Source: a virus. Taken from it: 64,000 nt of DNA. The stretch covers positions 13,060 through 77,059 of IMG/VR virus record IMGVR_UViG_3300017992_000021. The stretch is one strand, 5' to 3'. The notes under the pieces were generated by a model, which did not search any database, was not told the origin of the DNA, and was given only the letters and a program-made list of their open reading frames with translations. The position numbers and the translations under genes are program-made. This document shows positions 1-64,000 of the stretch, one piece after another; within the stretch, counting starts at the first letter, position 1, and each line of letters opens with the position of its first letter.

Positions 1-14
1 TTTGGCAAGGTGAG

Positions 15-875
15 GTGTTCACTGGTCTTTTTCATGGGGTCTTTAAGATGCTGATGACCTACATCAAGGACATCAAGCCTGCGAAGATCGCTATCGTGTC
101 CGACCCGATGAACCCCGATGAAAAACGATCGTGGCGGCACAACTTCTTACCCACGTACAAGAACCGCGCACCTAAACGCGATGAGAAAGCACAGCGGCGG
201 TACACCGCGATCCAACGGCAGCTAATTGAACTCAAGCACGCGATGCTAATGCTGCCGCTGTACTGGTTCGAGCAAGGCTACAACGAAGCCGACGACGTTA
301 TCGGGTCCGTCTGCAAGTACCTATGGCCCGACGAGCAGAAAGTGATCGTGTCCACGGACAAGGACATGTTCCAGCTTGTTGATAACAACACCAAGGTCTT
401 CTACCCCGGCTACAAGAACCGCATGTGGGTGTCTGCTGCGGATTTCTCGAATCAGATGGCCCGCTTCGTGGAGCACAACAAGAAGGTTCCCCTCGAAGAG
501 TGGTGGCACCCGGAAAATACCCGTCAGTGGCTTGAGTACCGCATCCTGCGCGGCGACACCAGCGACTGCATTCCCGGCCTTAGGGGCGTCGGCGTGAAAA
601 AGGCGTGGGAGATCATGAAGGACGGCGGCTTCGCTGCCCACTGTGAGAAAGTCGAAGGCGGTAGTCGGAAAATCGACAAGTACCTCACAAGCGCAGAGGC
701 AGCCAACACCTACAGCACAAATTTGTACTTGATGTCGCTACCAAGTCCGATGGCGACTCACATTTTGTTCGACTCAGGGCACCACCAGTACTCGACAGGC
801 AATTTGCAGGGCTTTATCGCTTGGTGCGAGCGGTATGGACTTAAAGAGATCCAGAAAATAACAACGATGGTCTAA
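15..875 (+). CDS. 5'-3' exonuclease / flap endonuclease (T5 D15 / T4 RNase H-like); N-terminus probably upstream of the window
   Basis: Motifs EADDVIG and VSTDKDMFQL; H3TH motif LRGDTSDCIPGLRGVGVKKA. Confidence 0.93.
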   Translation: MFTGLFHGVFKMLMTYIKDIKPAKIAIVSDPMNPDEKRSWRHNFLPTYKNRAPKRDEKAQRRYTAIQRQLIELKHAMLMLPLYWFEQGYNEADDVIGSVCKYLWPDEQKVIVSTDKDMFQLVDNNTKVFYPGYKNRMWVSAADFSNQMARFVEHNKKVPLEEWWHPENTRQWLEYRILRGDTSDCIPGLRGVGVKKAWEIMKDGGFAAHCEKVEGGSRKIDKYLTSAEAANTYSTNLYLMSLPSPMATHILFDSGHHQYSTGNLQGFIAWCERYGLKEIQKITTMV

Positions 876-902
876 CGACCGGCTTTCTTCGATGGAGAGC
901 AG

Positions 903-1970
903 ATGAACTTGATCCGCACACCCGACAAGGTTATCGCTGTAGTAGGCGGTGACCACCATATGCACCCTTGGCCGCAGTACAACGACGTGAGTACCAGCGT
1001 ATTCGGTTCGCGTATTGATCGCAGCCTAGAGTCGCTCGCAGAAGGCGCTGAGGCCGCGTGCTTCTACGAAGTTCCATTAATCATCAACGGCGACCTGATG
1101 CACACCAAGAACTCCATACCGCCGCACGTGCTTTTAGCACTACGAGGGCATTTCCACAGGTACGAGGATGTCTATCACTTCATCAACACCGGCAACCATG
1201 AACGCCCTGATAAGTCAGGCATTACTACGCTCGATATCCTGAACGAATTTAACAACGTACTTGTGTACTCCACTCCAGCGCCAGTCCTCCTACCAATCGA
1301 TGAAAGCAGACCTGATGTTTACACCAATCAGGTGGCGGTGGTTATGTTGCCGTGGACGTACGAGCCAGCGGGCTTTATTAAAGACGCCAAAGCTGAAGCA
1401 CAGGTAGCGCGTGAAACGGGAGTAAAACACGTGGTATTGCTGGCGCATTACCCGGTGTGTGGTGCCAAGCTAGGTACAGGCACCACCCTCAATGAAGCCC
1501 CCGGCTACGAGTCGTTCTTGCCGGAGCACTACGATCTCTTGCTGTTCAATGATATCCACAAGCAGCAACCCGTCGGCGATAAGGGCTACCACTTAGGCGC
1601 CACCCACGCCAACAGCTTCAGTGACGCCGATTATGATTGTCATTGGTGGCTTCTCGGCGTGGATGCCAGCGGCCCGTGTATATGGCCTGTAAAAACGAAA
1701 ATTTCAGGGTTCAAAATTGCGACAACTGAAGATGAAGCTGATCAGCTTACTGAGGCAGGTCACTTCACGAAAATAAACATTGAGGCGAGTATACAAAAAC
1801 AAGTGACACACGCGGAATTACCTCGCATTGCAACAGCAACGGACAACCTCGCGGATTTAATCGACGGGTACTTCACCGCGAATAACGGCTATAAACTGGA
1901 TCTGACACCCGAAGAGGTGCAATGTGCAAAGGAGCGTATCACGTGGGCGATAAACCAAGCGAAGGTGTGA
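903..1970 (+). CDS. SbcD/Mre11 (gp47-like) metallophosphoesterase nuclease
   Basis: Calcineurin-like motifs GDHH, NGDLMH, GNHE, LAH, DIHK; SbcC homologue downstream; RBS GATGGAGAG. Confidence 0.85.
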   Translation: MNLIRTPDKVIAVVGGDHHMHPWPQYNDVSTSVFGSRIDRSLESLAEGAEAACFYEVPLIINGDLMHTKNSIPPHVLLALRGHFHRYEDVYHFINTGNHERPDKSGITTLDILNEFNNVLVYSTPAPVLLPIDESRPDVYTNQVAVVMLPWTYEPAGFIKDAKAEAQVARETGVKHVVLLAHYPVCGAKLGTGTTLNEAPGYESFLPEHYDLLLFNDIHKQQPVGDKGYHLGATHANSFSDADYDCHWWLLGVDASGPCIWPVKTKISGFKIATTEDEADQLTEAGHFTKINIEASIQKQVTHAELPRIATATDNLADLIDGYFTANNGYKLDLTPEEVQCAKERITWAINQAKV

Positions 1971-2395
1971 AGCGCGTATTTGATGACGACCTAGACAAGA
2001 TAATCGAAGAACTAGGTAGCGTAGAAGAACGCATGGGTGACGGCGATAGGGTCCATGCACGCACGCCACTAAACCGCGAAGCACTGAAGGACCTCGCAAG
2101 CATCTGCAGTGAGTTGAAACGTCTGCGGAAAATGGAAAAGCGGGTGCAGCGCCAGCGATTAAATGAGTCCTACTACGGATACTGCGATAAATGTGCCCAT
2201 AATCGCGGGGAACGACATGTCTTCATGCGGGGCAGCGAGACGTACTGCACCTACTTCGGCTGGCACGACAAATTCGGATGCCCGCACTTCGAGCTAGCCG
2301 AAGGGAGAGAACTCAACGAGAGCGAACTAGAAATGAAGTCCTTGATCGAAGAGGCGAGGAAGGAATCGAACGGTGAAACTGATAACCAAGGTTGA
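1967..2395 (+). CDS. hypothetical protein with Cys motifs (CDKC...C...CPHF)
   Basis: GTGA overlap with the upstream stop; co-oriented operon. Confidence 0.6.
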   Translation: MKRVFDDDLDKIIEELGSVEERMGDGDRVHARTPLNREALKDLASICSELKRLRKMEKRVQRQRLNESYYGYCDKCAHNRGERHVFMRGSETYCTYFGWHDKFGCPHFELAEGRELNESELEMKSLIEEARKESNGETDNQG

Positions 2396-2609
2396 AACAG
2401 GTTTTGCAAATTGCGACCACGATGACACGTACGAAATCACCCGTGAAGAACTATCGCATTGCAAAACCGCTGAAGATGTTGAGAAATACATCGATGAAGC
2501 CGTAGCGACCGAGATAGCCAATTACATTAGCGGACACGGCTGGTTCGTCCACAACGGCAAAGAACTCGATGCGGATGCTGTGCTGGAGTGGGCAAAGGGA
2601 GAAGCATGA
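2373..2609 (+). CDS. hypothetical acidic protein
   Basis: Overlapping operon arrangement; RBS GGAAGG. Confidence 0.6.
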   Translation: MKLITKVETGFANCDHDDTYEITREELSHCKTAEDVEKYIDEAVATEIANYISGHGWFVHNGKELDADAVLEWAKGEA

Positions 2610-2866
2610 AACGACTTAGGCATTTCTTAGCTACGTACTGGTTCCGATTGTGGGGGCGGTATTGGTGTGAGGCAGCAGAAGCACTAGTCTCGTGGGCGCT
2701 CATGGCGTTACTGGTACCGGTGCTCATTTTATTAACGGCGGTTTGTCCGATACGTGCGCTCATTGACGTGTGTCGCGGACGGCTTTCACGTAAATGCAAG
2801 ACTACCGGCACATGGCTCCACTACAACCCGAGGGACAAAACGTGGCGTGGTGAGATCGAACTATAG
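2606..2866 (+). CDS. hypothetical membrane protein
   Basis: ATGA overlap; hydrophobic segment ALVSWALMALLVPVLILLTAV. Confidence 0.55.
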   Translation: MKRLRHFLATYWFRLWGRYWCEAAEALVSWALMALLVPVLILLTAVCPIRALIDVCRGRLSRKCKTTGTWLHYNPRDKTWRGEIEL

Positions 2867-2890
2867 CGCAGGAAAGGTAAGAAAATCACA

Positions 2891-3169
2891 ATGGCTAAGA
2901 GACAAGCACGTAAAGTTGATGCGACCAACCCCGGCCACTACATCGATGAGAAAATGGAACCCATCGAGGTTATCGATGCGATGGGTATCAGCGAGGGGTT
3001 TTGTGTCGGTAACGCGATTAAGTACCTCATGCGATTCGAGCACAAGAACGGCGTGGAGGATCTTCGTAAAGCCCGCTGGTATCTGAACTACGCAATTGCA
3101 AAGAAACTAGGCGCAGCATGTGAAGATGCAATCGCATACGCCCGCGCCAAACATTCGGGAGATAGATAA
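2891..3169 (+). CDS. DUF3310 family protein (T7 gp1.7/SaV-like putative nucleotide kinase)
   Basis: NPGHY...EPIEVI...GFCVGNAIKYLMR...KNGVEDLRKARWYL signature. Confidence 0.9.
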   Translation: MAKRQARKVDATNPGHYIDEKMEPIEVIDAMGISEGFCVGNAIKYLMRFEHKNGVEDLRKARWYLNYAIAKKLGAACEDAIAYARAKHSGDR

Positions 3170-3903
3170 TGAGCACACTGACCGTCGTTGAACCGAAATT
3201 CGAATTGATGACCGAACCAGAAGAGTTCAAGTTCATCATGCGGAAGCTGGAGCGCGCTGGCCGCACCTGCTATAAATCCGAAAAAGCCATGCGTGAGGAT
3301 TCGGCTGATGACTTCATCAAGAAGATCATCGATAGCGGCCATGAGTCCGTCATTGAGCACGCTGTAATTACAGGTCGGTGTATCGGGTCTCGTTCGATGT
3401 CACACCAGCTTGTGCGACATCGCATCGCCGCTTACTCACAAGAGTCGCAGCGGTACTGTGACTACAGCGGCGACGGCGATGAAGGCTTGCGGATTATCGT
3501 GCCGCCATCTGTCGGGAAGATCGTTCCGGGTGTGTATCATAAACCGGGTGATGCGTCGTACTGGCATCCTGTCGAGGGCACGGGTGCTGAGATTCCCGAC
3601 GGCGGTCTGGTGCCTGATAAGATCACGATGTATATGGACTCGGTTGCGGCGTCGTATCAGGCGTATCAGGATTTGCGCGAGCATGGTATCAAGCCGGAAG
3701 ACGCCCGCGAACTATTACCCAACGCCACCAAGACTGAGGTCGTGACCACCTACAATTTGCGTACGTGGCGACACGTCTTCCGCGAGCGGGCGCTCAATTC
3801 ACACGCCCAGTGGCAGATCAAGAAAATCATGCGCGAGGCGCTAGCCATTTTCGCAGAATACCTGCCGGTTATTTTCGGCGACCTACAGGAACAGGTAAAA
3901 TGA
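3169..3903 (+). CDS. thyX: FAD-dependent thymidylate synthase ThyX
   Basis: AGRTCYKS, GHESVIEH, HQLVRHR-x7-SQRY (ThyX motif), PEDARELLP, NLRTWRH, HAQWQI. Confidence 0.97.
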   Translation: MSTLTVVEPKFELMTEPEEFKFIMRKLERAGRTCYKSEKAMREDSADDFIKKIIDSGHESVIEHAVITGRCIGSRSMSHQLVRHRIAAYSQESQRYCDYSGDGDEGLRIIVPPSVGKIVPGVYHKPGDASYWHPVEGTGAEIPDGGLVPDKITMYMDSVAASYQAYQDLREHGIKPEDARELLPNATKTEVVTTYNLRTWRHVFRERALNSHAQWQIKKIMREALAIFAEYLPVIFGDLQEQVK

Positions 3904-4172
3904 ATAGAACGACTGACATTAAATGGGACGGCTGGCTGAAGCACGCCGACATCATCAAGAAAATCAAGTATAACATCGCCAAACTGTGGGACGCCGGAGG
4001 GGAGCCGAATATCGTCGTTGTTCCAAAACAATTCAGGGCACTCGCTGGTAGCGTCATCCTTGGGTGTAAAGTTGTAACAAGCCACGAGTACAACGACCCG
4101 GAGCGTATCTACGTCTTCGATACCAACAAGCTCGACCCGAAGCTGGAATTAACAGCGACACCCAACAAGTAG
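3900..4172 (+). CDS. hypothetical protein
   Basis: ATGA overlap with the thyX stop; RBS AGG. Confidence 0.55.
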   Translation: MNRTTDIKWDGWLKHADIIKKIKYNIAKLWDAGGEPNIVVVPKQFRALAGSVILGCKVVTSHEYNDPERIYVFDTNKLDPKLELTATPNK

Positions 4173-4226
4173 GTTTCCTAAAATGGGGTGGTTTCCCACG
4201 TGGGAAACCACCTGAAAATAGGAAAC
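4173..4226. repeat. long inverted repeat with a perfect 26-bp palindromic core
   Basis: GGTGGTTTCCCACGTGGGAAACCACC (4187-4212) plus outer arms GTTTCCTA/TAGGAAAC. Confidence 0.9.
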
Positions 4227-4238
4227 TCGGAGACGCTC

Positions 4239-6026
4239 ATGCGCATCGTAGGTAAGAACTTCAAGTGCTTCAGCCACTTCGACATCAATTTCGAGCCCGG
4301 CACGAATAACGTCGTGTTGGGCGACAGCAGCGACACCGACTATGCAGACTCCAACGGGGCAGGCAAGACCACCTTGGGCATCCACGCACTATGCTGGGTG
4401 CGTTACGGTAAGTACCCCGGAATGAGTAATGTCAACAGCCCGATAAACCTCGCAGCAGGGAAAGGCTGTGAGGTTTACCATGAGTTTACAGATACTTCGG
4501 GCAATCCCTGCATCATCAAACGCAGTCGTAAGCCGACTAAGCTGGAGTTCTGGCAGAACGGTACTGAAGTCAGCGGCGACAAAGATGTCGTGCAGGAAAA
4601 GATCAACGCCGCTATCGGTTGCGATTATGATTTCTACGTTAGGGTGTTTTTATATACCGGCGCTGATGAGTTCAAGTTCGCCAAGCTTACTGATGCGAAA
4701 CAGAAAGCGATTCTCGACACCATCCTGCCAATGGACTTCGATAAGCCGCGCGAACTGGCGGTGAAGGAGCGGGACAAGATTGCACAAGCCCGCGATAATA
4801 ACCGGCGCGATGTAGCCAACGTGATCGGCGAAATCAACACCGTGGGTTCGCAGATCCGTGAAGAAGAACAGCAGATAAACATTTGGGAGACCCAAAAACA
4901 GTCTGACTGGGCCGCCATCGAACAGAACGTGAAAGCGTGGGGTAACGTCCACGCTCAGAAAAAAGTGGAATACGATGATGTATGCGCACAAGCATCCGAG
5001 ACTCTATCCGCCTACACCAAGCTCCACGATCAAGTCGTGGTTCTTAGAAAAGATCGAACAGTACTTGAGCAGAAGCTGTTCGATGAAAAGACCCGACTCG
5101 CGTCGCTGTCCGGTAACGCTGATAACCGCATCTGCCCTACTTGCCACCAACGACTCGTGGATGAAACTGCTCTGGGACACGTACAGCAAAGAGTCACCGA
5201 AGTCGAAGCCTCTGTGGCACAGTTGGAACAGCAAGTAGCCGCGCTGCCGGACTCAACTGAGATAGAACAGGAGTTCGCGAAAGCTTCTGCAGAACTGGAT
5301 CACATAACCGGCGTCAAGGAGCACATCAACAACGAGATGCGCGAGGCTATGCATCATGTTGAGACTGGCACCGCGCAACTGAACAACAAGCCCGAGGGCG
5401 ACAATCCACACATCCACGCGTGCAAACTACTCAGCGACACTTTACAAAGACACCAAGACCGCAAAGCGGAATTAGATGCGGAGTGGAACAAGTGCGAGGA
5501 CGACCTGAAAATATGGGATGCCGTTGTCGGCGCCTTCGGTGCGAAGGGTCTAAAGCACTACGCCTTCGAAACGTTATGCCCGGAGCTTACCGCGACAGCG
5601 CACACGCTACTGAAGTACCTGTCGCCGGAAGACCTCGATGTAGAATTCAGATCCCATTCAACGGGTAAGAAGGTCAAGGAGGGTTTCCACATCGCCGCGC
5701 GCCGCAAGGGCGGCCCGCAGAATTACAGCGACCTCAGTGGTGGAGAGCGGGCAAGAATTGACTTGGTGGTCTTCTTAACGCTGTTCTTGACGGCCATGAA
5801 GCACGTCAGCAATACAGGCATCGTGGTCTTCGATGAGATCGCCGATACGCTTGACGATACAGGCAAGCAGATGGTCGTTCAGTTGCTTGATTTCTTCTCT
5901 AAAGAGTATGGCGTCACTTGCCTAATGCTGACCAACGACAAATCAATCTCTTCATACGTGTCACGAGGCTACTGCTGTAAGCGTACCGGAGACGTAAGCG
6001 AGGTGGAAAGGATTTTGGAAGGATGA
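4239..6026 (+). CDS. SbcC/Rad50 (gp46-like) SMC-type ATPase
   Basis: Walker A SNGAGKTT, coiled coils, zinc hook CPTC, ABC signature LSGGE, Walker B VVFDE; start moved to the ATG after RBS GGAG. Confidence 0.93.
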   Translation: MRIVGKNFKCFSHFDINFEPGTNNVVLGDSSDTDYADSNGAGKTTLGIHALCWVRYGKYPGMSNVNSPINLAAGKGCEVYHEFTDTSGNPCIIKRSRKPTKLEFWQNGTEVSGDKDVVQEKINAAIGCDYDFYVRVFLYTGADEFKFAKLTDAKQKAILDTILPMDFDKPRELAVKERDKIAQARDNNRRDVANVIGEINTVGSQIREEEQQINIWETQKQSDWAAIEQNVKAWGNVHAQKKVEYDDVCAQASETLSAYTKLHDQVVVLRKDRTVLEQKLFDEKTRLASLSGNADNRICPTCHQRLVDETALGHVQQRVTEVEASVAQLEQQVAALPDSTEIEQEFAKASAELDHITGVKEHINNEMREAMHHVETGTAQLNNKPEGDNPHIHACKLLSDTLQRHQDRKAELDAEWNKCEDDLKIWDAVVGAFGAKGLKHYAFETLCPELTATAHTLLKYLSPEDLDVEFRSHSTGKKVKEGFHIAARRKGGPQNYSDLSGGERARIDLVVFLTLFLTAMKHVSNTGIVVFDEIADTLDDTGKQMVVQLLDFFSKEYGVTCLMLTNDKSISSYVSRGYCCKRTGDVSEVERILEG

Positions 6027-6208
6027 AAATCTGGTGGTTCATTAAATGCTTCTTCGGTCTCGGCAGCATACACGACGGCTCTATCTGTTGGTTCAGTGAG
6101 AGATTCTGGGAGCGTCATGATTACCACGAGGGCCAAGGCGGCGACGGCGTACCCTCGCACGGCTACAGCTACACCTGCCCTAAATGCGGGAGGAAATTTA
6201 CGATATGA
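6023..6208 (+). CDS. small zinc-ribbon protein
   Basis: ATGA overlap; HDY...YTCPKCGRKF. Confidence 0.55.
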   Translation: MKIWWFIKCFFGLGSIHDGSICWFSERFWERHDYHEGQGGDGVPSHGYSYTCPKCGRKFTI

Positions 6209-6303
6209 AGGAAGACCTGCACGACCTACTAGTAGCCCTTGTACTGATGACACTGATAGGCGGCTTCGTGCTGTTCATTAAGATTGTACTGGAACTCATG
6301 TGA

Positions 6304-6747
6304 TTAGTACGGGAACGGGAGATCAGCAGTGACCTTGAGAACTTCCACCATGACGAAATTGATGAACTCCTCGAAATCCAACAGGTGGGCAACCGACTCC
6401 AGCTTGCCGCAGATGAACCGTGCGAGAATCATCCGTTCAATCTGGTCGAGCTTCTCCAGTTCACTCGCTATCGCGGGAATATTAGTGGCAATGTCAATCA
6501 GCCCGCATTCGCTCTCGATGAACATCAGCCTCGGCTGCTCCATCTCAGCGTACACCGCCTCCAGCGATTCCCGAACATGTCGCATGGCTTCGGCGCGCTG
6601 CTCGAATTCCATCACAGATTCTTCGGCAACTTCCGGGGCAGCCTCCGGGGTGACTTCCGGGGTAGAGCCGCATGCGCCGATCAACAAACAGGCGGCAATT
6701 GCAAGGATCATGTAGATAGCGAGAATGTATAGACTGAGACGTAACAT
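6304..6747 (-). CDS. putative lipoprotein
   Basis: Signal peptide with lipobox LIGA-C followed by a GSTPEVTPEAAPE linker. Confidence 0.7.
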   Translation of the reverse strand: MLRLSLYILAIYMILAIAACLLIGACGSTPEVTPEAAPEVAEESVMEFEQRAEAMRHVRESLEAVYAEMEQPRLMFIESECGLIDIATNIPAIASELEKLDQIERMILARFICGKLESVAHLLDFEEFINFVMVEVLKVTADLPFPY

Positions 6748-6754
6748 GGCACAC

Positions 6755-7597
6755 CTACCTAACAATGATGAGCTTACCGCGCGTTGCGGCTACCATTTGT
6801 TGCGCTTGAGCAAGACCTCGTTTGGAATCGCCTACAAACACATACACGAATTCGCAGCCGTCAGCGGCTAGCTCCTCCCAGAGCGGAAGGAACAGTTCAA
6901 GGGTCCTCGAAGAATAGGTGCCATCGCAAAGGAAGATGAACTTGTCTAAGTCTTGGTATTTCGTAGCTGCTATTTCAAGCGCGGTCCACGCAGCAGTGCC
7001 GCCCGTAGCCTTTAGTTCGTCTACCAAGTTCTCCGCCATGGCCTTATTAGAGTCGGTGGCGTCCACCAGAGCCTCGAATGAGGTGACCTCGCTCTCAAAG
7101 AACACCAGAGCAAAGTCGTCTTCCTCCTCGTCCAGTTCTCGGATGCACTTGATGGCCTCTTCCTTCACGAGCGTCATCCGTGAGGGCGGATTAGAGTACA
7201 CGTTGCCATCGGCGTCTTCCATAAGCGGAGGATTATCCATGGCACTGCGCATAGAGCCTGAGTGGTCGATAACCAGCACGAAATTACCGTCAACCTCTTC
7301 GCCGAAAAAGGTCGGGAGGCCCGTGGGTTCAATCGTGACAATTTCAGGCGGCGGTTCGACAGGCGGCGGAGGCGGTGGAGGCGGCGGCGGCGGCGGCGGT
7401 ACTATCCCTGTGGGCGGTAGACGCGGCGGAATGCCTTCGGTCTTGGGAAGGATAATACGTAGGGGCGGGGCGGGTTTATCAACCCCCTCGTCGACCTCGC
7501 GTAGAATCCGAGGGGTAGACGGCTTCTCACCCGTTACAACTCCGTGGAGAAGCATAACGCAGACGAGCGCCGCACTTAGTGCCCATGTAGTTTTCAA
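6755..7597 (-). CDS. membrane-anchored / secreted vWA (MIDAS) domain protein with polyproline stalk
   Basis: TTG start after RBS GGGAGG; N-terminal hydrophobic segment; 12-Pro run; MIDAS VIDHSGSM...GGT...FLCDG. Confidence 0.88.
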   Translation of the reverse strand: MKTTWALSAALVCVMLLHGVVTGEKPSTPRILREVDEGVDKPAPPLRIILPKTEGIPPRLPPTGIVPPPPPPPPPPPPPVEPPPEIVTIEPTGLPTFFGEEVDGNFVLVIDHSGSMRSAMDNPPLMEDADGNVYSNPPSRMTLVKEEAIKCIRELDEEEDDFALVFFESEVTSFEALVDATDSNKAMAENLVDELKATGGTAAWTALEIAATKYQDLDKFIFLCDGTYSSRTLELFLPLWEELAADGCEFVYVFVGDSKRGLAQAQQMVAATRGKLIIVR

Positions 7598-7633
7598 TTT
7601 AGCCCTCCCCTCTCGGATGTGGAGGCTACTCAT

Positions 7634-7662
7634 ATTATACACCACCGACCGGCGTGGGACAA
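7634..7662 (-). promoter_or_regulatory. sigma70-type promoter of the vWA/lipoprotein moron
   Basis: TTGTCC-17 nt-TATAAT on the minus strand. Confidence 0.75.
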
Positions 7663-7708
7663 GCGCGGGTACTGGGCTAGAGACGATCGAGGTATTACAG
7701 AAAGTCAA

Positions 7709-8242
7709 ATGATGGAACGCCGCGCTGTAGACCAGCTATTTAAGACCTCTTATATGGTCGACGTGAAACCGCACAAGATTGAGGTCTTCGAGTCAGACAC
7801 AGATCCCATCAAGAAGTGGATCTCTCTCGGTTGCGACGTGTCTGATAATTACGAATACGAGGACAAAAGCTGGCAAGACGGTTTCTTCGTTGATGCTGGC
7901 ATCAACGTATCGCTGCGACACTTCATGTGGATGCTCCGGCAGGTAAACGTCAATCACCGACACGCAATACCGTGGCTCCGGAGCGGCGGATGGGAACTCC
8001 CGCCTGACTTCCACGCGTGGCTGCACACGATCGTATTCAGCAACAACATGCAGGTAATCACGGCCTCCCGCCATCGCTTCGAGGAGGCGTGGATGCCTAC
8101 GATCTATCGCCAACGGTTCATCATCATGGAAGGCGCTGTCGTGAACGTCGATAAAGTCGTCAACGTCACCAGCGTCTGGAGCAATATTCAGGCTTACGCG
8201 CAGCTACTTGAACAACACGAAGAAACAGGAGGGGTGAGGTAA
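7709..8242 (+). CDS. hypothetical protein
   Basis: Long ORF resuming the + strand operon; TAATG overlap with the next gene. Confidence 0.6.
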   Translation: MMERRAVDQLFKTSYMVDVKPHKIEVFESDTDPIKKWISLGCDVSDNYEYEDKSWQDGFFVDAGINVSLRHFMWMLRQVNVNHRHAIPWLRSGGWELPPDFHAWLHTIVFSNNMQVITASRHRFEEAWMPTIYRQRFIIMEGAVVNVDKVVNVTSVWSNIQAYAQLLEQHEETGGVR

Positions 8243-8445
8243 TGTCTTATAGCGATGGGTTAAATTTACTCTCTTTTGTCATCGGCCTCGTTATAGGCGG
8301 CATGGTAGCCGCCGTCATTGTGATGGCGGTATGTAATGACGATATGAGCGACGTACGTAAAGAAGCTATCGAACGCGACTACGCGCAGTACAACCCAAAG
8401 ACCAGTGAGTGGGAGTGGATCGAGCCAGAGAAAGGCACAGAGTAA
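8242..8445 (+). CDS. small membrane protein
   Basis: TM helix LLSFVIGLVIGGMVAAVIVMAV; RBS GGAGGGG. Confidence 0.65.
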   Translation: MSYSDGLNLLSFVIGLVIGGMVAAVIVMAVCNDDMSDVRKEAIERDYAQYNPKTSEWEWIEPEKGTE

Positions 8446-8714
8446 TGGGAGTTCAACAAGTAACCCGAGTGACATGGCGGCGACCGGTATTTGAGGCGGT
8501 CCAATGGGACCCAATAGGTGAGTGGCCCAGTTTCGTGGAGCAAGCTGAAAAAGTTACCTTTTTAGATGACGAGTACGAACTCACCTGCTCGAACGGAGAC
8601 TCTTTGTACCCAAAGGCTGGTGATTACATCGTCACTTTCGAAGACGGTACACGCTGCTCCTACACATGCGACCAATTTTACAAAACCTTTGAAACAATAG
8701 TACCCGGTGGGTAA
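8445..8714 (+). CDS. phage protein with FEAVQW...GDYIV...F.KTFE motif (PGDYG-like family)
   Basis: Characteristic motif pattern; TAATG overlap. Confidence 0.65.
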   Translation: MGVQQVTRVTWRRPVFEAVQWDPIGEWPSFVEQAEKVTFLDDEYELTCSNGDSLYPKAGDYIVTFEDGTRCSYTCDQFYKTFETIVPGG

Positions 8715-8716
8715 AC

Positions 8717-9424
8717 ATGAACTACGACCACATCATCGGAATAGATCCCGGCTACGGAACGCAAGGTATCGCCATCCTCGACTGCCCTGTGGGGTCTAAA
8801 CCTCAGTTCAGCACCCTGTGCTCATCGATTACCGAGTCCAAGGTGTTCCCTTCGCACCACGAACGTTGTGATGCGCAGATCGACATCATCGAAGGCGCAC
8901 TTGGGACAGCACGACACACCATCTCTAACTCGCTTGCGATAATCGAGGAGTGGCGTACCAACCCGAAGGCCCGTAATAACGTCACCTCCTATCAGCGTGG
9001 ATTCTACGACGCGGTTCTGCGTCTACGCATGCAGAGAATTTGCAGAACCGTCATCACCGTGAATCCTATCTGGGTAAACCAGTACTCAAATCCCAAAGGG
9101 AAATTCACCAAAGGCGCCGAAAACCCGTCTGCAATCGAAATTCTCACTTACGTGCAGATGTCCTGCCCGTGGCTGAGCGAATTCGAAGCCGCTGAATGGC
9201 TTCTCGAACGCGGTACCGTCATTAAGCTGTCTCTTGAGGGCTACAAGTACTCTCGCAGTGAAAAAAACAAGATCCACTACGCTGATGCTGCTATCATGGC
9301 CGTGATGGGCTACATTGCGGCAGCCGATCCGATGCTTGCAGCGGGCCGACCGCCGCACCAGAAGGATATCACGCAGAAAATGTGTGCTCTCCTGAAGGCA
9401 GCGGCAATCAATGATACTCGATGA
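8717..9424 (+). CDS. RuvC-like Holliday junction resolvase
   Basis: IIGIDPG at the N-terminus, central IIEE, C-terminal ADAA acidic triad. Confidence 0.75.
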   Translation: MNYDHIIGIDPGYGTQGIAILDCPVGSKPQFSTLCSSITESKVFPSHHERCDAQIDIIEGALGTARHTISNSLAIIEEWRTNPKARNNVTSYQRGFYDAVLRLRMQRICRTVITVNPIWVNQYSNPKGKFTKGAENPSAIEILTYVQMSCPWLSEFEAAEWLLERGTVIKLSLEGYKYSRSEKNKIHYADAAIMAVMGYIAAADPMLAAGRPPHQKDITQKMCALLKAAAINDTR

Positions 9425-10229
9425 CGAAAAAGCGAGTGATATAGTCCTCCGCATGAAGTCCCGGTTGCTCAAGGTTCGCAAGAACAAGACCGGAGATAAT
9501 GCGCCGCACATCATTCAGGCGCTCGAAGCCGAGTTCTACGACTGCACCCTCGACTTTCTCAAGGCAGCGGTAAACGAGTTCTGTCCGACCGCCAACGAGC
9601 ACGATCGTAAGGATCTCGTACAGGATGGTTTCCTCCGGATCAACCGCAAAATCATGACTTTCCACCCGAAGAAGGGCAAGCTTCACTCGTGGATGACCAT
9701 GATCGTCAAAAACATGTGCATCGACTGGATGCGTAAGAAGCGCCCCGACGTCGACGTGCCGGAGCAGCTATTCGACCGCGCTGAGGAGCCCTCGATCGAG
9801 CAGGAATTCGATCGAGACACCTTTGGTAGCCTGAAGGCGTTCTTCCCGTTTTTCGTGTCGGACAAGTTCATTTTCAAGCTGCTGGCGATCGTCGAGAAAT
9901 ACCGCTTCAAGGCCACGATGTCATGCGTGAACGAGGTTACGGAAGCCCTCAAAGAGATCGACGTCGATTACACTGAGTACGGTAAGCCCACGACACTCGT
10001 GCAGGCAGTCATCATCGCCTTACGCGGCATGCTGCTCACACCCATGACTGACCGTACGGCGATAGTCATGGCGTATCTGGCCAAGAACCCAGAACTCGAC
10101 GTATTAAAGGTCTTGACCTACTTTTTCGGTGAAAAGATGACCGCTCAAATGGTGCTCTTGATGGGCGGCATGCAGATCCAACTACCCTCACCGCAGCAGT
10201 TCTTCAAGCCCGTTGAGCGCACCCGTTAG
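9411..10229 (+). CDS. phage RNA polymerase sigma factor (sigma70 region 2), putative late sigma
   Basis: DLVQDGFLRI...FHPKKGKLHSWMTMIVKNMCIDWMRKK region-2 pattern. Confidence 0.85.
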   Translation: MILDDEKASDIVLRMKSRLLKVRKNKTGDNAPHIIQALEAEFYDCTLDFLKAAVNEFCPTANEHDRKDLVQDGFLRINRKIMTFHPKKGKLHSWMTMIVKNMCIDWMRKKRPDVDVPEQLFDRAEEPSIEQEFDRDTFGSLKAFFPFFVSDKFIFKLLAIVEKYRFKATMSCVNEVTEALKEIDVDYTEYGKPTTLVQAVIIALRGMLLTPMTDRTAIVMAYLAKNPELDVLKVLTYFFGEKMTAQMVLLMGGMQIQLPSPQQFFKPVERTR

Positions 10230-11548
10230 AACAGCGGCGGATACAGCGCGATAACCTCGCCCCACCCCATAATCGGCACCATCGGAATAATACCGGCAGC
10301 CATTACGGCGGCGTTCGGAATGTAGAACACTTGGAGATCCGATCGGAAGCACCCGACATTGCTGCGCTTATCGGCAGCGAGTGACGGCACGCCCGTATTG
10401 ACCTCGCGGTAGTGCAAGTCCGGCACAAGATTCACTGTGTCTAGTACGGAGTCCCACTGAGGGATACCGGCTACACCGCCAACGCTGGCCATTGATTCGC
10501 ACGCAAACTCGTGGGCGTACAACGTGCCGGTCGGATGACCCGGATTGTTCGTGGGGTGCTGGAACGGACAGCCCTGCGGCATCGGCAGTGAACCAAGCTG
10601 CGACGGTAAGGCGTACGCCGCATAGATGGTCGAAGCAGCGATAAGATCGTACGCAAACTGGTCGTGAATGAATTCCCACGTCTGGACGTAGTACCGTTCG
10701 GTGAGATCCCGGATGGCTTCGGTGAACTGGTAGCTGTTACTCGATGCCACCCGTGCGGCGACGTCGCTACAGTAAATCGAATGCACCGTCATTATGAACG
10801 AGGACGTGTTCTTGTACAGGACGCCTATCTCGAAATATGTCGCATCAGCGTCAGGCGTTATCGACATCTGGGCTACTTGATCAGTGCCGGATGAGAGGTC
10901 GTTTGTGTCCACCATCTCGACACGCCCGTTAGCGCCGCCGTCCCACACGGCGTACAGGTTGCCGCTGTTATTGATGTCACAGTCGTACTTGATGGATATC
11001 GTCAACGCCTTACCGGCAAAACGATCGACCGGGCAGTGTGCGCTGATTGGCTGATACAGCGCGGGCCAGTCTTCATTGGCGACGTTCTTGGTACGTGCTG
11101 CTGCTGCGAACTGTAATCTCAGAGACTTGTTGCCGAGCAGGACGTCCTCGTCACCGAAATCAGAGGTCAGCATCTCGTTAGCGATGAACCACCCCGCCAT
11201 GATGGTTGGGTGGTACGTGTATGTCGTACCGGCGTACCCGAGGGAGGTTCCGCTCGGTAAATTGGCGAAATTCGTAGTTGCTGCCCGCACGTTGCCGGGT
11301 CCGGGTATCGTGTAAGCAGATGCCTTCAGATGCAGCCAGCGTGAAATCTGCATGTCGCCGTTGAGTTCAAGCTGGCCATTACCGAACAGCCCGCTGACGG
11401 TGTTGGTAATGTTCGTCGTGCGGTTGTGGAGATCGATGATCTCCTGCTTACACTTGGTGAAATTACCCTCGATCTCCGTAACGTATGCTGCGGGATCGAT
11501 CGGTAAGTCAAGGTCATTTCCCGACCCAGAAAACGGAGGGTTCGGCAT
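10226..11548 (-). CDS. putative tail fibre / receptor-binding protein (jelly-roll CBM-like middle)
   Basis: Last gene of the tail module; KSLRLQ...LYQPI...GKALTISI pattern typical of CBM-like virion domains. Confidence 0.55.
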   Translation of the reverse strand: MPNPPFSGSGNDLDLPIDPAAYVTEIEGNFTKCKQEIIDLHNRTTNITNTVSGLFGNGQLELNGDMQISRWLHLKASAYTIPGPGNVRAATTNFANLPSGTSLGYAGTTYTYHPTIMAGWFIANEMLTSDFGDEDVLLGNKSLRLQFAAAARTKNVANEDWPALYQPISAHCPVDRFAGKALTISIKYDCDINNSGNLYAVWDGGANGRVEMVDTNDLSSGTDQVAQMSITPDADATYFEIGVLYKNTSSFIMTVHSIYCSDVAARVASSNSYQFTEAIRDLTERYYVQTWEFIHDQFAYDLIAASTIYAAYALPSQLGSLPMPQGCPFQHPTNNPGHPTGTLYAHEFACESMASVGGVAGIPQWDSVLDTVNLVPDLHYREVNTGVPSLAADKRSNVGCFRSDLQVFYIPNAAVMAAGIIPMVPIMGWGEVIALYPPLF

Positions 11549-11796
11549 CAGTCTTTCTCCTGCTCATAGTAGAGCGCGATGTAGGACTTCTCGTGAGCAT
11601 TCACGACACTGACTAGCAGTTTCGGAGTTCCGTCGGCGATTTCCCTGACGAACTTCTCCAAGTCAAACTGGTCGTTAAGCCACTTGTATTTCAATTTGGC
11701 CGTGACCGCGAATGCGAAGGCCGCACCTGTCGTTAAAGCCTTCATGCCCGCCATCGCGGCTGATACGTTCTGCGGTACTCCCGGTATATCGGTCAT
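11548..11796 (-). CDS. hypothetical protein (tail module)
   Basis: RBS GAGAGGG; TGATG overlap. Confidence 0.6.
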   Translation of the reverse strand: MTDIPGVPQNVSAAMAGMKALTTGAAFAFAVTAKLKYKWLNDQFDLEKFVREIADGTPKLLVSVVNAHEKSYIALYYEQEKD

Positions 11797-11805
11797 ATCC
11801 CTCTC

Positions 11806-12549
11806 CTACGGCGTGCATACCGTCGTTGTTTCTCTCCAACCCCACGAAGATGTTGAGGCGTCGAAACCGACCGGAGCCAGCCCCCAACGCCATCTCACAT
11901 CATCCCATGGTACCAACACGGTCTGCTGCGTACAGATTAATGACCCGCCAGCAGATCCGCGCACACTGTCTGATACGGGGATATAGCCCTGCACGTAGTT
12001 TTCACCGAGTACGTGCAAAACTGGGTCCTTGTAGATCCCGTCACCAGCCGACAAAGTTGAGAGGCCAAGGCTGGTGCGGTAGTTGTTGATCAAGGTTTGC
12101 AAATCGGCACTCAAACTGCCGAATAACAAGTACTCCATCCCGAATAGAAAAGAGAGGTCGCTACCGTCGATCGAATGGATTGGGTAGAAATCGAGTCGTG
12201 CTTCGTCAGAACCGTACCCCGACCTGCCGACTACTGTCAGACGGCCCGTTTTGTCCTTTTTCAACTGCACCGGCACGCCGGAGTCATCCGCAATCCACTG
12301 GCGGGCTTGATTGGCTACAAGTACATCGCGAGCTACCGGCTGGCCCGGATGCTCAAGCAGACGTACGTTGACAACGAAAGCAATCTGCGTTGGCTGTCCC
12401 GGCAAAGCGTCTTCCGGGAACTGTTTGGTGCGTACAGATTCAGTAGTAACACCTGTAGTGAATTCCTGCTCGCCACGGATAGCTTTTTGCGCGACACGAG
12501 CGATCTTGTCGCGGGACTTCTGCTGTTGTGCTACCTGTGACTGAGGCAT
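11806..12549 (-). CDS. putative tail-tip protein
   Basis: Position directly after the hub-like gene. Confidence 0.5.
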   Translation of the reverse strand: MPQSQVAQQQKSRDKIARVAQKAIRGEQEFTTGVTTESVRTKQFPEDALPGQPTQIAFVVNVRLLEHPGQPVARDVLVANQARQWIADDSGVPVQLKKDKTGRLTVVGRSGYGSDEARLDFYPIHSIDGSDLSFLFGMEYLLFGSLSADLQTLINNYRTSLGLSTLSAGDGIYKDPVLHVLGENYVQGYIPVSDSVRGSAGGSLICTQQTVLVPWDDVRWRWGLAPVGFDASTSSWGWRETTTVCTP

Positions 12550-14403
12550 CTACGCTATCCTGTAAAGTGACGCTGACATAATGGGTTCTGTCCCGCGTGT
12601 GATTTCGCGTGACAACGACTTAATCTTGTACTTGAAACCGGTGTCGTCGTCTTGAATAACATCGCCCGGCTCTAACAGAATGTCCCGCTTCATTTCCGAA
12701 TTCCTGACCGCCTGTTCCGCCAGACGTATCGCCAACTCTCGTTGTGCGAACGTGCGGAGTCCGGGATTCGTGACTTCCGGGTGGGTTGGCGCGATTGCCG
12801 GGACCACAGAATCATCTTCAGTAGAGAAAATATAATTCTTGATCTCGACATCTCGGCGCTCCCACTGTCTGAAGGGCTCAGTTCCCGGTATTTGGGAACC
12901 AAAGTGCTCAAGCATGGCGTCTACCCGGAGTTCCTTGTAGACGGTCTCAAACGGAACACCATGCACTTCAAACTCGTAGTTACCGATCATCTGCAGTACT
13001 GTCATGGCGCCAAGCAACAAGCCTTGTGCGGCAAAGTCCAAAGCCGTAGATGTAGACCATTCGGTATCGGAAGACGGCGGCGGCACTATAGGCGTGGGAG
13101 GCGTACCTATACCCCCGTGCACGTGGGCGCTAAGCAGGGTCTGCCACGCCTTGATCTGAATCATGGCGTCATTTTGCGTAGCATTTTTGGCGTCTAGTAA
13201 ACCAATGTACCCGGCGAAGAAAGCTGCGAGTGCGGCAACAACAAGAGCGGTATCGTTCTCAACCGTAATTCCGTATTTGTACTCCGTCTGCCTGTAGAAC
13301 TTTGGCGGATACACAGCCGTAATGAAGCCCTCTTCGCGGAAATTCTCAATCTTTGGAGAGATGACCGTGCGCCCTTCGGCGTCAGTAACGGAACCAATTT
13401 TGACTCGATAAGAATCCTGCTCATCACCACCCCACGCACCTTCGAACTCGGTACTGGGATCAAAGAACCCAAAAGTGCCTTTCACGGCGAATAGGCGTTG
13501 CTCTTTTTTAACGACGTCTGTCAGATCCTTATCCAGCCCGATGGCCCTAACACAGTTCACGGCGTCAAATGCTCCTGATGTCTGAGGCAGGTTTGCAATT
13601 TGAATACCGGAAAGTGATCTTGCAACGGGGTCATTGAGGCGTCGCGAGATGTAACGCAGTTTACCTTCACCGTTGAACTGCGGTACGAGGTGCAGCATCT
13701 CCCCTAATGTCTGTAGCGCCTTCAGAGGGTTTACCTGCACGAACTGAAGCTGCTTCTCGATACGGTAGGGCAGCGGGCCTATGAGTACCTCGTCGTTTTC
13801 GAGACCCATACCCCATTCAGCATCCGTAGCGAATTCCTTAGCGATCTGACCGATATCATCGTAATTGTTGCGGTACTGATAACGCTCATCCGGGTTCGGC
13901 AATTGATTGGGGAACCACACGCCGTCCGAGGTCAATTCCCACTCAGTGTACTGTGCGTCACGACTGATAAAGTTGATATCGACCTTACGCTCTACGCCGC
14001 GCTCTGAACGTCCAGTAGAGGGCGTAGTAACCGCGTTCTGAAGATCCTCCGTCGCGCTGGGCTGCCCCACGTGCCAACCTGTGAATGTCGTGGGCCACTC
14101 GGTCTGCGGAATGCGCGCATCGCCCTCTTTCAACTGCACGATGCAGTTGTAGAACATGCCCAGTGACACCTTCTCCAATGAGACCGTTAAATCGAGCGAA
14201 CTCGCATCGCTTTTCATATCCAGCGTGACGGAGCCGTTAGTTACATACGGCGTGATGTCTACGGGCGTCTGTTTGTAGCTGCCGCGCACGATGTCGCTGT
14301 CGGAATCCTGCCAACGCGAGAACAGCAATATCTGAAAATCAGGCACGTGGTCGTGCGCCTGCACTTTCAGATCGAGATCAGTACCTTGGTACGTACTCAG
14401 CAT
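12550..14403 (-). CDS. baseplate hub / tail-associated (Tal-like) protein
   Basis: LQTLGE...PQFNGEGKLRY, VNCVRAIG and C-terminal DILLEPGDVI...YKIKSLSRE patterns typical of hub proteins. Confidence 0.65.
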   Translation of the reverse strand: MLSTYQGTDLDLKVQAHDHVPDFQILLFSRWQDSDSDIVRGSYKQTPVDITPYVTNGSVTLDMKSDASSLDLTVSLEKVSLGMFYNCIVQLKEGDARIPQTEWPTTFTGWHVGQPSATEDLQNAVTTPSTGRSERGVERKVDINFISRDAQYTEWELTSDGVWFPNQLPNPDERYQYRNNYDDIGQIAKEFATDAEWGMGLENDEVLIGPLPYRIEKQLQFVQVNPLKALQTLGEMLHLVPQFNGEGKLRYISRRLNDPVARSLSGIQIANLPQTSGAFDAVNCVRAIGLDKDLTDVVKKEQRLFAVKGTFGFFDPSTEFEGAWGGDEQDSYRVKIGSVTDAEGRTVISPKIENFREEGFITAVYPPKFYRQTEYKYGITVENDTALVVAALAAFFAGYIGLLDAKNATQNDAMIQIKAWQTLLSAHVHGGIGTPPTPIVPPPSSDTEWSTSTALDFAAQGLLLGAMTVLQMIGNYEFEVHGVPFETVYKELRVDAMLEHFGSQIPGTEPFRQWERRDVEIKNYIFSTEDDSVVPAIAPTHPEVTNPGLRTFAQRELAIRLAEQAVRNSEMKRDILLEPGDVIQDDDTGFKYKIKSLSREITRGTEPIMSASLYRIA

Positions 14404-17400
14404 TACAAGTAACCTTCGGGCGACAGTTTCAGCGGGCTCGAATAGTCCGCTGTCAGTTTATATCCGACGTACGTAACCTGCCCGTTGAAATGCGCTGCGG
14501 CGACAATGACGTAATCATCGATCGCCAGTTCGCGTCCGGCATCACCAAGCTGGTACGCGGTGCCGAGTAACAACGCGCCGTTAATCGTACGCTTGCGGAA
14601 CGTGGACGGGTTACGGATGACGACCTTGGCCATATTGTAGCTGGTAAAAGAGCCGTCATTTTCAAATTCAACTTCATTGGTCGCCGCAATGAACTTCATG
14701 CGCGGCATCGAGAACTGGTACGCGGCAGAAGCTAGTCCGCCGGACGAAGGTCCGCCACGGTTGGCGATCGCCATCGTCGTATTCGGCTGTTGGAGTTCCT
14801 TAAAAGCGTAGAAGGTGTTCGCGATACGCACCGCCGACTTGTCGGTGGTCCCGTCGAAGTGTAAGTCCACGTGTGCTGTCGCCGGAGAAGCAAATAGCTG
14901 AGACCCCTTACCGAACAAACCAAGACGGTACACGACGCTCTCCGCCACGTTGTACAACGTGATGGTGCCGACATCGCCGACCAACGTGACGTCCTTCTGT
15001 CCACCGCTGGCTTGTACCTCGGCCAAACTGTTTGGCGGGAACATGATTGTATTACCGTCGAAAAACGCGTCGATCGTGTTACTGCCCTCAAGCTGGAGTT
15101 TCTGTACAGTTGATGGCACCGTTACGACAACGACATTGCCGCCGTTAGTCCACTGCACCTGCACATAATCCGCCTGCCGGGACATCACGGTAGATAGATT
15201 GTAATCGACGGTGGTGCCCGGAGCCTGAGCCAGAGTGACCAAACCCAGCTTGTCACCTGTGAAAATGAACCCGCTACCGTTCCATACAGCGGGCGTCGTG
15301 ATCGACATGATGCCCCACTGGTTGAACACGAACTGCGGCATCTCTTCAATGACGTCAAGGTCTGGACGCTCCCACATCAGAGGTTCGCCATCGACATTAA
15401 TCGGGAACGTCTCGCGCACTGTGTAATCGAGCAACGTCGTCGCATCAACGAGAACGTCTGCTTCAATCACGTAGAATGAATCACCCGCGCTTAAAAGAGA
15501 GCGTACATCTAAAACGGGAATCGAGGTACCTGCATCGGGTAGCCGAAGGGACACAAGCGAATTCCATAAATCGGCCTCGTCCGTCCAAGTAGCGACAGTA
15601 GTTCCAGATTCGTCGATCAGTTTGATGTTCGACAGGTTCGGGTACGGTTGCGGGGCAGCCGGTGCTGGGTCGTAAAAGTCCAGATAGTTCGGGAACCCTA
15701 TGAACGGCCATGTTACCAACCTCGAATTAAGTAGGTACGTAGGCGGAGCATCGAGATCCGCGATCGCGCGTTGCCCGCCGACGGCATAAAGTGTGAGTAG
15801 CTGGTCCCAGAGAGGCACCTGCCTCACCACGACCTGAGTATCTGTAACGCCACACAGCAGGATGTACTGGTCTTCGTGGCCTAGCCGGTGTAAGAACCTG
15901 TTATTACTGAAATCGACGATCTCGCTGATGTTGACTTTACCGCCAACAATGACCGCCTTCGGATTGATGTCTTTCATGCCGTTCTTACCGACAGCTATGA
16001 GAGACTCGAAGCGAGGGCCAACCGAGTACAGGTTATTGACGAACTCAAGATACGCGTCTTCACCCGGATTAAAATCGATGTAGTAGAAATTCGGGTTACC
16101 GGTGCCGCTTACGGCGAGATACATCCGGTTGAGTTCCACATCGTATGCCAGCGCCACGATATTGTTGAGACCGATATTATCTATCAGCACGTTCGCGCCG
16201 GTCTCTTTATGAATCCAGTACATGTCGCGCGGATTGGAAATATCGACGCCAATCAGATGGCGGTAGTCCTCACGGGCGGTGACGCCGTACATCCGATTCG
16301 CCATTGAATCGCTACTATCGAGACTGAAGTCGTCGTTTGGATCGTATCGACGCATTACCCCGACGGCGCTGGGCGTGTACACGATGTACAGGAAATCGGT
16401 CTCCTCATCGAAGCAAATATCGCGACACTGCGAAGCAAGCGTCTCCGTAGAAATTTGCGTCCACGTATTATCGTTGCGGTCGATCTCATACAAGAACGCG
16501 CTGCCGGTTGCTGTTGTCGCGCCGTACAATTTGTTACGCACCCTATCGAACGCCAAACCCGTCGGATTACCCGTTAAGGTAGCGGGGGTCCCGATGCGTG
16601 TTAAAGCGCCGGTAGCGACGTCGACCTCAAGGATGCTCTTACCGCCGTCAGCGGTACAGGCGTACAGTTTCTGGTTTACTGAATCCCACGCTAGGCCGGT
16701 AATACTGCGCGGTGTGGCGCCTTCGAGAAACTGTCCTATAGACGTCGGCCCGGTAAATCCAAGAGGGTCTTCGATCGCCTGCTTGATGGTCGCTTGCGCG
16801 ATGCCGAGATCCGTACCGCTGTACTGGTCCCAACCGGGGAAATCCTTGCGACGGAACTTGGTAAAGCTGTACGACGACCCGCCCCACGTAACGGTATACA
16901 ACTGCCGCGCTGTGGCTTCTACGGAGCCGTTCTTCATGAAGTCGATCGCGAATATCGCATCGCGCTGCTTATCCAGCAGTTCCAGCATGTACGTCTGCGC
17001 TTCCGTCGGCCAATTAGCCGTGGACGCAGGCAGCACTATACCGTCGCCACCGGAGCGCAGGCGGATCTCGGTAGACGGCGGTGTCGCGCCGAAGCGGAAA
17101 TCGGTACCGCTCAGCAGCACGTTCGGTATATCGCCGTCATCGTAAAGCGTGAAGTCAATCGGTACTTCAAGCGGCGACACAACGCGGAACGCGATCACGT
17201 AGTCTTTATAATTCGGGTCGTTTTGTGCTGATCGCAGTCGCACTCGCAAGTTGTACAGGTGCTGGGCATCTGGGTTAGAGAGTTCGAAAGTACCTGTGCT
17301 CGATATCGGCTCTTGGTTAATCGCGATAACACGCGCAGTAGTCGTTCCTTCAATAACGCCGTCTTCAAAGACGCTGATGTATTGTGCTCCGCCATAACTA

Positions 17401-17555
17401 CGTACCCCTCCGTCGTTGCGCCAGAACGGGAGGACCGCCAAGGGGATGCTCACGGTACCACTCAACGTCGGGACGTTGATCGTAACCACGTTCGAAGGAT
17501 CAGTCAGATCGACAAATCCTTCAGGGTTATTTACACCAGTGCCGGGTTCTGCCAT
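14403..17555 (-). CDS. large tail protein with an inserted beta-propeller
   Basis: 1050 aa; five repeats GLAWD/GLAFD/DICFD/GVTAR/ALAYD...LY. Confidence 0.65.
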   Translation of the reverse strand: MAEPGTGVNNPEGFVDLTDPSNVVTINVPTLSGTVSIPLAVLPFWRNDGGVRSYGGAQYISVFEDGVIEGTTTARVIAINQEPISSTGTFELSNPDAQHLYNLRVRLRSAQNDPNYKDYVIAFRVVSPLEVPIDFTLYDDGDIPNVLLSGTDFRFGATPPSTEIRLRSGGDGIVLPASTANWPTEAQTYMLELLDKQRDAIFAIDFMKNGSVEATARQLYTVTWGGSSYSFTKFRRKDFPGWDQYSGTDLGIAQATIKQAIEDPLGFTGPTSIGQFLEGATPRSITGLAWDSVNQKLYACTADGGKSILEVDVATGALTRIGTPATLTGNPTGLAFDRVRNKLYGATTATGSAFLYEIDRNDNTWTQISTETLASQCRDICFDEETDFLYIVYTPSAVGVMRRYDPNDDFSLDSSDSMANRMYGVTAREDYRHLIGVDISNPRDMYWIHKETGANVLIDNIGLNNIVALAYDVELNRMYLAVSGTGNPNFYYIDFNPGEDAYLEFVNNLYSVGPRFESLIAVGKNGMKDINPKAVIVGGKVNISEIVDFSNNRFLHRLGHEDQYILLCGVTDTQVVVRQVPLWDQLLTLYAVGGQRAIADLDAPPTYLLNSRLVTWPFIGFPNYLDFYDPAPAAPQPYPNLSNIKLIDESGTTVATWTDEADLWNSLVSLRLPDAGTSIPVLDVRSLLSAGDSFYVIEADVLVDATTLLDYTVRETFPINVDGEPLMWERPDLDVIEEMPQFVFNQWGIMSITTPAVWNGSGFIFTGDKLGLVTLAQAPGTTVDYNLSTVMSRQADYVQVQWTNGGNVVVVTVPSTVQKLQLEGSNTIDAFFDGNTIMFPPNSLAEVQASGGQKDVTLVGDVGTITLYNVAESVVYRLGLFGKGSQLFASPATAHVDLHFDGTTDKSAVRIANTFYAFKELQQPNTTMAIANRGGPSSGGLASAAYQFSMPRMKFIAATNEVEFENDGSFTSYNMAKVVIRNPSTFRKRTINGALLLGTAYQLGDAGRELAIDDYVIVAAAHFNGQVTYVGYKLTADYSSPLKLSPEGYL

Positions 17556-18988
17556 TAGAGCATCTCCACTCTCACAACGTTACTCATGCGCGATTCTACA
17601 GGAAATCTGAAGCCCCACAAAGGCCCAGCGTGACCCGTGGTGATTGAACCCGCCGGAGCAATGATTATTTGCACGGCAAGAACGTCACCCGGAACTACTA
17701 ACGTGAAATTGATCGGCAGCATCAACCACCCCGGCCCGCCGGGTTGATTCAAGATTACCCCTAGGGGATCTGACTGCCAGATCATGCCGCCGCCCCACGA
17801 ATATACCAACCCGAAGATATTATCCCGGCGGACTGCCGACTGATAATCGTTGTACGGGCCGGGCGCAGCATTCTCATACGATAATTCAACGCCGAACGTA
17901 CCGGGGCCTGTGTACTCGGCAGAATATCCGCCAAAAACCACCATGTCGAACGGGGTGCTACCGTAGCTGGCCGGAGGCCAGAAATACATTGGGATCGTGG
18001 TCCCCAGCAGCACCTTATCCTGCGTAGGCCACAACAGCGGCTGGCCGTCAAGGATGGCTAGCCCGTCATTTGGGCTTGGCGTGCTTACTGAAATGATGCT
18101 CGGACCGTCTGCGTAATCAGGCGGGATAGTACCGGGAACTCCCGGCGGTAGTGGCGTCGTAATACCCGGCGTGACCTGCATCATGCGCTCGCGATGCCAC
18201 CGCTCCCAATCGCCAATCACGTGCGTGTACGCTGTGCCGTAAGCGTTCAGGAAAAGTTCGTCGTACCACAGTTGTGCTGGCACGCTAGGCTCGGGCAATC
18301 TTGTGTATGGGTCTGCGACCGGTACTCGATCACGTACCGGATCGAGCAGTGCTTCATCCGGGTCGTACACGCCGTCGGCAGGATCTCGCGTGATATTGTC
18401 GTAAAACTCGTCGCCGCATCCTTGATTTCTGGGATCGCCGGAAAACCGCGATGTCATCGGGTCAGGCAGGCCAAACTGAATGATCGGGGCTATTTCAGGC
18501 GGGTCGAACTCTGTCCAGCAGCATGCGAATGCGGCGGTGGCACTTGTAATTCTGTCGGAGCATTCGGATACCCAACCTGTCGGACCTTCGGCAACCCAGA
18601 AATAGTACGTGCTTTCAATGGTCTTCGAAACGTTCTTAATAACAAGATCCAACTTGAAGCACTGTGGCGCGTAGTAATTCACGCCTTGCGGGAAGCCGAG
18701 CTTTTCCCCGCCAAGCGCGCCTTCGAGTTCCCATTGATTTTCCGATGTCTGTGTTGGGTAGCGTGTAGCGACTAGCGTTTCTGCGTCATCGACTACTCGG
18801 CTCAACAGGAATTTAACGCTGCCGACGTGTTGGTTGGTCGTGACCACAAGACGAACGCCGAGCCCGAGCAGCATAGGGTTGTGCGGCGACATGCCCGCAT
18901 CGGCCTCTCCCAACACCAAAAACAGCCGGTCATTGAAACCGCGCTTGGTCTTGAGTAGCTCGCCCCTTAATGTGGTCGGACTGGCCAT
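17555..18988 (-). CDS. putative minor tail protein
   Basis: Tail module position; TAATG overlaps on both sides. Confidence 0.55.
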   Translation of the reverse strand: MASPTTLRGELLKTKRGFNDRLFLVLGEADAGMSPHNPMLLGLGVRLVVTTNQHVGSVKFLLSRVVDDAETLVATRYPTQTSENQWELEGALGGEKLGFPQGVNYYAPQCFKLDLVIKNVSKTIESTYYFWVAEGPTGWVSECSDRITSATAAFACCWTEFDPPEIAPIIQFGLPDPMTSRFSGDPRNQGCGDEFYDNITRDPADGVYDPDEALLDPVRDRVPVADPYTRLPEPSVPAQLWYDELFLNAYGTAYTHVIGDWERWHRERMMQVTPGITTPLPPGVPGTIPPDYADGPSIISVSTPSPNDGLAILDGQPLLWPTQDKVLLGTTIPMYFWPPASYGSTPFDMVVFGGYSAEYTGPGTFGVELSYENAAPGPYNDYQSAVRRDNIFGLVYSWGGGMIWQSDPLGVILNQPGGPGWLMLPINFTLVVPGDVLAVQIIIAPAGSITTGHAGPLWGFRFPVESRMSNVVRVEML

Positions 18989-19809
18989 TAACAACCCTCG
19001 TCAATCGTCTCCAGTGTGTCTGAGCAGACGTTGGTGCCGTTCCAAGCGTTAAATCCGGCGTCAAGATCCTCGATCGTGTAATCCGCGTCGTAATCCTCCG
19101 CGCTTATGTCCCTCGTGAGGATGATACCGTTATGGTAGTCGGTGAAGTAATTGAAGAACGGACACAGTATGCCACTCTCAACGGTCATGAGTAATTCGGA
19201 CTCATCAAACCAGAATGTTATCTGCTGAGAGCCACTCGGGTCGTAATCAAGACTTCCGATGTGGCGCCAGATTCGTACCTTGGCCCTTTGGAATTGTTCG
19301 AACATCTCGAAGTCACCGACATTTTCAGTGGCGCAACCACGTACAGGGATTGGCTCGGCAGCGACGTACACAAAATATTCCTGAACAGCCCTGCGTACGA
19401 TGTTTGTAGTGGTGACTGTGATTTTGAACGTGACTCCGGACTCATAGTCGTTCTCCGTAATGCCGCTGAAGCCAAGCGTATCCTCATCGCCTGCTACCGC
19501 CATCATCTCGTAACGCTGCGCGGTTATCTGCTTGAACAGGCTAGTGATGTCCTTACTTACTGACCCAGCTTCGTATTCTAGCGTAACCGTAAAACTACGG
19601 GCGTACTGATTAAGGTCGAGCACAACTGTGAGGCCGAGATCCTTCAAGATGGAATTGTTGATCGCGTCCTGATCGCCATGTCCGGCATCAAATAAGTTGA
19701 GGCGTCGCGCTTCCGATCGTGATGCGTTACGGGGCGGGCGCTCGCCCCAGTAGGCGTCGCTGTAGTTGCTCGAAGTATGGCTAAAACCATACGGCATCAC
19801 GTCCCTCAC
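18988..19809 (-). CDS. putative minor tail protein
   Basis: Tail module position; coupled stop/start. Confidence 0.55.
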   Translation of the reverse strand: MRDVMPYGFSHTSSNYSDAYWGERPPRNASRSEARRLNLFDAGHGDQDAINNSILKDLGLTVVLDLNQYARSFTVTLEYEAGSVSKDITSLFKQITAQRYEMMAVAGDEDTLGFSGITENDYESGVTFKITVTTTNIVRRAVQEYFVYVAAEPIPVRGCATENVGDFEMFEQFQRAKVRIWRHIGSLDYDPSGSQQITFWFDESELLMTVESGILCPFFNYFTDYHNGIILTRDISAEDYDADYTIEDLDAGFNAWNGTNVCSDTLETIDEGC

Positions 19810-20498
19810 TCATTGATATTGAACAACCCAGCTTCTCCGGTATCGCTTCCGCCAACCGCGAACAGGTTCGCCTGCGGTAACTCTTCTGCGCGGATGCGTA
19901 ACCAGATTTGCAATTCATTTACAGCCCAACGTTCCTGACTGTCTTGCATCGTAATCGTTGGCGTACCATCTGTTTGTCGAACAACATCAATGATATGGCG
20001 GGCAGAATACCCGCGATATTCGGGATTCCACTCTTCACCGTTCACGGTGATCTTCAGGATGTCCACCGCGTACGCTTTATGGTTACGGTCGTAGGGCCGC
20101 CAGATGATGAATTCCCCGTTATCCCAGTCAGGATCGTTCAACCACATGCGTTCGATTTTATGGATGAACTCCCACGTCGCCGACAGGCCGCCATCGGGGC
20201 GGAAAATCTCTTTGACGAGGGCGTCTTCGATAACGCGATCGTACTTGGCAAAGACGTTCGATTTCAACGTCTTTGAAATCGCTAAATCACGCGTCGCCCG
20301 GACATCCCACGTAAAGTCCGTGGTTTCATCAGGCAGCCAAGGGTAAATCGCCCGGCGTTGCTCCAGCGTATCCAACGCGTTGTGGTACAGCAATCGCGTA
20401 CCGTTCACGCTGTTGGAGAGCGGGTTATAGTACGCGGCGATATGGGAGCCGTGCATGTACGGCCCATACCGAGGACTGGTTCGGGCGAATGTCAGCAT
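19806..20498 (-). CDS. putative distal tail / minor tail protein
   Basis: Position downstream of the TMP; size. Confidence 0.5.
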   Translation of the reverse strand: MLTFARTSPRYGPYMHGSHIAAYYNPLSNSVNGTRLLYHNALDTLEQRRAIYPWLPDETTDFTWDVRATRDLAISKTLKSNVFAKYDRVIEDALVKEIFRPDGGLSATWEFIHKIERMWLNDPDWDNGEFIIWRPYDRNHKAYAVDILKITVNGEEWNPEYRGYSARHIIDVVRQTDGTPTITMQDSQERWAVNELQIWLRIRAEELPQANLFAVGGSDTGEAGLFNINE

Positions 20499-21859
20499 CA
20501 GTCAGTCCCTTCGCTTTCGATGATGTCCCCGTTGGCGTCGATCGTGGTCTGAAGCGTCAGCTTGTTAAACTGGTTGGTCTCATCATCAAGATCATCCAGA
20601 TCCAATGATAGATCCGTAATGCCGGGGTTGTACATGGACACTTCGTGCGTGGACGGCTGACCCGTCAACTGCGCAGTCAAACGATATCGGGCGTTATGTC
20701 CTGCCAACGACATAGCCTTCTCAAGCGTGGCTAGGTCGATCTGATCTGATGTGCTATCGAAGACGTCGATATTGGCCTTGGCCTTGTAGACTAGCACAAA
20801 GTCCAGAGAGTTCTGCGGCACGGCACCAACAATGCGGTGGACGTCTAAGATGTAGAACTCATCCTCGTTCGGGAACGTTGTGCTGTTGACGATCAACGTA
20901 GGCACGTTGTTGTTATCGATGAAATTCGGATTGCCATCGATAGTGAGCGCAAGGTCGTGCGTAATGTTCCACTCGGCATCCGCTGCCGGGAACGTGAATT
21001 TACGCCACGTGCCGCTAGCTACGGCTAACAACTCGTCTGCTGCGACATCGTATGCCAGTCCTGTTTCAGCAACGGCGGTCGTACCGACGAGCGTTGCAGT
21101 GCCCACGGAAAGACTAATCTCGTAGATCCTCGGACCACCATCAGTTCCAACACCGAATAGTATTCGCCTCCGTGTGTCAAAGGCAAGACCCGCCATCGCG
21201 ATAGAACCACCGAAGCCTCCTACCAGCGCCGCAGCGCCCGTTGCTTTATCAATCGTGTAAAGATTCGTCGCCGTACAACCGTACAGGATATTCGTCAGAG
21301 GGTCTTGAGCAAGACCAACAACAGTGCCGGGAATGCCTGTCGCACCAACCGTTGTGGTAGCACCCGGAGGGCCGCCACCTAGTACCGACGCTGGGAACGT
21401 GACGAGATCCTGCGAGCTATCCTCCACGGAGTAGAACAACGCTGCGGACTCGTCGTACTCAAGCCCGTTCATACCTTTGTCCATGGTGATCTGCAAGATC
21501 GTCGCACCAGATGCTTTGTTGATCTCATGGAACTCGCTCGCGATCGCACTGCCGTCCATACCGTACAACTTATCGTTCGTTGAGTCGTAAGCAGCGTCTT
21601 CGGGCGCACCGGGACCACCGGCACCACCAATTAGCGTCTCCGGCAAATTGGGGTTACCGAGCACAGCCACCTGCGGCATCGTGAACGTGCCGGGAGTACC
21701 TGCGGGCGTAGCACCCGGATCAAGACGTGCGATACCTACACCATACAGCGCGGGCGGCGCTGGTATGAAATCTGACGCCTGAAATGGCGAGAAAATCCGA
21801 ATCGCGTCCTGATCTCTCACAGGGATGATCTGAAGGGTTGGCAATGCGTTCCAAGGCAT
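20498..21859 (-). CDS. tail protein with beta-propeller insertion
   Basis: Repeats DAAYD/GLEYD/GLAQD/GLAFD/GLAYD...LY; C-terminus resembles 21871-22446. Confidence 0.65.
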   Translation of the reverse strand: MPWNALPTLQIIPVRDQDAIRIFSPFQASDFIPAPPALYGVGIARLDPGATPAGTPGTFTMPQVAVLGNPNLPETLIGGAGGPGAPEDAAYDSTNDKLYGMDGSAIASEFHEINKASGATILQITMDKGMNGLEYDESAALFYSVEDSSQDLVTFPASVLGGGPPGATTTVGATGIPGTVVGLAQDPLTNILYGCTATNLYTIDKATGAAALVGGFGGSIAMAGLAFDTRRRILFGVGTDGGPRIYEISLSVGTATLVGTTAVAETGLAYDVAADELLAVASGTWRKFTFPAADAEWNITHDLALTIDGNPNFIDNNNVPTLIVNSTTFPNEDEFYILDVHRIVGAVPQNSLDFVLVYKAKANIDVFDSTSDQIDLATLEKAMSLAGHNARYRLTAQLTGQPSTHEVSMYNPGITDLSLDLDDLDDETNQFNKLTLQTTIDANGDIIESEGTD

Positions 21860-21870
21860 AACAACGTCCT

Positions 21871-22446
21871 TTACTGGTCGCGGGCACTTACCTCACCGAT
21901 TACCCGGTGAGTTTCATCCACAAATTTCTTCTGCGTGTACTGGTACTGCAGTACAGCCGTGGGGTCCGAGGGATCTTTATCGTAAATCGAGATGACCGTC
22001 GTAGTCGGAATCCCCTTATCGATAGCGGTGTGCTCTATCTTCGCATACAACCCTAGAAGACCGGCGATGCGTTCGATGTACTCATTGATCGTTGCCGTGT
22101 TAGCCGGGCCGACCGTGCCGAAGTTGTTGGAGAACACTGAGAAGTGCCATTCATCCTTGAGCAACATCGTAGAGTCGAAGGTACGAACGCGGTAAATTTC
22201 GCCAGTCGAATAAAGCGACGAAGCAAGGTTTACCTTGATGAAGTTTCCCTCGGCGGGCCAATTGATTGTACCGGTCGCTTTCACCGTGAGTGTAGAAACC
22301 TCGACGATCTCATAATCCCACGTAGTTGCACCACCCGCACCGAACGTCGGGTCTGGTAGGAAAATCATGACGTCAGTACCAATCTGGTACTTCTGGAGAG
22401 TCGTCGTCTCCATGCTTCCGCCGTAACTCCGTGCTCCAGAAGGCAT
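21871..22446 (-). CDS. putative minor tail protein
   Basis: Immediately after the TMP; RBS AGGAG. Confidence 0.6.
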   Translation of the reverse strand: MPSGARSYGGSMETTTLQKYQIGTDVMIFLPDPTFGAGGATTWDYEIVEVSTLTVKATGTINWPAEGNFIKVNLASSLYSTGEIYRVRTFDSTMLLKDEWHFSVFSNNFGTVGPANTATINEYIERIAGLLGLYAKIEHTAIDKGIPTTTVISIYDKDPSDPTAVLQYQYTQKKFVDETHRVIGEVSARDQ

Positions 22447-22455
22447 AATTTACTC

Positions 22456-25400
22456 CTACGGGATAGCTGTTGCGGGGGCGTTCCCCAATCCTGCTCCTGC
22501 CGCCAGCGGCCTGCCTTGGCGCATGAGATCGATTATTACATCGAGCCTCAGTTCAATGCCTCGGTTAGACGCCCGGAAAGCCTCTTCGACTTCCTTAATG
22601 GCTACAGTCGTCGTGCCTGAAATAACACCGCGTATCGCTTCGGTAGATTCTACTGCGCTCTCCACCGTATCTTGCACTACGGTAGCGTTTTCTTGTAGTT
22701 TTGACAACACGGCGCTGCCGATAAGTAGCGCGCCCTGCACCGCTAGTGCTGAAGTGGTACCGAGAACCTTGCTCAGCGCACTGGTAAGATTCTCCTGCAG
22801 GCCCTTAACAAAACTGGTTGTGACGTCGCCGAGGACCTGATCAAATATCCGCTTAGCGAACTGCGCCGTCACGAATATCCAGTCTTGGATATCACGGCCT
22901 TGCTTGCGGGCCTCTTCGCGTGCCGTGCGTATCGACTCCTTCAATGAACCGTCAATAGCACCGCTGAATATCTCGCCGACAGAACTTGCGACCGGCGCGG
23001 AAATCTTCTCGTCAACGAATGGCCGTACGAGGATCTCGATTTCGCGGTCCTTTAATGCTTCCTTGACACGCTCTACAAGCCCCTCGATGTTGTCGAGATC
23101 AACACCAAAGTCGACATCGACGCCCTCTTCCTTGAGAGCCTTCTTGAGTTCGTCCGCTGATAGGGCGGCATCGTTGAGGATCTTCCTGATCGACAAAACC
23201 TCATTACGGAAGTCCCGCGCGCCACTGACATCGAAATCCGTTGTCGGTTCTACGGCGCCTCGCGCTCGGGCGCGTTCACGCTTTGATTCTTCACGAGTGA
23301 TTTCCCGCTCAGCGGCTGCTCGTGCCTGCGCGACGATCTTCAGTGTGTTTACACGATCAAGGATGTTCTCCCGCGTTTGCAATTGGCGATCGAGTAAGCC
23401 AACCGTCTCGCCAGCAATGCGCAGTGATTCTGCATCGCCTTCGCCAATCGTAGCTTCGATTCGCTGCTTGAATTCAGCAAACCGCGCCGCGATCTCGCCG
23501 CGAGACATGGCGGATTCGAGCGCCTCCGCACCGAGATCGCTTAGTCCCTCGGACATGAGATTGCGGATCTCTTCGGCCTTCTTGATTACCGGTTGCGTAA
23601 CATCGAGATTTTCCAGCCAAGTGAACAACACTTCTGGCAGCGGGTTTTCCAACTTCAGATGCTCGGCAGCGCGCGGCGCCAACGTCTGAAGCGCGTCATT
23701 AAACGCATCGGTAGCCATCTGTGCTTGTTCAGCAAACTTCTTCGCCGACTCTGCGTCGCCAACAAACAGAGCGTTGCGAGCGTTTTTCAGAGACTCCGCT
23801 CGGTCTTGTAGCGCCTTGTCGATATCAAACGCCGCCTTCTGTGCGGACGCGCTGGCGAGATTAGTCTTTTCCGCTTCAGCCGCTTGGAATATCAGGTCGA
23901 TGCGTGTCTTGAGCAGGCCCGCCTCTTCTTGCTCGCGCTTAACGATCTGCGTTAGAACTTGCAGGCGTTCTTTCTCGATATCGTGCATCACTCGGCCAAG
24001 ACGGTCGATCTTACCGGTAATGTCGACGATGCCTTGATTGAATTCAAGCTGCTGCGTTTGAACCGCGATAAACGCCGGAATGAGGTTTTCCAGCTTTACG
24101 CGCATCTCGATGAATTCACGTACAACCTCGTGAGCAGCCTCACGTACCTCTTCAGTGCTGGCACCAAGATTGGCCATCTCCTGCTCACGTCGTATGACCT
24201 GCTCAGCGATTACGTTTTCGATATTCGTGAACAGGTCAGCAAAAGCCGGTGAAGCATCTTCTGCGGCGCGCAAGCCATTGATTAGCGATTGACCGATGTC
24301 TTGTCCGAGCCGATCCGCTACGACTGCCATTTCACCGATGATACCTTGTACCGCCTCGGCTTGTCCCGCCGCGATATCTCCCGGTTTAATGAAACCGAGT
24401 GCTACAGCGTTTCGCAACGCCTGTTGAAGTTCAACCGCACTTGCAGTTGCGGAGTCTAGTTCCCGCAGACTAGTCGCTCTAGCGGCCAGCAGCCCCTTTT
24501 CGATAACCTTCTGTTGACTGGATAGCAGGACGTTACGGTCGATAAGATCGTTCTGTTTCTCTAATTGCGCCGTGATGCGCTCATTTGAAATGAACAAATC
24601 ATCGAACTGTCGACGTAACAGTTCTGCATCCCCACCCATCGATTCAAGGGCTCGCTCAACATCACCCCGAGCTACTAACTGGTCAACAAAATCACCGAAA
24701 TTGTCGGTCAGACCATCGAGCATTCCGTTGGTTTTATCAATAGCATTTGAAGCATTAGAGAGGAACTGCTCAAAACTTACGGTTTCAAAACCGAGATCCT
24801 TGCCTATGTCGATCTTGTCGGGAGTACCTACAAGTTCTTCTGCCGCATCTACAAACGGGATGACGTCGACTTTATCAATTACGAACTTGATCAATTCCAC
24901 AAAACCCGTCTGCACCGTGTTCAGTATCCAGTTAATGACGCCGATGCCGACGCCACGGATCTGACTCCACGCAAATGTAGCAAACTCCTTTACCGCCGCA
25001 CCAGCTACGGCCAGCAGCCGGATTTTGAATAGTATTACCTCTAGCAACAGCTTGGGTATCGCCGCCTTTAACTTGGAAGGCATCGCTTCAATCGCAAGTT
25101 CTATAGTCAGAAGCAGCAGCTTGAAGCCCGACCGGATTAATGCGAATAACGCCTGTGTCAAGAACGTCATCAATCCTGTAGCGACGGCAGACACATCCTG
25201 TATAAAGTTACTGACACCATTGGTTGCTTCGAACCAACGCATGCGGATGAACCTGACAATCTCAGCAATGGTGCCGAACACAACGCGGGCTATAAACCTC
25301 ACCCAAACTATGATTTTCCCGATAAGGTCGTTGCCGTCGCTGTCGATTTCCTTGAACAAGTTTTCTAGGAACGGCGCTAGCTCCTCAAAAATGACAAGCT

Positions 25401-28400
25401 TGATGCGCTCGAACACCTGCTCAATCTGGACGGTTATCTTTTGGAACAGTTTCGCGTTCTCAACAGCTTCATCGCCAATCGGTGGAATCTTCGCCGCCGA
25501 TCGAAGGGCAGAATTGATGTCGGTAGTGGCGTCAAGGATAACGCCCTTGAGATCGCCAAACTGTGCGCCTATCAGTTGCAGCACCCGTTGCTGTTCAGTC
25601 GCCGTAAACACGCCCGCACGTAGTGCCTCTACGATGCGGAAGAATATCTCATCGGGACTGAGTTCCTGCAATCGGTCGAAGGTGACCCCCATCTTGGAGA
25701 AGATTAGCGACAGGTCGCCGACACCACCCTCTTCAATCATGCGGTCAACACTCGACCGTAGCTGTATGAACGCCTGCTGCGTTTGTGATGCTTGAACCCC
25801 GAGCATTTCAAACGCGCGGGTGATCCGATCAAAATCCGCAAGGTCGACTTCAGCCGTAACCGCTTGACGCTTGAGTTCCGTGATGCGGGCGGCGGCGTCC
25901 TTAACGAAGTTGAATATCGATGTCGTCGCCGACCGTATAAGAGAAATAGCGCCAGTAATGACCCCCGCTACAGCCTTGGACACAGCAGCCGCTATCTTGA
26001 GGGGGATCGTGACTACTTTTGCTGTGAATTTACCTAGCAGTTTCAGTAGCGCGTTCAGTGCACCGCCGATACGAGGCCCGAGTACTAATGAGAACGCCCC
26101 GGCGATCTTGAAGGGCACCTGTACCAGCGACTCGCCTTGCTTAGCGACCGCTGTAAAAGTACCGGCAACTAGATTGCCGAATCCTTTAACCGTACCTTCC
26201 AGCACCTTGAAGCTGTCTTGCCAGACATCGGTAACTCCGCCACGGAAGAAATTCGCCGCGAATTGCCTGAGCGCGCCGACACCGCGCATCATGCTCTCAC
26301 CCATCAGCGGACCCATCTTGGCCATGCTGAGGATTGCTTCACGCAGCGGACCGAACTTGGGCAACGAACTCGGCGTCTGATCCTTGACGCCGGTCTTGAA
26401 AACGTCCGTAACCGCAGCTTGGATATCAGGCTTGCCTGCGCGGATACCCTTAGCCACAAGCTGCATCGTCATCAGACCCTTTTGTACAAAGGTCTGCTGC
26501 TGGGCGCCGATGGTCTGTGAGATCGAGTCCAACACTCCACGCACGGATGCAGCAAAATCAGCACGCAGTTTGACGTCCTTGGTCGGTAAACCTTCCTTTA
26601 GTCGCTGCTGTACAAGCGCGCGAATTTGTTTCGGATCAAGGCCGCTACGGATACCTTCGAGGATGCCTTCTGTAGCGATGCGCTTGGCCTTGGTGCGCAT
26701 TTCAGCGGGCAGCTTGGTGATGTCCTTAATAAGCTGATTTTTGAGCGCACGACCAATATTGTTTAGACCCTCAGTAACCTTGGCGAGTTCCTGTACGGTC
26801 TTAACACTGAATTCCTTGAGCACCTTCTGTGCAAAAACAGGATTTCGGCTCAATTCTCGGAAGAACTTCTTGAGACCTGATTCGAGCGCCTCCAGTTGCT
26901 GCGGCGCACCCCGGCCAATCTTGGCGATCGACAACCGGAATGCTTCAAGGGGCTCGGCGCCCTTCTTAATCTCGTCAGCGAACTTAACAATGGGACTGTT
27001 CCGCAAGTTGCGCGCTGAACCGGATACGTCGCGGAATATTTGGGCAAGCGATTCACGACCTTTACCGGCAGCTACGATAACCGCAAGTAGCTTACGTAAG
27101 TCACCACCCTCGATTCCTGCGGTGGCCTTCGCGGTTGTTTCCGCCACAGCGCCCTTCAGCGAGGCTGCGGTCTTGCGGACCTCGGCGTTATACTCCTTCG
27201 TAGTAAGTACTGAGGCATCAATTACCTGCGCCTGCTCACCGAGAGACTCGATAACCGCCTTCGCATTAACGTCCATCGCGGATGACGTAGCGGGGTCTAC
27301 AATGCGCGCTGCTGAGACCTTACCCGCAGCAGCACCTGCAATATCCTCGCGTACGCGCTGCTGTGTGAATTTCAGATCCGCTTCCAGAGCAGCGATGCTC
27401 GCACCCAACGTACCCATCTTGATAGAGCCATCAGCGAGCGATTTCTTGAACACCTCGGCTTGCTGGTCTGTCAAACCAAGCTCATTCTGTAGTTCCTTGG
27501 TGATCCGCAGTTCGCCTTCTTGGATGGCGTTGAACGCTGACATAATGTTCAACTGCTTTTCGCGCATGGCCGAAGCCTTCTCCTGCGCGACGCGTACATC
27601 CTTAACAGTACGGATAGTGGCGGCTTCTTCAGCGGCGCGATCGATGATTGCTTGAACTTCTGCAGCTTCAGCACCAAGTAGCTTCTTCGTCATCGCCTCG
27701 CGTTGGGCGGTACGAATTACTTCCTGCTGAGTGTTCCTAACGATTACTTCGTTGAGCTTCTCGAATACAGCGTCGGTATCGGTCAGTTCATCAGAAGTGA
27801 TGCCGAACATGTTAAGCAGGTCCTGCATCCGGGAACGCATGGTGCCCATGATGCGGTTATTCGCGCCCATAGCGTTGGCGTTTTCAAGAACCTCGGCAGT
27901 AGCATTTTCAAACTGCTTGGAATTCTCTACGATCTTCCTACCGAGATCACGACGCTCATTGGTGAGATCCGTACGTCCTTCGACGGTGTACTTCTCAGTG
28001 ACATCCGTAATCGATTTTCGCAATGCGTCCGTCACGCCATCGACTTCACCAAGACTATCGCGCAACGTCTCACTACGCCTGTTGAGTTCTTCGTTACGGC
28101 TCGCCAGATCCGAAATGGTCTTCTCGAACAGATCGAGATTCGCATCGGGCGGCAAATGCGCCTTCATACTCTCAAGCGCCTCAATGGTGTCGTCGAACTC
28201 AACAACTAAGCCGCGTATTGAGCCGGGCGTCTTACGTAGCTCGCCTTGAATCTGCTCAATATTACCAGCATCGAATTTCGAGAACTTGATGAGGCCATCA
28301 GCGTACGCCTTTTCGGCGCTGGTCATCAACTTGCGAACCTCTTCTGCCGAATCAAGTGACTGCTTCGCGCCACGCAGTTCCGCAGCTAGCTCAGCGCCAA

Positions 28401-31338
28401 GGATATCGAGTTGATCTTGATTGGCGACTAGTTCGGCTTCCTCTTCACGCGTCAGGGCCGCCTGACCGCCACGCGCCAGCATGGAACGCAGTTGTCCTTG
28501 ACGGATATTCAACTGCGTAATCTGCTCATTGAGTTCGTCGATCCGCGTTACCGCAGTTCCGAGGCGATCCTTGTATGCCTTAACCGCACCTTGAAGTTCC
28601 ATCAGGAACTCAGTATTGCCGCCCAGCGCCAGATTGAAATCCGTCGTTGTCGCCGAGATGATGTTGGCGACCTTTTCCAGACCCATCGCTTTATCGGTGG
28701 CGGCATTAAGTGCGCGCTCCTCTTGCTGCAGTTGCTGGAACAACCGTACGTTGAGTTTCTCTGCCACCTCCGCACGTTCTGACAGGCTTTGCTGTACCGA
28801 CTGGAGTTGCTTGCGCTGCTGGAGTTCCTGCTGCAGACGTATTTCTCGTGCCTCAGGAGATTCTTCGCCACGCGCTCCTCGACCGGAGAGGAATCCGAAT
28901 ACGCCGCCGAGACCACCGAGCGCCTTGCTCAACAGTCCGCTGATGGCACCGGCGCCTTTCGTAAGCACTTTGGTGAGTGCCGCTAACGGGCCTTCGGCGA
29001 ACATGAACTTGAAAGCGTCGCTCTCTTTAACCTTACCGCCGATGACGCGTAAGCCGTCCACCATCGCCTTGGCGCCACGCGTTACAAATTCTGCAGCAGT
29101 AAATGCGCCGGTGAACGATTGCCCGACAAGAGAACCGAGACCCTTTACAGTGGTACGCAGGAGGGCGACCGTAGCCCGGCGACTAAACGGTGCGACAAGA
29201 ACCGTACCCAGTGCGGCGAGACCAGTTTTAAATGCCGTCACGAAAAGATTAGATCCGCGCTTGGCGGTCTTTTCTATGGCGGCTTGGAACTTCTCATCAC
29301 CTAAAGAAACGACTCTCAGTATGGTCTCGATAATCGGGGCTGCCGCGCGTTCACCGCGAACGACCGTCTTGACTAGGAACTGACCGAGTTCTTTCAGGGA
29401 ATCCGATATGCCGGTTTTCACCTTATCGAAAATGAACTTGGTGAAGCCTCCAGTGCGTGCAAACAGCCCGCCGATTGTCAGGCTGGCTTTGTTAATCTCT
29501 TCGCGTGCCACAGTAATTGCTGCAGCAGTGAGGTTCTTCACGCCGCGTATCGCCGTCGGTACGAGAACGGCACCGATACCTGCGGCGAGCACCGTATTGC
29601 CTTGCGTGATCAGAGCCCCGATAAATCCCACCGGGTCGGCGGAAGTAATCGCGGTAAACGCAGCCGACATAATATTCGAAACACGCGTAGCGATGCCGCC
29701 CGGCGTAACATCACCGAACAAAGCAGAAAGTTGCGGACCTACGAGGTTCGTGATTCCCCGGAAGAAATTACTGACTAAGCTGAACACCACACCGAAGGTG
29801 CTCTCCACGAGACTGATGGCCCCCGCTTTATCAGATGGTCGCCCTAAAAGCGCCACACCGAGGAGACCGCCAATGCCGGGGAGAGCGACAGTGGCCAGCA
29901 TGCCGGATGCAATCTTGGCTGCCTTAATAAGAGAAGACCCCAGCCTGCGTCCGGTTTCAGCAGTTCTGGGGCCAGCCATTTCGTCGAGATTGGTCTTGGA
30001 TGCTTCTTCGCGCGCCATACGCAGCGCCTTAGCAGTCCGCTCGACTACAGCAGCCGGTCCCGCGCGATCTCCCCCACCAGCGGAGACCTTACTGAAGAGA
30101 CCTGCGAACTTCGCTGTTAAGTCATCGAGAGATCGGCTCATTCGAGCGAATCCATCGTCGAGACGTTTGAACAGCATGCGGAAGTTCGCGTCAAGGTTCT
30201 TGATTGTTTTGACCACCTCCTTGAAGTCAGTAATTAGATCCTTGACGCGTTTGTTAAAGCCGCCCTTCGCGAACTGGTTGATCATCTTCGCGATAGGCTT
30301 GGCATTCTTTGCAACGGCTTCGAAAATAGGGAACATCTGGCGCAGCGCGCGCAGGAATAGCGTTGTTGCCGCACGACCATCGCCGAGACTGGCTCGCAAA
30401 CCTAGCAGGAACCGACTTACCTTCGCAGATAAGAACCGCACTCCGGCTATAGCTGTGGTTGCGAGACCAACTATCGGAACGAGCGCACCACTCAATCCTG
30501 CCAGACCTGTCTGGATAGCAATGATCGTAGTAGATATGGTAGTCAGCGCCGACGTGATGAAGAATAGCCGTTCCACAGCAATTCTCGTCTTCGCCAGCAG
30601 ACCAACTAGACCATCATTCAACGCGGCTACCAACTGGGTGAACCGCGCCAGTGAACCCTCAGGTTTCTTCGACAAGAAACCCAAAAACAGTGAGGTGAAT
30701 GCACGTAGCGTACCTAGCAGAATACCCGTCGCTGAAGCTAACCCTAACGCACTTTGTGCGCCTTCAGCCAGCAAGTGCAGCAGCTTAGGAACATTCAGCG
30801 TGAACAGCACCCCCATGAATTCCTTCATGCGTGATAACAGTAAATTGGAACCGTCATCTGCCACCTTGAAAATAGAAGGCAACAGTGCGCGGATATCAAA
30901 CCCGCTCATGACCAATTTCTGTATCAGCACAGAAAGTCCCAATAGCTGGCCGAGCAACAACGGGCTGATGCGTTTTGTGGAGTCAGCCAGTTTAGAGAAG
31001 AAATTGGTAACCCCATCAGTAGCGGTTTGCTGGAGATCATCCACGCTTTTACCAATGGTGTTCTTCATCTGACGTGCGGTATTTCCTAACCGCCCGTCCA
31101 TCATGTCGAAAACGCGCGTAACGACCTGACCGAACTTTTCTGCGAGATCCGCCAATTTGGTGGCGCTGGCTTCAATCTTGTCGAGTTTCGATAGCGCGGC
31201 GTCATCAATCTGGACCTTGATGGTCGTCTTACCGGTGGTGACTTTGTTCAGCTTCTTCTGTAAATCGTCGATCCCCTTGAACACCTTGTCCAAGTTGGAT
31301 ACGAAATTGACAGCAACTTCGCCGATATTCAGAGGCAT
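22456..31338 (-). CDS. tail tape measure protein (2960 aa)
   Basis: Very long Ala/Leu/Gly-rich helical protein with N-terminal IGEVAVNF motif, hydrophobic stretches and coiled coils; follows the tail tube and chaperones. Confidence 0.92.
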   Translation of the reverse strand: MPLNIGEVAVNFVSNLDKVFKGIDDLQKKLNKVTTGKTTIKVQIDDAALSKLDKIEASATKLADLAEKFGQVVTRVFDMMDGRLGNTARQMKNTIGKSVDDLQQTATDGVTNFFSKLADSTKRISPLLLGQLLGLSVLIQKLVMSGFDIRALLPSIFKVADDGSNLLLSRMKEFMGVLFTLNVPKLLHLLAEGAQSALGLASATGILLGTLRAFTSLFLGFLSKKPEGSLARFTQLVAALNDGLVGLLAKTRIAVERLFFITSALTTISTTIIAIQTGLAGLSGALVPIVGLATTAIAGVRFLSAKVSRFLLGLRASLGDGRAATTLFLRALRQMFPIFEAVAKNAKPIAKMINQFAKGGFNKRVKDLITDFKEVVKTIKNLDANFRMLFKRLDDGFARMSRSLDDLTAKFAGLFSKVSAGGGDRAGPAAVVERTAKALRMAREEASKTNLDEMAGPRTAETGRRLGSSLIKAAKIASGMLATVALPGIGGLLGVALLGRPSDKAGAISLVESTFGVVFSLVSNFFRGITNLVGPQLSALFGDVTPGGIATRVSNIMSAAFTAITSADPVGFIGALITQGNTVLAAGIGAVLVPTAIRGVKNLTAAAITVAREEINKASLTIGGLFARTGGFTKFIFDKVKTGISDSLKELGQFLVKTVVRGERAAAPIIETILRVVSLGDEKFQAAIEKTAKRGSNLFVTAFKTGLAALGTVLVAPFSRRATVALLRTTVKGLGSLVGQSFTGAFTAAEFVTRGAKAMVDGLRVIGGKVKESDAFKFMFAEGPLAALTKVLTKGAGAISGLLSKALGGLGGVFGFLSGRGARGEESPEAREIRLQQELQQRKQLQSVQQSLSERAEVAEKLNVRLFQQLQQEERALNAATDKAMGLEKVANIISATTTDFNLALGGNTEFLMELQGAVKAYKDRLGTAVTRIDELNEQITQLNIRQGQLRSMLARGGQAALTREEEAELVANQDQLDILGAELAAELRGAKQSLDSAEEVRKLMTSAEKAYADGLIKFSKFDAGNIEQIQGELRKTPGSIRGLVVEFDDTIEALESMKAHLPPDANLDLFEKTISDLASRNEELNRRSETLRDSLGEVDGVTDALRKSITDVTEKYTVEGRTDLTNERRDLGRKIVENSKQFENATAEVLENANAMGANNRIMGTMRSRMQDLLNMFGITSDELTDTDAVFEKLNEVIVRNTQQEVIRTAQREAMTKKLLGAEAAEVQAIIDRAAEEAATIRTVKDVRVAQEKASAMREKQLNIMSAFNAIQEGELRITKELQNELGLTDQQAEVFKKSLADGSIKMGTLGASIAALEADLKFTQQRVREDIAGAAAGKVSAARIVDPATSSAMDVNAKAVIESLGEQAQVIDASVLTTKEYNAEVRKTAASLKGAVAETTAKATAGIEGGDLRKLLAVIVAAGKGRESLAQIFRDVSGSARNLRNSPIVKFADEIKKGAEPLEAFRLSIAKIGRGAPQQLEALESGLKKFFRELSRNPVFAQKVLKEFSVKTVQELAKVTEGLNNIGRALKNQLIKDITKLPAEMRTKAKRIATEGILEGIRSGLDPKQIRALVQQRLKEGLPTKDVKLRADFAASVRGVLDSISQTIGAQQQTFVQKGLMTMQLVAKGIRAGKPDIQAAVTDVFKTGVKDQTPSSLPKFGPLREAILSMAKMGPLMGESMMRGVGALRQFAANFFRGGVTDVWQDSFKVLEGTVKGFGNLVAGTFTAVAKQGESLVQVPFKIAGAFSLVLGPRIGGALNALLKLLGKFTAKVVTIPLKIAAAVSKAVAGVITGAISLIRSATTSIFNFVKDAAARITELKRQAVTAEVDLADFDRITRAFEMLGVQASQTQQAFIQLRSSVDRMIEEGGVGDLSLIFSKMGVTFDRLQELSPDEIFFRIVEALRAGVFTATEQQRVLQLIGAQFGDLKGVILDATTDINSALRSAAKIPPIGDEAVENAKLFQKITVQIEQVFERIKLVIFEELAPFLENLFKEIDSDGNDLIGKIIVWVRFIARVVFGTIAEIVRFIRMRWFEATNGVSNFIQDVSAVATGLMTFLTQALFALIRSGFKLLLLTIELAIEAMPSKLKAAIPKLLLEVILFKIRLLAVAGAAVKEFATFAWSQIRGVGIGVINWILNTVQTGFVELIKFVIDKVDVIPFVDAAEELVGTPDKIDIGKDLGFETVSFEQFLSNASNAIDKTNGMLDGLTDNFGDFVDQLVARGDVERALESMGGDAELLRRQFDDLFISNERITAQLEKQNDLIDRNVLLSSQQKVIEKGLLAARATSLRELDSATASAVELQQALRNAVALGFIKPGDIAAGQAEAVQGIIGEMAVVADRLGQDIGQSLINGLRAAEDASPAFADLFTNIENVIAEQVIRREQEMANLGASTEEVREAAHEVVREFIEMRVKLENLIPAFIAVQTQQLEFNQGIVDITGKIDRLGRVMHDIEKERLQVLTQIVKREQEEAGLLKTRIDLIFQAAEAEKTNLASASAQKAAFDIDKALQDRAESLKNARNALFVGDAESAKKFAEQAQMATDAFNDALQTLAPRAAEHLKLENPLPEVLFTWLENLDVTQPVIKKAEEIRNLMSEGLSDLGAEALESAMSRGEIAARFAEFKQRIEATIGEGDAESLRIAGETVGLLDRQLQTRENILDRVNTLKIVAQARAAAEREITREESKRERARARGAVEPTTDFDVSGARDFRNEVLSIRKILNDAALSADELKKALKEEGVDVDFGVDLDNIEGLVERVKEALKDREIEILVRPFVDEKISAPVASSVGEIFSGAIDGSLKESIRTAREEARKQGRDIQDWIFVTAQFAKRIFDQVLGDVTTSFVKGLQENLTSALSKVLGTTSALAVQGALLIGSAVLSKLQENATVVQDTVESAVESTEAIRGVISGTTTVAIKEVEEAFRASNRGIELRLDVIIDLMRQGRPLAAGAGLGNAPATAIP

Positions 31339-31341
31339 GAA

Positions 31342-31977
31342 TTATCCCCCCGGTCCGACAGGCATACGATTCACCTGAGAAACCAGATCACCTGCACTCG
31401 CAGTTTCGAGGTTGGCAGCGTTAACGACAGACCATGGCGCACCTGTCGGTACACCGGTTAGCTTGGCCATCGCTATGTCTATTTTTTGTGCCACTTGGAG
31501 TCTCTTCTGCGCTTTCTCATCCTCAGATACGGGCCTGCTACGTCGTGGCGCAGGCGCATATTCTGCTGGATTATTTACGATTGGCTCCCCGGTAATCATT
31601 CCGTGCATTAACTCAAGCTGATATTCCAGATCCTCAGAGTGAGCTTGTGCTTGTTCGCCTACTCGCTGAGCCTGTTCGCCCACCTCCTTGGATATCAGAG
31701 AGCCCATTGTGAGCAGCATCAGCATGCTCTGGGTCCTCTGATCGTCAATGGCCTTCTTGATGGAAATAAGCAGGTAGGTTTTAAAGTCCTTCAAGGTCAT
31801 GTTCAGCCGAATATCATCGAGACTGAACCCGTTGGAGACCAGTACCTGCTCAGCTTGAGCGAAACTCAGCCGCTCGCCGCCTAGTCCTTCTAGGCGTCCA
31901 CCGTCGTCAATTGCGCGCTGGAGTCTTCTGCCGGGGTCTCCGTCTTCTTCGTCAGAAACTCCAGTTTCTGTTTTAGG
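31342..31977 (-). CDS. tail assembly chaperone T segment (gpGT, -1 frameshift product)
   Basis: Frame stays open upstream of ATG 31800 and overlaps the end of gpG in the -1 frame. Confidence 0.7.
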   Translation of the reverse strand, partial: PKTETGVSDEEDGDPGRRLQRAIDDGGRLEGLGGERLSFAQAEQVLVSNGFSLDDIRLNMTLKDFKTYLLISIKKAIDDQRTQSMLMLLTMGSLISKEVGEQAQRVGEQAQAHSEDLEYQLELMHGMITGEPIVNNPAEYAPAPRRSRPVSEDEKAQKRLQVAQKIDIAMAKLTGVPTGAPWSVVNAANLETASAGDLVSQVNRMPVGPGG

Positions 31978-32375
31978 CTGCCGTCCTCCACGTTGACCTT
32001 GTACACGGCCTGCGTTAGCGTTATTACATCGCCCATGGAGAGGTTCTCGGTGTCTTCCTTCTTGAGACCGTGGTAATTCTTGTCCTCTTCCTCGACGGTA
32101 GACGTGCAGATAATATCGACGAGTTCGTCGTAATTATTTTCCGCAATCTCAAGGATGACGTCGAGCCAGTCCACAGCCTTACCCAGATCAAGCAAACCGT
32201 CCTCTGACCGCAGGCTGCCTAAATCGAGCACGTTACGCTCTCTAAGCACGCTGAGGATCTTTCGGAATTTACCCATCACCGTCACGGCGCGAAACGCCGT
32301 GAATTCCTGAATGAGCAAAACCCTCCCGCTGCTCAGTTCGACTTCGGTTGAAGCCGCTGTTTCAATCCGCTTCAT
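31890..32375 (-). CDS. tail assembly chaperone gpG
   Basis: Between tail tube and TMP; RBS GGAGG before ATG 32375. Confidence 0.75.
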   Translation of the reverse strand: MKRIETAASTEVELSSGRVLLIQEFTAFRAVTVMGKFRKILSVLRERNVLDLGSLRSEDGLLDLGKAVDWLDVILEIAENNYDELVDIICTSTVEEEDKNYHGLKKEDTENLSMGDVITLTQAVYKVNVEDGSLKQKLEFLTKKTETPAEDSSAQLTTVDA

Positions 32376-32464
32376 TTTTCCTCCAGAAAATCGTTGAAAA
32401 AACCGACACAAGAAGTTCCGCAACTTCTAATAGCCATAATAGCTAATTCGGATAATGAAGTGGG

Positions 32465-32493
32465 AAAGAAAAAGGGCTGCCGAAGCAGCCCTT
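32465..32493 (-). terminator. rho-independent terminator after the tail tube gene
   Basis: AAGGGCTGC-TTCG-GCAGCCCTT followed by TTTCTTT. Confidence 0.85.
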
Positions 32494-32518
32494 ATTCCGC
32501 AAAGGATTAGAGCATCCT

Positions 32519-33736
32519 TTAGACGCAGGAGCCCTGCGGGGATACATAGAAGTCGCGGAAGTCCTTGAACAGCACGAAACGGCCACGACGGCCAATACCG
32601 TCGTCGAGGATCGTGCATGTGATCCCGGCTTTCATGAATTCCTGCGGGTTGACAGTGATGGCGCCATTCAGAGCGATGGAGACATTGTAGAACTCGTAGA
32701 ACCCTTGCGGGCCGTTGTTCGACAAAATCTGCACACGCAGCGCACCCTGAAGTGCGATGCCGTCCTGAAGGCTGTAATCACACGCCTCGCGAGTGAAGCT
32801 GTACACAATGCGGACCTGACCACCGTCAGGGATGGCACCCGTGCCAATGCGCTCGATCGTAGCGGCGGAAGTCGCCACTGCAGAAGCGAACGAGAACGGG
32901 CCGCCACCGAGATCGGTGTCGAGGTTGCCAGTTGCCGTGATGTCATCAGGATCAACGCCGTCGAGGGCGTTGGCATTGATGGTGACCACAGAACCGGCGA
33001 CAGTCGCATGGAAGTACGTACCGGCGTAGGCATTAACCGCCTCCGCAAGAGCGGCGGCGAGTTCGCCCGTAGTACCGAGGCTAGCTTCAAAATTTGAGGT
33101 AGCGGTAAGAGTGATCGTACCGCCAGTCTCTGGATTCGGAAGAACAAGCGTATCGGTACCGCCGTACGTAACACCACTAACCGTGATCGCCACGGTCGAG
33201 TGCGTACCGGCCACTGCTGCCGTAGGTGTGTAGTCCGTGCCAGAAACGTACTGTACAGAACCATTGAGGTTTGTGACCTCGATGATTGTGGTCGCACGGT
33301 TACTGAGAGCGCCACCAGTGACGCCTTCGACCGCTACCGGTGCGTAGGCTTCGGCGGTGGTACCGCTCAGGCGGACACGGGCTGCCTCGTACACCGTTGC
33401 CGAATTGGCGGCGGTGTCATTACGATCAACGATCGTGGCAGAGCGGAACATGATTTCGAGGTTACGGCCAACCAACTCTGTCATCGACAGGTTGATTTCA
33501 CCGGCATTCTCTCCGACCATGCGCCGTACGGTCGAGTAGATACCCAACCGGGCCGACTTCTTTTCAACGAAGTTCTCAGTGATGTTGAGTTCAATGTCCT
33601 CAACGTCGCCGAGTTCGAAATACTGCCCTTGGGTGTTGTTAGCATCGAAGGGAGCAAACCACGCTGAAATGCGAGACGGGAGAGTAAGATTCTGCGGATT
33701 GAATGGCCGCACAACTTCGCGTGCTATTGCAGGCAT
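32519..33736 (-). CDS. major tail tube protein with Ig-like/decoration insertion
   Basis: Position and following terminator; YFELGDVEDIELNITE and GALRVQ...YEFYNVSI tube-like halves flanking a Thr/Gly-rich insert. Confidence 0.8.
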   Translation of the reverse strand: MPAIAREVVRPFNPQNLTLPSRISAWFAPFDANNTQGQYFELGDVEDIELNITENFVEKKSARLGIYSTVRRMVGENAGEINLSMTELVGRNLEIMFRSATIVDRNDTAANSATVYEAARVRLSGTTAEAYAPVAVEGVTGGALSNRATTIIEVTNLNGSVQYVSGTDYTPTAAVAGTHSTVAITVSGVTYGGTDTLVLPNPETGGTITLTATSNFEASLGTTGELAAALAEAVNAYAGTYFHATVAGSVVTINANALDGVDPDDITATGNLDTDLGGGPFSFASAVATSAATIERIGTGAIPDGGQVRIVYSFTREACDYSLQDGIALQGALRVQILSNNGPQGFYEFYNVSIALNGAITVNPQEFMKAGITCTILDDGIGRRGRFVLFKDFRDFYVSPQGSCV

Positions 33737-33751
33737 TTGATTCTCCCAATG

Positions 33752-34366
33752 TTACGTAGAACGACTGTACAAAAGCTGGAGCCTAAAAGTTGCTTTCGCA
33801 AGGCCGCTCTCTGAGATTTCGAATATCTGGGGTTCTTCGATAGGGAAGCAACGATGGACTACCAAATCCGGTTCGCTGACATCAAGCAATTGGCCGTCTT
33901 CCCCGTACTTTTTACGTAGAACCTCAAAACTCGCATCATCAAAGAACAAGCTCCAGAGCCGTTGTGCGACGTCCATCGCACGCTGGGTTGGCGCTGATTC
34001 GACAACAACTCGAACCAGACCGGGCGTACCCGACTTGTGAAGCCGGGAGCCAAAGACATCGGTAGTTACGCCGTCCGACATAAAACTAACCATAGTCTTC
34101 TGATAATCATCATCGGTGGTAATTTCATTGGTTGTCAACCAATAAAACAGATTTTCCCCAATTACCGCCGGAATATAATCGGTGATCCCGTACTGAGCGC
34201 AGACGTCTTCCTCTCGATCGGGAATATCAACGGGCCACTGCATTGCCTCCAGATATAACGCAACACCCTGTCCGAGTGTATTTCGCGGGCCTTTTGCGAA
34301 ATCTGTCGGAAATTTAGACCGAATATAAATCTCGATCTGGTGTTCTTGTCCGGTAGGTTGCGCCAT
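33752..34366 (-). CDS. putative tail terminator / tail completion protein
   Basis: Directly upstream of the tail tube gene. Confidence 0.55.
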   Translation of the reverse strand: MAQPTGQEHQIEIYIRSKFPTDFAKGPRNTLGQGVALYLEAMQWPVDIPDREEDVCAQYGITDYIPAVIGENLFYWLTTNEITTDDDYQKTMVSFMSDGVTTDVFGSRLHKSGTPGLVRVVVESAPTQRAMDVAQRLWSLFFDDASFEVLRKKYGEDGQLLDVSEPDLVVHRCFPIEEPQIFEISESGLAKATFRLQLLYSRST

Positions 34367-34830
34367 TAGTAACCCCAACGTCTACGCTGCACACCCGGCG
34401 GTGGCGGTGGTTCATCACTGACGTCCGTAAGCACATAATCCTCATCGGGATCGAAGCTAGTGCGCTTCTGGGTCGGCTGTAAAGGCATATCTTGCCGCAC
34501 CAACCTGAGATCATACGTAGACGAACCGCCTAGCATGCTCTCACCAACCTTGAAATCATAGACCTTGAAGTAGTGCGTAGGGTCATGCTTAAACCGCAGG
34601 TACATCCCGGCGTGTAATTTCTGCACGACGTCAGGAGTCTGAGGTACCGACATCGTGGCATCGATTTGTATCTTGGTATTTTTTCCGGTTGAGATGAACT
34701 TCGTTTCTTCGTGCATGTAGCACGGCCAGTAAACGTCGATCTCATCATCCTTCAGGACGTTCTTGTGCTTACGCGCACGCACGACGTCCACAGGAACAAT
34801 TGCTTCAACCGTATGTGGATTCTGAAACAC
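34366..34830 (-). CDS. putative head closure (stopper) protein
   Basis: Neck module position; predicted beta-rich; size. Confidence 0.5.
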   Translation of the reverse strand: MFQNPHTVEAIVPVDVVRARKHKNVLKDDEIDVYWPCYMHEETKFISTGKNTKIQIDATMSVPQTPDVVQKLHAGMYLRFKHDPTHYFKVYDFKVGESMLGGSSTYDLRLVRQDMPLQPTQKRTSFDPDEDYVLTDVSDEPPPPPGVQRRRWGY

Positions 34831-34831
34831 G

Positions 34832-35710
34832 TTATTCGCCTTTCAGTCTCTTAACGACCTGCAGCGTTTTCGACGCCGCAAAGGCTAGTAACGCGGGTAG
34901 CGCCAGTACGCCCGCTGCCGTAGATCCGAAAACCAAACCCCCGGCTAGTGCGAGTAGGGCGCCAGCACCGCCAACCATGAACAGCAGTTCCTGCGCGTCC
35001 CGGCGAGTTCCGACACCCTTGCCGATGCGCCGGACTTGCTTGCTCATTTTCTGGACCTTGATAGCCCTGCGACGTAGTTCCCGCAGTTCCTGTTCGGTAT
35101 GCGTGGCCTTAGCTGTCCGCTGCCGCACACCACTAAACTCTTCCGCCGCCTGCTTGCCGCGCGCTGACGGGCTCCGCTGCATGATGTTCTTCAATTCCCG
35201 CTCAACGGCGTCGACCACCTTGCGGAAAGATTCGAGAATGTATATCTCGGAGGTTAACAGAGCCAGAATTTCTGTGGCTGCCATTTCAATCTGCGTCACA
35301 GAGTTCACGATATCCGCTACAGCGCGTTGCTCAGCTACCGTTAATTCACGTTGTTCAATGACGGCTTTAGGGTCGATCTGCTCCAGAGCGAAATTCACCC
35401 CCGCGAATTTCTCCTTGCCGGGGATGTTAAGTACATCTGGAGCAGGCTTCCCCTCCTTGGCGGCCTTCAGTCGAACATCTTCGAGCTTTTTGAGGGCCTT
35501 GGTCAGATTCCTATCAGTGTTGAACAGCGCCCGCACCAATTTACCGACCTGATTCTTCAACGCGTCCGTGAGAATATCGAGGCGTTTGACGGATTTGTTT
35601 TTCGTGCGTTCCGCCTTCTCGATACGAGCATCTAGCTCCTCGATCGCACGAGTGCCTTTTTCGACAAGCGTAACATCTACAGTCGGCTCAACGCCTCTAA
35701 TAGTAGGCAT
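34832..35710 (-). CDS. coiled-coil protein with C-terminal transmembrane segment
   Basis: Start MPTIRG at 35710 (TAATG overlap); basic coiled coil; LLFMVGGAGALLALAGGLVFG...LPALLAFA. Confidence 0.65.
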   Translation of the reverse strand: MPTIRGVEPTVDVTLVEKGTRAIEELDARIEKAERTKNKSVKRLDILTDALKNQVGKLVRALFNTDRNLTKALKKLEDVRLKAAKEGKPAPDVLNIPGKEKFAGVNFALEQIDPKAVIEQRELTVAEQRAVADIVNSVTQIEMAATEILALLTSEIYILESFRKVVDAVERELKNIMQRSPSARGKQAAEEFSGVRQRTAKATHTEQELRELRRRAIKVQKMSKQVRRIGKGVGTRRDAQELLFMVGGAGALLALAGGLVFGSTAAGVLALPALLAFAASKTLQVVKRLKGE

Positions 35711-36549
35711 TACAGACTCCCCGGATGATCGACGACCGTAGTCGCCAAATACGGCTTGAGGAAATGGTACGCTTCTTGACACAACCGGTGCTGCCGGGCC
35801 TCCTTGAGATCCCATGTCTCGTTGGAGTCCCCCCGAGATAATCCAGTAAGGCCCTGAGATTGAAGATCCCGGCGAGCATCGATGTCGTGCGCCCGATCGT
35901 CCTGTTGCATGAGATACAACGCCTGCACCGCACACGCGTGCTTCAGCGAGACCGGCAGGATTTCCGACGTAGTAGAAAATGCCGCGTACACCTCGCTGGC
36001 ATCGAATATACGCGGGAACTGCCGTGAAGCGCGCTCGGCATCAAATGCATAAACACGCAGCTTGCGGCCCTTGTACTTCTCACGGTCAATGTCATCACTG
36101 GCCGTGATCAGGTACCGTAACGCTTTACCGGAATCCGGCACCGCAAGGCGCTCCCACATCTCCCAGTCACGCCGCGTCTGGAAGAACTGTGTCGCCTCCG
36201 CAAGTGTGGCATACGCCTCGCGACCCTCAGGAACTGTCACAGCAAAATTGGTGTTGAAGAGTTCTTCTTCAACCCAGACGACTGTCTGGCTCCCAACCAG
36301 CGACGTGCCTGTATATTCGAAGAACACATACTCACCGGGGAACTTCTCGCGATCGCTGACATCGTAATCGGTGATCTTGTAGGCGTAGTCGCTGCCCGTG
36401 ATCACCTGCGTAATGCCTGCTGGGTAAACCAGCGTGTCCTGCAGTGCCCAACGCTGATTACGTACCGCGACGCTTAACGCCGAAAGCTGCACACCGTCTC
36501 CGGTGGCAGGATTTACCAGACGACTGGTAATCGTTACTTGATCAGCCAT
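35710..36549 (-). CDS. head-tail adaptor (DnaT-like family) with extra N-terminal domain
   Basis: YATLAEATQFF...ASDDID...KGRK...QFPR...LKHACAVQALYL...A..FLKPYL pattern. Confidence 0.75.
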   Translation of the reverse strand: MADQVTITSRLVNPATGDGVQLSALSVAVRNQRWALQDTLVYPAGITQVITGSDYAYKITDYDVSDREKFPGEYVFFEYTGTSLVGSQTVVWVEEELFNTNFAVTVPEGREAYATLAEATQFFQTRRDWEMWERLAVPDSGKALRYLITASDDIDREKYKGRKLRVYAFDAERASRQFPRIFDASEVYAAFSTTSEILPVSLKHACAVQALYLMQQDDRAHDIDARRDLQSQGLTGLSRGDSNETWDLKEARQHRLCQEAYHFLKPYLATTVVDHPGSL

Positions 36550-36562
36550 GACGGCCTACTTT

Positions 36563-37066
36563 CTAGGGCTCGTCGTACACGCCCCGCTTGCGTTCGGTCT
36601 TGAATCGCCGCAGGCCCTCCTTCGCGCCTTCCTTGAGAAGTACGCGGCTGGGCTTGACTGTGCCTTCGGAAGTCGGGAGGTTGATATCGAGGGGCTCATC
36701 GTGGACGTACTTGTCGTGCTCCCAGCCATCCTTTTCTTTGATCTTGATGCGGTTGCCCTTCTCATCGACCTCAAAGTGCGTTGAATTAGTCTGCTTCCAA
36801 CCGCCAATAACACGCGCGGGGATATCCCGGATTTCTCCGACAGCCGACTTAGCCGCTTGCTTGAGCGCCTCATCCCAACTTTCGAAATTGCGCTCCAAAC
36901 CGCGATCGCAGCAGCAGTACCCATCGTTGCGGCCAGTGCGCGGCACATAGTAATCGGCTTCATAACGATCGAGGCCGGTGCGGTGTACGTGAACTCGGGC
37001 AACTCCTACGCCGAAAGAACCCTCGATGCGGAGTTCGAAAGAAGCATGTTGTAAAATTAGCGGCAT
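36563..37066 (-). CDS. hypothetical protein (possible moron with its own -10 TATACT)
   Basis: RBS GGAGG; upstream CGTATATACT. Confidence 0.6.
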   Translation of the reverse strand: MPLILQHASFELRIEGSFGVGVARVHVHRTGLDRYEADYYVPRTGRNDGYCCCDRGLERNFESWDEALKQAAKSAVGEIRDIPARVIGGWKQTNSTHFEVDEKGNRIKIKEKDGWEHDKYVHDEPLDINLPTSEGTVKPSRVLLKEGAKEGLRRFKTERKRGVYDEP

Positions 37067-37113
37067 GAATATTCCTCCAGAAAAATCTTCTGTAGTATAT
37101 ACGGTCGGCGAGG

Positions 37114-37518
37114 CTAGTCGTCGAAATCCAAAACGTTGGTCAATCCCCGTTGCCAGCTACGCATCGCTCTAACAGCACGCTCTACGACGGTCTCTACACG
37201 AGTCGTAGCCGCATCAAAATCTTCCGTATCGTGGCGGGTTTCACTGACAACGACATTTGCGGCTGCGGTAATCGTATTTGCGTGTTTTTCACTGAGAGTT
37301 TCGGCTCTCTGGAATTTCGATGCTTGCAGCTTACGCACCTTGATAAACACATCTTCCACGGCTTCATTCAGTTCGTCTTGGAGATCGTTGGCGTGGCCGA
37401 ACCACTTATCCCGAGCCTCGTCATCATTGACGGAGCTTGGTTTCGCGTTCTTGAAGAGGACCAACTTTTTATTGATCCTTGAAATGTTGTCTTCCAGTAT
37501 TTTCGTGTTAGCCATCAC
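37114..37518 (-). CDS. hypothetical helical protein
   Basis: Coupled to the upstream neck gene. Confidence 0.6.
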   Translation of the reverse strand: MMANTKILEDNISRINKKLVLFKNAKPSSVNDDEARDKWFGHANDLQDELNEAVEDVFIKVRKLQASKFQRAETLSEKHANTITAAANVVVSETRHDTEDFDAATTRVETVVERAVRAMRSWQRGLTNVLDFDD

Positions 37519-37919
37519 AGGTCCCCCTTTAGATCGATGTACCGCTGCATTTCGAACGTGAAAAGCCGCTGATAGAAATCCCCGAACATCTCCAGCGGCT
37601 TTGTCAGATAGCGCGCCGCTCCGAAAAAGCCGAGGCTCGGATGGTTGTACGGGATCTCGTGCTGCCTCTCGGCGTATTCGAGGTCGTACACAACCCTAAC
37701 CATAGATACGGCTTGCTTCAACGTGGGGAAAATTTCAACTTTCCCACTATCTTTGAGAGCACCTGTTAAGACGGGAACGAAGGCTTTGCTGTCGGCTAGA
37801 AGGCGCCTAGCCACTTGAACGAGGGCGTGTTCGGCTGCATCAGCTAAACGGTTTTTCAATTCACGCACTTTCACGCGAGAATTAACTGTAACCGCGAACG
37901 AGCCCTCGATCGGTGGCAT
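37515..37919 (-). CDS. HK97 gp10-like / minor capsid neck protein
   Basis: VPVLTGALKDSG...YAERQHE...ARYLTKPL. Confidence 0.8.
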   Translation of the reverse strand: MPPIEGSFAVTVNSRVKVRELKNRLADAAEHALVQVARRLLADSKAFVPVLTGALKDSGKVEIFPTLKQAVSMVRVVYDLEYAERQHEIPYNHPSLGFFGAARYLTKPLEMFGDFYQRLFTFEMQRYIDLKGDL

Positions 37920-37925
37920 ATCTGT

Positions 37926-38927
37926 CTATCGTCCTTCTGCTGGGGGTGGCGGTGTCGGCAATCCCGCAGAAGCCGCCTCGGTCTCACCCTTTGCCGCAGC
38001 ATTTGTTTGCGGCGATACTGTCGCATCCGTCACAGCTTCGTCAGGCGTAGATGGTGCCTGCTTGAGAGTCTTGTCGGGAGCCATTGACGTCTTTTGTGGG
38101 GATTGGCCCTCTACGTGTGATGTTTGCGTGATGGCTGGCGCCGGGACCTGACCCTGCGGTTGCGGGGTTTGCTGAGGCTGCGCGGGTTGCTGCTGCCTCT
38201 GCCCCTTGGGATCGAGGTTCACGAGCACAGGATTTCCGCCGGTCGGCGACTGTACCGACGTAACCTGCGAGTTGAACCGCGCAGAATGGTCGGTCTTGGA
38301 ATTCAGTTCTTCCTGTGTCGGATCACGGAACGGCATAAATGCGATTTGCACGCGCTCCTCAGGTGCAAGCTCCTTGAGCATTACCACCTTGCGGCCCGTG
38401 TTCGAATCGATGCTGATATTCGTATCCTCGATCTTTTCGGAGTAGATGTAGTTCTTGACCTGATTCATCAGTTGCAGAACCAACTTCACAGGCACCTTCC
38501 GAATTTCCCAAGGTACGAATTCGTGGCGTGACCGCTCCCACAGTACGGTGACGGTCCTACTGGTGCAGACGTCGATCATCTGCTCCTTCATTGCCCGCAG
38601 CGAGTGCGTACGCTTTGGTTCACGCGTGAAATTCGCGGCCTCCATCACAACCAGCAGCATCGGAATATTTTCATGCGGCTGATAGATGGGTGCCTCGCGC
38701 TGATCGCCCACAAATGTTTGACGAATGAAATCGTTAATACGCCTGCGCGCATTATCAACGACCTCTTGTACGACAGGCTTTTTCATCGGATCAAGGTCCT
38801 GCTGCGTCTGTCCACCGTATGAAGTAGCGGATGCTGCTCCAAACGGCAGGATAGCTGGTCCTTGTGCCCTTTGTGGCGCACCTGCTTGCTGAGCAGGGAG
38901 TCCGGGTTGCGCCGGTAATCCACTCAT
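37926..38927 (-). CDS. hypothetical protein with Pro/Gln-rich disordered termini
   Basis: RBS AGGAG; follows the MCP terminator. Confidence 0.65.
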   Translation of the reverse strand: MSGLPAQPGLPAQQAGAPQRAQGPAILPFGAASATSYGGQTQQDLDPMKKPVVQEVVDNARRRINDFIRQTFVGDQREAPIYQPHENIPMLLVVMEAANFTREPKRTHSLRAMKEQMIDVCTSRTVTVLWERSRHEFVPWEIRKVPVKLVLQLMNQVKNYIYSEKIEDTNISIDSNTGRKVVMLKELAPEERVQIAFMPFRDPTQEELNSKTDHSARFNSQVTSVQSPTGGNPVLVNLDPKGQRQQQPAQPQQTPQPQGQVPAPAITQTSHVEGQSPQKTSMAPDKTLKQAPSTPDEAVTDATVSPQTNAAAKGETEAASAGLPTPPPPAEGR

Positions 38928-38982
38928 GATTTTCTCCTGTACTTTCCAACGAAAAACGAAAAATAGCTGAGATCAGTATAAC

Positions 38983-39012
38983 GAAAGGGGGAAGCTCGTG
39001 CCTCCCCCTTTC
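38983..39012 (-). terminator. hairpin / terminator after MCP
   Basis: GAAAGGGGGAG...CTTCCCCCTTTC; followed by GTTATACT. Confidence 0.65.
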
Positions 39013-39035
39013 TTCCGTTACCGAAAAACCTCGGA

Positions 39036-40052
39036 TTATGAGGTCTGGATGTCACGGATAGAACCCGCCATAAACGGATTCTTGTACTGAAGCTGCGAGT
39101 ACGTCTTCGCGAACATGATGCTCGCGTCCTTGTTACCCGCATCGCGCGGCTCGATCTCGAAATCAAGCAGCATCTTGAACTTCAGCAAGTCGATGTCGAT
39201 GAAGTCCATCCGGCCTTCCTCATACAGAGGAACGCTGATGATGGGAACATCATTGAACATCAGGGCTTCGAAGCCGCCAACGTAGCGCAGTGGGCTAGTT
39301 GACTGGGCAGGTGCGAACGTGTAACGACGATCAACACCGAGCAGCAGACCGAACTGAGTGAACACGTTCGGTGAGCAGAAGATATGCGTGATCTTGCCCT
39401 GACGGACAGCACGCACTTCATTCAGGATCTGGTGCAGAAGCAGTTCCGAGATCGGGCGTGGCGTTCCCGGTGAGACCGGGTTACGCAGCACGAAGGACTG
39501 CCACCACGTGTCAACGGAGCGGTCGATGGTACCGTAAGTACCAACGTCGCCACCGTCGTCAACCATGGCCTGAATGCCGGTGAGGTCGAGGCCAGTCGCA
39601 TCCAGCGAGGCGTGTACGCCGTTGAGATTACCAGCGCCGTCCGACAGACTCTGCAGATTCATGTTTGCCTGAAGCTGCTTGAGGGCCTGCTCGGTGTTTT
39701 CGGCGAGGGAGTCTATGATCGCGCTACGCGACTTGGTAATCGCTTGTGCGAGACCTGAGACCTTGATCGGAACACCATTGAGTTTCCAATCCAGACGTGC
39801 AGTGTCGAACTGCTCGCCGAGATCGTTGCGGTCAATTCCGATGTCTCCGTTTTCGGCGTAGGAGCCCGCTGCTGGATTTCCTGCGTAGTACACCTTCCAA
39901 GTGATGTCCTTCTCGACATACGACTCTTCGGTGGGCTTCAGGAGTTCCATGAACACATTGTTCCGGACGAATGTACGGTAGAAGGTAGGCTCGAACTCCT
40001 CCTTCACCATGACAGCCGCATCGGAAAAATTGAAGCCGACTTCATTCGGCAT
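39036..40052 (-). CDS. major capsid protein (HK97 fold)
   Basis: Follows the scaffold; SDGAGN...LTGIQAMVD...TYGTIDRS...WWQS, GFEALMFNDVPII; start at ATG 40052 after RBS GGGAG. Confidence 0.88.
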   Translation of the reverse strand: MPNEVGFNFSDAAVMVKEEFEPTFYRTFVRNNVFMELLKPTEESYVEKDITWKVYYAGNPAAGSYAENGDIGIDRNDLGEQFDTARLDWKLNGVPIKVSGLAQAITKSRSAIIDSLAENTEQALKQLQANMNLQSLSDGAGNLNGVHASLDATGLDLTGIQAMVDDGGDVGTYGTIDRSVDTWWQSFVLRNPVSPGTPRPISELLLHQILNEVRAVRQGKITHIFCSPNVFTQFGLLLGVDRRYTFAPAQSTSPLRYVGGFEALMFNDVPIISVPLYEEGRMDFIDIDLLKFKMLLDFEIEPRDAGNKDASIMFAKTYSQLQYKNPFMAGSIRDIQTS

Positions 40053-40135
40053 GATGCGTCTCCCTACTTGTAAAAACGCGAACCTAATAATGTCTCTGGT
40101 AGTCCGTGCGCGAGAAAGCCGTCCGGCCATTGCAC

Positions 40136-40168
40136 AAAAGAAACAGGTGCGGAATCCACCGCACCTGT
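40136..40168 (-). terminator. terminator-like hairpin between scaffold and MCP
   Basis: ACAGGTGCGG-TGGATT-CCGCACCTGT followed by TTCTTTT. Confidence 0.7.
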
Positions 40169-40214
40169 AGGGTAATTGAATATTTCAGGTTTTTTCAACC
40201 CCAAAAATCGTTTT

Positions 40215-41315
40215 TTATGTCATACCTTGAACGCGCTTACGCAGATTTTGCTTGGCTTCACGGAATGACGCGGCTTTTTCACGCGGCTCTGCCGGTGGCG
40301 CTTTTGCGGAGCCGCCTCCTTCACCACCTGTGCCGGTAGCTCCGGGTTTGACTTCGAGTTCCTTATCGTCCTTCACCTTAGCGAAGAATTCAGGCACGTC
40401 TTCCTTGAGCTTCTCGAAAATATCCGCGAAGGACATTTCCTTACCGGCCTCATTTACGATTTCCTGCGCTTTTTGCTGAGCGAACTCATGCAGGTTGGTT
40501 GGTATACCGGCATCGTGTGCGGCACTACTGAACTTGTGGAAGTTGGTTTTCTTTTTCAGGTTGTCGCGATCTTCTTTGATTTCATCACGCACCTCTTCGG
40601 CGCGCTTCAGCTTATCCTTGAGATCAGCGTTTTCCTGTTCCTTTTCCGCGAGCTTGTTCTTGATAGGTTCGAGGCCCTTCTCTACGGCCTCAGTAACCTG
40701 CTTGGCGATTGCTTCCTGCGTTATCGCAGGCTGCTGGTCACCTTCGGGAGCCTTCGCCGGTTCGCCTTCAGCGGGCTTGGCGGGCTCGCCCGTAGCGGGT
40801 TGACCGCCCTCGGCAGGGGTCGTGGTTTCAGCTTCGGCAGACTGCGCGGCACCAGCACTGGCAGGCGGCGTGGTTTCAGTTCCGGTAGTTTCCTTGGGTG
40901 TAGTTTCGGCACCTTCTCCTGCCACATTTTTCTCCTGTTCTGCGGTGCGCTTTGAAACACGCTCCTTGATCTCATCGAGCTTGGTCTTCTGCTCGTCGGT
41001 CAGCCCCTCCTTACGAATCTGCTCGTATTTCTTGGCGCTGTCGAGTTCGCTTTCGAACTTTTCAGCTTCCGCATCGAGTTCCTTCATCATGGTGTCGAAA
41101 TCGAACGCGTCAGCCATTTCCTCGCCACGGATCTCGCCCTCTTGTGCGGCATCCGCTTTGATTTGATCATGCTTTTCCTCAGTCGCCACCTTCTCATTGA
41201 TTTTATCCCGCGCTTTGGAAAATCCATCCTGAGCGCGTTCATCGGTGAGGAGTTGACGAGACATGCCGCCATCCGGCGGAGTTCCACCCTCGGGTGTGCC
41301 TGCTGTGCCTGCCAT
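40215..41315 (-). CDS. capsid scaffolding protein
   Basis: Acidic, disordered plus coiled coil; LKEDVPEFF...GTGG...SFREAK C-terminus; directly upstream of MCP. Confidence 0.75.
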   Translation of the reverse strand: MAGTAGTPEGGTPPDGGMSRQLLTDERAQDGFSKARDKINEKVATEEKHDQIKADAAQEGEIRGEEMADAFDFDTMMKELDAEAEKFESELDSAKKYEQIRKEGLTDEQKTKLDEIKERVSKRTAEQEKNVAGEGAETTPKETTGTETTPPASAGAAQSAEAETTTPAEGGQPATGEPAKPAEGEPAKAPEGDQQPAITQEAIAKQVTEAVEKGLEPIKNKLAEKEQENADLKDKLKRAEEVRDEIKEDRDNLKKKTNFHKFSSAAHDAGIPTNLHEFAQQKAQEIVNEAGKEMSFADIFEKLKEDVPEFFAKVKDDKELEVKPGATGTGGEGGGSAKAPPAEPREKAASFREAKQNLRKRVQGMT

Positions 41316-41331
41316 TCATTCTCTCCATCGG

Positions 41332-42225
41332 TTAAACAGAAATAGCGTGCGGGTTAGGCCGCGAACGCCTGCGAATCTTTTTATGGGACGTAAAACGCTG
41401 AACGTCTTTGAGAGTCAGCACCGGCCCATACCTCCCATCGTAGGTGTCCAAGGTTTCCTTGAACGACCGTAGTATATGATGGCGGCAATTTGGATGAAAC
41501 AAATTTGGGCTTAATTCTCTCTGAACAAACATCAATGCATCCGCTGTCAGCACCTTACCTTGAACGAAAATACACGTCTGAGATGACTCGGGTACCGCCC
41601 CCGGATTACTTATCCGGAACAGGCGCTTAGCTCGCGGTACCTTCCTCAAACGATCCCGCTGCTTGAGCAGGATGCTGTCGGCCTCTCTGAAGAAATTCGA
41701 GGGCAGCGTCTTCACCAGCATTTTCACGTGCTGAGTAATGCCCATCCGAAAAATAGTACGCTGGCCACCTGCGGTCTGTCGAGTACGAACGACGCCGGAC
41801 ATATTGCCCTTCAACTGGCTCTCCGCCAGCCGCTTCGCGCCCTCATCACGGCCAAACAGCGCGGTGAATATCCGCTGCAAAATGGTGCGGTTGCGATTCA
41901 GTTTGTTCTGCGATCCCTCGATTGAATCCGAGGCAGTGGCGAACGCTTTCGTGATGTTCTGCACCCACAGGCCGAGATAGCGGTCTCGTAGAAGCAGGAT
42001 GAATTCCTTAATCTTGTCGTCGGTGATTTTGGCGGTCTCGATGAAGGCCGCTGCCATAGCGCGGAATTCGTTGCGTCCGATCGCTACGAGTTCGTTCTGT
42101 AATCGGGTCAAGGTGCCTTGGTTGAACTTCGTAACATCCTTCTCTACATCGCGTTGAAACACGGACAACTGCCGCAGGATGATCCTGAACTTGTTGCCAC
42201 GAAAGAATATGCGCGGTGGTGCCAT
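41332..42225 (-). CDS. minor head protein (SPP1 gp7 / Mu F-like)
   Basis: Basic protein with C...QGKV...LFHPNCRH motif. Confidence 0.8.
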   Translation of the reverse strand: MAPPRIFFRGNKFRIILRQLSVFQRDVEKDVTKFNQGTLTRLQNELVAIGRNEFRAMAAAFIETAKITDDKIKEFILLLRDRYLGLWVQNITKAFATASDSIEGSQNKLNRNRTILQRIFTALFGRDEGAKRLAESQLKGNMSGVVRTRQTAGGQRTIFRMGITQHVKMLVKTLPSNFFREADSILLKQRDRLRKVPRAKRLFRISNPGAVPESSQTCIFVQGKVLTADALMFVQRELSPNLFHPNCRHHILRSFKETLDTYDGRYGPVLTLKDVQRFTSHKKIRRRSRPNPHAISV

Positions 42226-42241
42226 AACGCCCCTATATTAA

Positions 42242-42276
42242 CAGAAACCGGACCAGTGGCAACTGGCCCGGCTCTG
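42242..42276 (-). terminator. intergenic hairpin; possible -35 (TTGCCA) in the loop with TAATAT 16 nt downstream
   Basis: CAGAGCCGGGCCAGT-TGCC-ACTGGTCCGGTTTCTG. Confidence 0.55.
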
Positions 42277-42319
42277 CGATGGAAAGTTCAGAGAGACTAG
42301 GCTCCCGACTCACCTCTAT

Positions 42320-43075
42320 CTACGATTGAGGCTCGGTGTCCTCATCCGAAGAGGCGTCTGCGTCTGCGCCCCCGTGAGACTCATCTTCATCAGGTTTTTC
42401 GTCCTCTGAGCCAGCGTCAACGACGTCGGAATCGGATTTTTCATTGCCATCGATTTCCGGCGCTCCAGAGTCTTCGGTCTTTTCGCCGTCGTCCGTACCG
42501 CCGTCGGAATCCTTGGGTTCTTCGTCCGTGCCGTCGTTAGGCTCTCTGGTATCACCCGTGTCGTTGTCTTCCTCGAAGGATACCTCTGGCTCGACAAGCT
42601 CGACTACAAGATCGACGGCCTTTTCAACGAGCACATCTGCCATGGGAATATTCAAGCCGACCAAAGCGGCTTCGGCAATCGGACCAAGGGCGCGCACCAG
42701 CTTGCCCATCAGGTACATCAAGCCCTTCCACGTGTCGTAGGCATTTCGCACCGTTGCATTTTCAGCAACAAGGCGGTAGCTATGCAGCACCATGTGCACA
42801 CGAGTCAGCATTTCCTGACCACGCTCTTTTTGTCCGCTCAGCAGCAACTTCTGCGCTTCTGCGTACACCTGCGCTAGCTGACCCAATCGAGAACCGAGGG
42901 TCATCTCTTTGGCGGACCCCTTCACGGAGTCCTTCACCTCGACGATGAGGTTTTCGAATGAGGCTTTACAGAGATCGAGCGCCTCCTGCAGCGCGGGGCG
43001 CACTTTCTCAGCGATCTGCGGAAACAGGGCCTTGTTGATGCTCCCGGTTACCTCATTGTGTGAACGTTCTGGCAT
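42320..43075 (-). CDS. hypothetical protein with acidic C-terminal tail
   Basis: RBS GGAGGAG; helical N-terminus and D/E-rich tail. Confidence 0.65.
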   Translation of the reverse strand: MPERSHNEVTGSINKALFPQIAEKVRPALQEALDLCKASFENLIVEVKDSVKGSAKEMTLGSRLGQLAQVYAEAQKLLLSGQKERGQEMLTRVHMVLHSYRLVAENATVRNAYDTWKGLMYLMGKLVRALGPIAEAALVGLNIPMADVLVEKAVDLVVELVEPEVSFEEDNDTGDTREPNDGTDEEPKDSDGGTDDGEKTEDSGAPEIDGNEKSDSDVVDAGSEDEKPDEDESHGGADADASSDEDTEPQS

Positions 43076-43076
43076 G

Positions 43077-43469
43077 CTACTCCTCCATACGGTTGATAAT
43101 GCTTGTCACGTTTCTAACAACGTGCTTGTGTGTATCCTTCTTGAAGGCTAGTGCGCCCTCGATAGCTTTAATCACGGTCTCCGTATCCTTGTACCGTCCG
43201 GGCGCCTTCTTGAGTTGCTGCTGCGCGAACTTCACCGCGATAGCCAATTTGTCATTCGGACCGGGCTGCATGCCGGATTTCTTCATCACCTTCTGAGCCC
43301 ACTCATTAGCGGCATCGACGGCCATATCGATAATAGCGTCGTACTTGTCCGGCCAACGGGACTTCAACCACGTGCGCAGCCAGCCAGCGCCAGCGATAAT
43401 TAAAGTCGCCACTACAGCGGCGATCGTATGTTCCCAGTTGAATGAAGTTTCAGTGAGCAAGGTCAGCAT
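43077..43469 (-). CDS. holin-like protein (LL-H family)
   Basis: Single N-terminal TM; AVDAANEWAQ...DKL..A...IEGAL pattern; RBS AAGGAG. Confidence 0.65.
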   Translation of the reverse strand: MLTLLTETSFNWEHTIAAVVATLIIAGAGWLRTWLKSRWPDKYDAIIDMAVDAANEWAQKVMKKSGMQPGPNDKLAIAVKFAQQQLKKAPGRYKDTETVIKAIEGALAFKKDTHKHVVRNVTSIINRMEE

Positions 43470-43481
43470 ATCTGTCTCCTT

Positions 43482-43526
43482 AAAAAACCACCCGGACATT
43501 ATGCCGGGTGGTTCATTGGCGGACAA
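43482..43526 (-). promoter_or_regulatory. promoter/terminator hybrid: TTGTCC-17-CATAAT with the -10 in the loop of an inverted repeat followed by a U-tract
   Basis: AACCACCCGG-CATAATGT-CCGGGTGGTT-TTT. Confidence 0.65.
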
Positions 43527-43575
43527 GAGATAATGCGCTACTTCTTAGCGACCTCTCTTGAATTCAAGGTTCCGA

Positions 43576-43881
43576 TTACTCGTCCTCCTTGTTCTTTTCC
43601 TTGGCATTGGCCAAAGCCTCTTCAGCCAAAGCAAGGTGAGCCTCAGTTAGCATGGTGCGAGACAGGCCCTCTGCACTGTCCCAGTTACCGTGCCATGAGT
43701 TGTCCCCGGCCTTCGCAGCATCGAGCATCAAAGCCGCACTTTTAGTGTCGGCGTCAATCTGCTTGGCGTTTTCCACAAGCTGTTGAGCTATGCGGACGTC
43801 AATGGGTTCCGACGTTTGAAACAGAGCGCACCCACTGAGCAGTAGGGGCAACACGAGCAAAGCTAAGAACTGCAGTCGCAT
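43576..43881 (-). CDS. lipoprotein (possible spanin-like lysis accessory)
   Basis: Signal peptide with lipobox LLSG-C; located between two holin-like genes. Confidence 0.7.
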   Translation of the reverse strand: MRLQFLALLVLPLLLSGCALFQTSEPIDVRIAQQLVENAKQIDADTKSAALMLDAAKAGDNSWHGNWDSAEGLSRTMLTEAHLALAEEALANAKEKNKEDE

Positions 43882-43897
43882 GAGTCTCCTCCATCGT

Positions 43898-43945
43898 TAA
43901 TGTGGTAATGGTCTGCACTAATGTGGTAATCCGCGCACCACATTA
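43898..43945. promoter_or_regulatory. putative operator: TAATGTGGTAAT twice (21-bp period) plus an inverted copy
   Basis: 43898-43909, 43919-43930, and ACCACATTA at 43937-43945. Confidence 0.6.
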
Positions 43946-43970
43946 CCTCGTTCTGTGGTGTTGGCAAGAC

Positions 43971-44004
43971 AAAAGTGAAACCGGCCCACGCGGGCCGGTT
44001 TCAC
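43971..44004 (-). terminator. rho-independent terminator
   Basis: GTGAAACCGGCCC-GCGT-GGGCCGGTTTCAC followed by TTTT. Confidence 0.85.
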
Positions 44005-44036
44005 AGGTTTCGGAGATGCAATGTCTACGAGCATCG

Positions 44037-44243
44037 TCAGTCAGTATACGATTCGCCGGTCAAACGGGCAAGCTGTATCCGTAGCTCCTCGCGGGTCATG
44101 GCGCTCATGCGGATCGTGGCCAAGAAGGCTTTCTCGCGCCAGTTCTCCACGCACGCCTCCCTGTAGAACTTGCGCAAGTACCTGCCAATGTACGACGGCT
44201 CGAAGTGTTCGGACTGGCTGGTCTTAGTGTGGAATCTCCCCAT
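44037..44243 (-). CDS. hypothetical protein
   Basis: Co-oriented; RBS-like AGAGAG. Confidence 0.5.
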   Translation of the reverse strand: MGRFHTKTSQSEHFEPSYIGRYLRKFYREACVENWREKAFLATIRMSAMTREELRIQLARLTGESYTD

Positions 44244-44260
44244 GCTCTCTGGTGGGCGCT

Positions 44261-44404
44261 CTAGTCCTTCTTCTTTTTCTTACGACCCTTACCAGCCTTG
44301 TCCATGGCGATCGCAACGGCCTGCTTTTTCGGCTTACCGGAACGGATGAGTTCCGCCACGTTGTCGCTGATGGTCTTCTTGGACTTACCTTTCTTAAGCG
44401 GCAT
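44261..44404 (-). CDS. small basic phage protein (DUF6496-like), missing from the ORF track
   Basis: Translated manually: MPLKKGKSKKTISDNVAELIRSGKPKKQAVAIAMDKAGKGRKKKKKD; RBS GGAGG. Confidence 0.8.
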   Translation of the reverse strand: MPLKKGKSKKTISDNVAELIRSGKPKKQAVAIAMDKAGKGRKKKKKD

Positions 44405-45011
44405 CGTCTTCCTCCGCATCAAGTTCTCGCAGTAGCGTGCGTAGCTCAGACCGTTTCTCCGTCGGCAGCTTCTTGACGATCTTGCGGGTCTGCCTAAAAT
44501 CCTCCGGCTTGTCTTCCTTCTTGAAGAGGGCCTTCAGTGCTGCCTCAAGCCCGTGCGGCTGATCTCTGTCGGAGAGATTACGCCGGGCAAGGAAACGGTA
44601 AAGCAGATGCATAAGCGGAACACGCAGGCCGAGGTCCTCCATGTTCTCTATCACGCTGGTGAGTTCAGTCAAGGCAATGTACGCATAAACCGCTGACGGG
44701 ATCATGCTCAAGAGCGGCACCGCGATCTGCGTTTGTTGGGCTACAAGGATTAACGCGCAGTACAGCAGCAGTTTTCCGATGCCACTCACGAAAGCCCGGC
44801 TTGACAGATTTCGATTCTTGATAGCGCGTGAAATTCCAAGCAACCAATCAAGAGCCCACACAATACCAAGCGCAATGAGCGGTGCGGTGTCATCCACCAT
44901 CACGTGCCCGTAGACAACTATCGGTGAGGATACGAGTAATTTCGGTAAAGCTCCTGCAGCTAGCTGACCTGCGCTGCCGAGAAGACCGGAAAATACGCCA
45001 TCCATGCGCAT
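44394..45011 (-). CDS. holin (phage_holin_4 / TcdE family)
   Basis: DWLLGISRA...LSSR...GIGK...TELTSVIENMEDLGLRVP; several TM helices. Confidence 0.85.
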   Translation of the reverse strand: MRMDGVFSGLLGSAGQLAAGALPKLLVSSPIVVYGHVMVDDTAPLIALGIVWALDWLLGISRAIKNRNLSSRAFVSGIGKLLLYCALILVAQQTQIAVPLLSMIPSAVYAYIALTELTSVIENMEDLGLRVPLMHLLYRFLARRNLSDRDQPHGLEAALKALFKKEDKPEDFRQTRKIVKKLPTEKRSELRTLLRELDAEEDDAA

Positions 45012-45053
45012 GCTCCATCCCTCCTTGCCCTTCTAGGACAAAGAGCCTCGCTG

Positions 45054-46409
45054 TTACTGCTTGCGAGTGCCGTCGTCACGCCATACCGGAAGCACGCGGT
45101 CGATCTGGACATCTTCCACTGCCGCGCGATAGCGGAACGGTACACCGGTGAAGAGACCGGTTTTGTCCGCACCAGCGGCGAGGCTGATGACAACAGGTGT
45201 CACGACCAAACGCTTATCCAGAGGTGTGGCGTTTAATGGCGCATCGTCAAGGTTGATTGTGCAAAGATCATGGGTGCCAAGGACAAGCGGGCCGCCGGTC
45301 ATTTCAATCGTCATGAGGCCCGCCCCATCCAGTGAGAGCGTGTTGACTGTCAGAGCACCATCCACCTTGGTAACAGTAGCCGAGGCGTATTCGGGCGCGA
45401 ACCCGCTGATGGTCAAGTCCACAGTATCAATCGACATCACCTCACCTATCACAAGTTGCACCTTGAACTTGGCAGGTACCGCATCGAGAGTGACTGGGAC
45501 AATCTGGAGCTTGTTTGCGTAGACGCTGTAATCACCGTAGTCATCCTGCATGTCGGTGAGCACAAGTGACGGTTCGTAACCATGACCCAGCATCCACGCC
45601 TGCCATAGATTGGCCTCTAACGAAACCTTGCCGATGTTGCGATCGTACAGGTTTTGCAGAGCATTCCACGCAGGCTCGACGCCGGTCGTGTCTTGGTTGA
45701 GAACTTCCATGGCCGCAGCGAACGGCTTGGAGATGCCTTCCGCCTCAGCCAGCCATGAGCGTATTTCGATTTCCGTAACGAAACCCGGCTGGTGCTTGAG
45801 GTCGCGAAGGTTGTTCGCGGTGATCCGCAAGCCAGCGTCACTGGGGTCGTTGACGCCGTTCCAGTTGTCGCTCTGGTACATACGTACGATGGCGACAGCG
45901 AGACGAGCGCGATCAGAAGAAGCATCGTAAACCTCGCGGGCGGTTGAGGGTAGACCGAGCCCTTGCAGGTACGTGCGAATATCGGCGGCAGTCTTACTGT
46001 AGGACTGCACTTGGTTCTGCATCTCAACGAAGAACTCGAACGCGCGGATACCGTTTTCATGCTGGAGCTTCAAGCTCGCAAGCGGCACCTGCGCAAAGTC
46101 CGTAGCGAGATCCGCGTGCGGGAATGAAGCAGCCGCTTGCAGCGTGATCGAACGGATCAGGCCGTAGCGTGCTACGAGTCCGTAGATGCGCTTCATGCCG
46201 TGGCTCAGACCATTGAACTGGTCGAACTTAATCGCGCCGAAAGTCGTATTGAGGTCGTCCTCAATGTGGCCTTCTGCCGTCGCCGGGGTAGCAGTGAACT
46301 GGGCTGCGCCATAGACCGCCAGCATTTTCAGATACTCAGCACTGGACTTGTCGTGCTGTACAGTTAATAGCCCGCCTTTAAACAGTACGGTGTCTGGCGT
46401 AGTCGGCAT
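45054..46409 (-). CDS. hypothetical virion-associated protein with C-terminal cohesin/Ig-like beta sandwich
   Basis: Between portal and holin; FKVQLVI...DTVDLTIS...LCTINL strand pattern. Confidence 0.55.
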   Translation of the reverse strand: MPTTPDTVLFKGGLLTVQHDKSSAEYLKMLAVYGAAQFTATPATAEGHIEDDLNTTFGAIKFDQFNGLSHGMKRIYGLVARYGLIRSITLQAAASFPHADLATDFAQVPLASLKLQHENGIRAFEFFVEMQNQVQSYSKTAADIRTYLQGLGLPSTAREVYDASSDRARLAVAIVRMYQSDNWNGVNDPSDAGLRITANNLRDLKHQPGFVTEIEIRSWLAEAEGISKPFAAAMEVLNQDTTGVEPAWNALQNLYDRNIGKVSLEANLWQAWMLGHGYEPSLVLTDMQDDYGDYSVYANKLQIVPVTLDAVPAKFKVQLVIGEVMSIDTVDLTISGFAPEYASATVTKVDGALTVNTLSLDGAGLMTIEMTGGPLVLGTHDLCTINLDDAPLNATPLDKRLVVTPVVISLAAGADKTGLFTGVPFRYRAAVEDVQIDRVLPVWRDDGTRKQ

Positions 46410-46420
46410 TTTTTACTCCC

Positions 46421-48391
46421 TCAAAAAGACGCGAGTTCGTTATTTCGTGTGGACATTTCCGCAACCTGATCGCTCATATCTCCGGTCGCTACATCCTGCG
46501 GCGGGGTTTCATCTCCGGGTAGCGCCACTCCTCCTAAACCAAATGGGGTGGCGTCCTGAAACAATTCCCCCTCCTCTTGTATACGTTTAATCTCCGCGAT
46601 TGCTTCTTCTTCACTTCTGCCGTCCACTTCTGTGAGGAATGTGTACAGCGAGAGGCTTGATTTACCGCCTAAACGGTCGATTGACTGAGAGACGTCCTGC
46701 GGAAGCGCGGGCATCATCTGAATATCAATGTCATTTTCCCGAATTACCGCTTGAACCGCGACGTGGCGGTTTTCGATCTCCTGCAGCTGGTTCTGGGTAA
46801 CCAGATAATCGAGTTCCTCAGTATTTCCAGCCTTTGTCGGGTCTTCGATAAACAGCCCGAGCGGAGCGTCCTTCAAGACCTCCACTTTCTGGAATACTTC
46901 GTTGAAACTCTTCAAAGAGATCCGCACAGCGTTGCTCTCTATGAATTTCTGGATCAGGCGAGCCTTTTCCTTGATCTCTTCGGCGGCGCCTTCCATCTGC
47001 GCCCGCTCCATAACGCTTTCGGCCACCTTGAAGTCACTGTAATAATCGATCGCGCTGATTATCACGAAAATCAAGCGTTGCAGGGAAGACTTGATATTCC
47101 CCCTACGCCGGTTGACCTTGTTCAGCGTTGGTGTCAGCTTCAATTTGTAGGCGACACCAGTCTCTACGGCGTCGGCCTTCTTGGAGCTTAGCAGGACAGG
47201 AGCGGTCTGACTCTCCGTAGCAATCATGTCGAGAATGAATTCCCGGTTGCTCTCCGAGCCCGCAATATCCGCCTGCGGTTGCAGGTAATCCGGTGTGAAC
47301 TTATCTTGAGGCCGCACGAGAATGACGCCCTCTCGCGGTACACGATAGAACGTCTTGCCGGTAGACGGGTCGAAGGTGACCGCCGTTTCACTGACCATCA
47401 TTTGCGGACCAGCGTATTTGTTGAGGAGTTCGCCCTCTCGCGATGCACGATCGTTAAACGAGAGGTTGTGGTCGATGACGCCATCCCACTCACTCTGGAA
47501 GGTACCGAGCGTGATCTTGTTTGGCAGGATGACGATCGCGAAGTCTTGCAGGCCGGTCACTACGACGCGCTTGAGATCCGGCTTGTAGTACTCAAGCGGG
47601 ACCTCCGCTACGATTTCGCGGCCCTTCACGGCCCACAGGTAATTCTCGTAGTATCCCTTGAAGTGGCGTTCCTCGAAGATGAACTTATCAAAGCCGCCGC
47701 TTCCGTGAGACTCGTGCGGGATGCCCTTGATTTTCTGCCAATCCCGAATGTCCTTCTTGGGGATTGGGATCTTCTTGGATATGCAGGTCCAGTCGTTGTC
47801 CTTGTTCTTCGGGAACGACACCCACAGGAACTGAGGCAGGACTCGCTGTAATTCCAGCGTGCCGGAATCCTTGTCAACGATCACCTGCACGCCAATATAG
47901 CTGAGGGCGCTGGCTTCGAACAACCACTCGTAGATGCTCTCACCAATTTGCATGTCATCGTTGAGCAGCGTATCGATCTCGTCGATGCCGGTCTTGATCT
48001 TTACACCGCCACCGGCAATCAGGTCTGTCTGGGCCTGCGATATCAGCTTGAGGAAGTTGTAGGCTTGGTACTTGGTCTGCTGATCGACCATGCCGCCTAC
48101 GCGTTGCTTGTACCACTCCGGTTGGAGGAATTTCACACCCTCCATCAGAATGCGGGAATATTGAGCTAGCTTCTTGCGTTGCGCTTCGTCCTCTTTCGTA
48201 CACCAGTACCGCTTGACTTTTCCATCCTTGTTACGGGTGATGTACGTTGGATCACGCTGCGTGAGATGGGATCTCTCGAACACGGCGTCGTCACGGATCG
48301 CCTCAGCGATCTGATCGATGTAACGCGAGAACCGGATGGAGATCCTCAGCGTGTTTGCAAATGCGTTAGCTACGTTGAGAGTTCCCGGCAT
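46421..48391 (-). CDS. portal protein (SPP1 gp6-like)
   Basis: Downstream of TerL; QSEWDGVID...FNDRAS, ETGVAYKLKL, EEAIAEIKRIQEE. Confidence 0.85.
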   Translation of the reverse strand: MPGTLNVANAFANTLRISIRFSRYIDQIAEAIRDDAVFERSHLTQRDPTYITRNKDGKVKRYWCTKEDEAQRKKLAQYSRILMEGVKFLQPEWYKQRVGGMVDQQTKYQAYNFLKLISQAQTDLIAGGGVKIKTGIDEIDTLLNDDMQIGESIYEWLFEASALSYIGVQVIVDKDSGTLELQRVLPQFLWVSFPKNKDNDWTCISKKIPIPKKDIRDWQKIKGIPHESHGSGGFDKFIFEERHFKGYYENYLWAVKGREIVAEVPLEYYKPDLKRVVVTGLQDFAIVILPNKITLGTFQSEWDGVIDHNLSFNDRASREGELLNKYAGPQMMVSETAVTFDPSTGKTFYRVPREGVILVRPQDKFTPDYLQPQADIAGSESNREFILDMIATESQTAPVLLSSKKADAVETGVAYKLKLTPTLNKVNRRRGNIKSSLQRLIFVIISAIDYYSDFKVAESVMERAQMEGAAEEIKEKARLIQKFIESNAVRISLKSFNEVFQKVEVLKDAPLGLFIEDPTKAGNTEELDYLVTQNQLQEIENRHVAVQAVIRENDIDIQMMPALPQDVSQSIDRLGGKSSLSLYTFLTEVDGRSEEEAIAEIKRIQEEGELFQDATPFGLGGVALPGDETPPQDVATGDMSDQVAEMSTRNNELASF

Positions 48392-48400
48392 GATTTACCT

Positions 48401-48583
48401 CTACGGTACGGCAGGCTTCTGGATGACGAATACCAACTCTTTCTCAGTCGGTAGGTACGTGGTCGAGACCACGATAGCATCCTGATCCACTGCTGCAACT
48501 GCCGCATCCAAAGCCGTCTTCATGGCGGCCTCCGCAACGTGAGCGTTTATGCGGAAAATCGTGTAGGTGGCAGGTGTCGCCAT
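48401..48583 (-). CDS. hypothetical protein
   Basis: RBS AAGGA; fills the gap before the portal. Confidence 0.55.
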   Translation of the reverse strand: MATPATYTIFRINAHVAEAAMKTALDAAVAAVDQDAIVVSTTYLPTEKELVFVIQKPAVP

Positions 48584-48665
48584 GGCTGTTTTCCTTCAAT
48601 ATTGAAAGCGGGGACGGCGAACGCCCCCGCTCGGTCATTTGACAAGAACCAGCGGGGTCAGGAAA

Positions 48666-48986
48666 TTATCCTTCGCCTCCGCTCGGTACAAGGTCGCGCT
48701 GCTGTTCCGCACCGGGAGCAGTTGCGGCGATTTCTTGCTTGGCCTCATCCAAAAGGATAACAGCGTTTTCGATCTTGGCTTCAGTCTCTTCACCGACCTG
48801 TGGGGCGGCCTGCGCAGCTTCAAGCGCCTCCATGGCGCCAGCCTCTGCAACATTCAGACTTTCAACAGCCTTTTGCTCGACCTCTGCTTCCGCTGGCTGG
48901 GCGGGTACGCTCGGGGCCATCTTACCGGCCAAGTTTCCTGTCGGATTACCGGGGTTTGGCGTCATTCCGCCTTGGTCCATCGGCAT
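48666..48986 (-). CDS. hypothetical acidic protein
   Basis: RBS AGAGGAG. Confidence 0.6.
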   Translation of the reverse strand: MPMDQGGMTPNPGNPTGNLAGKMAPSVPAQPAEAEVEQKAVESLNVAEAGAMEALEAAQAAPQVGEETEAKIENAVILLDEAKQEIAATAPGAEQQRDLVPSGGEG

Positions 48987-49056
48987 TTTTCTCTCCTCTT
49001 GTCAAAGTTAAAACGGTCCTGCACATTATCTACGACCAGAGGCATTATGAAGTATT

Positions 49057-51063
49057 TTACGGTTGTCCGTCAATGGCGTAGAAAGGCATCTTTGGAGGTG
49101 CGCCCTGCTGTTCCTTCGCTGTGCGCCAGTTCTGCATGGCGATGTGCTCGTCCACACCCTCTTCCCGCGTCTGCTGGGTGACGAAAGAATACATGTCCGG
49201 ATTACGCTTCAAAAGGTGTTTAATAGCCATTTGCGCGGCGATACCACGATTGAGATCCAGCGAGAGGCGCTGTAAAAAGGCAAGACAGTCCACCGTACCA
49301 TCCACGGTATCGTCGTGTGCCGCCTGCGGGAATTTCGTGAGTTCCTCAAAACATTCATCGATGTCTTTTTTCGCTAAAGACGGATGCGAGGTGAGCGGGA
49401 TATAGAATTGACCACGTTCTACGAGCGGGGACACTCCCAGAGCACGCGTGGTCTTGTCAGTCTTGCCACGCTTAACCTCGAACACTGGTGCGAAAAATCC
49501 AAACATGACGGATAATTCGTTGAGCGTGTCAGCAAGTACCTTCTGGTATGCCACACTCTCCACGAGGAAACCCATGTGCCGGAAGGGTCTCGTACCTTCG
49601 ACAACCGGATCGCCTTCGCCTACCTTCCCCGACGGCCAGTACCGCCCACCGAATTGATGGTTGTACGCAACGAAGTGCTTGAACATCAAGCGCATCTGCG
49701 TAGCAAAGCTGGCCCGCACACGATCGACGTCCACCAGATAATACCGACGCTGGTTGGGGGAATACCCCGCCGTAACGATCGCTGTGTAATCCCGGTCAGA
49801 TTTCTCTGCGGATTTTCCACGTGAACCGGCAGGATCGATCGCAGTAACAACGATGAGGTCATCAGGCAGAATCTCGTAATGCATGCCCACCGAACGCAAG
49901 TACTCCTCTTGCATGGGCGTGAAGAACGTAGCATCCGAAATCCAGTATCGGAACCAATCGGGGTGGAAATACCTTGTGCTGTCGTCCAGCGGATTAAGTA
50001 AGAACTCCTTCGAGAACGCCAGCGAGCCAATGTCGTTCTTTTTCCAGTACAGATACGAGAGATAATAAATCTCATCCGGATCTGCGGTGCGGAGTTCCTC
50101 ATCCGTGTACGGCCTGCCGGTACGGTCTACCGGGCGGTTCATATCAGGCTGCGACCAGTATTCCGGCCACAATGGGTTGACTGGGTTCAATTGCTCATCG
50201 AACCCATCACACGCAGGCATCTTGACCTTCATCCACAACGCCGTGCGGGTGGTGTCTTTCCACAACCGCATAACGAGGTCGTCGTCATGAACGGTCGTGC
50301 CTACGATAATGATGTTGCCGACGCCAGTCTCGGGCACGTTGTAGGCTGCACTGAAGAACCAGTTCCACAGCTTGTCACGCACCTCCTGCGTTTTGACGTC
50401 CTTGTCTTCGATGACGTCATCGAAGATCAGCAGGTCGGGGCGGTACGATTTCAGCGTACGGTACCTAACTCGACCTCGCCGGTCACGCTTGATGAAATCC
50501 CGAGCTAGATCCTCGGGCAGCGATTCGTTGGTACCACGGACAGACCCGCCGACACCTGCGGTGAACACAACGACCTGATTGGTTGTCTTGATGTAGCGGG
50601 TACGCCACGTCTCTTTCTGGTTGATCCTGTCAAATCCAACCAAGTCACCGAAGCACGCCCGAATGCGATGATTGTGCTCCAGTTCAGTCCTGATTTTGTT
50701 GAGGAACTTCTCAGCGTTGGGTGCCGTAGTGGAAACGATGCCAATGTGGCGCTTGCGCCGGTAGCAGATATTCCACAGGACGTAGGCGAAATTGAATAGC
50801 GTTGATTTTCCATGCTCACGTGGGAGTAAGAACAGCGCGTGTCTGCCGGGCCTCAGGTTCTGCAGGTCCTTCTGTATTTTCCTGTGGAAATTACCGAAGT
50901 CCCGCGTGAAGTGCTCTCTCAGAAAATACCGGCAGAAAAATCCGAAGTCATGAGAGAGTTCGACAGCGATCGACAGGTTATTCTCAAAAGCGTGAACGTC
51001 TACCCACACCTCTGGCGGTGCTTCTTGTACGGGTGCGGGCATTAATTCAGCTACTGGAGTCAA
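49057..51063 (-). CDS. terL: terminase large subunit
   Basis: Walker A PREHGKS, Walker B LLIFDD, coupling motif VGTT, RNase H AIDPA...RDYTA...HDDTVD. Confidence 0.95.
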   Translation of the reverse strand: MTPVAELMPAPVQEAPPEVWVDVHAFENNLSIAVELSHDFGFFCRYFLREHFTRDFGNFHRKIQKDLQNLRPGRHALFLLPREHGKSTLFNFAYVLWNICYRRKRHIGIVSTTAPNAEKFLNKIRTELEHNHRIRACFGDLVGFDRINQKETWRTRYIKTTNQVVVFTAGVGGSVRGTNESLPEDLARDFIKRDRRGRVRYRTLKSYRPDLLIFDDVIEDKDVKTQEVRDKLWNWFFSAAYNVPETGVGNIIIVGTTVHDDDLVMRLWKDTTRTALWMKVKMPACDGFDEQLNPVNPLWPEYWSQPDMNRPVDRTGRPYTDEELRTADPDEIYYLSYLYWKKNDIGSLAFSKEFLLNPLDDSTRYFHPDWFRYWISDATFFTPMQEEYLRSVGMHYEILPDDLIVVTAIDPAGSRGKSAEKSDRDYTAIVTAGYSPNQRRYYLVDVDRVRASFATQMRLMFKHFVAYNHQFGGRYWPSGKVGEGDPVVEGTRPFRHMGFLVESVAYQKVLADTLNELSVMFGFFAPVFEVKRGKTDKTTRALGVSPLVERGQFYIPLTSHPSLAKKDIDECFEELTKFPQAAHDDTVDGTVDCLAFLQRLSLDLNRGIAAQMAIKHLLKRNPDMYSFVTQQTREEGVDEHIAMQNWRTAKEQQGAPPKMPFYAIDGQP

Positions 51064-51066
51064 ACG

Positions 51067-51097
51067 AAAACCCCCTGTGCCGGGCTAACACAGAGGG
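51067..51097 (-). terminator. terminator-like hairpin immediately upstream of terL
   Basis: CCCTCTGTG...CACAGGGGG followed by TTTTCGTTT. Confidence 0.6.
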
Positions 51098-51186
51098 CGT
51101 TCGACAGGTAAGAACAGACGCCTTAAACGGGAGCGGAGGGCATGTGTGAGGTGAGTGCGTGGCCCCGTCGCTAGCGCATCGTCGAA

Positions 51187-51216
51187 ATTCTACTCCACCC
51201 TCTGTATTGGTGTCAA
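51187..51216 (-). promoter_or_regulatory. sigma70-type promoter
   Basis: TTGACA-18 nt-TAGAAT. Confidence 0.7.
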
Positions 51217-51219
51217 CCT

Positions 51220-52266
51220 CTATTCTGCCTTTGCATTTTCCATGTCGGTCATAACCTGATTTCTAATGGGCTCATTTTCAGCGAGCACGACTGACGCTGC
51301 CGCCATCAAATAAGCCCTATGAGAATTCTCTTTATTTCCGAGATTCAGGTCAAGTAGTTGATAACTCTGCGAGGCCCGCACCGTGGGATTGGATTCGAAA
51401 CGTCCGTCTTGCTCAATCATCTGAATGAGAGCACCATCGGGTAGAGAATTGAGCACTTGCCCGTACTGTCGCAGTGAAGCCTGAGCGGATACCCGCACGA
51501 TCGGATTTTCATTGGGCTGCGGCTGTGGTTCTGCGGGTGTTTCGAAGGGCGAGGGTAGCTCCACCTGCTCCGAGGCATCAGCAGGCCCTGCGGGAGCCTG
51601 CTCCTGATGCGGCTGGTCATCGGGATTAGCCGTCGCAGGTGGAGTTTCCTCAATCGGCTCCGCTGGTGGGGTTGGCGGAGTCGGGTTCAAAGCGAGTTCC
51701 GGAGCGGTCTCGTTGATCTTGTCGAAGTCGACAGGTTTCAAACCGGGTTGAGTTTCCGACAGCACGCCGGGTACCGGTATTGCAACCGGCTTCCGACTAT
51801 CGATGATATCCTCAACTTGTCCAACCGTAGGTTCGGGCGCTTGAGGGATCGAGTTCTCTTTCTTCGCTCGCCTCCGGTCTAGTTCTTCATGAGCATCGGT
51901 AGGTAAGATGGGGTTTTTACCGTTTGCTATGACTGTCTCCGCACGACGCTCCTCAGCCTGTTCGAGATCCGCTATTGCAGATTCACGTGCTTCGCCAAGC
52001 GTCATCTTCTTGCCTAGCGGATTACGTACGGGCTCCAACTGACTCTCGTGTTCATCCAGCGGCTCGCCCGGATAGAGGTCCTGCCCTACGGGCTCTACCG
52101 CAGGTACAAGCGTGAATTCTTGTCCATCCGCCGGTGGGATTGTGGAGCCTTGCGGCATCTTCACCATTTTCACAGCGACTACTTGAGGCCGCTTACGCAG
52201 CATATAGTCAACAAGCATCATGGTCGGTACTTCACCGAGCATCTCATCAAAACGTGTATCAGGCAT
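51220..52266 (-). CDS. Pro/Glu-rich hypothetical protein upstream of terL
   Basis: RBS GATGGAGAG; long disordered middle. Confidence 0.65.
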   Translation of the reverse strand: MPDTRFDEMLGEVPTMMLVDYMLRKRPQVVAVKMVKMPQGSTIPPADGQEFTLVPAVEPVGQDLYPGEPLDEHESQLEPVRNPLGKKMTLGEARESAIADLEQAEERRAETVIANGKNPILPTDAHEELDRRRAKKENSIPQAPEPTVGQVEDIIDSRKPVAIPVPGVLSETQPGLKPVDFDKINETAPELALNPTPPTPPAEPIEETPPATANPDDQPHQEQAPAGPADASEQVELPSPFETPAEPQPQPNENPIVRVSAQASLRQYGQVLNSLPDGALIQMIEQDGRFESNPTVRASQSYQLLDLNLGNKENSHRAYLMAAASVVLAENEPIRNQVMTDMENAKAE

Positions 52267-52429
52267 CGAACTCTCCATCGCGAAGAACATCCAAAAGAAC
52301 AGTTTCTTTTTTGTAGGTCTCTTCGAAGTGAGGTTGGAATTCAGGGACTAGGACCTGAGCGCGCTTGAAAAATCGTCGGATCATCCGCCGCTTGCGCCAG
52401 CCCCATATCCATTTGATCAGCCTGAACAT
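52259..52429 (-). CDS. hypothetical protein
   Basis: RBS GATGGAGAG. Confidence 0.55.
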   Translation of the reverse strand: MFRLIKWIWGWRKRRMIRRFFKRAQVLVPEFQPHFEETYKKETVLLDVLRDGEFDA

Positions 52430-52458
52430 CAAACTCTCCATCGAAAAGAGTTGAAAAA

Positions 52459-52800
52459 TTAATCGAGGAATTTCACCTCGAAGTCATCTCGGACTTGCAG
52501 CTTCAAGACATCCTGCACAGCACCATCAAGACTCTTGAACGAGCCGATGTTATCCCAACCACTGTGCTCGCCGGGCACGTAAGCGGTCCAGTAGTCTTCA
52601 GCGACCATCTTTACGAAGCCGAGCAAGGATTTGGTGATGTTGTGCTGCTGTGGGTCTTTGTACAGGGCTTCAACGAAATAGGAGTCGTCAAGCAGTTCGT
52701 CACTACATTGACCTTCGTCTTTATCCTGCCAAGTGATGAAATACTTGTTGTCAGCGTGGTCAGTGTGAACCCTGATAGACGGGACGCTAGGAGCCTTCAT
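52459..52800 (-). CDS. hypothetical protein
   Basis: RBS GGAGAGG. Confidence 0.6.
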   Translation of the reverse strand: MKAPSVPSIRVHTDHADNKYFITWQDKDEGQCSDELLDDSYFVEALYKDPQQHNITKSLLGFVKMVAEDYWTAYVPGEHSGWDNIGSFKSLDGAVQDVLKLQVRDDFEVKFLD

Positions 52801-52865
52801 AGTTACCTCTCCATCGAAAAGAGTTGAACTACTAAATCTGCATGAATTAGTAATTCATTAGTATT

Positions 52866-52940
52866 TGGATGCGGCGGAAGGACTCGAACCTTCGACGGGA
52901 GGATCAAAACCTCCTGTGTTACCGATTACACCACGCCGCA
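52866..52940 (-). tRNA. tRNA-Gln(TTG)
   Basis: TGCGGCG/CGCCGCA acceptor, GGAGG-TTTTGAT-CCTCC anticodon arm, GAAGG-TTCGAGT-CCTTC T-arm, encoded CCA. Confidence 0.96.
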
Positions 52941-53046
52941 GCCGTGGTATCAGAAATGTCAAAAAGCGACCCCAAAAGAGACCGCCAGTACGCTAGCAAA
53001 AAAGTATCTAGGGATTTTGGGAAACTTTTTCATTTTTGTCAAGGCT

Positions 53047-53220
53047 TTTCCGTGGTTGGACGCTAGCCGACTCCATCACAGGTTCGAGCTACCTTCAGGC
53101 GCACGCAGCCCTTTTTACGGTCCGTGAGCCTAAAACGGCGTGGCAATCGCCGACGTGCTTTGCTGTCCGCCCACGGACACGGAGCCGGTAGCTGGGTCTT
53201 GCCATGACCCCCAACCGAAA
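53047..53220 (-). ncRNA. uncharacterised highly structured RNA with kissing loop and pseudoknots
   Basis: Helices GGTTGG/CCAACC, GGGTC/GACCC, AGCTACC/GGTAGCT, GTCCGTGGGC/GCTCACGGAC, CGGCG/CGCCG; complementary loops TGGCAA and TTGCCA. Confidence 0.7.
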
Positions 53221-53227
53221 AATAAAC

Positions 53228-53323
53228 AGGGCGTGAGCAGGAATCGAACCTGCGGGTAGGCATATCCGGAATACAGCCCACAGCCATCTTTCAGGCCGCG
53301 TTTACCACTTCGCCATCACTCCC
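53228..53323 (-). ncRNA. class-II tRNA-like RNA with aberrant anticodon arm and very long variable arm
   Basis: D-arm GCGAAGTGGTAAACGC, T-arm GCAGG-TTCGATT-CCTGC, acceptor GGAGTGA/TCACGCC; no CCA. Confidence 0.8.
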
Positions 53324-53335
53324 TGCCAAAGAGCA

Positions 53336-53401
53336 AGCCTCATCGTCCCTTGTGGAGAAAGCGCGCCATCTTTATCAGGCAAACCATTTTACGACGAGGC
53401 T
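53336..53401 (-). ncRNA. hairpin RNA carrying a GCCTGA...GATGGC motif
   Basis: 11-bp closing stem AGCCTCGTCGT/ACGATGAGGCT; internal GCC-TGATAAAGAT-GGC. Confidence 0.6.
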
Positions 53402-53405
53402 AATT

Positions 53406-53475
53406 TGGTGGAGGCGGAGGGAGTTGCACCCTCGTCTTCGACACCACTATGTGTCGAGCGTTCCTACGCGCCCCC
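53406..53475 (-). ncRNA. minimal tmRNA-like RNA (tRNA-like domain only)
   Basis: GGGGGCG/CGCCTCC-A-CCA with G3:U70, stemless D-loop, GAC-GAGGG-TGCAACT-CCCTC; 7-bp hairpin in place of the mRNA-like domain. Confidence 0.8.
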
Positions 53476-53555
53476 GGTAGCACGGGCAGAGGTGATCTGT
53501 GTTCAACTGCGTTACCCGATGCCTGCGGGGTTCTAACCACATGACACCGCCGTGC
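53476..53555 (-). ncRNA. degenerate tRNA-like element
   Basis: GCACGG/CCGTGC-TACC closing stem, TGGTTAG D-loop-like segment, CCCG-CAGGCAT-CGGG arm; no TTCRA T-loop. Confidence 0.4.
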
Positions 53556-53560
53556 GATAC

Positions 53561-53637
53561 TGGTAGCGGGGGGTGGATTCGAACCATCGACCTTCAGGTT
53601 ATGAGCCTGACAAGCTGACCAACTGCTCTACCCCGCA
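53561..53637 (-). tRNA. initiator-type tRNA-fMet(CAT)
   Basis: U1xU72 mismatch, GCGGGG/CCCCGC, TCAGG-CTCATAA-CCTGA, TTCGAAT T-loop, A73-CCA. Confidence 0.93.
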
Positions 53638-53642
53638 GTATT

Positions 53643-53852
53643 TCAAATGTCAATTACCGCATTACGCATAGCCGGTGAGAGTACATGCATCTTGCGCTGT
53701 TCATCACGGACACGCTCGCACTCTTCAGCTACCTTGCGGCCTTCCTCTTCCCAATTGGGCGGAGGGTTCTTCGGAGCCCTTAACGCAGAGAAATCGATCT
53801 CTCCGTCTTTAGCCCACTCAATGATTTCAATTTCATCGCCCATGTCAGTCAC
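53643..53852 (-). CDS. hypothetical protein
   Basis: Tightly packed accessory operon. Confidence 0.5.
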   Translation of the reverse strand: MTDMGDEIEIIEWAKDGEIDFSALRAPKNPPPNWEEEGRKVAEECERVRDEQRKMHVLSPAMRNAVIDI

Positions 53853-54027
53853 AATGTTTATACCGATTCTCGCCTAGCCCTCTCGTGGCTTGCATCCGCT
53901 GCTTGGCCTGATGCTGCGGTCTGGTCTTACGCTCGTAATCGCGTTTGCCTTCAGGTGTAGTCAATCTCTCCTCAATGGCATCGAGAATGACTCTCCCTTC
54001 AGGACTCGGTTTCAGGTTCATTGCCAT
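53845..54027 (-). CDS. hypothetical protein
   Basis: TAATG overlap with the upstream gene. Confidence 0.5.
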   Translation of the reverse strand: MAMNLKPSPEGRVILDAIEERLTTPEGKRDYERKTRPQHQAKQRMQATRGLGENRYKHCD

Positions 54028-54230
54028 TACAACCACCTGTACAGGAACGGACAATCAAAATCACGGACATGAGCCAGCACTTCATAGTCGCCATCACGCA
54101 GAGCGGCACGAATCTGCCTACGCACACCTCTGTTTGTCAAACGCCTATGCTGTTGCCTTGGGTTCGACCAGATCCCGTTAAAGCGCCTGCGATAGCGCAG
54201 GGTATGCTCTCGTGTGCCGCGTAAAATCAT
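54027..54230 (-). CDS. small Arg-rich hypothetical protein
   Basis: RRLTNRGVRR motif; co-oriented. Confidence 0.55.
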   Translation of the reverse strand: MILRGTREHTLRYRRRFNGIWSNPRQQHRRLTNRGVRRQIRAALRDGDYEVLAHVRDFDCPFLYRWL

Positions 54231-54241
54231 CGTCCCACTAG

Positions 54242-54718
54242 TTACAGTACACTCTCAGGTAATGCGTTCTGCTGAAACAGCATAAGCTCCCGAGCGTGCG
54301 ACTGCAAGAGCGTATCGCCGTGCTCACGAAGCAGGTGCACTACGTCTGTGCCGTCGATGCCCTCGTAGACCCAGACCTCTTCGTTTGTGCTGTCGAGTGT
54401 AAGGCCATCGGGCAGCGCCTCGGCCAGCCCACGTGACGCCATGCTTTCCAGCATGCTTGCGCGTGTGATCTGTGCAGGCACGTTAAAGCCTGCTAGTTCC
54501 CCGCCCAGCGAGGCCACATTTACATGCGCCACGAACAATGCGTCACCGATGTTCTTGTCCATCTTGGCGGACGATTCGCCTTCAGCGTAGTACCACTCGT
54601 CATCGATCAATGACATATTCAACGGCAGAGGCACAAATCCCTGCACGGTCATGTTGGTAATCACGTCCTGCCGGGTCGTACCTTCAGGCAACGTGAGTCC
54701 TTTGAAGTAGTTAGCCAT
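54242..54718 (-). CDS. hypothetical protein
   Basis: RBS GAGGG; overlap with the upstream stop. Confidence 0.65.
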   Translation of the reverse strand: MANYFKGLTLPEGTTRQDVITNMTVQGFVPLPLNMSLIDDEWYYAEGESSAKMDKNIGDALFVAHVNVASLGGELAGFNVPAQITRASMLESMASRGLAEALPDGLTLDSTNEEVWVYEGIDGTDVVHLLREHGDTLLQSHARELMLFQQNALPESVL

Positions 54719-54947
54719 CCTGTTTTTCCCTCAGAAATTTCAGAGCGTGTTCCTCTTTACGGAACCAAGCTTGCTGCATGCATATCATACGAACATCCGG
54801 GCGCTTGGGCCGCAGAAAAAGGTCGCCCTCGTCATTGACGTGAAAACCGTCACGAGTGTCGCCCTCGATGAGATGCTTCATCACCCACGTCTTTTTCACG
54901 TAATCGTAGTAGACGGTCCATATTTCGGTTGCACGTATTTTTTCCAC
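54711..54947 (-). CDS. hypothetical protein
   Basis: GTG start after GAGGGG. Confidence 0.6.
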   Translation of the reverse strand: MEKIRATEIWTVYYDYVKKTWVMKHLIEGDTRDGFHVNDEGDLFLRPKRPDVRMICMQQAWFRKEEHALKFLREKQDG

Positions 54948-55062
54948 GGTGTACCCCTCTCATAGCAGCGGGACCGCTCGATCGGTGAATAAGCGGTCCC
55001 GCACTCGACCGCTTATCAAGACCCGTGCGGTTAAGTCTCGAAAGCGGGAGGTTCACCATTAT

Positions 55063-55389
55063 CTACGATTTGATTCCGAAATATTCGTCGAAGAAGAGAT
55101 CCGCGTCCTCAACGCCGCTCTCAAGCTCAGCGTGCTTACGCATCTCCTTGATGTGCCAATGGTCACTCGTGACTCGCTGCGTGAACACGAAAGTGGGATC
55201 ACATGAACCACAGGCGTACTTTGCGACGTCGATTGGCAACGTAAGATCAAACTTGCGGTAAACCAGTTTGCCTTTTACCCCTCTCACAAGCTCACTCTCA
55301 CTGAAACCATGCGTCAGCGTACGAGGGTACCAATCCTCAAAAAGCTCACTCTGCCGGATTTCTAATTTAAGTACGTCACCAATTTTCAT
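55063..55389 (-). CDS. hypothetical protein
   Basis: TAATG overlap. Confidence 0.55.
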   Translation of the reverse strand: MKIGDVLKLEIRQSELFEDWYPRTLTHGFSESELVRGVKGKLVYRKFDLTLPIDVAKYACGSCDPTFVFTQRVTSDHWHIKEMRKHAELESGVEDADLFFDEYFGIKS

Positions 55390-55853
55390 TATTCAATGAC
55401 CCCGTAGTGGCGCATTACCCTATCAAAATCTGACGCCTTGATTCTCGCCCGGCGCACGCACACATCCCGCAACTGCTTGTACCCAGTAGGACCAAGCTCC
55501 TTAAGACGCTGAACCGCACCAATCCCGAACATAAAACATTCAAGACGGTCAACGGGTTTGATTTCGCTAATTTTGTAACGACGGCCTACGTATATCTGCT
55601 CAGCACCCACTATAACTTTCCGAGCATAAGCGAGTCCTCTCCGACGCGTAGGCGGCACTGAGGGTGTGCAACAACCGCTACCCCACCAGTCCAGATCGCA
55701 ACTGTTCAGAATTTCACACACGAGGTACTCACGCGGCTTACCGGGCACTCGGTTACTCTCGCACTCCGGCCCGATCCAGTACCGCAGATTAGGCGTTACA
55801 TAGAGCAGCCCGTGTTGAATACAGATGATTTCAGGCTTTTTGGTCTTCGCCAT
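55389..55853 (-). CDS. Cys-rich hypothetical protein
   Basis: ATG after RBS GGAGAGG. Confidence 0.55.
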   Translation of the reverse strand: MAKTKKPEIICIQHGLLYVTPNLRYWIGPECESNRVPGKPREYLVCEILNSCDLDWWGSGCCTPSVPPTRRRGLAYARKVIVGAEQIYVGRRYKISEIKPVDRLECFMFGIGAVQRLKELGPTGYKQLRDVCVRRARIKASDFDRVMRHYGVIE

Positions 55854-56397
55854 TTTCCTCTCCGATGAATTCACCGTAGTCGGTGATTAGTTTACCGTCT
55901 AAGTGATCGATCTCGTGCTGAAGACAACGTGCGGCTAAGCCGAAGAACGTTTCTTCCTTCAGCACGCCCTTGCGATTTGAATATTTCACACGTATCCGCA
56001 TCGGACGGCTGATCATGACTTTGTTCTTGGCACCAAACGTCAGGCAGCCTTCAGCAGCCGGTTCCTCGTAGTCGATCGTCTCGATGATCACAGGGTTAAT
56101 CAGCGCGAGGCGCTGCGTGATGCACATGACAACTACCCGCTTGCTACAACCGACCTGTGGTGCGGCAAGACCGATGCCCTTGTGCTTGGACATCAACCAG
56201 TACATGTCATTGATGAGCACCTTGAGTGCATCATCGATGTACTTGACACGCTCGGCCTTCTTCTTCAGCACCGGGTGATCCGGCGCTACCAAGCTCGTCC
56301 ACTTCTTTGCTCGTCTGACCTTACCTTTACCCAACGTTCTTCCTTTCTTTTCTAGCCTTCTTGACTTTACGCTGCTCAGCATAATTAACCCTGACAT
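55831..56397 (-). CDS. def: peptide deformylase
   Basis: All three PDF motifs: GIGLAAPQVG, EGCL, QHEIDHLDG. Confidence 0.96.
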   Translation of the reverse strand: MSGLIMLSSVKSRRLEKKGRTLGKGKVRRAKKWTSLVAPDHPVLKKKAERVKYIDDALKVLINDMYWLMSKHKGIGLAAPQVGCSKRVVVMCITQRLALINPVIIETIDYEEPAAEGCLTFGAKNKVMISRPMRIRVKYSNRKGVLKEETFFGLAARCLQHEIDHLDGKLITDYGEFIGEENGEDQKA

Positions 56398-56530
56398 TGA
56401 AGCCGAGCATCGAGATGAAATGGCACGCTATTCCCAGCACGCCAAAAGGTAGCCACAGCGGGAACAGGATTATAGTTCCCAGCCCCACCAGAAAGTCCTT
56501 CGTGTCATCCCACATGTCGTCCCAGTTCAT
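56327..56530 (-). CDS. small membrane protein
   Basis: Hydrophobic core LVGLGTIILFPLWLPFGVLGIA. Confidence 0.55.
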   Translation of the reverse strand: MNWDDMWDDTKDFLVGLGTIILFPLWLPFGVLGIACHFISMLGFNVRVNYAEQRKVKKARKERKNVG

Positions 56531-56533
56531 AAT

Positions 56534-56845
56534 TTACACCGCCACCAATTCGTATGCGAAGGCTTCATCAGCCTCGGAATTCCTCACCGTGAAAAAACCC
56601 TCTAAAAAAGAGTTCTGCGCCATTAAGAGGCGGGCGTAGAATGCCTTGTAGTCGTTGTTGAGCTTGAATTCCTCATCAGCTAACTCCATCGTCATCTGCC
56701 AGCGCATGACTTCCCACAGGCCAGCGATGCCGTACTTGCGGATACCCTTTACGTACAAGTTGTAGGCCAACTGGAACAACGTACGGTACACTTCAGGGTT
56801 CTTCTGGTGGAATTCCATGAAACGTACGGCTAACGAGTCTCGCAT
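56534..56845 (-). CDS. conserved phage hypothetical protein
   Basis: FHQKNPEVY...YGIAGLWEVMRW...FKLNNDYKAFYARL pattern; RBS GGAGAAGG. Confidence 0.7.
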   Translation of the reverse strand: MRDSLAVRFMEFHQKNPEVYRTLFQLAYNLYVKGIRKYGIAGLWEVMRWQMTMELADEEFKLNNDYKAFYARLLMAQNSFLEGFFTVRNSEADEAFAYELVAV

Positions 56846-57051
56846 TCCTTCTCCTTGTTTTCGTAGTCCACCATTGTGGTGCAGTTTGTCAAGCCGCCCT
56901 CGATTACCGTTAAACGCTCAGCAAACGAAGCAAGCGTCCTCTCCAGATTGATGCCAGTCCCGTTGCACACGCGACAAACACCTGCATGATCGTGCCCGAG
57001 ACCATCGCAACAGATACACTTGATGATGCCCTTTGCAAGCTCCTTACTCAT
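56830..57051 (-). CDS. DnaJ-type zinc-finger small protein
   Basis: CICCDGLG...CRVCNGTG. Confidence 0.65.
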   Translation of the reverse strand: MSKELAKGIIKCICCDGLGHDHAGVCRVCNGTGINLERTLASFAERLTVIEGGLTNCTTMVDYENKEKECETR

Positions 57052-57083
57052 CTGTTTTCTCCCTACCTTCCACTGTAAAACGT

Positions 57084-57139
57084 ACACGAGCCTGCATGGT
57101 AGCAGGCTCGTGTTTCGTATGCAACACAGAAAGTCAGTC
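57084..57139 (-). promoter_or_regulatory. stem-loop promoter cassette, copy 1
   Basis: GACTGACTTTCTGTG-TTGCAT-17-TACCAT, with the -10 at the centre of a 12-bp inverted repeat. Confidence 0.75.
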
Positions 57140-57766
57140 GTCGCTGAACAGCTTCTCCGCCATCATTGCTACGAGTAGCAGGGGGTCATCACCGCCTAGT
57201 TTGAGTTGCGCATCCGCCGGGTCAGCGTCGGGCAAGCCTACCGTCACGACCCAGCCGATACCTGCGGCACGCTGCAAACTGATGTCGTATCCCTTGTCCC
57301 CGATCTTGTCCATCGTCGTCACCATGTCATCAGGTGTCAGCCTGTCATCGTAAAATGGTGTCACGCCCCACCCCCTCAACAGCTTCGATTGGAACTTCAC
57401 ATAGTAAGAGTCTTCCTTACTGGGTAGTTCCTTGCCGTCTATGTAGACCGAGTACAGTTCGGCGTATGTCTCGCCCCATTTGCGATCATGAGCGTCAAGC
57501 AATCGCTCACGTGGGTCCCACCCTAAAAGGTGTGCCCACTCATGTAGAAGCGTATCCCAGATATTCTCTAGTTCGATTTCACGGTTGATGCGTATCTTGA
57601 ACTTACGTCCGTCACGCGTACTCGTGCCATGGTCGACCATCTTCACACGCCGCACCTCGACCGGATAACGAGGTGGGAATTCGGCGCGCAGCCGTTTTAA
57701 CAACGTACGGTAAGGCGGCGGTAATGACGGATGTGAGCTATCCGTTCTTCTTTTCTTGGTAGGCAT
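57134..57766 (-). CDS. HEXXH zinc metallopeptidase-like (SprT-like) protein
   Basis: DTLLHEWAH...H...WG. Confidence 0.7.
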   Translation of the reverse strand: MPTKKRRTDSSHPSLPPPYRTLLKRLRAEFPPRYPVEVRRVKMVDHGTSTRDGRKFKIRINREIELENIWDTLLHEWAHLLGWDPRERLLDAHDRKWGETYAELYSVYIDGKELPSKEDSYYVKFQSKLLRGWGVTPFYDDRLTPDDMVTTMDKIGDKGYDISLQRAAGIGWVVTVGLPDADPADAQLKLGGDDPLLLVAMMAEKLFSDD

Positions 57767-58859
57767 CGATGAACCTCCGGCCTTGAGGGATTATCTTGTC
57801 AACTAAATACACGGGGTGATCGTTGACCATGCCGTGCTTCGCATCGAAGAAACAGAATCGCTGCACCGGGTATCCTGATGCAGCCATGTTTTCCTTCGCA
57901 TACTCGTTGCCACTCTCTGCGCTGCCATTGGCAAAGCACCTGCGATAGTTGATCGTGATGCTGGACAGAGTGTGGAAGTGGCCCATGAACAAATATTCCC
58001 AAGGCTCCTCAAGAATATCTGCCCACCCTGACATCTTCTTGCCGATGCCGTACCACGGCATACCAAGCTGGCCCTTGATGCGATCGCCATGGATCAACAA
58101 AAGGCCCCAATCAAATACCCTCGCGGTAACGTCGTAGTCACCGATGTGAAAATGAATGCGATCCTTGAACTGGTCTCGTGGCAGCTTTTCCGTACCCTTG
58201 AAGATCAGCTTTAAGGTCTCGTAGAAAACCCGGTCCCAGTTCGTAGCGCCGATGCGGTACTTCTTGCCGTCCCACCCGTGGTTGCCTACCACGCACCACA
58301 TATGGATCTCACGCACGATGGTCATGAGGTACAAGATGCCGTCAACGATGGCTTCAGGTGCGTCGAACATGGCCTGCTCAAGCACCTGTCTGTCGATGAG
58401 CAGCTTCTGCCCCTTGAAGACCGACTCACCCTCAGCGATATCACCGCCGAGCAGGATGTGCACGACTTCGATCTTGGCAGCAGTACGCTGCGCCTTGATG
58501 ATCTCCCCGACTTTATGGAAATACAGCACCGTGCGCTGGTATGCGATGGTGCTGTTGTAGTTGTGCGTGGTCTTGCCGAAGTGCAGGTCGCAGAGGTGTG
58601 CTACGCCTATCCACTCTGGCTTCGTCTTGCGGGTGTCCTTGCGAGGCTTCTTGGGCACCTTCAGGACGAGTCCGTCCTTGAATATCTCAGCCAGATATGA
58701 GAGGAGCACCGCCTCACCGGATCGCTGCATATCGGCTTTTTTCGTGAGCCTTGCGATCTCGCGTTTTTGTGCCCGTACTAAAGCAGATTCGACCTCGTGA
58801 TCATCAGCTTCCGCTGTTAGCTTCGAAATCCGCTTCAACTTCTGGGAATCTTTCTTCAA
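57738..58859 (-). CDS. calcineurin-like metallophosphoesterase
   Basis: DLHFG, GGDIAEG, GNHG, HGD, GHFH. Confidence 0.88.
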   Translation of the reverse strand: MKKDSQKLKRISKLTAEADDHEVESALVRAQKREIARLTKKADMQRSGEAVLLSYLAEIFKDGLVLKVPKKPRKDTRKTKPEWIGVAHLCDLHFGKTTHNYNSTIAYQRTVLYFHKVGEIIKAQRTAAKIEVVHILLGGDIAEGESVFKGQKLLIDRQVLEQAMFDAPEAIVDGILYLMTIVREIHMWCVVGNHGWDGKKYRIGATNWDRVFYETLKLIFKGTEKLPRDQFKDRIHFHIGDYDVTARVFDWGLLLIHGDRIKGQLGMPWYGIGKKMSGWADILEEPWEYLFMGHFHTLSSITINYRRCFANGSAESGNEYAKENMAASGYPVQRFCFFDAKHGMVNDHPVYLVDKIIPQGRRFIDAYQEKKNG

Positions 58860-59124
58860 TCTCGCTCCTCCAGCGTTTCAACACGTTGTGCATCGAGTCA
58901 GGAACGTACTTGATCCCGTATTCCTTGTTCAGCCATGCCGCCATTTTGCCCGTAGCCATGCGCTTGTTGGTGTTCTCGTTCATCCAGACGAACACCGCCA
59001 AATCGTAGATGATCTCGTCCCTCTTGGGGTGCCCGCCAATCATCGAGTTCGACGCCCTGTTCTGCTTGTTCTCCTCGTGAAAGTCTGTCAACGCACTCAT
59101 ACGGGACTTCTTTTTCTTGGCCAT
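58804..59124 (-). CDS. hypothetical (possibly HTH-like) protein
   Basis: RBS AAGGAG; KMAAWLNKEYG helix pattern. Confidence 0.6.
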   Translation of the reverse strand: MAKKKKSRMSALTDFHEENKQNRASNSMIGGHPKRDEIIYDLAVFVWMNENTNKRMATGKMAAWLNKEYGIKYVPDSMHNVLKRWRSEIEERFPEVEADFEANSGS

Positions 59125-59183
59125 TACCGCACTTCTCCTTAAGGGACTGTGATTTGATTGCCTAAGTATATACGAGCCAATCG

Positions 59184-59209
59184 AAAAGGGCCGCTACAAA
59201 GCGGCCCTT
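59184..59209 (-). terminator. rho-independent terminator
   Basis: AAGGGCCGCT-TTGT-AGCGGCCCTT followed by TT. Confidence 0.75.
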
Positions 59210-59250
59210 AGCGTAAATTACATCTCGTATTTGATCAAATGTAATCCCAG

Positions 59251-59481
59251 CTACCCCACGTATCGGATTTCGATGTGGGGCTTCATGCACCGGCCTTCGA
59301 GTATCGTGCCTTTAACGGCCTCGACTACTTTCGCCTTGATGCTGCGCTCATCGCACTCGTACCGGCGGATGAACACTTGAATATCCGGAGCAGTGTCGCC
59401 GACGTACAACTGGAAGTACGCCCCACCCTCGGGGTACTTCTTGAACCAGTTACGAGCTTTCGCTAGACCAATGACACGCAT
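59251..59481 (-). CDS. hypothetical protein
   Basis: Abuts the upstream stop. Confidence 0.55.
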   Translation of the reverse strand: MRVIGLAKARNWFKKYPEGGAYFQLYVGDTAPDIQVFIRRYECDERSIKAKVVEAVKGTILEGRCMKPHIEIRYVG

Positions 59482-59673
59482 TTACTTCCCCACGTCACTC
59501 TCATAAATAATGTAATCGGCGCTTGCTGTCTGCATGACGGATACCAACTCCGAGTGGCAGCGCGGACAACGCACGCGCTTCTTAGCACGACGCGTCTTGA
59601 ACTCCCACTGACAGAAATGGCAGTGCCAGCCGCGCTCTCGAAATATCCAATCAAACAGACGGTAAAACCACAT
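59482..59673 (-). CDS. zinc-ribbon protein
   Basis: CHFC...CPRCHS. Confidence 0.6.
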   Translation of the reverse strand: MWFYRLFDWIFRERGWHCHFCQWEFKTRRAKKRVRCPRCHSELVSVMQTASADYIIYESDVGK

Positions 59674-60098
59674 TATCGGTTATCTCCTGAACCGCCGATC
59701 TCACCACGGTCTTTACGGTCGTGCAGCTTCTCGATATTCCGCAAAGCCACCTCGGCCAACGATGAGCCTAATTCCGCAGCCAGACGATCCACGTACCACA
59801 GCACGTCACCAAGCTCATCGATGAGAGCATCGCTCGTTTCTTTGTACAAGTACCCTTGATCGTCACGATGAACCTTCTTGAGTTTGTTAGCGAGTTCACC
59901 AGCTTCACCGACAAGGCCAAGCACGCAGTAATTAACGCCTCGCATCTCTTCATCGCCGTGACCGGGATAGATCGCTGTGGCTGCTGCGTCCTCACTGTAC
60001 CTGTTAAACGCTTCAGTGCGCTCGCGCACGCCTTTCTCTTTCAAGCGTTCCAAATACGGCTTTTGAATTGGCGACGGATAATAACCCTCGTTACTCAT
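59673..60098 (-). CDS. MazG-like NTP pyrophosphohydrolase
   Basis: LGLVGEAGELANKLKK...DELGDVLWY...NIEKL..R. Confidence 0.92.
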   Translation of the reverse strand: MSNEGYYPSPIQKPYLERLKEKGVRERTEAFNRYSEDAAATAIYPGHGDEEMRGVNYCVLGLVGEAGELANKLKKVHRDDQGYLYKETSDALIDELGDVLWYVDRLAAELGSSLAEVALRNIEKLHDRKDRGEIGGSGDNR

Positions 60099-60484
60099 TT
60101 TGATTTCTCCTTGCGAGCTTTATCGATCTCGTCCTTGAGTTCCCAGAGCGCCTCTTTGCGATGACCTATGTGAGCCCACTCGGCATCTAGTGCGCCCCAC
60201 GATTCACCGCAGATCCTGTGGAGTACCTCGCCGAGCCTATCTTTCAAACCAAGGTCGGTAATTACCACCATCTCGACATTATGCAGGGCGTCCAGTGACG
60301 TGAAGAAATGAAACCCTCCGGATCTCCACGCATCCGCCTCTGTTTTTCCAAATGCGCCACTTACTAAAACATCGTTCAGATTAAACAAGAAGTACAGCCC
60401 GGCCATGGCGGCAGGCGGTTCTGACTGTTTGACGTAGTAACCTAACACGCTCGCACACCAAGCGTTGAATTCGTGTTCGTCCAT
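60095..60484 (-). CDS. hypothetical protein
   Basis: Coupled stop/start on both sides. Confidence 0.6.
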   Translation of the reverse strand: MDEHEFNAWCASVLGYYVKQSEPPAAMAGLYFLFNLNDVLVSGAFGKTEADAWRSGGFHFFTSLDALHNVEMVVITDLGLKDRLGEVLHRICGESWGALDAEWAHIGHRKEALWELKDEIDKARKEKSK

Positions 60485-61113
60485 TACTTCTCCTGCGGCC
60501 AGATCGTCTTCAAACCGAGCATGACGTGCTGCTGCAATGTTGACACACCGTCGACGATCTCGGCATTATTCCACGGGCGTGGATAAACGATTGCATGTCC
60601 GCCCGCATCAACGAACTTCTTGCAGTTCTCTGCGCTGTCATCGATGAGCACTGCGTCATGTCTGGCAAGCTGCTCTTTGTGACTGGTGAAAATGAACTCC
60701 TTGAAGTCCAAACCAAAAATGTCCTGCAACCACAGCATCTTACCGGCCAGACAATCGGCGATACCTTGACCACGACCGCCCGGCGTTGACAAGAATATCA
60801 CGCGAGCGAAAGTGTCTTTGAGGTTGTAGTAAAATTGACGCGGGCTGTCGTAACAAGGTAGGGTTCTCCAGAAACGTACGCCACCACGCTCGATCTGCCA
60901 CCACATCTCCTCTTCAGGCACGCCGAACTGCTCTGACATCTCGTAATCGCCACGAGGCCAGCGACCAATAAGCTGGTTGTAATTAGGGATGTCTTTGTTG
61001 CAGTAATACCGCAACCAATCTGCGACACCCTTCACGATGTCTACAACAACCCCGTCCATATCGAGGTAGATTACCCGCCCTCGTGCGGGATCAGTCGCTT
61101 GCATCATTCCCAT
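60484..61113 (-). CDS. HAD 5'(3')-deoxyribonucleotidase
   Basis: YLDMDGV, LSTP, GKMLWL, LIDDS, PRPWN. Confidence 0.9.
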   Translation of the reverse strand: MGMMQATDPARGRVIYLDMDGVVVDIVKGVADWLRYYCNKDIPNYNQLIGRWPRGDYEMSEQFGVPEEEMWWQIERGGVRFWRTLPCYDSPRQFYYNLKDTFARVIFLSTPGGRGQGIADCLAGKMLWLQDIFGLDFKEFIFTSHKEQLARHDAVLIDDSAENCKKFVDAGGHAIVYPRPWNNAEIVDGVSTLQQHVMLGLKTIWPQEK

Positions 61114-61115
61114 CG

Positions 61116-61652
61116 TTAAAGCCTCTCTTCATCGTCATCGAGCGGCTCGTAGTTTTCAAACATGCGCTCAATAACAGGGATTAAATCGTCTCTGTTACTG
61201 GACTTGGCCCGCTGGATGCACAAGTCGATGCTTGCCGTGAACTCATGCACGCGCACGGCCCAGTCACCGTCGCGCCACTCATCACGACGCTTGCGTGTTG
61301 TGTTTGTAGCGTCAAGGACTACCTTGTCATGGCCTGCCAGAAATAGCGCCTTGACCATTGTCTTTGCGATAGCCCACACAAAGGGCTCTGCTGCCTTAAT
61401 ATATGGTTGCTCGTGCATGGCTAACCGAATGCTATCGGGATTCACAACAGGAACCCCCGATGCACGTGCCCACATTGATTTACCTGCGCGGGGTAGACCC
61501 ATCAGCATGATCAACATTTTTTCACTCACGTGTTCCCTCCACTCGCTTTCCGTTGTTAGATAAACGCCCGCGATGACCTTACCATCGCGAATCGCCTCTG
61601 GGAAATCAGGATGTTTCCGTTTAGCTAAACTCATTAATGCTCTCGATATCAA
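61116..61652 (-). CDS. AAA_33 P-loop kinase (PNK-like)
   Basis: GLPRAGKS, NPDSIR, VLDATN, CIQR; true start may be downstream. Confidence 0.85.
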   Translation of the reverse strand: MISRALMSLAKRKHPDFPEAIRDGKVIAGVYLTTESEWREHVSEKMLIMLMGLPRAGKSMWARASGVPVVNPDSIRLAMHEQPYIKAAEPFVWAIAKTMVKALFLAGHDKVVLDATNTTRKRRDEWRDGDWAVRVHEFTASIDLCIQRAKSSNRDDLIPVIERMFENYEPLDDDEERL

Positions 61653-61971
61653 CCAAGCGCACCCGCAGCTTATCGTCGATATCGGGGCGTACGGGCTCTA
61701 TGTCGTCAGACAAAACCCGAACCGTAATCAGCTTATGATGCGCAGATTCACTTATCGCTTCAGCCAGCCACGCAATAGCATCCTCAAGCAGCATGTAGTG
61801 CTGAGCGTCCTGATCTTTGGTGGTCTGCAACCACACCGCACAACGGGAAGGCCCGCCGTTGGTGCCATCATCTTCGTAAAAATGAACGGGCGGCTCCATC
61901 TCACCACGCCTCTCATCGAATGACGGGACCGCGTGTGCCACATACGAGGCCAGTTCCTGCATAGTAAACAT
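61621..61971 (-). CDS. hypothetical protein
   Basis: RBS AGGAAGGA. Confidence 0.55.
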   Translation of the reverse strand: MFTMQELASYVAHAVPSFDERRGEMEPPVHFYEDDGTNGGPSRCAVWLQTTKDQDAQHYMLLEDAIAWLAEAISESAHHKLITVRVLSDDIEPVRPDIDDKLRVRLVDIESINEFS

Positions 61972-61976
61972 TGAGT

Positions 61977-62171
61977 CTATCCTTCCTGTTCTTTCAAGTA
62001 ATCACCCCACAACTGAAAGGCTGATGGCGGCCCCATCATCGGACCAGCGATAACAGTGCCGTCGGCATCTACGTAGTCCACACGTACCGGTGCTGGTTCG
62101 GGGGCGTTGCCGTCGGCATCCACACAACCGTAGTCCACCACCAAATCGCCCGGCTCGAATGCTCTGCTCAT
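61977..62171 (-). CDS. hypothetical protein
   Basis: RBS AGGAAGGA downstream of the promoter cassette. Confidence 0.6.
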   Translation of the reverse strand: MSRAFEPGDLVVDYGCVDADGNAPEPAPVRVDYVDADGTVIAGPMMGPPSAFQLWGDYLKEQEG

Positions 62172-62203
62172 CTGCTTTCCTTCCTGTTCTTACCTAATGA
62201 AAT

Positions 62204-62256
62204 CGGCCCGCTATGATAGCGGGCCGTTGTTTCGTTTGCAACACAGAAAGTCAGTC
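62204..62256 (-). promoter_or_regulatory. stem-loop promoter cassette, copy 2
   Basis: GACTGACTTTCTGTG-TTGCAA-17-TATCAT inside CGGCCCGC...GCGGGCCG. Confidence 0.75.
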
Positions 62257-62457
62257 CTTGGCCGCCTGCTTCGGCGGGTCGGTACTCACCGCAAAGCGCG
62301 TCGGGTCAGAATGCTTGAGTATCGAGAACGCGAGTTCCCGCATGGCCTCGTCGTAGCTATCGCCATACCCGGTGATGCCCTCTGCGATGTTTGGACCTAT
62401 CAATGCAGAGCATTTAGGGCCGTCCACGCCTAGATCAATCTTGATTTCCCACGACAT
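62251..62457 (-). CDS. HicB-like small protein
   Basis: EGITGYGDSYDEAMRELA resembles the HicB N-terminal G-x-T/S-x-x-EA motif. Confidence 0.5.
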   Translation of the reverse strand: MSWEIKIDLGVDGPKCSALIGPNIAEGITGYGDSYDEAMRELAFSILKHSDPTRFAVSTDPPKQAAKD

Positions 62458-62645
62458 CAGTCTTTCCTTTCTTTAAGGCATTCAGAGCAGTTCGCCATCT
62501 GCCCTACAAAACCGCTCGCTAATCCAATGTGACCGCACTCCAGCCGCACCTTGTTCGAGCGATAGCCTGTTGTGTAATTGAACTGGATCATCTCAACGAT
62601 TTTACGTCGAGGCCCCAACCTGCCACCTTTACCACGCTTACCCAT
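62457..62645 (-). CDS. small Cys/His zinc-binding protein
   Basis: LECGH...CSEC. Confidence 0.6.
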   Translation of the reverse strand: MGKRGKGGRLGPRRKIVEMIQFNYTTGYRSNKVRLECGHIGLASGFVGQMANCSECLKERKD

Positions 62646-62830
62646 TAGCGTGCCACGTCCTTATGCTTCTTGATGCGTTCAAGCAACCGCTTGGCCTGCA
62701 ATGACCGCTGAGGGTGACCCTCTAAAAGAGGCATGATCTCTCGCGCTAACAGTTCCGCATCGTCCATGATGCCGCGCTGCTCACGCAAATACTCGATAAC
62801 GTCCGCCCATGTGTTCAATCGATTAAGCAA
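62645..62830 (-). CDS. hypothetical protein
   Basis: RBS GGAGG; coupled. Confidence 0.5.
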   Translation of the reverse strand: MLNRLNTWADVIEYLREQRGIMDDAELLAREIMPLLEGHPQRSLQAKRLLERIKKHKDVAR

Positions 62831-63053
62831 TGTTCTTCACCTCCGCTCCCGGACTCCAGTCCTGCCATGTTTTTAGATTGCACTCACGCACACGCGCGTT
62901 GCCCGGCACAGACACATACTTGACACGTGAGGGTTGATCGTAGCAACCTCTCACCTCAACCACAACCCTTACAGTAACACGCACCCCACCGTGTGTCCTC
63001 TTTGTAAGAACATCGCCGGGCCTCGGGTGCTTACACGGGTTACGTAGTTTCAT
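62823..63053 (-). CDS. hypothetical protein
   Basis: ATGA overlap. Confidence 0.55.
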   Translation of the reverse strand: MKLRNPCKHPRPGDVLTKRTHGGVRVTVRVVVEVRGCYDQPSRVKYVSVPGNARVRECNLKTWQDWSPGAEVKNIA

Positions 63054-63445
63054 TTCAGTCCCACAAAATGCAACGTCTTCTCATCTCTCTTTGCCGCTAG
63101 CATCGCCTTGTAAAACTCAAGTTCATCGACGACTTCATCCCCGAGGCAAAAGAAACCTTCTATTTTCGACCAACTTTCGAGGAACTTCGCCTTCGACCAA
63201 TGACCCTCCCACAGAACTTCACCGAGAAATCCATGAACACGTCGAAAATCACGTTCCGTACAAATCAAGCTCACAGACGAGGCTTCGTACCTTTGCGGGC
63301 AGTAATTACCATTCCAAGTCATAAAGCCGGGAGTGTGGATTAACACGCTGGACCCGCACTTGATAATAACGTGTTGCTCAGCGCCCCAGTCACACCCACC
63401 CCACACACGGGGCAGCATCTCAATTTCACGTGGAACTAATTTCAC
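63050..63445 (-). CDS. hypothetical protein
   Basis: RBS GAGG before GTG. Confidence 0.55.
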   Translation of the reverse strand: MKLVPREIEMLPRVWGGCDWGAEQHVIIKCGSSVLIHTPGFMTWNGNYCPQRYEASSVSLICTERDFRRVHGFLGEVLWEGHWSKAKFLESWSKIEGFFCLGDEVVDELEFYKAMLAAKRDEKTLHFVGLK

Positions 63446-63875
63446 GATCGATCCTCAAATACGAAGTTATACGCCCGTTCGAATAAGGCGTAGCGTTACC
63501 TTCTGGTTTTGATGTCGAAAAGCATTCGTAGCTGACCGGCCCCCACTGGCTGCCGGGATCATGCAGCAGGCCATCGTGGTAGACCATCCAGTGGCTGTGG
63601 TTTTTCCGAACGCCGTTCTTATTCAGCCACCAGATTTTCAAGATGCAGGTGTTCGGCCACTCAGTGTCCTTCTTCACACGTTCGAGCTTATCAGCACATT
63701 CTACGCCAACCGCACGTAAAGCTGTGACGAGATCCCGCGTACGTGTAGCTCGACGATGGCCTACTAAGTCGCAGGCGGTGTCAAAATCCAGTTCAGCGAT
63801 CATTGCAACACAGGCTTGACCGCAACCGCGCTCTGATTCCTGATAGACATGCCTCACAACACCTGCTCCTCGCAC
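63426..63875 (-). CDS. peptidase C39-like cysteine protease
   Basis: Q-x5-CGQACVAM...HWMVY...HDP catalytic pattern. Confidence 0.8.
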   Translation of the reverse strand: MRGAGVVRHVYQESERGCGQACVAMIAELDFDTACDLVGHRRATRTRDLVTALRAVGVECADKLERVKKDTEWPNTCILKIWWLNKNGVRKNHSHWMVYHDGLLHDPGSQWGPVSYECFSTSKPEGNATPYSNGRITSYLRIDREISST

Positions 63876-64000
63876 ATAATCAAAATGGCCGTAGTGACCA
63901 GTACCGCAATGATGTACGCTAAAGCGCCGAAGTAAAACCCAAGTTCTTCTCTATCCACGATCAAACCTCCGCTTCTTATTTTCAGCCATGGCGTCTCCTC

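Follow-up and report, generated by a model that had tools for sequence, protein, structure and literature searches.

A non-coding gap in a phage tRNA gene cluster that may encode an orphan structured RNA

The minus strand of a phage genome recovered as IMG/VR virus record IMGVR_UViG_3300017992_000021 carries a small cluster of tRNA and tRNA-like genes, and the last of the tRNA-like genes is separated from the next promoter-like site by a gap of less than 200 nucleotides. This arrangement raises the question of whether the gap encodes a structured RNA or is simply spacer DNA. The record is approximately 77 kb long with a CheckV completeness of 82%, and the window analysed here is a 64,000-nucleotide stretch of it (positions 13,060 to 77,059), to which all coordinates below refer unless another locus is named. 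The gap had been singled out as a multi-pseudoknot RNA of about 175 nucleotides with kissing loops and two competing helices (53047-53220), and a new ribozyme, switch or scaffold was proposed. As detailed below, this original prediction is accurate as a description and unproven as an interpretation.

The head and packaging module of the phage is located on the minus strand, as is the RNA gene cluster. The candidate lies approximately 2 kb upstream of the large terminase gene. A peptide deformylase gene is found upstream of the head and packaging module, and one module protein has a weak match to the SPP1 portal that falls below threshold. A separate non-coding stretch (51064-51216) is present directly before the terminase gene. 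In the 5′ to 3′ direction of the minus strand, the order is tRNA-Met, mini-tmRNA, long-arm tRNA-like gene, candidate stretch, promoter-like site and tRNA-Gln, as follows.

53561-53637, minus strand: tRNA-Met (CAU)
53406-53475, minus strand: mini-tmRNA of 70 nucleotides, comprising the tRNA-like domain only (RF00023, 27-36 bits)
53229-53322, minus strand: tRNA-like gene with a long variable arm, 5′ of the stretch (RF00005, 35.9 bits)
53046-53223, minus strand: candidate RNA domain, the non-coding gap from the tRNA-like gene to the promoter-like site
53014-53042, minus strand: sigma-70-like promoter, TTGACA-17-CAAAAT, immediately downstream of the stretch (agrees with the consensus at 10 of 12 positions; assigned by consensus only)
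52866-52940, minus strand: tRNA-Gln (UUG)
49057-51063, minus strand: large terminase with a Terminase_6C nuclease domain

The mini-tmRNA has the G3.U70 pair, A73 and an encoded CCA, and six nucleotides take the place of 308 positions of the RF00023 model. The spacer between it and the long-arm tRNA-like gene holds a 10-bp hairpin, and a U-rich run of a few bases separates the latter gene from the candidate stretch. Taken as 53229-53323, the long-arm gene resembles bacterial tRNA-His in carrying one additional G ahead of position 1 and C at the discriminator position. It also has an A3:G70 mismatch and lacks a regular anticodon arm. Only when the ARAGORN threshold is relaxed to 90% is the gene called, as tRNA-His(GUG) with other borders (53229-53314).

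All of the pairings named in the original prediction are present in the minus-strand sequence at 53047-53220. The helices considered in our analysis are listed here with their support in the folding ensemble.

53211-53222 with 53046-53059, minus strand: terminal closing helix, 12 bp (6 + 6), with probabilities of 0.91-0.99 for the inner 6 bp
53194-53210, minus strand: hairpin B, a 5-bp stem with the 7-nucleotide loop AUGGCAA, pair probability 0.99-1.0
53181-53192 with 53062-53074, minus strand: helix F′, 12 bp with one bulge, in the minimum free energy (MFE) and centroid structures
53169-53178 with 53120-53129, minus strand: helix C, 10 bp, ensemble probability 0.19, forcing of which costs 0.4 kcal/mol
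53136-53152, minus strand: hairpin D, a 5-bp stem with the 7-nucleotide loop AUUGCCA, pair probability about 0.5
53153-53158 with 53101-53106, minus strand: helix E, a crossing helix of 6 bp, from reading of the sequence

The closing stem GGUUGG/CCAACC (53216-53211 with 53059-53054) is longer than had been recognised. Past a bulge of two nucleotides (53052-53053), it continues with six outer pairs (53222-53217 with 53051-53046), and the resulting 12-bp terminal helix encloses the gap 53046-53223 exactly. The two predicted hairpins, GGGUC-AUGGCAA-GACCC (53210-53194) and CGGCG-AUUGCCA-CGCCG (53152-53136), have loops that match over 6 nucleotides (UGGCAA at 53204-53199 with UUGCCA at 53146-53141). 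The 10-bp helix (53178-53169 with 53129-53120) includes one G.U pair, and the A-rich segment CGUAAAAAG comes after its 3′ strand. The crossing helix GCACGU/GCGUGC (53158-53153 with 53106-53101) likewise exists in the sequence. Its probability is approximately zero in the nested ensemble, although nested folding cannot assess a crossing helix. Together, helices C and E would form an H-type pseudoknot.

The claim of two competing helices holds in part. Both partners of the AGCUACC... segment exist, one giving 7 bp (53093-53087) and the other 12 bp with one bulge (53074-53062, helix F′). However, the competition is not balanced, with duplex energies of −18.6 kcal/mol for helix F′ versus −9.8 kcal/mol for the 7-bp alternative (53087-53093). 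Because the alternative has a probability near zero in the nested ensemble and helix F′ is present in the MFE structure, the two helices do not constitute a balanced switch.

Whether these pairings exceed chance was judged against the 174-nucleotide windows of this same genome and against dinucleotide shuffles. Helices of at least 6 bp can form in 30 ways in the stretch versus a genome mean of 25.2 (sd 9.6) per window, and the longest is 10 bp versus a genome mean of 9.4 bp. At least one helix of 10 bp or more is present in 41% of windows. Since such helices are ordinary in this genome, a list of 6-10-bp helices is by itself no evidence for a functional RNA, and most of the originally named ones are no more than this genome yields by chance. 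Three features rise modestly above this background: the 12-bp terminal helix, the fold as a whole and the 6-bp match between the two loops. The MFE is −75.1 kcal/mol, which corresponds to z = −2.64 relative to dinucleotide shuffles and z = −1.57 relative to the composition-corrected background of genome windows, 6.6% of which are lower. Sliding windows near the stretch rank between 479 and 1561 of 2201, and folding of the plus strand is just as favourable (z = −2.94).

Hairpins B and D are the sole pair in the 64-kb window, on either strand, of perfect 5-bp hairpins with 6-nucleotide complementary loops. Shuffled sequences yield such a pair 0.07 times per strand, and by chance one is expected in roughly 7-13% of 64-kb windows. 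In a two-layer fold, where the MFE pairs are masked and the remainder is refolded, the pairing of the two loops emerges as the best helix of the second layer (−4.8 kcal/mol, z = −2.8, P = 0.017). A second-layer energy this low occurs in none of the 160 genome windows compared, and the two-layer total gives z = −3.4. The fold and loop statistics are suggestive for one locus, although not compelling across a scan of very many windows. Stronger folds are found elsewhere in the window, at 38887-39147 (minus strand, z = −4.7), 4061-4350 (plus strand, z = −4.3) and 32365-32625 (both strands, z = −3.9). These three are mostly between genes or at gene ends and lie far below the composition-corrected background.

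Our best reading, which we advance tentatively, is that the stretch specifies an orphan structured RNA, released by processing of the tRNA-cluster transcript in the manner of the phage T4 species 1 and 2 RNAs. Several observations favour this reading: the stretch is placed within a run of four minus-strand RNA genes, with a tRNA-like gene on one side and a promoter-like site on the other, it lacks credible coding capacity, and its terminal helix encloses exactly the gap. The shuffle and two-layer z-scores, a second layer unmatched among the genome windows, and a complementary-loop hairpin pair that is unique in 64 kb where 0.07 is expected point in the same direction, as does the presence of T4 rnaC and rnaD in a like position after tRNA-Arg.

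By this reading, the stretch would be the trailing non-coding RNA of a transcription unit that includes tRNA-Met, the mini-tmRNA and the tRNA-like gene, and would be transcribed on the minus strand jointly with these upstream genes. Its release might come about through the host tRNA-processing enzymes that trim the neighbouring tRNA-like gene. The liberated RNA would presumably survive as a compact domain because both of its ends are locked in the 12-bp terminal helix. Inside this domain, a three-way junction would bear hairpin B and the long 12-bp helix F′, beyond which the 10-bp helix and hairpin D might form. The 7-nucleotide loops of hairpins B and D, which are complementary over 6 nucleotides, might contact each other in the same RNA molecule or, just as readily, in two different ones.

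The closest analogue of the stretch is the T4 rnaC and rnaD pair, which encodes the species 1 and 2 stable RNAs of 139 and 119 nucleotides, respectively (NC_000866, 70908-71171). Like these RNAs, which follow tRNA-Arg, the last tRNA of T4, the stretch is non-coding and is encoded on the strand of a phage tRNA cluster, either inside it or at its end. It is also of similar size and, like them, belongs to no catalogued family. The likeness does not extend to sequence or structure, and a covariance model of the stretch (R1) scores no more than 4.7 bits on the T4 locus, which is noise. Furthermore, a T arm of the tRNA type is present close to the 3′ end of T4 rnaC and absent from the stretch, and the T4 RNAs are known to accumulate whereas the RNA of the stretch is a predicted one.

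Comparative searches count against the orphan RNA reading. No homologue of the stretch was found in the GenBank phages, IMG/VR, JGI metagenomes and GTDB genomes that were searched, and thus there is no covariation to draw on. A blastn search of GenBank phages with the 901-nucleotide cluster and with a 185-nucleotide stretch returned only tRNA-Met matches and noise. In IMG/VR, a pattern for the 17-mer of hairpin B gave one chance match (L003), a combination of both loops and the A-rich word gave 20 chance matches at gene starts with ATGGCAA, and the pattern ATGGCAAG...GCTCCGTGTC gave four chance matches in coding DNA. When the R1 model was run over 810 kb of phage loci with related tRNA-like domains, the stretch alone was matched.

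The closest terminase relatives of the phage are 77% (P0002) and 72% (P0003) identical. In the IMG/VR kin phages whose terminases are 49-64% identical (L002/L004-L007), the RNA cluster is absent, which also counts against the orphan RNA reading. One of these kin phages (L002, the same as L004; IMGVR_UViG_3300017991_000075), with a terminase 64% identical, has a single 105-nucleotide tRNA-like gene (L002:1668-1772, plus strand). This gene scores 45.4 bits with RF00005, has an insert of about 30 nucleotides in its anticodon region and is not called by ARAGORN. It may represent a tRNA that carries an intron or has been disabled. In another kin phage (L005, terminase 52% identical), positions 6739-6851 on the plus strand weakly match ar14, an alphaproteobacterial sRNA (32.5 bits, E = 0.018). 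These 113 nucleotides end about 150 nucleotides upstream of the terminase gene.

The identical stretch is present in three public DNA sequencing runs (two of sediment samples, one of seawater), which were read as Logan contigs. None of the three differs from the window over 7 kb of the locus, and therefore there is no population variation to read. Among the public runs listed as holding the stretch, there is no RNA run. The contigs of two independent runs (X2 and X3) break at 53044/53045, 2 nucleotides beyond the end of the stretch. This break is probably an assembly effect rather than a cassette border, as breaks occur about every 800 nucleotides at low depth.

The main rival explanation is that the gap is functionless spacer, left over between an RNA gene and the next promoter, in which the helices and the loop match are an occasional yield of a sequence of this length with 60% G+C. 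We consider this somewhat unlikely. It is consistent with helix statistics at the genome background, with an MFE only about 1.6 standard deviations below that background and with the unexceptional ranks of the nearby windows. It would equally account for a loop pair that chance supplies in an appreciable fraction of windows, for the missing relatives and for the absence of the cluster from kin phages. Most of these points have a cost for the orphan RNA reading as well, to which must be added that the two strands fold equally well and that a search for a terminator directly 3′ of the stretch found none. What speaks against chance structure is that phage genomes are densely packed and this gap sits amid RNA genes, that the terminal helix spans the gap exactly, and that the second-layer energy is beyond that of all 160 genome windows.

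A further alternative derives from the neighbouring mini-tmRNA. Over its last 37 nucleotides, this gene has 100% identity with the 3′ end of a one-piece tmRNA gene from a Bacillota sediment metagenome-assembled genome (G005; L235:561-912, minus strand). The identity spans the T arm, the acceptor strand, CCA and 6 nucleotides of 3′ flank (AAUUAG). In two genomes from the order of G005 the identity is 97%, and the exact 31-nucleotide 3′ end is found in two Bacillota assemblies, with G005 among them. Related tmRNA loci for this 3′ end are L236, L237, L241 and L242. To judge by the sequence match, this identity suggests a Bacillota host, and it points to the capture of a host tmRNA or of an att-like core. 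The terminase was not found in four candidate host genomes. No tyrosine integrase was detected in the 82%-complete record, and on this ground the idea that the stretch is an attP arm was rejected.

The mini-tmRNA belongs to a wider set of phage genes. A motif comprising the T arm and acceptor, GGGTGCAAYTCCC-N6-YCCACCA, marks more than 120 IMG/VR viral contigs. Permuted two-piece tmRNA genes are present in 43 of the 80 contigs examined (L111-L190), with tags like ANDNFA..ALAA and an intervening segment of 11-159 nucleotides. About 10 of the 80 carry mini-tmRNAs with the tRNA-like domain only in standard order (L112, L122, L124, L131, L155, L156, L159, L175 and L176). Neither the exact 25-nucleotide 3′ end of the present mini-tmRNA nor a pattern specific to it had a match in IMG/VR. 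In JGI metagenomes, a mini-tmRNA pattern revealed two more such genes (L231:1205-1285 and L232:1507-1588). Coding DNA rather than a similar RNA lies downstream of both, and the R1 model found nothing on either contig.

Given this neighbour, the stretch might be a degenerate remnant of a tmRNA body, covering the 5′ strand of P2, pseudoknot 1 and the terminal part of the tag. In this scenario, a host tmRNA gene was captured, duplicated and then trimmed, and the remnant stayed next to the mini-tmRNA. The matches UGGCAA/UUGCCA and UCCGUG/CACGGA would then be relics of tmRNA helices. Beyond the 37-nucleotide identity of the mini-tmRNA with the G005 gene, this explanation draws on an alignment, in order, of the first ~50 nucleotides of the stretch with nucleotides 9-65 of the G005 tmRNA. 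The two sequences have the words AUGGCAAG and GCUCCGUGUC in common, as well as CCACGGAAA out of order, and both strands of stem 2 of the G005 pseudoknot 1 (UCCGUG and CACGGA) are present in the stretch. Shared 7-mers with the G005 tmRNA body number 14 versus 3.8 in shuffles, and only 0.3% of genome windows reach 14. The layout of helix C, the A-rich CGUAAAAAG and helix E also resembles tmRNA pseudoknot 1, in which stem 1, stem 2, stem 1′, an A-rich GUAAA loop and stem 2′ follow in the same order. The stretch adjoins a tmRNA-derived gene and has a few words identical to those of the P2 and pseudoknot 1 region of RF00023.

This tmRNA lead did not survive controls, and we retain it as a minor and improbable rival. 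Local alignment to the G005 tmRNA has P = 0.03-0.07, and 21 of 338 genome windows (6%) score as high. The 7-mer statistic is heavy-tailed, since an unrelated Bacillota tmRNA, among 33 compared, shares 12 7-mers with the stretch, including scattered 10-mers and 11-mers. The spacing of the common words is not kept in the stretch. A covariance model of nucleotides 8-125 from four host-type tmRNAs (R2), run unfiltered over the whole window, left the stretch unmatched at E values up to 10. The Rfam models for tmRNA (RF00023) and permuted tmRNA (RF04321) likewise have no match on the stretch, and neither does an nhmmer profile of 43 permuted coding pieces. The components of a tmRNA tRNA-like domain, namely an acceptor stem with G3.U70, a T arm and a 3′ CCA, are absent from 53047-53220.

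A typical tag, which would start at a GCN resume codon about 10 nucleotides downstream of pseudoknot 1 and end in a hydrophobic ..(L/V/A)AA, is not readily recognised either, and relaxed ARAGORN settings gave no sensible tmRNA and no tag at the stretch. The tag search did bring out the open frame GCA AAG ... GCU GCG UGC GCC UGA (53163-53095), which starts like GCA AAC and is located within the proposed pseudoknot. However, this frame ends in ..AACA, unlike the typical ..LAA. A second candidate, GCU CGA ... UAG, encodes ARTCDGVG. The segment GGGGGU (53212-53207) could pair at 6 of 7 positions with the acceptor 3′ strand of the mini-tmRNA, and reading of the sequences revealed no P2 pairing between the stretch and the mini-tmRNA. 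A permuted two-piece tmRNA gene was rejected on three counts: P2 pairing between the pieces is absent, ARAGORN makes no such call, and the match of the Rfam permuted model extends no further than the tRNA-like gene.

A much less probable proposal is that the stretch encodes a small self-assembling phage RNA in which hairpins B and D of different molecules join by their loops to create dimers or closed rings, with the further possibility that the RNA acts with the mini-tmRNA on stalled host ribosomes. The phi29 packaging RNA (pRNA) joins by complementary loops. The phage RNAs ROOL and GOLLD, which are often encoded close to tRNA islands, owe their assembly to intermolecular kissing loops, initially interpreted as tertiary pairs (10.1101/2024.12.08.627333), and manA RNAs of less than 200 nucleotides form 60-mers (10.64898/2026.07.01.735769). 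Like all of these, the stretch is phage-encoded. It has two mutually complementary loops, and by analogy these loops could act between molecules. In this sense, the scaffold part of the original proposal, or a self-associating RNA more generally, is possible. Unlike these RNAs, the stretch has no Rfam match to any of the four families. A phi29-type packaging RNA was specifically rejected, as there is no pRNA match and this phage packages its DNA with a classical large terminase instead of a phi29-type motor.

The original proposal of a ribozyme or switch finds no support beyond the single-sequence fold, and no ribozyme family or core was detected. As predicted, the stretch matches no catalogued family when positions 53030-53235 are searched alone with Rfam 15 at E values up to 10. 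In particular, there are no matches to models for 6S, SRP, RNase P, riboswitches, ribozymes, Y-RNA-like RNAs, pRNA, ROOL, GOLLD or manA. Wider scans matched only the flanking tRNA, tmRNA-like and tRNA-like genes, and of the matches that overlap the stretch, the best is a plus-strand one to drum RNA (14 bits, E = 4.7). A decayed tRNA gene was rejected on the same basis, with no tRNA-model match within the stretch at E values up to 10.

HDV-like theta ribozymes sit 3′ of tRNA-like genes in some gut phages. The location of the stretch directly 3′ of a tRNA-like gene, and the several alternative pairings in its sequence, might therefore be taken to indicate a self-cleaving ribozyme or a riboswitch-like conformational switch. 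We regard this as highly improbable. Against it stand the ribozyme and riboswitch models that fail to match at E values up to 10 and the failure to find a hammerhead or HDV-like core by eye. The nearest hammerhead candidate, CUGAAGG...GAAC (53098-53082), lacks A9 and stem II by the same kind of reading. A switch is further disfavoured by the negligible ensemble probability of the 7-bp helix relative to its 12-bp competitor, and no downstream gene is placed for regulation, given that the promoter-like site comes next.

Least credible of all is a small protein gene, either a 74-amino-acid ORF (53063-53287) or a 36-amino-acid ORF whose AUG start codon lies in the hairpin B loop (53205), although both frames are open on the gene strand. 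The only long ORF, that of 74 amino acids, overlaps the tRNA-like gene scoring 35.9 bits and has no Pfam or PHROG match. Among 1.84 billion representatives, it has only two matches, weak and split over multiple stretches (E = 2e-5 and 8e-4), to repetitive parts of long proteins. There is no good ribosome-binding site, and by rough estimate an open frame of 36 codons occurs by chance in about one of four cases. The 36-codon frame (MARPSYRL...AACA; 53095-53205) runs into the GCA AAG...UGA frame and probably reflects chance. Protein coding by the stretch was rejected on the grounds that the 74-amino-acid ORF has no family and no real relatives and overlaps the tRNA-like gene.

If the orphan RNA reading is correct, the stretch would be one more of the unexplained small structured RNAs in phage tRNA clusters, a class that has been recognised since the T4 species 1 and 2 RNAs were described and that still lacks a function. 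Interest in this class has been raised by phage RNAs near tRNA islands that build cages via loop-loop contacts. The case made here concerns one sequence, and its value is mainly as a pointer. The mini-tmRNA is the firmer finding at this locus, and its 3′ end suggests which bacteria host the phage.

Follow-up and report, generated by a model that had tools for sequence, protein, structure and literature searches.

Does a phage gene that has the acceptor, D and T arms of a tRNA, and two other hairpins where the anticodon arm and the variable arm should be, specify an RNA that is kept by selection, or is it a tRNA recently put out of use? The question is raised by a tRNA-shaped gene at positions 53229..53323 (minus strand) of the window, i.e., of the whole stretch of 64,000 nucleotides analysed here, which covers the greater part of an IMG/VR virus record of 77 kb, about 82% complete and derived from metagenomes of sediment or seawater. 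The answer we prefer, at roughly even confidence, is that this is a tRNA-derived gene encoding a maintained, non-decoding RNA with a tRNA frame, made and processed together with the surrounding tRNA cluster and of the same kind as RNA1 and RNA2 of phage T5. A real, though minority, possibility is a young pseudogene: a phage tRNA (His-, Tyr- or Ser-like) recently disabled by slippage, small insertions and a substitution in the acceptor, with no selected role, the intact arms reflecting merely the youth of the gene.

The gene content of the phage includes a terminase, a peptide deformylase, a sigma-70-family factor, ThyX and MazG. No GenBank phage has a terminase more than 25% identical to that of this phage, and a search for a cultured relative found none; look-alikes of the deformylase were uninformative as a clue to the host. 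In the record, at its completeness of about 82%, no genes were found for the L7Ae family (PF01248), SmpB, TROVE, a CCA-adding enzyme, or RNA ligase and RNA repair, and a search for relatives of the neighbouring 113-aa gene returned none. The tRNA-shaped gene belongs to a non-coding cluster of 770 nt on the minus strand, about 1.8 kb upstream of the terminase gene. In the order of the cluster, tRNA-Met(CAU) (53561..53637, with a U1.U72 mismatch) comes first and is followed by a mini tmRNA (53406..53475), a hairpin RNA of 62 nt (53338..53399), the tRNA-shaped gene, a structured spacer of about 175 nt and, in the last place, tRNA-Gln(UUG) (52866..52940). A promoter-like site lies upstream of tRNA-Met, and another (TTGACA-17-CAAAAT) accompanies the spacer. 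The promoter and terminator scan made no promoter of the tRNA-shaped gene itself evident, which counts against a maintained RNA; we presume that the gene would be co-transcribed with the cluster. Its sequence recurs without a single difference in the Logan contigs of three public DNA runs (one of which may be the source sample, and two of which look like one data set), so that the gene is not an artefact of assembly. Among the runs listed for this stretch there is no RNA run.

From the tRNA model, the fold and the sequence taken together, the RNA measures 94 nt from position +1 (53322), with G-1 at 53323, C73 at 53229 and U74 at 53228. The 5' strand of the acceptor stem, GGAGUGA (53316..53322), pairs with UCACGCC (53230-53236), A3 (53320) being placed opposite G70 (53232). 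The D arm, of the GGCGAAGUGGUAAACGC type (53298..53313), has a stem of three pairs (G10-C25, C11-G24, G12-C23) and G18G19. The T arm, GCAGG-UUCGAUU-CCUGC (53237..53253), includes G53-C61 and the loop bases U54, U55, C56, G57 and A58. U8, G9, A14, G18G19 and A21 are present, and G15 and C48 can form a Levitt pair. In the position of the anticodon arm stands hairpin 1 (53282..53297), which has four pairs (G26.U41, G27-C40, C28-G39 and C29-G38) and the 8-nt loop UGAAAGAU, and which holds the motif GCCUGA-AA-GAUGGC. In the position of the variable arm stands hairpin 2 (53256..53281), with six pairs, a bulged U, five further pairs and a CCG triloop, three of the pairs being G.U. A tandem duplication of 7 nt, GGCUGUG followed by GGCUGUA, can be read from the sequence at 53272..53285, and the heptamer CUGUGGG, with its GUG, is buried in the helices. 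All of these features are on the minus strand.

The 3' trailer UGUUUAUUUUU (53218..53228) follows directly on C73, so that CCA is not encoded. Its first bases pair with the 5' leader, and then comes a U-tract. The pairs concerned are G-1:C73, A-2:U74, C-3:G75, G-4.U76 and G-5.U77, by which the terminal helix gains three Watson-Crick pairs and two G.U pairs. This extended helix could move the cleavage by RNase P to -1, as in tRNA-His; it could instead keep the end closed and serve termination. The helix and its U-tract are among the features that favour a maintained RNA over a pseudogene, although the same pairing could hinder RNase P.

Of the programs used for detection, the Rfam scan with default filters and ARAGORN with default settings both missed the gene. 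With permissive filters the tRNA model RF00005 gives 35.9 bits (E=1.3e-5 for a stretch of 1.1 kb), above the gathering score of 29 bits, the 35-nt centre being skipped as a local insertion; the RNA therefore scores as a tRNA on the model (at least 29 bits), but its anticodon arm has four pairs and an 8-nt loop rather than five pairs and a 7-nt loop. The fold with two hairpins is the ViennaRNA minimum, also when the cloverleaf frame is enforced, at -34.1 kcal/mol as against -21.0 for the fold that presents CUGUGGG; it is thus 13 kcal/mol better than any fold presenting an anticodon, and it lacks a 5-bp stem with a 7-nt loop carrying U33, an anticodon and R37. The RNA is unable to offer an anticodon where a tRNA normally has one, and the parts read by RNase P, by the CCA-adding enzyme and by readers of the elbow and the acceptor are intact. 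In these respects the earlier note was right: the anatomy it described (acceptor with A3.G70, D arm, T arm, two hairpins, no CCA) is borne out on the minus strand, the elbow is preserved in both arms, in the contact bases and in the acceptor/T minihelix, and the decoding end is lost.

The folding energies are a less favourable witness. Taken over its full length, the RNA has no advantage over shuffled sequences (z -0.65), as a pseudogene would lead one to expect; the centre alone is marginally better (z -1.6), and hairpin 2 has a z of -2.2. The sense strand, however, is more stable than the antisense strand by 6 kcal/mol owing to the three G.U pairs of the long helix, so that this helix is specific to the strand, and we count it, together with the score above gathering and the perfect D arm, T arm and tertiary-contact bases, among the evidence for a maintained RNA.

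From which tRNA might the gene derive? The earlier note had taken the body for one of the Leu/Ser type. The exact 18-mer of the D arm, UGGCGAAGUGGUAAACGC, is rare: among genuine tRNA genes of prokaryotes (about 186,000 species, one genome each) it occurs only in tRNA-His(GUG) of Oligoflexales and of Virgibacillus, and in IMG/VR it occurs in class-I tRNA-His, tRNA-Ile(GAU) and tRNA-Gln(UUG), and also in one tRNA-Tyr, of class II, that carries an insert of 44 nt. This D arm is thus also found in class-I tRNAs and is no mark of class II. The discriminator is A73 in tRNA-Leu and tRNA-Tyr and G73 in tRNA-Ser; C73 fits none of the three, and despite the long arm the RNA does not qualify as class II. 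It does share with class II tRNAs (Leu, Ser, Tyr) a five-way junction, a long extra arm and a D stem of three pairs, but its extra arm of 11 bp exceeds natural variable arms, and its anticodon arm of 4 bp with an 8-nt loop differs from theirs, as does C73.

Several features point instead to tRNA-His. G-1 can pair with C73, as is required of tRNA-His; the pairing runs on for four more pairs into the flanks, however, and for this reason may not be specific to His. The T-loop UUCGAUU is that of a phage tRNA-His (in contig L006), the heptamer CUGUGGG is flanked by four of the five possible pairs, and remnants resembling the 3' anticodon-stem strand and the variable loop of tRNA-His can be made out. 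Against this, the favoured fold has no GUG in a 7-nt loop, MAFFT favours another alignment than the one that yields the His remnants, and a GUA (Tyr) relic is readable equally well. Compared with the tRNA-His(GUG) genes that have a 3-bp D arm (L006, L020, L028), our gene has the same D arm through G26 (19 nt) and the same G-1:C73, and differs by about 21 additional nucleotides in the centre, the buried GUG, the missing CCA and the acceptor mismatch. The ancestor is uncertain; judging from these resemblances, a tRNA of the His type with a 3-bp D arm is somewhat favoured over tRNA-Leu or tRNA-Ser.

The RNA was compared with the known classes of unusual tRNA-shaped RNAs. Allo-tRNAs are defined by an acceptor branch of 12 bp arranged as 8/4 or 9/3 (PMC5389517); here the arrangement is 7/5, or 8/5 if G-1:C73 is counted. 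tRNA-Sec (RF01852) would have an 8/5 branch, a 6-bp D stem and UCA; the D stem here has 3 bp, there is no UCA loop, and RF00005 wins the clan competition. YrlA and the Y RNAs give no Rfam match up to an E-value of 10, the RNA ends in an acceptor stem, and the phage has no TROVE gene. The earlier comparisons with allo-tRNAs and with YrlA are thus to be dropped, the defining features being absent in both cases. The hallmarks of tmRNA (G3.U70, GGGG..UCGAC and CCA) belong to the neighbour at 53406-53475 and not to the tRNA-shaped gene.

Closer are the irregular G-1 tRNAs and inactive allo-tRNAs of Mukai et al. 2017, which are likewise tRNA-shaped, come from metagenomes and phages, are unused in translation, can keep a synthetase identity (G-1 with HisRS) and include five-stem junctions (PMC5389517). 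They differ in having a recognisable anticodon arm and an 8/4 or 9/3 branch, while the candidate lacks an anticodon arm and has a T stem of 5 bp. The tRNA(Other) of Bacillus cereus is also a tRNA-like RNA that stands outside translation and affects the cell; it is chromosomal, keeps its anticodon arm and is unrelated in sequence (PMC3399842).

The best precedent is that of phage T5. In its record (NC_005859), RNA1 (30501-30644) and RNA2 (32959-33083) bear the annotation "tRNA-like stable RNA with unknown functions"; when folded, each gives a tRNA frame around a foreign centre. Like our gene, they lie inside a phage tRNA cluster and keep the D arm, the T arm and a terminal stem of the tRNA type, the anticodon arm being replaced. 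RNA2, moreover, has a terminal stem of 8 bp, comparable to the stem extended here by G-1:C73, and its T arm is identical in 15 of 16 positions. The T5 RNAs are longer (125-144 nt), have larger and different centres, show no similarity outside the generic arms and are annotated as stable RNAs, whereas for the candidate expression is a prediction; RNA1 also scores lower on the tRNA model (24 bits against 35.9). As the gene fits neither allo-tRNA, tRNA-Sec, YrlA, tmRNA nor the K-loop considered below, and has all that a loose definition of the T5 kind demands (phage tRNA cluster, tRNA-type acceptor, D and T arms, anticodon arm replaced), we file it with the T5 RNAs. To the non-decoding tRNA-shaped RNAs of phage tRNA clusters it adds a compact example of 94 nt and clear anatomy; the design already has precedents, and the candidate itself is unique to one lineage.

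On this preferred reading, the RNA would be transcribed with the cluster and released by RNase P at -1 or +1, with G-1:C73 favouring -1 as in tRNA-His; its 3' end would be trimmed, or else terminated at the U-tract. It would then accumulate as a stable L shape that offers its elbow and acceptor end to tRNA-binding proteins, with two hairpins at the place of the anticodon, and would be unable to deliver an amino acid to a codon. The centre may have been rebuilt by small insertions, the 7-nt tandem duplication among them.

The same centre can be read as damage, in favour of the pseudogene. The duplication and the A3.G70 mismatch look like lesions, and CCA is missing, as against its presence in tRNA-Met, the mini tmRNA and tRNA-Gln, all three of which encode it. 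The distribution of the gene points the same way. Searches with the terminase in IMG/VR and in JGI metagenomes led only to lineages at 77%, 64% and about 50% identity, whose contigs were compared (the further terminase relatives P0003-P0016 were left out). The lineage at 77% (L014/L015) has no tRNA-like gene at the candidate's place even in a sensitive Rfam scan; its tRNA-Gln is present, directly preceded by a tmRNA-like element of 124 nt with G3.U70 and ACCA, and instead of the candidate there are two other multi-branched RNAs with long closing stems followed by U-tracts (z -3.2 and -2.4). The lineages at about 50% have no such frame. Three pattern scans of IMG/VR for the candidate's centre or 3' half either came back empty or led to no more than frames unrelated to it and a coincidental match in coding sequence (L017). 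When the gene or its 5' third was compared with cultured phages by BLAST, the matches were all generic ones to T arms or due to chance. With the gene absent from the relatives and its centre and 3' half found in no other IMG/VR contig, it is specific to one lineage, and selection on it loses an argument. It follows that the preference for a decoy over a pseudogene expressed in the earlier note was too firm. That note had also considered a normal tRNA-Ser or tRNA-Leu at this place in the relatives; the place holds no tRNA at all, which speaks neither for nor against a function. If the gene is a fresh pseudogene, slippage in the anticodon region can make a tRNA look designed, and this would be a warning for similar finds.

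Other observations are less easily reconciled with mere decay. Every base engaged in the tertiary contacts of the elbow is intact; to this are added the extended terminal helix with its U-tract, the strand-specific G.U helix and the T5 precedent. Analogous frames, moreover, recur in phages. In the lineage at 64% (L002/L016) a different frame without an anticodon lies upstream of the packaging genes. It consists of a class-I body with a central stem of 10 bp and a large loop, and reaches 45 bits on the tRNA model. In L002 its terminal stem is of 8 bp (C-1:G73), its D arm differs from the candidate's, it has a promoter of its own (TTGACA-17-TAGGAT) and starts about 10 nt after the promoter's end, and its tail UUUAUUUUU is like that of the candidate. 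Furthermore, more than half of the phage lineages with the candidate's D arm depart from ordinary tRNAs: they are frames in which unrelated inserts separate the D arm from the T arm (L003/L004, L009, L012/L013 and L010; the bacterial MAG L034 is a further case). In L003/L004 both arms are identical to the candidate's, and the acceptor is altered by compensatory pairs. A pair between -1 and 73 occurs in five of seven aberrant lineages (G:C, C:G, U:A, U:A and A:U), a small sample that includes the candidate, the L002 frame with its other D arm and the tRNA-Tyr with an insert, and from which no family is claimed. Among the frames that have the same D arm and unrelated centres (L003/L004, L009, L012/L013, L034), the pair is kept in four of the five lineages, with differing bases. 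We regard these frames as support for a maintained RNA. The candidate has a clean anatomy and a suggestive context. Should frames of this type have a function, mimicry of tRNA at the RNA level would be a strategy of phages.

Part of this context is the immediate neighbour. The mini tmRNA (70 nt, tRNA-like domain only) scores 35.7 bits on RF00023, below the gathering score of 47, with a fold z of -3.2. It has the acceptor GGGGGCG/CGCCUCC with G3.U70, a UCGAC motif of the tmRNA type, a T arm and an encoded ACCA; in place of the mRNA-like domain there is a 7-bp stem with a 6-nt loop, and there is no tag reading frame. Similar elements occur in L014/L015 (the 124-nt element mentioned above) and in two unrelated IMG/VR phages (L225, 80 nt; L182, 82 nt). 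tmRNAs of about 65 nt without a tag reading frame are found in plastids and in mycobacteriophage DS6A, and that of DS6A inhibits the endogenous tmRNA in E. coli (PMC11915505). The cluster thus includes at least one tRNA mimic of a type known to be inhibitory. This non-decoding neighbour lends some plausibility to a mimic role of the candidate and is counted in favour of its maintenance; it is not evidence for that role. A tmRNA in two pieces, composed of the 3' end of the mini tmRNA and the 5' end of the candidate (RF04321, 19 bits, E 0.17), was rejected because the mini tmRNA's own 5' strand pairs perfectly.

The neighbour bears also on a narrower proposal, which we consider unlikely: that the RNA, once cleaved at -1 and provided with CCA, is a substrate of HisRS (or, through its long arm, of SerRS), so that it is charged and never decodes. 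Such a decoy would titrate a synthetase, EF-Tu or a defence nuclease that targets tRNAs, alongside the mini tmRNA. The D arm identical to that of genuine tRNA-His genes and the inhibitory type of the neighbour (PMC11915505) are in keeping with this, as is G-1:C73, the main determinant for HisRS: HisRS of E. coli charges irregular G-1 tRNAs although these do not decode (PMC5389517). Since CCA can also be added after transcription, the loss of charging that the earlier note had asserted is not established. However, the neighbours encode CCA and this gene does not, the phage has no CCA-adding or RNA repair enzyme in its record, the continuation of the pairing past -1:73 points to an acceptor end that is closed and not free, and the rules for HisRS are those of E. 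coli and may not be those of the host. It is tempting to go further and propose that the phage deploys the two adjacent RNAs as a pair of non-decoding mimics, the tag-less mini tmRNA blocking trans-translation and the frame with G-1:C73 being charged like tRNA-His or occupying a tRNA-binding host factor or a defence nuclease; this we hold to be rather improbable. If true, the two RNAs would make up a small toolkit, based on RNA, with which the phage takes over or shields the translation machinery of the host; in any case the candidate adjoins a second mimic in a phage lineage without a cultured relative.

Equally doubtful, in our opinion, is a role as a mere carrier, in which the tRNA body only stabilises the RNA and directs RNase P and 3' processing or termination, and thereby displays hairpin 1 as a protein-binding site or frees the structured RNAs on its flanks. 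The hairpin RNA of 62 nt, with its closing stem of 9 bp, carries at 53365-53380 a second copy of the motif, GCCUGA-UAAA-GAUGGC. The motif GCCUGA..GAUGGC thus occurs in hairpin 1 and 70 nt upstream; these two copies, within 100 nt of sequence, are the only ones in the 64 kb, and the repeat favours a maintained RNA in general over a pseudogene, and the carrier in particular. Structured RNAs do lie on both sides, and behind the closing helix there is a U-tract, both here and in L002, as there is behind the structured RNAs of L014. The similarity of the two copies is nevertheless modest (4 of 500 shuffles reach the local-alignment score of the pair, p about 0.01), the phage record contains no gene of the L7Ae family, and the terminator scan made no call at the U-tract. 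A K-loop or K-turn in hairpin 1 was rejected: only 2 nt (AA) separate A32 and G35, the would-be tandem G.A pairs, where at least 3 nt are needed, and there is no PF01248 gene. The upstream copy, with its 4-nt loop, could fit a K-loop.

That the gene specifies an odd decoding tRNA, with GUG (His) in the heptamer on a long-necked arm, CCG (Arg) in the apex UUCCGGA of hairpin 2 or an 8-nt loop acting as a frameshift suppressor, is very improbable: ARAGORN calls tRNA-His(GUG) at a threshold of 70%, and tRNA-Arg(CCG) after an in-silico deletion, but nothing by default, the His fold is far above the minimum, either anticodon would stand at a wrong distance from the elbow, and the favoured fold has no regular loop with U33 and R37. 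An intron was likewise rejected, after ARAGORN with introns and a scan of in-silico deletions: no single deletion restores a high-scoring tRNA, and the best one (19-20 nt, giving the above tRNA-Arg) passes the 110% threshold setting, but its stem is poor. Applied to L010, the scan recovers tRNA-Tyr cleanly, which makes L010 a different case.

The 18-mer that forms the D arm of the candidate, the tRNA-shaped gene without a usable anticodon arm (window 53229-53323, minus strand), is common to tRNA frames in other IMG/VR phage contigs (L003/L004, L009 and L012/L013) and in a Limnocylindria MAG (L034). The centres of these frames are unrelated and 50-110 nt long, and most of the frames have the -1:73 pair, which extends the acceptor stem. 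The frame in L003/L004 is identical to the candidate in both the D and T arms; however, its acceptor stem differs through compensatory pairs.

A class-I tRNA frame is found in the next lineage, whose terminase is 64% identical to that of the window phage (L002:2629-2790, plus strand; the same in L016:3668-3772). A 10-bp stem topped by a large loop makes up the anticodon arm of this frame, and the terminal stem counts 8 bp. The frame also has a promoter of its own (TTGACA-17-TAGGAT) and the tail UUUAUUUUUAUUUUU, and gives the impression of an independent small RNA gene. Another phage contig, L010 (IMGVR_UViG_3300018495_000076), carries at approximately 2280-2410 on the minus strand a class-II tRNA-Tyr(GUA) gene with a 44-nt insert, including a hairpin, inside the 5' strand of the anticodon stem. 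Removal of the insert in silico yields a high-scoring tRNA-Tyr; the insert may represent a short intervening sequence of an unusual kind, or else the gene may be disrupted.

Beside the candidate lies a mini tmRNA of 70 nt (window 53406-53475, minus strand), which consists of the tRNA-like domain only: G3.U70, the UCGAC motif, the T arm and an encoded ACCA are present, and a 7-bp hairpin with a 6-nt loop replaces the mRNA-like domain. Its form is conserved in the nearest relatives, L014/L015 (124 nt, immediately ahead of tRNA-Gln), and two unrelated phages from IMG/VR, L225 and L182, have similar elements of 80 nt and 82 nt, respectively. No SmpB gene was found in the phage carrying the mini tmRNA. 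The known precedent for this element comes from phage DS6A: the tmRNA there has no tag reading frame and acts as an inhibitor of the host tmRNA (PMC11915505). A 62-nt hairpin RNA (window 53338-53399, minus strand) with a 9-bp closing stem separates the mini tmRNA from the candidate. It contains GCCUGA-UAAA-GAUGGC; apart from the candidate's own hairpin at the anticodon-arm position, this is the only place in the window where the motif occurs. Given the 4-nt loop, tandem G.A pairs could form in this copy.

An initiator-like feature of the phage tRNA-Met(CAU) (window 53561-53637, minus strand) is the U1.U72 mismatch that tops its acceptor stem. Together with a phage peptide deformylase gene (55831-56397, minus strand), this hints at tinkering with translation initiation. 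An AAA_33 P-loop kinase gene and the adjoining NT5C/HAD-type phosphatase gene (60484-61652, minus strand) could belong to nucleotide metabolism or be the two parts of a split polynucleotide kinase-phosphatase. A gene for an RNA ligase was not found in this phage.

Two multi-branched RNAs of about 110 nt each are encoded in L014 (4793-4900 and 4909-5022, plus strand), neither with an Rfam match. Both have closing stems of 8-12 bp followed by U-rich tails, with fold z of -3.2 and -2.4, respectively; the second contains a T-arm-like hairpin (GGGG-UUCAACU-CCCC) and a D-loop-like hairpin in a non-tRNA order. Immediately upstream of the terminase gene of L039, an approximately 50% relative, a stretch with CCUCC-rich loops (7739-7851, plus strand) weakly matches the alphaproteobacterial sRNA ar14; the score of 32.5 bits falls short of the gathering score. 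A putative C/U-rich RNA, read from the sequence alone, occupies the same place in the window (51064-51216).

Follow-up and report, generated by a model that had tools for sequence, protein, structure and literature searches.

Several small RNAs retain the outline of a tRNA, or lie embedded in tRNA clusters, and do not decode. They include the tRNA-like domain of tmRNA, the YrlA Y RNAs, and species 1 and 2 of phage T4. In mimics of this kind, the acceptor/T-arm elbow is kept and the decoding part is swapped for some other module. In the YrlA Y RNAs, which occur in bacteria and phages, the stem that binds Ro is built from the two ends of the RNA, and the gene for Ro is close by (PMC4201824).

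A different kind of system pairs a short hairpin with a protein, as seen in boxB/N, the coat-protein operators, and k-turn/L7Ae. Such hairpins can recur. For instance, nutL and nutR of phage lambda are near-identical hairpins in different contexts. The locus described here, where a tRNA-shaped RNA and a neighboring RNA that is not a tRNA share one small hairpin, is compared with both kinds of system.

The window referred to throughout is a 64,000-nucleotide stretch (positions 13,060 to 77,059) of the 77-kb IMG/VR virus record IMGVR_UViG_3300017992_000021, and all coordinates are those of the window unless stated otherwise. Its minus strand carries an RNA cluster composed, in order, of a tRNA-Met, an intervening stretch, a mini-tmRNA, a 64-nt RNA, a tRNA-like RNA, a structured stretch of ~175 nt, and a tRNA-Gln. 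The first gene, tRNA-Met(CAU) (53561..53637, minus strand), has a 1:72 mismatch, and the last is a called tRNA-Gln(UUG) (52866..52940, minus strand). Directly upstream of the 64-nt RNA lies the mini-tmRNA, a 70-nt element (53406..53475, minus strand) that consists of the tRNA-like domain only. Its score against the Rfam tmRNA model (35.7 bits, E = 1.7e-12) is below the gathering score of 47, with the ends aligned and the body deleted. A peptide deformylase gene (55831-56397, minus strand; Pfam PF01327, E = 4.8e-39) is located 2.2 kb upstream of the cluster, and sigma-70-like promoter matches were found as well. The deformylase, the tmRNA-like element, and the promoter matches together indicate a bacterial host; its phylum could not be narrowed down by looking up the deformylase in the Atlas. 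The combination of deformylase, tRNA-Met with its 1:72 mismatch, and mini-tmRNA suggests a translation-related module.

The tRNA-like RNA (53229..53322, minus strand) is of class II, with a Leu-type D arm. It scores 35.9 bits against the Rfam tRNA model, above the gathering score of 29, with 35 nt left unaligned at the anticodon arm. Class II features are present in the form of an acceptor stem, a D arm with GG, a long variable arm, and the T arm GGUUCGAUUCC; the acceptor stem has one A:G mismatch, the D stem is 3 bp long, and CCA is not encoded. This RNA lacks a 5-bp anticodon stem and a 7-nt loop with U33 and an anticodon, and ARAGORN makes no call. The anticodon-arm position is instead filled by a 14-nt arm with the 8-nt loop UGAAAGAU. 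The neighboring 64-nt RNA (53337..53400, minus strand) is predicted to fold as a three-way junction closed by a 10-bp stem, GCCUCGUCGU/ACGAUGAGGC (MFE -23.8 kcal/mol, z = -2.15). It matches no Rfam family, save for a weak permuted-tmRNA overlap (19 bits, E = 0.17).

The initial annotation had drawn attention to a motif, GCCTGA and GATGGC separated by 2–4 nt, that is displayed on these two scaffolds within otherwise unrelated sequence, and this description was borne out. Copy 1 (GCCUGA-AA-GAUGGC, GCCTGAAAGATGGC; 53283-53296) is the arm at the anticodon position of the tRNA-like RNA, and copy 2 (GCCUGA-UAAA-GAUGGC, GCCTGATAAAGATGGC; 53365-53380) is the main arm of the three-way junction. Both are exact matches on the minus strand, 82 nt apart and ~2.2 kb upstream of terL. 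The window has two occurrences of the pattern versus an expected 0.01, none of 100 shuffles reached two, and a search of the whole 77-kb record revealed no third copy. A control pattern, read backwards, had one isolated match elsewhere (at 10407), so a lone copy could arise by chance, but two copies spaced like these on one strand could not. The repeat is genuine and not a chance occurrence.

The letters common to both copies are GCCUGA plus AAGAUGGC, 14 nt in all, with an extra 2-nt UA in copy 2. Local alignment of the two host RNAs returned the motif alone (z = 3.8), and the flanks of the copies resemble each other no better than shuffled sequence does (p = 0.15 for the upstream flank and 0.76 for the downstream one). 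Because the flanks lack similarity and the alignment returns nothing beyond the motif, the block of identity corresponds to the hairpin. It is chiefly on account of this match between the block and the bounds of the hairpin that the hairpin, and not a random patch, is taken to be the shared item. A wider paralogy of the tRNA-like and 64-nt RNAs was considered as well, and was rejected on the dissimilarity of the flanks. As a separate observation, the 5′ leader and acceptor of the tRNA-like RNA (53311-53330, minus strand; UUUGGCAGGGAGUGAUGGCG) are 70% identical to 53364-53383 on the same strand (UUUGCCUGAUAAAGAUGGCG), which is UUUG followed by copy 2; it is through this resemblance that GAUGGC comes to occur three times in ~100 nt.

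Each copy is predicted to form a short hairpin. For copy 1, this is CGGCC-UGAAAGAU-GGCUG (53281..53298, minus strand), with an MFE of -12.3 kcal/mol (z = -4.7) and pair probabilities of 0.9 for GCC/GGC and 0.85 for an outer G.U. For copy 2, it is UGCC-UGAUAAAGAU-GGCG (53364..53381, minus strand), which belongs to the MFE fold of the 64-nt RNA and has corresponding probabilities of 1.0 and 0.93 (outer U.G). The probability of the GCC/GGC helix is 0.9–1.0 in each context, whether the RNA is folded alone, with its partner, or as part of a 440-nt segment (53040-53480). Both loops are purine-rich, measuring 8 nt in copy 1 and 10 nt in copy 2. The wobble at the base of the helix differs between the copies and is supplied by the respective host RNA, as G.U in copy 1 and U.G in copy 2. 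In the predicted folds, each hairpin protrudes as an apical, exposed arm from an RNA with several helices. The sequence of either copy also permits tandem G.A/A.G pairs beside U.U and G-C, a set of oppositions that the folding tools and their thermodynamic model cannot score.

The best explanation appears to be that the two RNAs carry a shared recognition hairpin for a trans-acting partner, a reading to which we assign a probability of about 0.4. It is drawn from the non-chance nature of the repeat, the limitation of identity to the hairpin, the wobble pair that each RNA contributes, and the apical, exposed position of both arms. The module would comprise a short G+C helix (GCC/GGC plus the wobble of the host RNA) capped by the purine-rich loop UGA(UA)AAGAU, in which the U.U, G.A, and A.G oppositions could stack and lead to a tip of AA or UAAA. 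In the tRNA-shaped RNA, the module replaces the anticodon arm, and since it occupies that place, the RNA cannot decode. In the 64-nt RNA, it is the exposed arm of the predicted three-way junction. Both copies may thus act as a handle for a single trans-acting partner, probably a protein, of host or phage origin, such that the two co-transcribed RNAs are bound or handled together. The principle would be that of the hairpin-plus-protein pairs mentioned above, without the hairpin being a K-loop. Of the common protein-binding module proposed earlier, then, the notion of one hairpin on two unrelated scaffolds fits the data, while its identification as a K-loop for L7Ae is unsupported.

Under the shared-hairpin reading, a binding partner should exist, and the copies would be kept identical by selection instead of recent copying. 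Perfect identity over 14 nt is also expected from recent copying, which counts against this reading. Neighboring ORFs, examined with Pfam and PHROG, gave no RNA-binding match and no candidate binding protein, and no 8–10-mer complementary to either loop was found in sense transcripts that could suggest an antisense target. Genes for L7Ae (PF01248), RtcB, and Ro/TROVE were likewise lacking in the 77-kb phage record, which is 82% complete. The locus resembles the described mimics in having a non-decoding, tRNA-shaped RNA embedded in a tRNA cluster, with the elbow kept and the decoding part exchanged. It differs from YrlA in the lack of a TROVE or RtcB gene, and in that its module is a tiny apical hairpin held in common with a non-tRNA neighbor. 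If the hairpin is truly a shared site, it would show that phages equip a tRNA mimic and another small RNA with the same handle for a protein, and the 16-nt hairpin would provide an experimental entry into the role of non-decoding, tRNA-like RNAs in phage tRNA clusters.

At present, the observation is confined to a single lineage and is without evolutionary support. Three metagenomic DNA runs, from three studies, contain the stretch with zero differences, and no RNA run is listed for it. A blastn search of 50,697 phage records matched the tRNA-Met and nothing else, and homologues of the tRNA-like or 64-nt RNA were not detected in phage records, IMG/VR, a metagenome scan, or a genome scan. The 14-nt word by itself is found in at least 114 IMG/VR contigs, and these are regarded as chance matches since no context is common to them. 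When the motif was combined with a T arm, there were no viral matches. A relaxed version of the motif with a T arm recovered only an ordinary tRNA-Ile, where the word extends from the acceptor stem into the D arm, and 14 genome matches of motif plus T arm were set aside as almost all due to chance, being mostly coding or upstream of tRNAs.

The tRNA-like scaffold has a much wider distribution than the motif. An IMG/VR search with the Leu-type D arm GGCGAARUGGUARACGC, whose loop is one nt short, and a T arm identified 56 viral contigs (loci L121-L176). ARAGORN assigned a standard anticodon in eight of these, made no call in 40, and reported 2- or 4-nt “anticodons” in the remaining eight. The acceptor AGUCAGG/CCUGACU with A73 is common to many members, in which a middle part of 40–70 nt is hypervariable and contains no 7-nt anticodon loop. 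GC-rich members, like the RNA of the window, have a short stub hairpin at the position of the anticodon arm followed by a long variable arm, and the loops of their stubs vary (GGAGA, UAAUC, UGA). In AT-rich members, the arm is seemingly missing altogether. The phage Leu-type RNAs therefore resemble that of the window in their D arm with its shortened loop, T arm, long variable arm, and lack of a 7-nt anticodon loop, but differ in having other stub sequences, and none of them carries GCCUGA..GAUGGC. UGA..GAU was seen at the same position in 6 of 44 Leu-type tRNA-like RNAs versus 1.6 expected, in a post hoc count that includes the window and near-duplicates and is given no weight here. Words shared between the other tRNA-like RNAs and their neighbors are at chance level, save for two isolated cases, and no convincing shared hairpin was found among them.

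Since the loops of other stubs differ, the tRNA-like body alone does not dictate the sequence of copy 1. The same variability can equally mean that no particular arm sequence is needed, which favors the explanation that ranks next, close behind the shared recognition hairpin. According to it, duplication or conversion carried a short patch from one gene to its neighbor in a fast-evolving tRNA-gene cluster, with the sequence being incidental and any stable cap sufficient. This is a possible though somewhat less probable account. The unrelated stub loops suggest that the scaffold requires no given sequence, and the motif is in no other viral tRNA-like RNA. Further short internal repeats exist in the cluster, where GAUGGCG occurs three times in ~100 nt and similarities of T arm and acceptor are also seen. 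In addition, the tRNA-Met contains CCUGA-AGGUC-GAUGG, spanning the 3′ strand of the anticodon stem, the variable loop, and the 5′ strand of the T stem, and could be a source of such words. Against this account, the block of identity ends at the boundaries of the hairpin, and a random patch is not expected to be so neatly bounded; the flanks are otherwise unalignable; and both recipient RNAs lengthen the helix with pairs of their own. If the repeat is only a relic of copying, the finding is an ordinary one.

A nut-like or RNP-assembly site, in which a boxA-like word and two boxB-like hairpins recruit Nus factors, perhaps with a phage protein, is improbable. It would allow RNA polymerase to read through the ~800-nt untranslated, Rho-exposed cluster, and a cluster of this kind would plausibly need protection from Rho. 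The word UGCUCUUU, identical to the initial 8 nt of the rrn boxA of E. coli, is located at 53328..53335 (minus strand), between the 64-nt RNA and the tRNA-like RNA and exactly midway between the two copies. It is the sole occurrence on the minus strand of the window, and on both strands there are three versus 2.2 expected. Uniqueness and midpoint position speak for the nut-like site, yet chance alone would give about one occurrence of an 8-mer per strand. A lambda-type nut site has a boxA word (CGCUCUUA or UGCUCUUU) on the 5′ side of the hairpin, and here UGCUCUUU lies 31 nt to the 5′ side of copy 1. Copy 1 with a flanking G is identical to the boxB of lambda nutR at 12 of 15 positions, in a comparison made post hoc.

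The lambda nut sites and the locus have in common a purine-rich loop on a short G+C stem, and a boxA or boxA-like word on the 5′ side of boxB or copy 1. Two near-identical hairpins in different contexts also recall nutL and nutR. The boxB fold, with a 5-bp stem and a GNRA-like pentaloop, is not what was predicted here, namely a 3–5-bp stem with a loop of 8 or 10 nt, and the pentaloop register of boxB would give copy 1 two mismatches in five pairs, with RNAfold favoring the other register. The spacer between UGCUCUUU and copy 1 is 31 nt versus 9 nt in lambda, and here both copies lie in one transcript, inside RNA genes. Beside the cluster, no arginine-rich N-like protein is encoded; the small proteins in this neighborhood are acidic or have no N-terminal arginine-rich motif, and they match nothing in Pfam or PHROG. 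The RNA clusters of relatives and the other tRNA-like RNAs are also without a nearby boxA. The broader proposal that the twin hairpins and the boxA-like word form a protein-recruiting platform, either for nut-type antitermination or as an adaptor by which a loop-binding protein connects to the tRNA-handling machinery, is equally doubtful. A platform of the nut type would mean that an untranslated phage RNA cluster is shielded from Rho.

Recognition at the level of DNA is very unlikely. The two direct copies of a 14–16-bp word, 82 bp apart and ~2.2 kb upstream of terL, would then be bound by a regulator, by a recombinase at its arm sites, or by a packaging factor. This arrangement of direct repeats upstream of terL is the attraction of the idea. 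However, each copy coincides exactly with an RNA hairpin predicted within an RNA gene, the 2-bp indel alters the spacing of half-sites, and there is no other copy anywhere in the genome record.

The K-loop interpretation of the initial annotation, in which the hairpin is of the box C′/D′ type and is bound by a protein of the L7Ae family, fares still worse and is highly improbable. Its basis is that CUGA opposite GAUG can form C-G, U.U, G.A, and A.G pairs, which are those of the box D/box C core (PMC7994747). In a K-loop, the 3-nt bulge is replaced by a 7-nt loop (PMC7991803). The hairpins of the window resemble the archaeal K-loops of box C′/D′ and H/ACA RNAs in this CUGA/GAUG core with its possible G.A/A.G, U.U, and G-C pairs, and in being short and terminal. 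In contrast to the archaeal loops of ~7 nt, only AA (copy 1) or UAAA (copy 2) would be left past the G.A pairs if these form, so that copy 1 cannot supply L1–L3. The archaeal K-loops also occur in a guide or H/ACA context and have L7Ae, whereas the setting here is bacterial, lacks such a context, and has no L7Ae gene (PF01248) in the phage record. In addition, YbxF and YlxQ, bacterial homologues of L7Ae, are reported in work from 2012 not to bind K-loops. An archaeal-type K-loop in a phage would have been the attraction of the claim, which does not hold.

A third and looser instance, composed of CCUGA, a 4-bp hairpin, and GUGAUGG, is present in the ~175-nt RNA (53073..53099, minus strand) and adds some weight to the K-loop interpretation. 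It resembles a true box C/D k-turn more than the two copies do, yet in the MFE fold of the ~175-nt RNA its GAUGGAG is paired elsewhere, and the instance was rejected for this reason. The loose pattern is also barely enriched, with seven matches versus 3.0 expected and four of 100 shuffles reaching seven; one of the matches is the ordinary tRNA sequence of the tRNA-Met.

Least probable of all is a translation signal at the stop-start junctions of small ORFs, made up of UGA (or UGA UAA) and then AUG GC, for while the AUG of copy 1 begins a 74-codon frame (53063-53287) and that of copy 2 a 9-codon frame, the longer frame was rejected as coding, with a codon log-odds of -0.18 versus 0.24 +/- 0.14 for the real in-frame chunks of the phage (0.9% of which score lower, under a model trained on the phage's own long ORFs) and a path through the T arm of the tRNA-like RNA, no ORF of >=40 codons terminates at either UGA, and a Shine-Dalgarno sequence is absent.

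Related phages carry RNAs of other kinds. Searches with TerL recovered one contig from IMG/VR, with 64% identity, and two from metagenomes, with 77%, and no relative among genome contigs; in the relatives found, the motif is absent and the RNAs are different. The 64% relative has a single tRNA-shaped gene (L003:2668-2772; Rfam 45 bits) whose anticodon loop contains an insert of 38 nt; the gene lies behind a sigma-70-like promoter and is missed by ARAGORN. In a 77% relative, a tmRNA-like domain of ~120 nt, GGGGGAG...CUCCUCCACCA, with G3:U70 (L118:4573-4696), abuts a tRNA-Gln. The same contig holds a structured non-coding stretch of ~300 nt (L118:3700-4180), with a T-arm-like hairpin closed by a 9-bp stem.

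A further tRNA-like RNA came up in the search for motif plus T arm, in two MAGs (L185:2605-2903, and also L177), where it is directly downstream of an RtcB-like gene, an assignment that is our own reading of the translated upstream ORF. No copy of this RNA was found by blastn in 151 genomes of the same order. It contains the internal hairpin GCCUGAGUGAUGGC, scores 23.8 bits against the Rfam tRNA-Sec model, which is below threshold, and precedes a tRNA whose anticodon loop has an insert of 52 nt.

What the first reader, a model, noticed from the sequence alone, without database searches (positions are those of the whole stretch)
53406..53475. 70-nt mini-tmRNA: alanylatable tRNA-like domain with no mRNA-like domain
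Seen: GGGGGCG CGTAGGAACG C TCGACAC ATAGTG GTGTCGA AG AC GAGGG TGCAACT CCCTC CGCCTCC A CCA. It has G3:U70 and A73 (AlaRS identity), a D-loop without a stem, GAC before the T-stem, and encoded CCA. Established: these are tmRNA TLD hallmarks (the SmpB-binding elbow). Bacterial and phage tmRNAs normally carry ~300 nt of pseudoknots and a tag ORF where this RNA has a 7-bp hairpin. MLD-less tmRNAs are known mainly from jakobid and oomycete mitochondria. Inference: it could sequester SmpB and block trans-translation, or add one Ala and release stalled chains without a degradation tag.
Basis: partly seen in the sequence, partly recalled or inferred. Interest (0 to 1): 0.88.

Follow-up and report, generated by a model that had tools for sequence, protein, structure and literature searches.

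The report
Phage mini-tmRNA copied from host tmRNA
This 70-base phage gene is a cut-down copy of the bacterial ribosome-rescue RNA (tmRNA) that keeps only the alanine-accepting tRNA-like end; it is real, but one phage example has been in print since 2009 and this scan has met the type several times, so it is a new member of a known kind.

Summary
It lies in a phage tRNA cluster and overlaps no ORF of 50 aa or more.

It derives from tmRNA, not from tRNA-Ala. Its last 31 nt and its 5' acceptor strand are identical to the ends of full-length tmRNAs in two Bacillota MAGs. These are the only 2 of 185,579 species genomes with an exact match. The tRNA-Ala genes of those MAGs differ.

Phages with 77% TerL identity carry a 124-nt RNA with the same frame and compensatory changes in all three helices. 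Dozens of unrelated viral contigs carry 67-91-nt versions whose helices covary.

The Rfam tmRNA score (35.7 bits) does not discriminate, because ordinary tRNA-Ala genes score 33-40.

The kind is already in print: mycobacteriophage DS6A 'TLD only' (Mao 2009; PMC4131195; PMC11915505). This scan has also found it before on other DNA.

The most likely role is a host-matched competitor for SmpB, AlaRS and EF-Tu that blunts SsrA tagging. That role is inferred, not shown. Interest is moderate to low.

The parts
53406..53475 (-). Whole mini-tmRNA gene (70 nt, tRNA-like domain only, encoded CCA)
   Evidence: My model R1 scores it 45.2 bits, E 2e-8.
53469..53475 (-). Acceptor stem, 5' strand (GGGGGCG), identical to the 5' end of the full-length tmRNAs of two Bacillota MAGs
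53458..53468 (-). D-loop analogue, 11 nt (CGUAGGAACGC). It has the same GG-NN-CG spacing as the putative host tmRNA. C16-G17 correspond to E. coli C18-G19, which contact SmpB.
   Evidence: Sequence comparison; SmpB contact nucleotides from PMC8363625
53438..53457 (-). P2-like hairpin: 7-bp stem (UCGACAC/GUGUCGA) capped by the 6-nt loop AUAGUG. It stands where about 300 nt of pseudoknots and tag ORF would be, and has no anticodon.
   Evidence: family helix covariation
53434..53437 (-). Connector AGAC (tmRNA 'GAC' before the T stem; the A corresponds to E. coli A334 of the SmpB Trp122 pocket)
53417..53433 (-). T arm: 5-bp stem and loop UGCAACU (G at position 55). It is 17/17 identical to the Bacillota tmRNAs and to the SsrA of Pelagibacter phage Mosig.
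   Evidence: the position-55 statistic is
53406..53416 (-). Acceptor stem 3' strand (CGCCUCC), discriminator A73 and encoded CCA
53400..53405 (-). Six trailer bases (AAUUAG), also identical to the trailer of the tmRNA gene of MAG SLSY01000208. They extend the identity block to 37 nt.
53561..53637 (-). Context: tRNA-Met(CAU), same strand, 85 nt upstream; 84% identical to a tRNA gene of the same MAG
53229..53322 (-). Context: class-II-like tRNA-shaped gene, same strand, 83 nt downstream
52866..52940 (-). Context: tRNA-Gln(UUG), the last gene of the RNA cluster. In the 77% relatives the 124-nt counterpart lies directly upstream of this tRNA.

Best explanation
The element is a phage gene for a tmRNA reduced to its tRNA-like domain (TLD). 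It derives from the tmRNA of the phage's Bacillota-type host. What is shown: the fold, the alanine identity elements, the identity to genuine tmRNA termini, and conservation of the frame in related and unrelated phages. What is inferred: it is transcribed with the neighbouring tRNAs. RNase P and 3' trimming release it, and the CCA is already encoded. Host AlaRS charges it through G3:U70 and A73. Host SmpB binds its elbow, where the GG, C-G and GAC nucleotides are kept. Because its acceptor stem and T arm are letter-for-letter those of the host-type tmRNA, it competes with the resident tmRNA for SmpB, AlaRS and EF-Tu. With no resume codon or tag ORF it cannot complete trans-translation. The net effect would be less SsrA tagging and proteolysis, and altered ribosome rescue, during infection. 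My confidence in the identity (a tmRNA-derived TLD-only gene) is about 0.85-0.9. My confidence in the inhibitory, SmpB-titrating mechanism is about 0.45-0.5.
For: (1) Anatomy and stability.
(2) An exact search for the last 28 nt over 185,579 species genomes hit only two Bacillota MAGs. In both, the match is the 3' end of a full-length tmRNA (Rfam 183 and 153 bits). Their 5' acceptor strand is the same as ours, and identity runs over 31 nt, or 37 nt with the trailer in one MAG. The tRNA-Ala genes of these MAGs have a different acceptor stem and T arm.
(3) The Rfam tRNA model gives only 24.5 bits, below its cut-off of 29. There is no 7-nt anticodon loop.
(4) G55 in the T loop: non-U55 occurs in 17 of 48 TLD-like hits but in only 1 of 51 tRNA-Ala hits of the same pattern scan.
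(5) Phages with 77% TerL identity carry a 124-nt RNA of the same frame next to tRNA-Gln. Relative to ours it has changes on both sides of a pair in the acceptor stem (1), the T stem (2) and P2 (5 of 7 pairs, one of them opposite a gap in our row).
(6) Family level: 47 hits to my model R1 show 97.4% paired cells against 73.7% in shuffles. All 7 P2 pairs have changes on both sides, and no shuffle or slid control comes near.
(7) The published DS6A element fits the same model (55.8 bits) and, like ours, falls below the Rfam tmRNA cut-off (43.2 bits).
(8) Literature: a DS6A-like TLD molecule strongly inhibits tmRNA, perhaps by titrating SmpB (PMC4131195; PMC11915505, citing Mao 2009). Peptidyl transfer to a TLD-only tmRNA occurs in vitro (PMC3895274, citing Shimizu and Ueda 2006). 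SmpB contacts A15, U17, C18, G19 and A334 (PMC8363625), and equivalents of four of these five are present here.
(9) The phage also encodes other translation-related genes: a peptide deformylase, tRNA-Met and tRNA-Gln.
Against: There is no expression, processing, charging or SmpB-binding data. The Rfam tmRNA score is below its cut-off and no better than that of tRNA-Ala genes. With R1 it is among the lowest-scoring members (45.2 bits, against up to 39.9 for tRNA-Ala-class hits). The D-loop differs from the family consensus (AACGC instead of UUUCGA) and could form a small stem that would hide the C-G. The more distant TerL relatives (49-64% identity) lack the element, so it is dispensable in the lineage. 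The benefit to a phage of blocking trans-translation is not established. The 37-nt identity block reaching into the trailer could reflect site-specific recombination rather than selection for mimicry.
Confidence: 0.6

Rival explanations
1. Productive tag-free rescue. The charged mini-tmRNA with host SmpB enters stalled ribosomes and accepts the nascent chain, adding one alanine. The peptidyl-RNA is then released by drop-off and Pth, by ArfB, or by a second rescue event. Ribosomes stalled on damaged phage or host messages would be freed without marking the protein for degradation.
For: All the elements needed for charging and A-site entry are present. Peptidyl transfer to a TLD-only tmRNA occurs in vitro (PMC3895274). 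CDS-less tmRNAs are retained together with SmpB in some mitochondria, which argues that they do something useful there (PMC11915505).
Against: The phage record holds no GGQ-type release factor (ArfB-like) and no SmpB, so every later step would depend on the host. The one experiment in print reports inhibition whether or not the molecule can be charged (PMC4131195).
Confidence: 0.15
2. Recombination relic or attP core. The 37-nt block identical to the 3' end of a bacterial tmRNA gene is the crossover site of an element that integrates into that gene, or a leftover of imprecise excision. On this reading the RNA has no function of its own.
For: Identity to MAG SLSY01000208 is 100% over 37 nt and continues 6 nt past the CCA into the trailer, with sharp edges, while the 5' D-loop has diverged. 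tmRNA genes are common integration sites, and ssrA fragments are known in prophages (PMC9004378, PMC11915505).
Against: An attP needs only the 3' fragment. Here a matching 5' acceptor strand, a D-loop and a closing hairpin complete the fold. There is no tyrosine or serine recombinase in the 77-kb record, which is 82% complete. The relatives' 124-nt version keeps all helices through compensatory changes. The element sits inside a tRNA gene cluster. This rival is not exclusive: the block could serve recombination and still be part of a working RNA.
Confidence: 0.1
3. A generic tRNA-shaped RNA not aimed at trans-translation. It could be a degenerate tRNA-Ala, an RNase P processing signal that punctuates the transcript, or a decoy for a host factor or defence that recognises the tRNA acceptor and T arms.
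For: It lies among tRNAs next to another tRNA-shaped gene with a defective anticodon arm. Its scores on tmRNA models are marginal.
Against: Its acceptor stem and T arm match the tmRNA, not the tRNA-Ala, of the only genomes with an exact match. The D region is 11 nt long, against 12 in that tmRNA and 19 in a tRNA. It has G55 in the T loop. The SmpB-contact nucleotides are retained.
Confidence: 0.1

Closest known systems
'TLD only' tmRNA of Mycobacterium phage DS6A (tmRNA Website tmID 11587; Mao et al. 2009; Hudson, Lau and Williams 2014, PMC4131195; listed as 'Standard, no CDS' in PMC11915505)
   Same: It is phage-encoded and has the standard (non-permuted) gene order. It has a complete acceptor stem with G3:U70, a stem-less D-loop, a P2 helix and a T arm, and no tag ORF. 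It matches the Rfam tmRNA model end to end but below the cut-off (43.2 bits against our 35.7). Both fit my model R1 (55.8 and 45.2 bits).
   Different: DS6A is 83 nt long, has a second small hairpin inside P2 (AAAACC-type interior) and ends ACUA rather than with an encoded CCA. DS6A is temperate, with a tyrosine integrase. Our element is 70 nt with a bare 7-bp hairpin, encodes CCA, sits in a tRNA cluster, and its phage record shows no integrase. The hosts differ: Actinomycetota for DS6A, probably Bacillota here.
Full-length tmRNA (Rfam RF00023) of Bacillota MAGs SLSY01000208 (isolate CSSed165cm_82) and JADBKE010000015 (Ca. Fermentithermobacillaceae Bu31)
   Same: The 5' acceptor strand and the last 31 nt (GAC, T arm with loop UGCAACU, 3' acceptor strand, ACCA) are identical. 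The D-loop has the same GG-NN-CG spacing. One MAG also shares 6 trailer bases.
   Different: The bacterial RNAs are 351-352 nt long, with pseudoknots and a tag ORF. One of them reads an ADSNYNLAAA-type tag (my reading of the sequence). In ours all of that is replaced by a 6-nt loop.
CDS-less tmRNAs of organelles: jakobid and oomycete mitochondria (Rfam RF02544) and two ~65-bp plastid genes of Mallomonadaceae (PMC11915505)
   Same: They are tmRNAs reduced to roughly the TLD, with no tag reading frame.
   Different: Mitochondrial genes are mostly circularly permuted and two-piece. RF02544 finds nothing here. They have an organellar origin and co-occur with an imported SmpB; ours is a virus gene that must rely on the host's SmpB.
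Engineered TLD-only tmRNA fragments used in biochemistry and crystallography (Shimizu and Ueda 2006; the truncated tmRNA in the ribosome-EF-Tu-SmpB crystal structure, cited in PMC3895274 and PMC8363625)
   Same: The design is the same: TLD plus a short closing helix. These constructs bind SmpB and EF-Tu and accept peptidyl transfer.
   Different: They are laboratory constructs; ours is a natural gene, and none of these activities has been tested for it.

Membership tests
tmRNA (RF00023), tRNA-like domain | 7-bp acceptor stem with G3:U70, discriminator A73, 3' CCA | tested here: met
   Read directly from the sequence; in the family alignment G3:U70 is invariant in 44 of 44 distinct rows.
tmRNA (RF00023), tRNA-like domain | T arm of tmRNA type | tested here: met
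   17/17 identical to the T arm of two full-length Bacillota tmRNAs and of the Mosig SsrA.
tmRNA (RF00023), tRNA-like domain | Short D-loop without a D stem, carrying GG and the C-G that contacts SmpB (E. coli C18-G19), plus GAC (A334) before the T stem | tested here: inconclusive
   The loop is 11 nt with the same GG-NN-CG spacing as the putative host tmRNA, and GAC is present (contact nucleotides from PMC8363625). However, the U17 equivalent is A, the last loop base is C rather than A, and the MFE fold draws a 4-bp mini stem over the C-G.
tmRNA (RF00023), whole molecule | mRNA-like domain with resume codon and tag ORF, and pseudoknots | tested here: not met
   Only a 7-bp stem and a 6-nt loop lie between the two TLD halves; 308 model positions are deleted in the Rfam alignment.
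tmRNA (RF00023), whole molecule | Score at or above the Rfam gathering threshold (47 bits) | tested here: not met
   It scores 35.7 bits. As a control, ordinary tRNA-Ala genes reach 33-40 bits, so this score alone says nothing.
TLD-only ('standard, no CDS') tmRNA, DS6A type | Closer to tmRNA than to tRNA | tested here: met
   The termini are identical to real tmRNAs, while the tRNA-Ala genes of the same genomes differ. Rfam tRNA scores 24.5 bits, below its cut-off of 29. It has G55 in the T loop.
TLD-only ('standard, no CDS') tmRNA, DS6A type | Fits a covariance model built from phage TLD-only RNAs, above the tRNA-Ala background | tested here: met
   R1 scores it 45.2 bits; DS6A scores 55.8 and the 124-nt relative 51.3; tRNA-Ala-class hits reach at most 39.9. 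The margin is small.
TLD-only ('standard, no CDS') tmRNA, DS6A type | Alanylation by AlaRS, SmpB binding, inhibition of resident tmRNA | not testable with these tools
   Known only from the literature on a similar molecule (PMC4131195, PMC11915505, citing Mao 2009).
Canonical tRNA-Ala | D stem, 5-bp anticodon stem with a 7-nt loop and an NGC anticodon | tested here: not met
   ARAGORN makes no call; at a relaxed threshold it reports a 2-nt 'anticodon'. Rfam tRNA is below its cut-off.
Mitochondrial tmRNA (RF02544) | Match to the permuted mt-tmRNA model | tested here: not met
   No match at E <= 10.
attP core of a tmRNA-gene-integrating element | Identity block with the 3' end of a bacterial tmRNA gene | tested here: met
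   37 nt at 100% identity with SLSY01000208, including 6 trailer bases.
attP core of a tmRNA-gene-integrating element | Integrase in the same element | tested here: not met
   Neither PF00589 nor PF00239 matches in the 77-kb record. The record is estimated to be 82% complete, so this is not final.

The most novel reading that the evidence does not exclude
The mini-tmRNA may not be a mere sponge. It could be a working, host-matched, tag-free rescue factor: it adds one alanine and lets stalled ribosomes be recycled without condemning the protein. Its 37-nt block identical to the host tmRNA gene could also let the phage recombine with, or integrate at, that gene. If so, one 70-nt gene would serve as RNA effector, host-range marker and recombination site.
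Probability: 0.12. Interest if true: 0.65.

Novelty: new member of a known kind. Interest (0 to 1): 0.35.

Why it matters
Trans-translation is the main ribosome-rescue route in bacteria and a proposed antibiotic target. Natural TLD-only RNAs are ready-made competitors of tmRNA. This instance adds two useful points.

First, the phage copy is letter-for-letter identical to the acceptor stem and T arm of a specific bacterial tmRNA. That supports the idea of molecular mimicry tuned to the host's AlaRS, EF-Tu and SmpB. It also suggests that mini-tmRNAs can be used to predict hosts of uncultured phages; here the prediction is a Bacillota lineage known only from MAGs.

Second, within one phage lineage the interior shrinks from about 75 nt to a bare hairpin while the frame is kept by compensatory changes. 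The frame, not the interior, is therefore what is selected.

There is also a practical warning. ARAGORN misses these genes, and the Rfam tmRNA model does not separate the weaker ones from tRNA-Ala.

Tried and rejected
- An exact 31-nt search of IMG/VR viral contigs found nothing.
- The Rfam mt-tmRNA model found nothing.
- I dropped the Rfam tmRNA bit score as evidence after the control showed tRNA-Ala genes score the same.
- The first MAFFT alignment (A1) staggered the 5' ends. I replaced it with a model-based alignment (A6).
- TerL relatives at 49-64% identity (L002/L126/L127, L128-L130) have no counterpart of the element.
- No cultured phage is close: TerL identity is at most 24%, so no host could be read from isolates.
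- SmpB, tyrosine integrase, serine recombinase and a GGQ release-factor domain were all absent from the 77-kb record. The record is incomplete.
- Sequencing runs: no RNA holder was listed. Three DNA runs hold the stretch with no differences in the element, so population variation gives no information.
- Mao et al. 2009 is not held in the library. Its result is cited only through PMC4131195 and PMC11915505.
- Aligning our UCGAC with the conserved D-loop UUCGAC would need a 4-nt insertion and would leave only a 3-bp P2. I rejected it in favour of the gap-free GG-NN-CG alignment to the Bacillota tmRNA.
- The weak Tymovirus TLS and permuted-tmRNA matches (16 and 19 bits) rest on the shared T arm only.

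Full report
WHAT IS THERE

The window is part of a 77-kb IMG/VR virus record. It is a tailed phage with a large terminase, portal and major head protein.

On the minus strand, between the early genes and the packaging module, lies an ORF-poor RNA cluster. It holds tRNA-Met (53637-53561), the element (53475-53406), a class-II-like tRNA-shaped gene (53322-53229) and tRNA-Gln (52940-52866).

It has a 7-bp acceptor stem with G3:U70, an 11-nt D-loop, a perfect 7-bp hairpin with a 6-nt loop, AGAC, a 5-bp T stem with loop UGCAACU, then A73 and an encoded CCA.

It folds far better than shuffles (z -3.24, 0 of 200). Only ORFs of 46 aa or fewer overlap it. The same letters stand in contigs of three public DNA runs.

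IS IT tmRNA-LIKE OR JUST AN ODD tRNA-Ala?

The Rfam tmRNA model aligns end to end with 308 positions deleted and gives 35.7 bits, below the cut-off of 47. Ordinary tRNA-Ala genes in other viral contigs and in bacterial MAGs give 33-40 bits on the same model. The mt-tmRNA model finds nothing. So I looked for independent discriminators.

- **tRNA model.** Rfam tRNA scores only 24.5 bits, below its cut-off of 29. ARAGORN sees no anticodon.
- **Exact match in genomes.** A scan of one genome per 185,579 prokaryotic species for the last 28 nt hit two records only, both Bacillota MAGs. In both, the match is the 3' end of a bona fide full-length tmRNA (Rfam 183 and 153 bits).
- **Shared termini.** Those tmRNAs also begin with the same seven bases as our element. 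Identity at the 3' side covers 31 nt (GAC, the whole T arm, the acceptor strand and ACCA). In MAG SLSY01000208 it covers six further trailer bases.
- **D-loop.** It aligns to those tmRNAs without a gap from the GG onward (GG-NN-CG). This keeps the equivalents of E. coli C18-G19 and A334, which the cryo-EM work names as SmpB contacts (PMC8363625).
- **tRNA-Ala of the same MAGs.** Their acceptor stem and T arm are different.
- **G55 in the T loop.** In my pattern scan, non-U55 occurs in 17 of 48 TLD-like sequences and in only 1 of 51 tRNA-Ala sequences.

Together these show that the element descends from a tmRNA of this Bacillota type, or has been kept identical to one. The phage tRNA-Met is also 84% identical to a gene of the same MAG, and the phage carries a bacterial-type peptide deformylase. 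A Bacillota host is the best guess.

RELATIVES AND FAMILY

Only a handful of related phages are on record.

- Two metagenome contigs with 77% TerL identity carry a 124-nt RNA directly upstream of their tRNA-Gln (L124:3573-3696). It has the same frame: acceptor with G3:U70, a D-loop with the textbook GGUAUCGAC, an 8-bp P2, CAC, a T arm with a UGCAAU loop, and ACCA. Rfam misses it; my model scores it 51.3 bits.
- Between it and our element, pairs are changed on both sides in the acceptor stem (1), the T stem (2) and P2 (5 of 7 pairs, one of them opposite a gap in our row). The frame is therefore kept by compensatory change while the interior shrinks from about 75 nt to a bare hairpin.
- More distant relatives (49-64% TerL identity) lack it.

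About half were plain tRNA-Ala. The other half were 67-91-nt sequences that ARAGORN does not call and that have the TLD-only layout.

I built a covariance model from 16 of them (R1). It retrieves 47 sequences at 44 bits or more, including the published DS6A element and ours. On that alignment 97.4% of cells pair, against 73.7% in shuffles. All seven P2 pairs and the two unconstrained T-stem pairs show changes on both sides, and slid controls collapse to 48-62%.

Two caveats apply. The alignment is fitted to the model, and acceptor pairs 5 and 6 were pre-filtered by me. P2 and the outer T-stem pairs were not.

WHAT IS KNOWN

The kind is in print. Hudson, Lau and Williams list mycobacteriophage DS6A as 'TLD only'. 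They state that a similar molecule, chargeable or not, strongly inhibits tmRNA, perhaps by titrating SmpB (PMC4131195, citing Mao et al. 2009). The 2025 tmRNA database counts nine 'Standard, no CDS' sequences, among them DS6A and two ~65-bp plastid genes (PMC11915505).

I located the DS6A element at JN698994:28478-28560. It behaves like ours in every test. Full-text searches found no paper describing a broad phage family of such RNAs. This scan has reported phage mini-tmRNAs on other DNA several times. So this is a new member of a known kind, not a new kind.

HOW IT PROBABLY WORKS (INFERENCE)

The element sits 85 nt after tRNA-Met and 83 nt before the next tRNA-shaped gene, on the same strand. 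A U-rich run follows that last gene, and the only good sigma-70-like promoter in the cluster lies further downstream, before tRNA-Gln. It is therefore probably cut from a tRNA-type precursor by RNase P and 3' trimming.

G3:U70 and A73 should make it an AlaRS substrate. The retained elbow nucleotides should allow SmpB binding, and the tRNA-like acceptor and T arms should allow EF-Tu binding. In vitro, a TLD-only tmRNA accepts the nascent chain (PMC3895274, citing Shimizu and Ueda 2006).

Without a resume codon the reaction cannot continue. The simplest outcome is competition with the resident tmRNA and loss of SsrA tagging, as reported for the DS6A-like molecule. That its termini are identical to a host-type tmRNA fits a mimic tuned to the host's enzymes.

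Three rivals remain: tag-free productive rescue; a recombination (attP-like) role or relic, suggested by the sharp 37-nt identity block but lacking an integrase; and a generic tRNA-shaped decoy or processing signal. None is excluded by computation alone.

VERDICT

The added value here is fourfold: the proof of tmRNA descent by exact identity to full-length tmRNAs, a host prediction, an intra-lineage size series (124 to 70 nt), and the warning that the standard Rfam and ARAGORN tests do not settle such cases.

Noticed in passing
window 53229-53322 (-): A tRNA-shaped gene (Rfam tRNA 35.9 bits) with a class-II-type D arm and a good T arm. It has only a 4-bp 'anticodon' stem with an 8-nt loop (UGAAAGAU), an ~11-bp variable-arm hairpin, an A3-G70 mismatch and no CCA. 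ARAGORN does not call it, and it probably cannot decode.
   Followed up: partly
L124:3573-3696 (+) and L125:3541-3664 (+): A 124-nt TLD-framed RNA in the 77% TerL relatives, directly upstream of tRNA-Gln. It has a 6-nt T loop (UGCAAU) and a ~75-nt hairpin-rich interior with no convincing tag ORF. Rfam tmRNA and ARAGORN both miss it.
   Followed up: partly
window 55831-56397 (-) and 53561-53637 (-): The phage encodes a peptide deformylase (Pfam PF01327, 133.9 bits) 2.4 kb upstream of the RNA cluster. Its tRNA-Met(CAU) has a U1-U72 mismatch at the top of the acceptor stem, an initiator-like trait. Together with the mini-tmRNA this looks like a small translation-takeover set.
   Followed up: no
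L126:1668-1772 (+) = L002:2668-2772 (+): The 64% TerL relatives carry a tRNA-like gene (Rfam tRNA 45.4 bits) with about 31 extra bases in the anticodon arm; ARAGORN reads it as a tRNA with an intron. They have no mini-tmRNA.
   Followed up: no
window 53043-53228 (-): The 186-nt spacer between the tRNA-shaped gene and the promoter-like site before tRNA-Gln folds somewhat better than shuffles (-76.6 kcal/mol, z -2.35, 1 of 200). It has no Rfam match and no counterpart in the relatives.
   Followed up: partly
Viral loci L027, L037/L080/L102, L048, L015/L029 (coordinates): Several hits of the Ala-acceptor pattern are neither plain tRNAs (ARAGORN makes no call) nor clear TLDs. They have a shortened D region but a loop containing UGC, as if they were D-arm-reduced tRNA-Ala. 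There may be a continuum between tRNA-Ala and TLD-only forms in phages.
   Followed up: no
Method note: G001-G005, G010, G011: Rfam RF00023 aligns ordinary tRNA-Ala genes end to end at 33-40 bits with very small per-genome E-values. Sub-threshold 'tmRNA' hits of tRNA size therefore need an independent test before being called mini-tmRNAs.
   Followed up: yes
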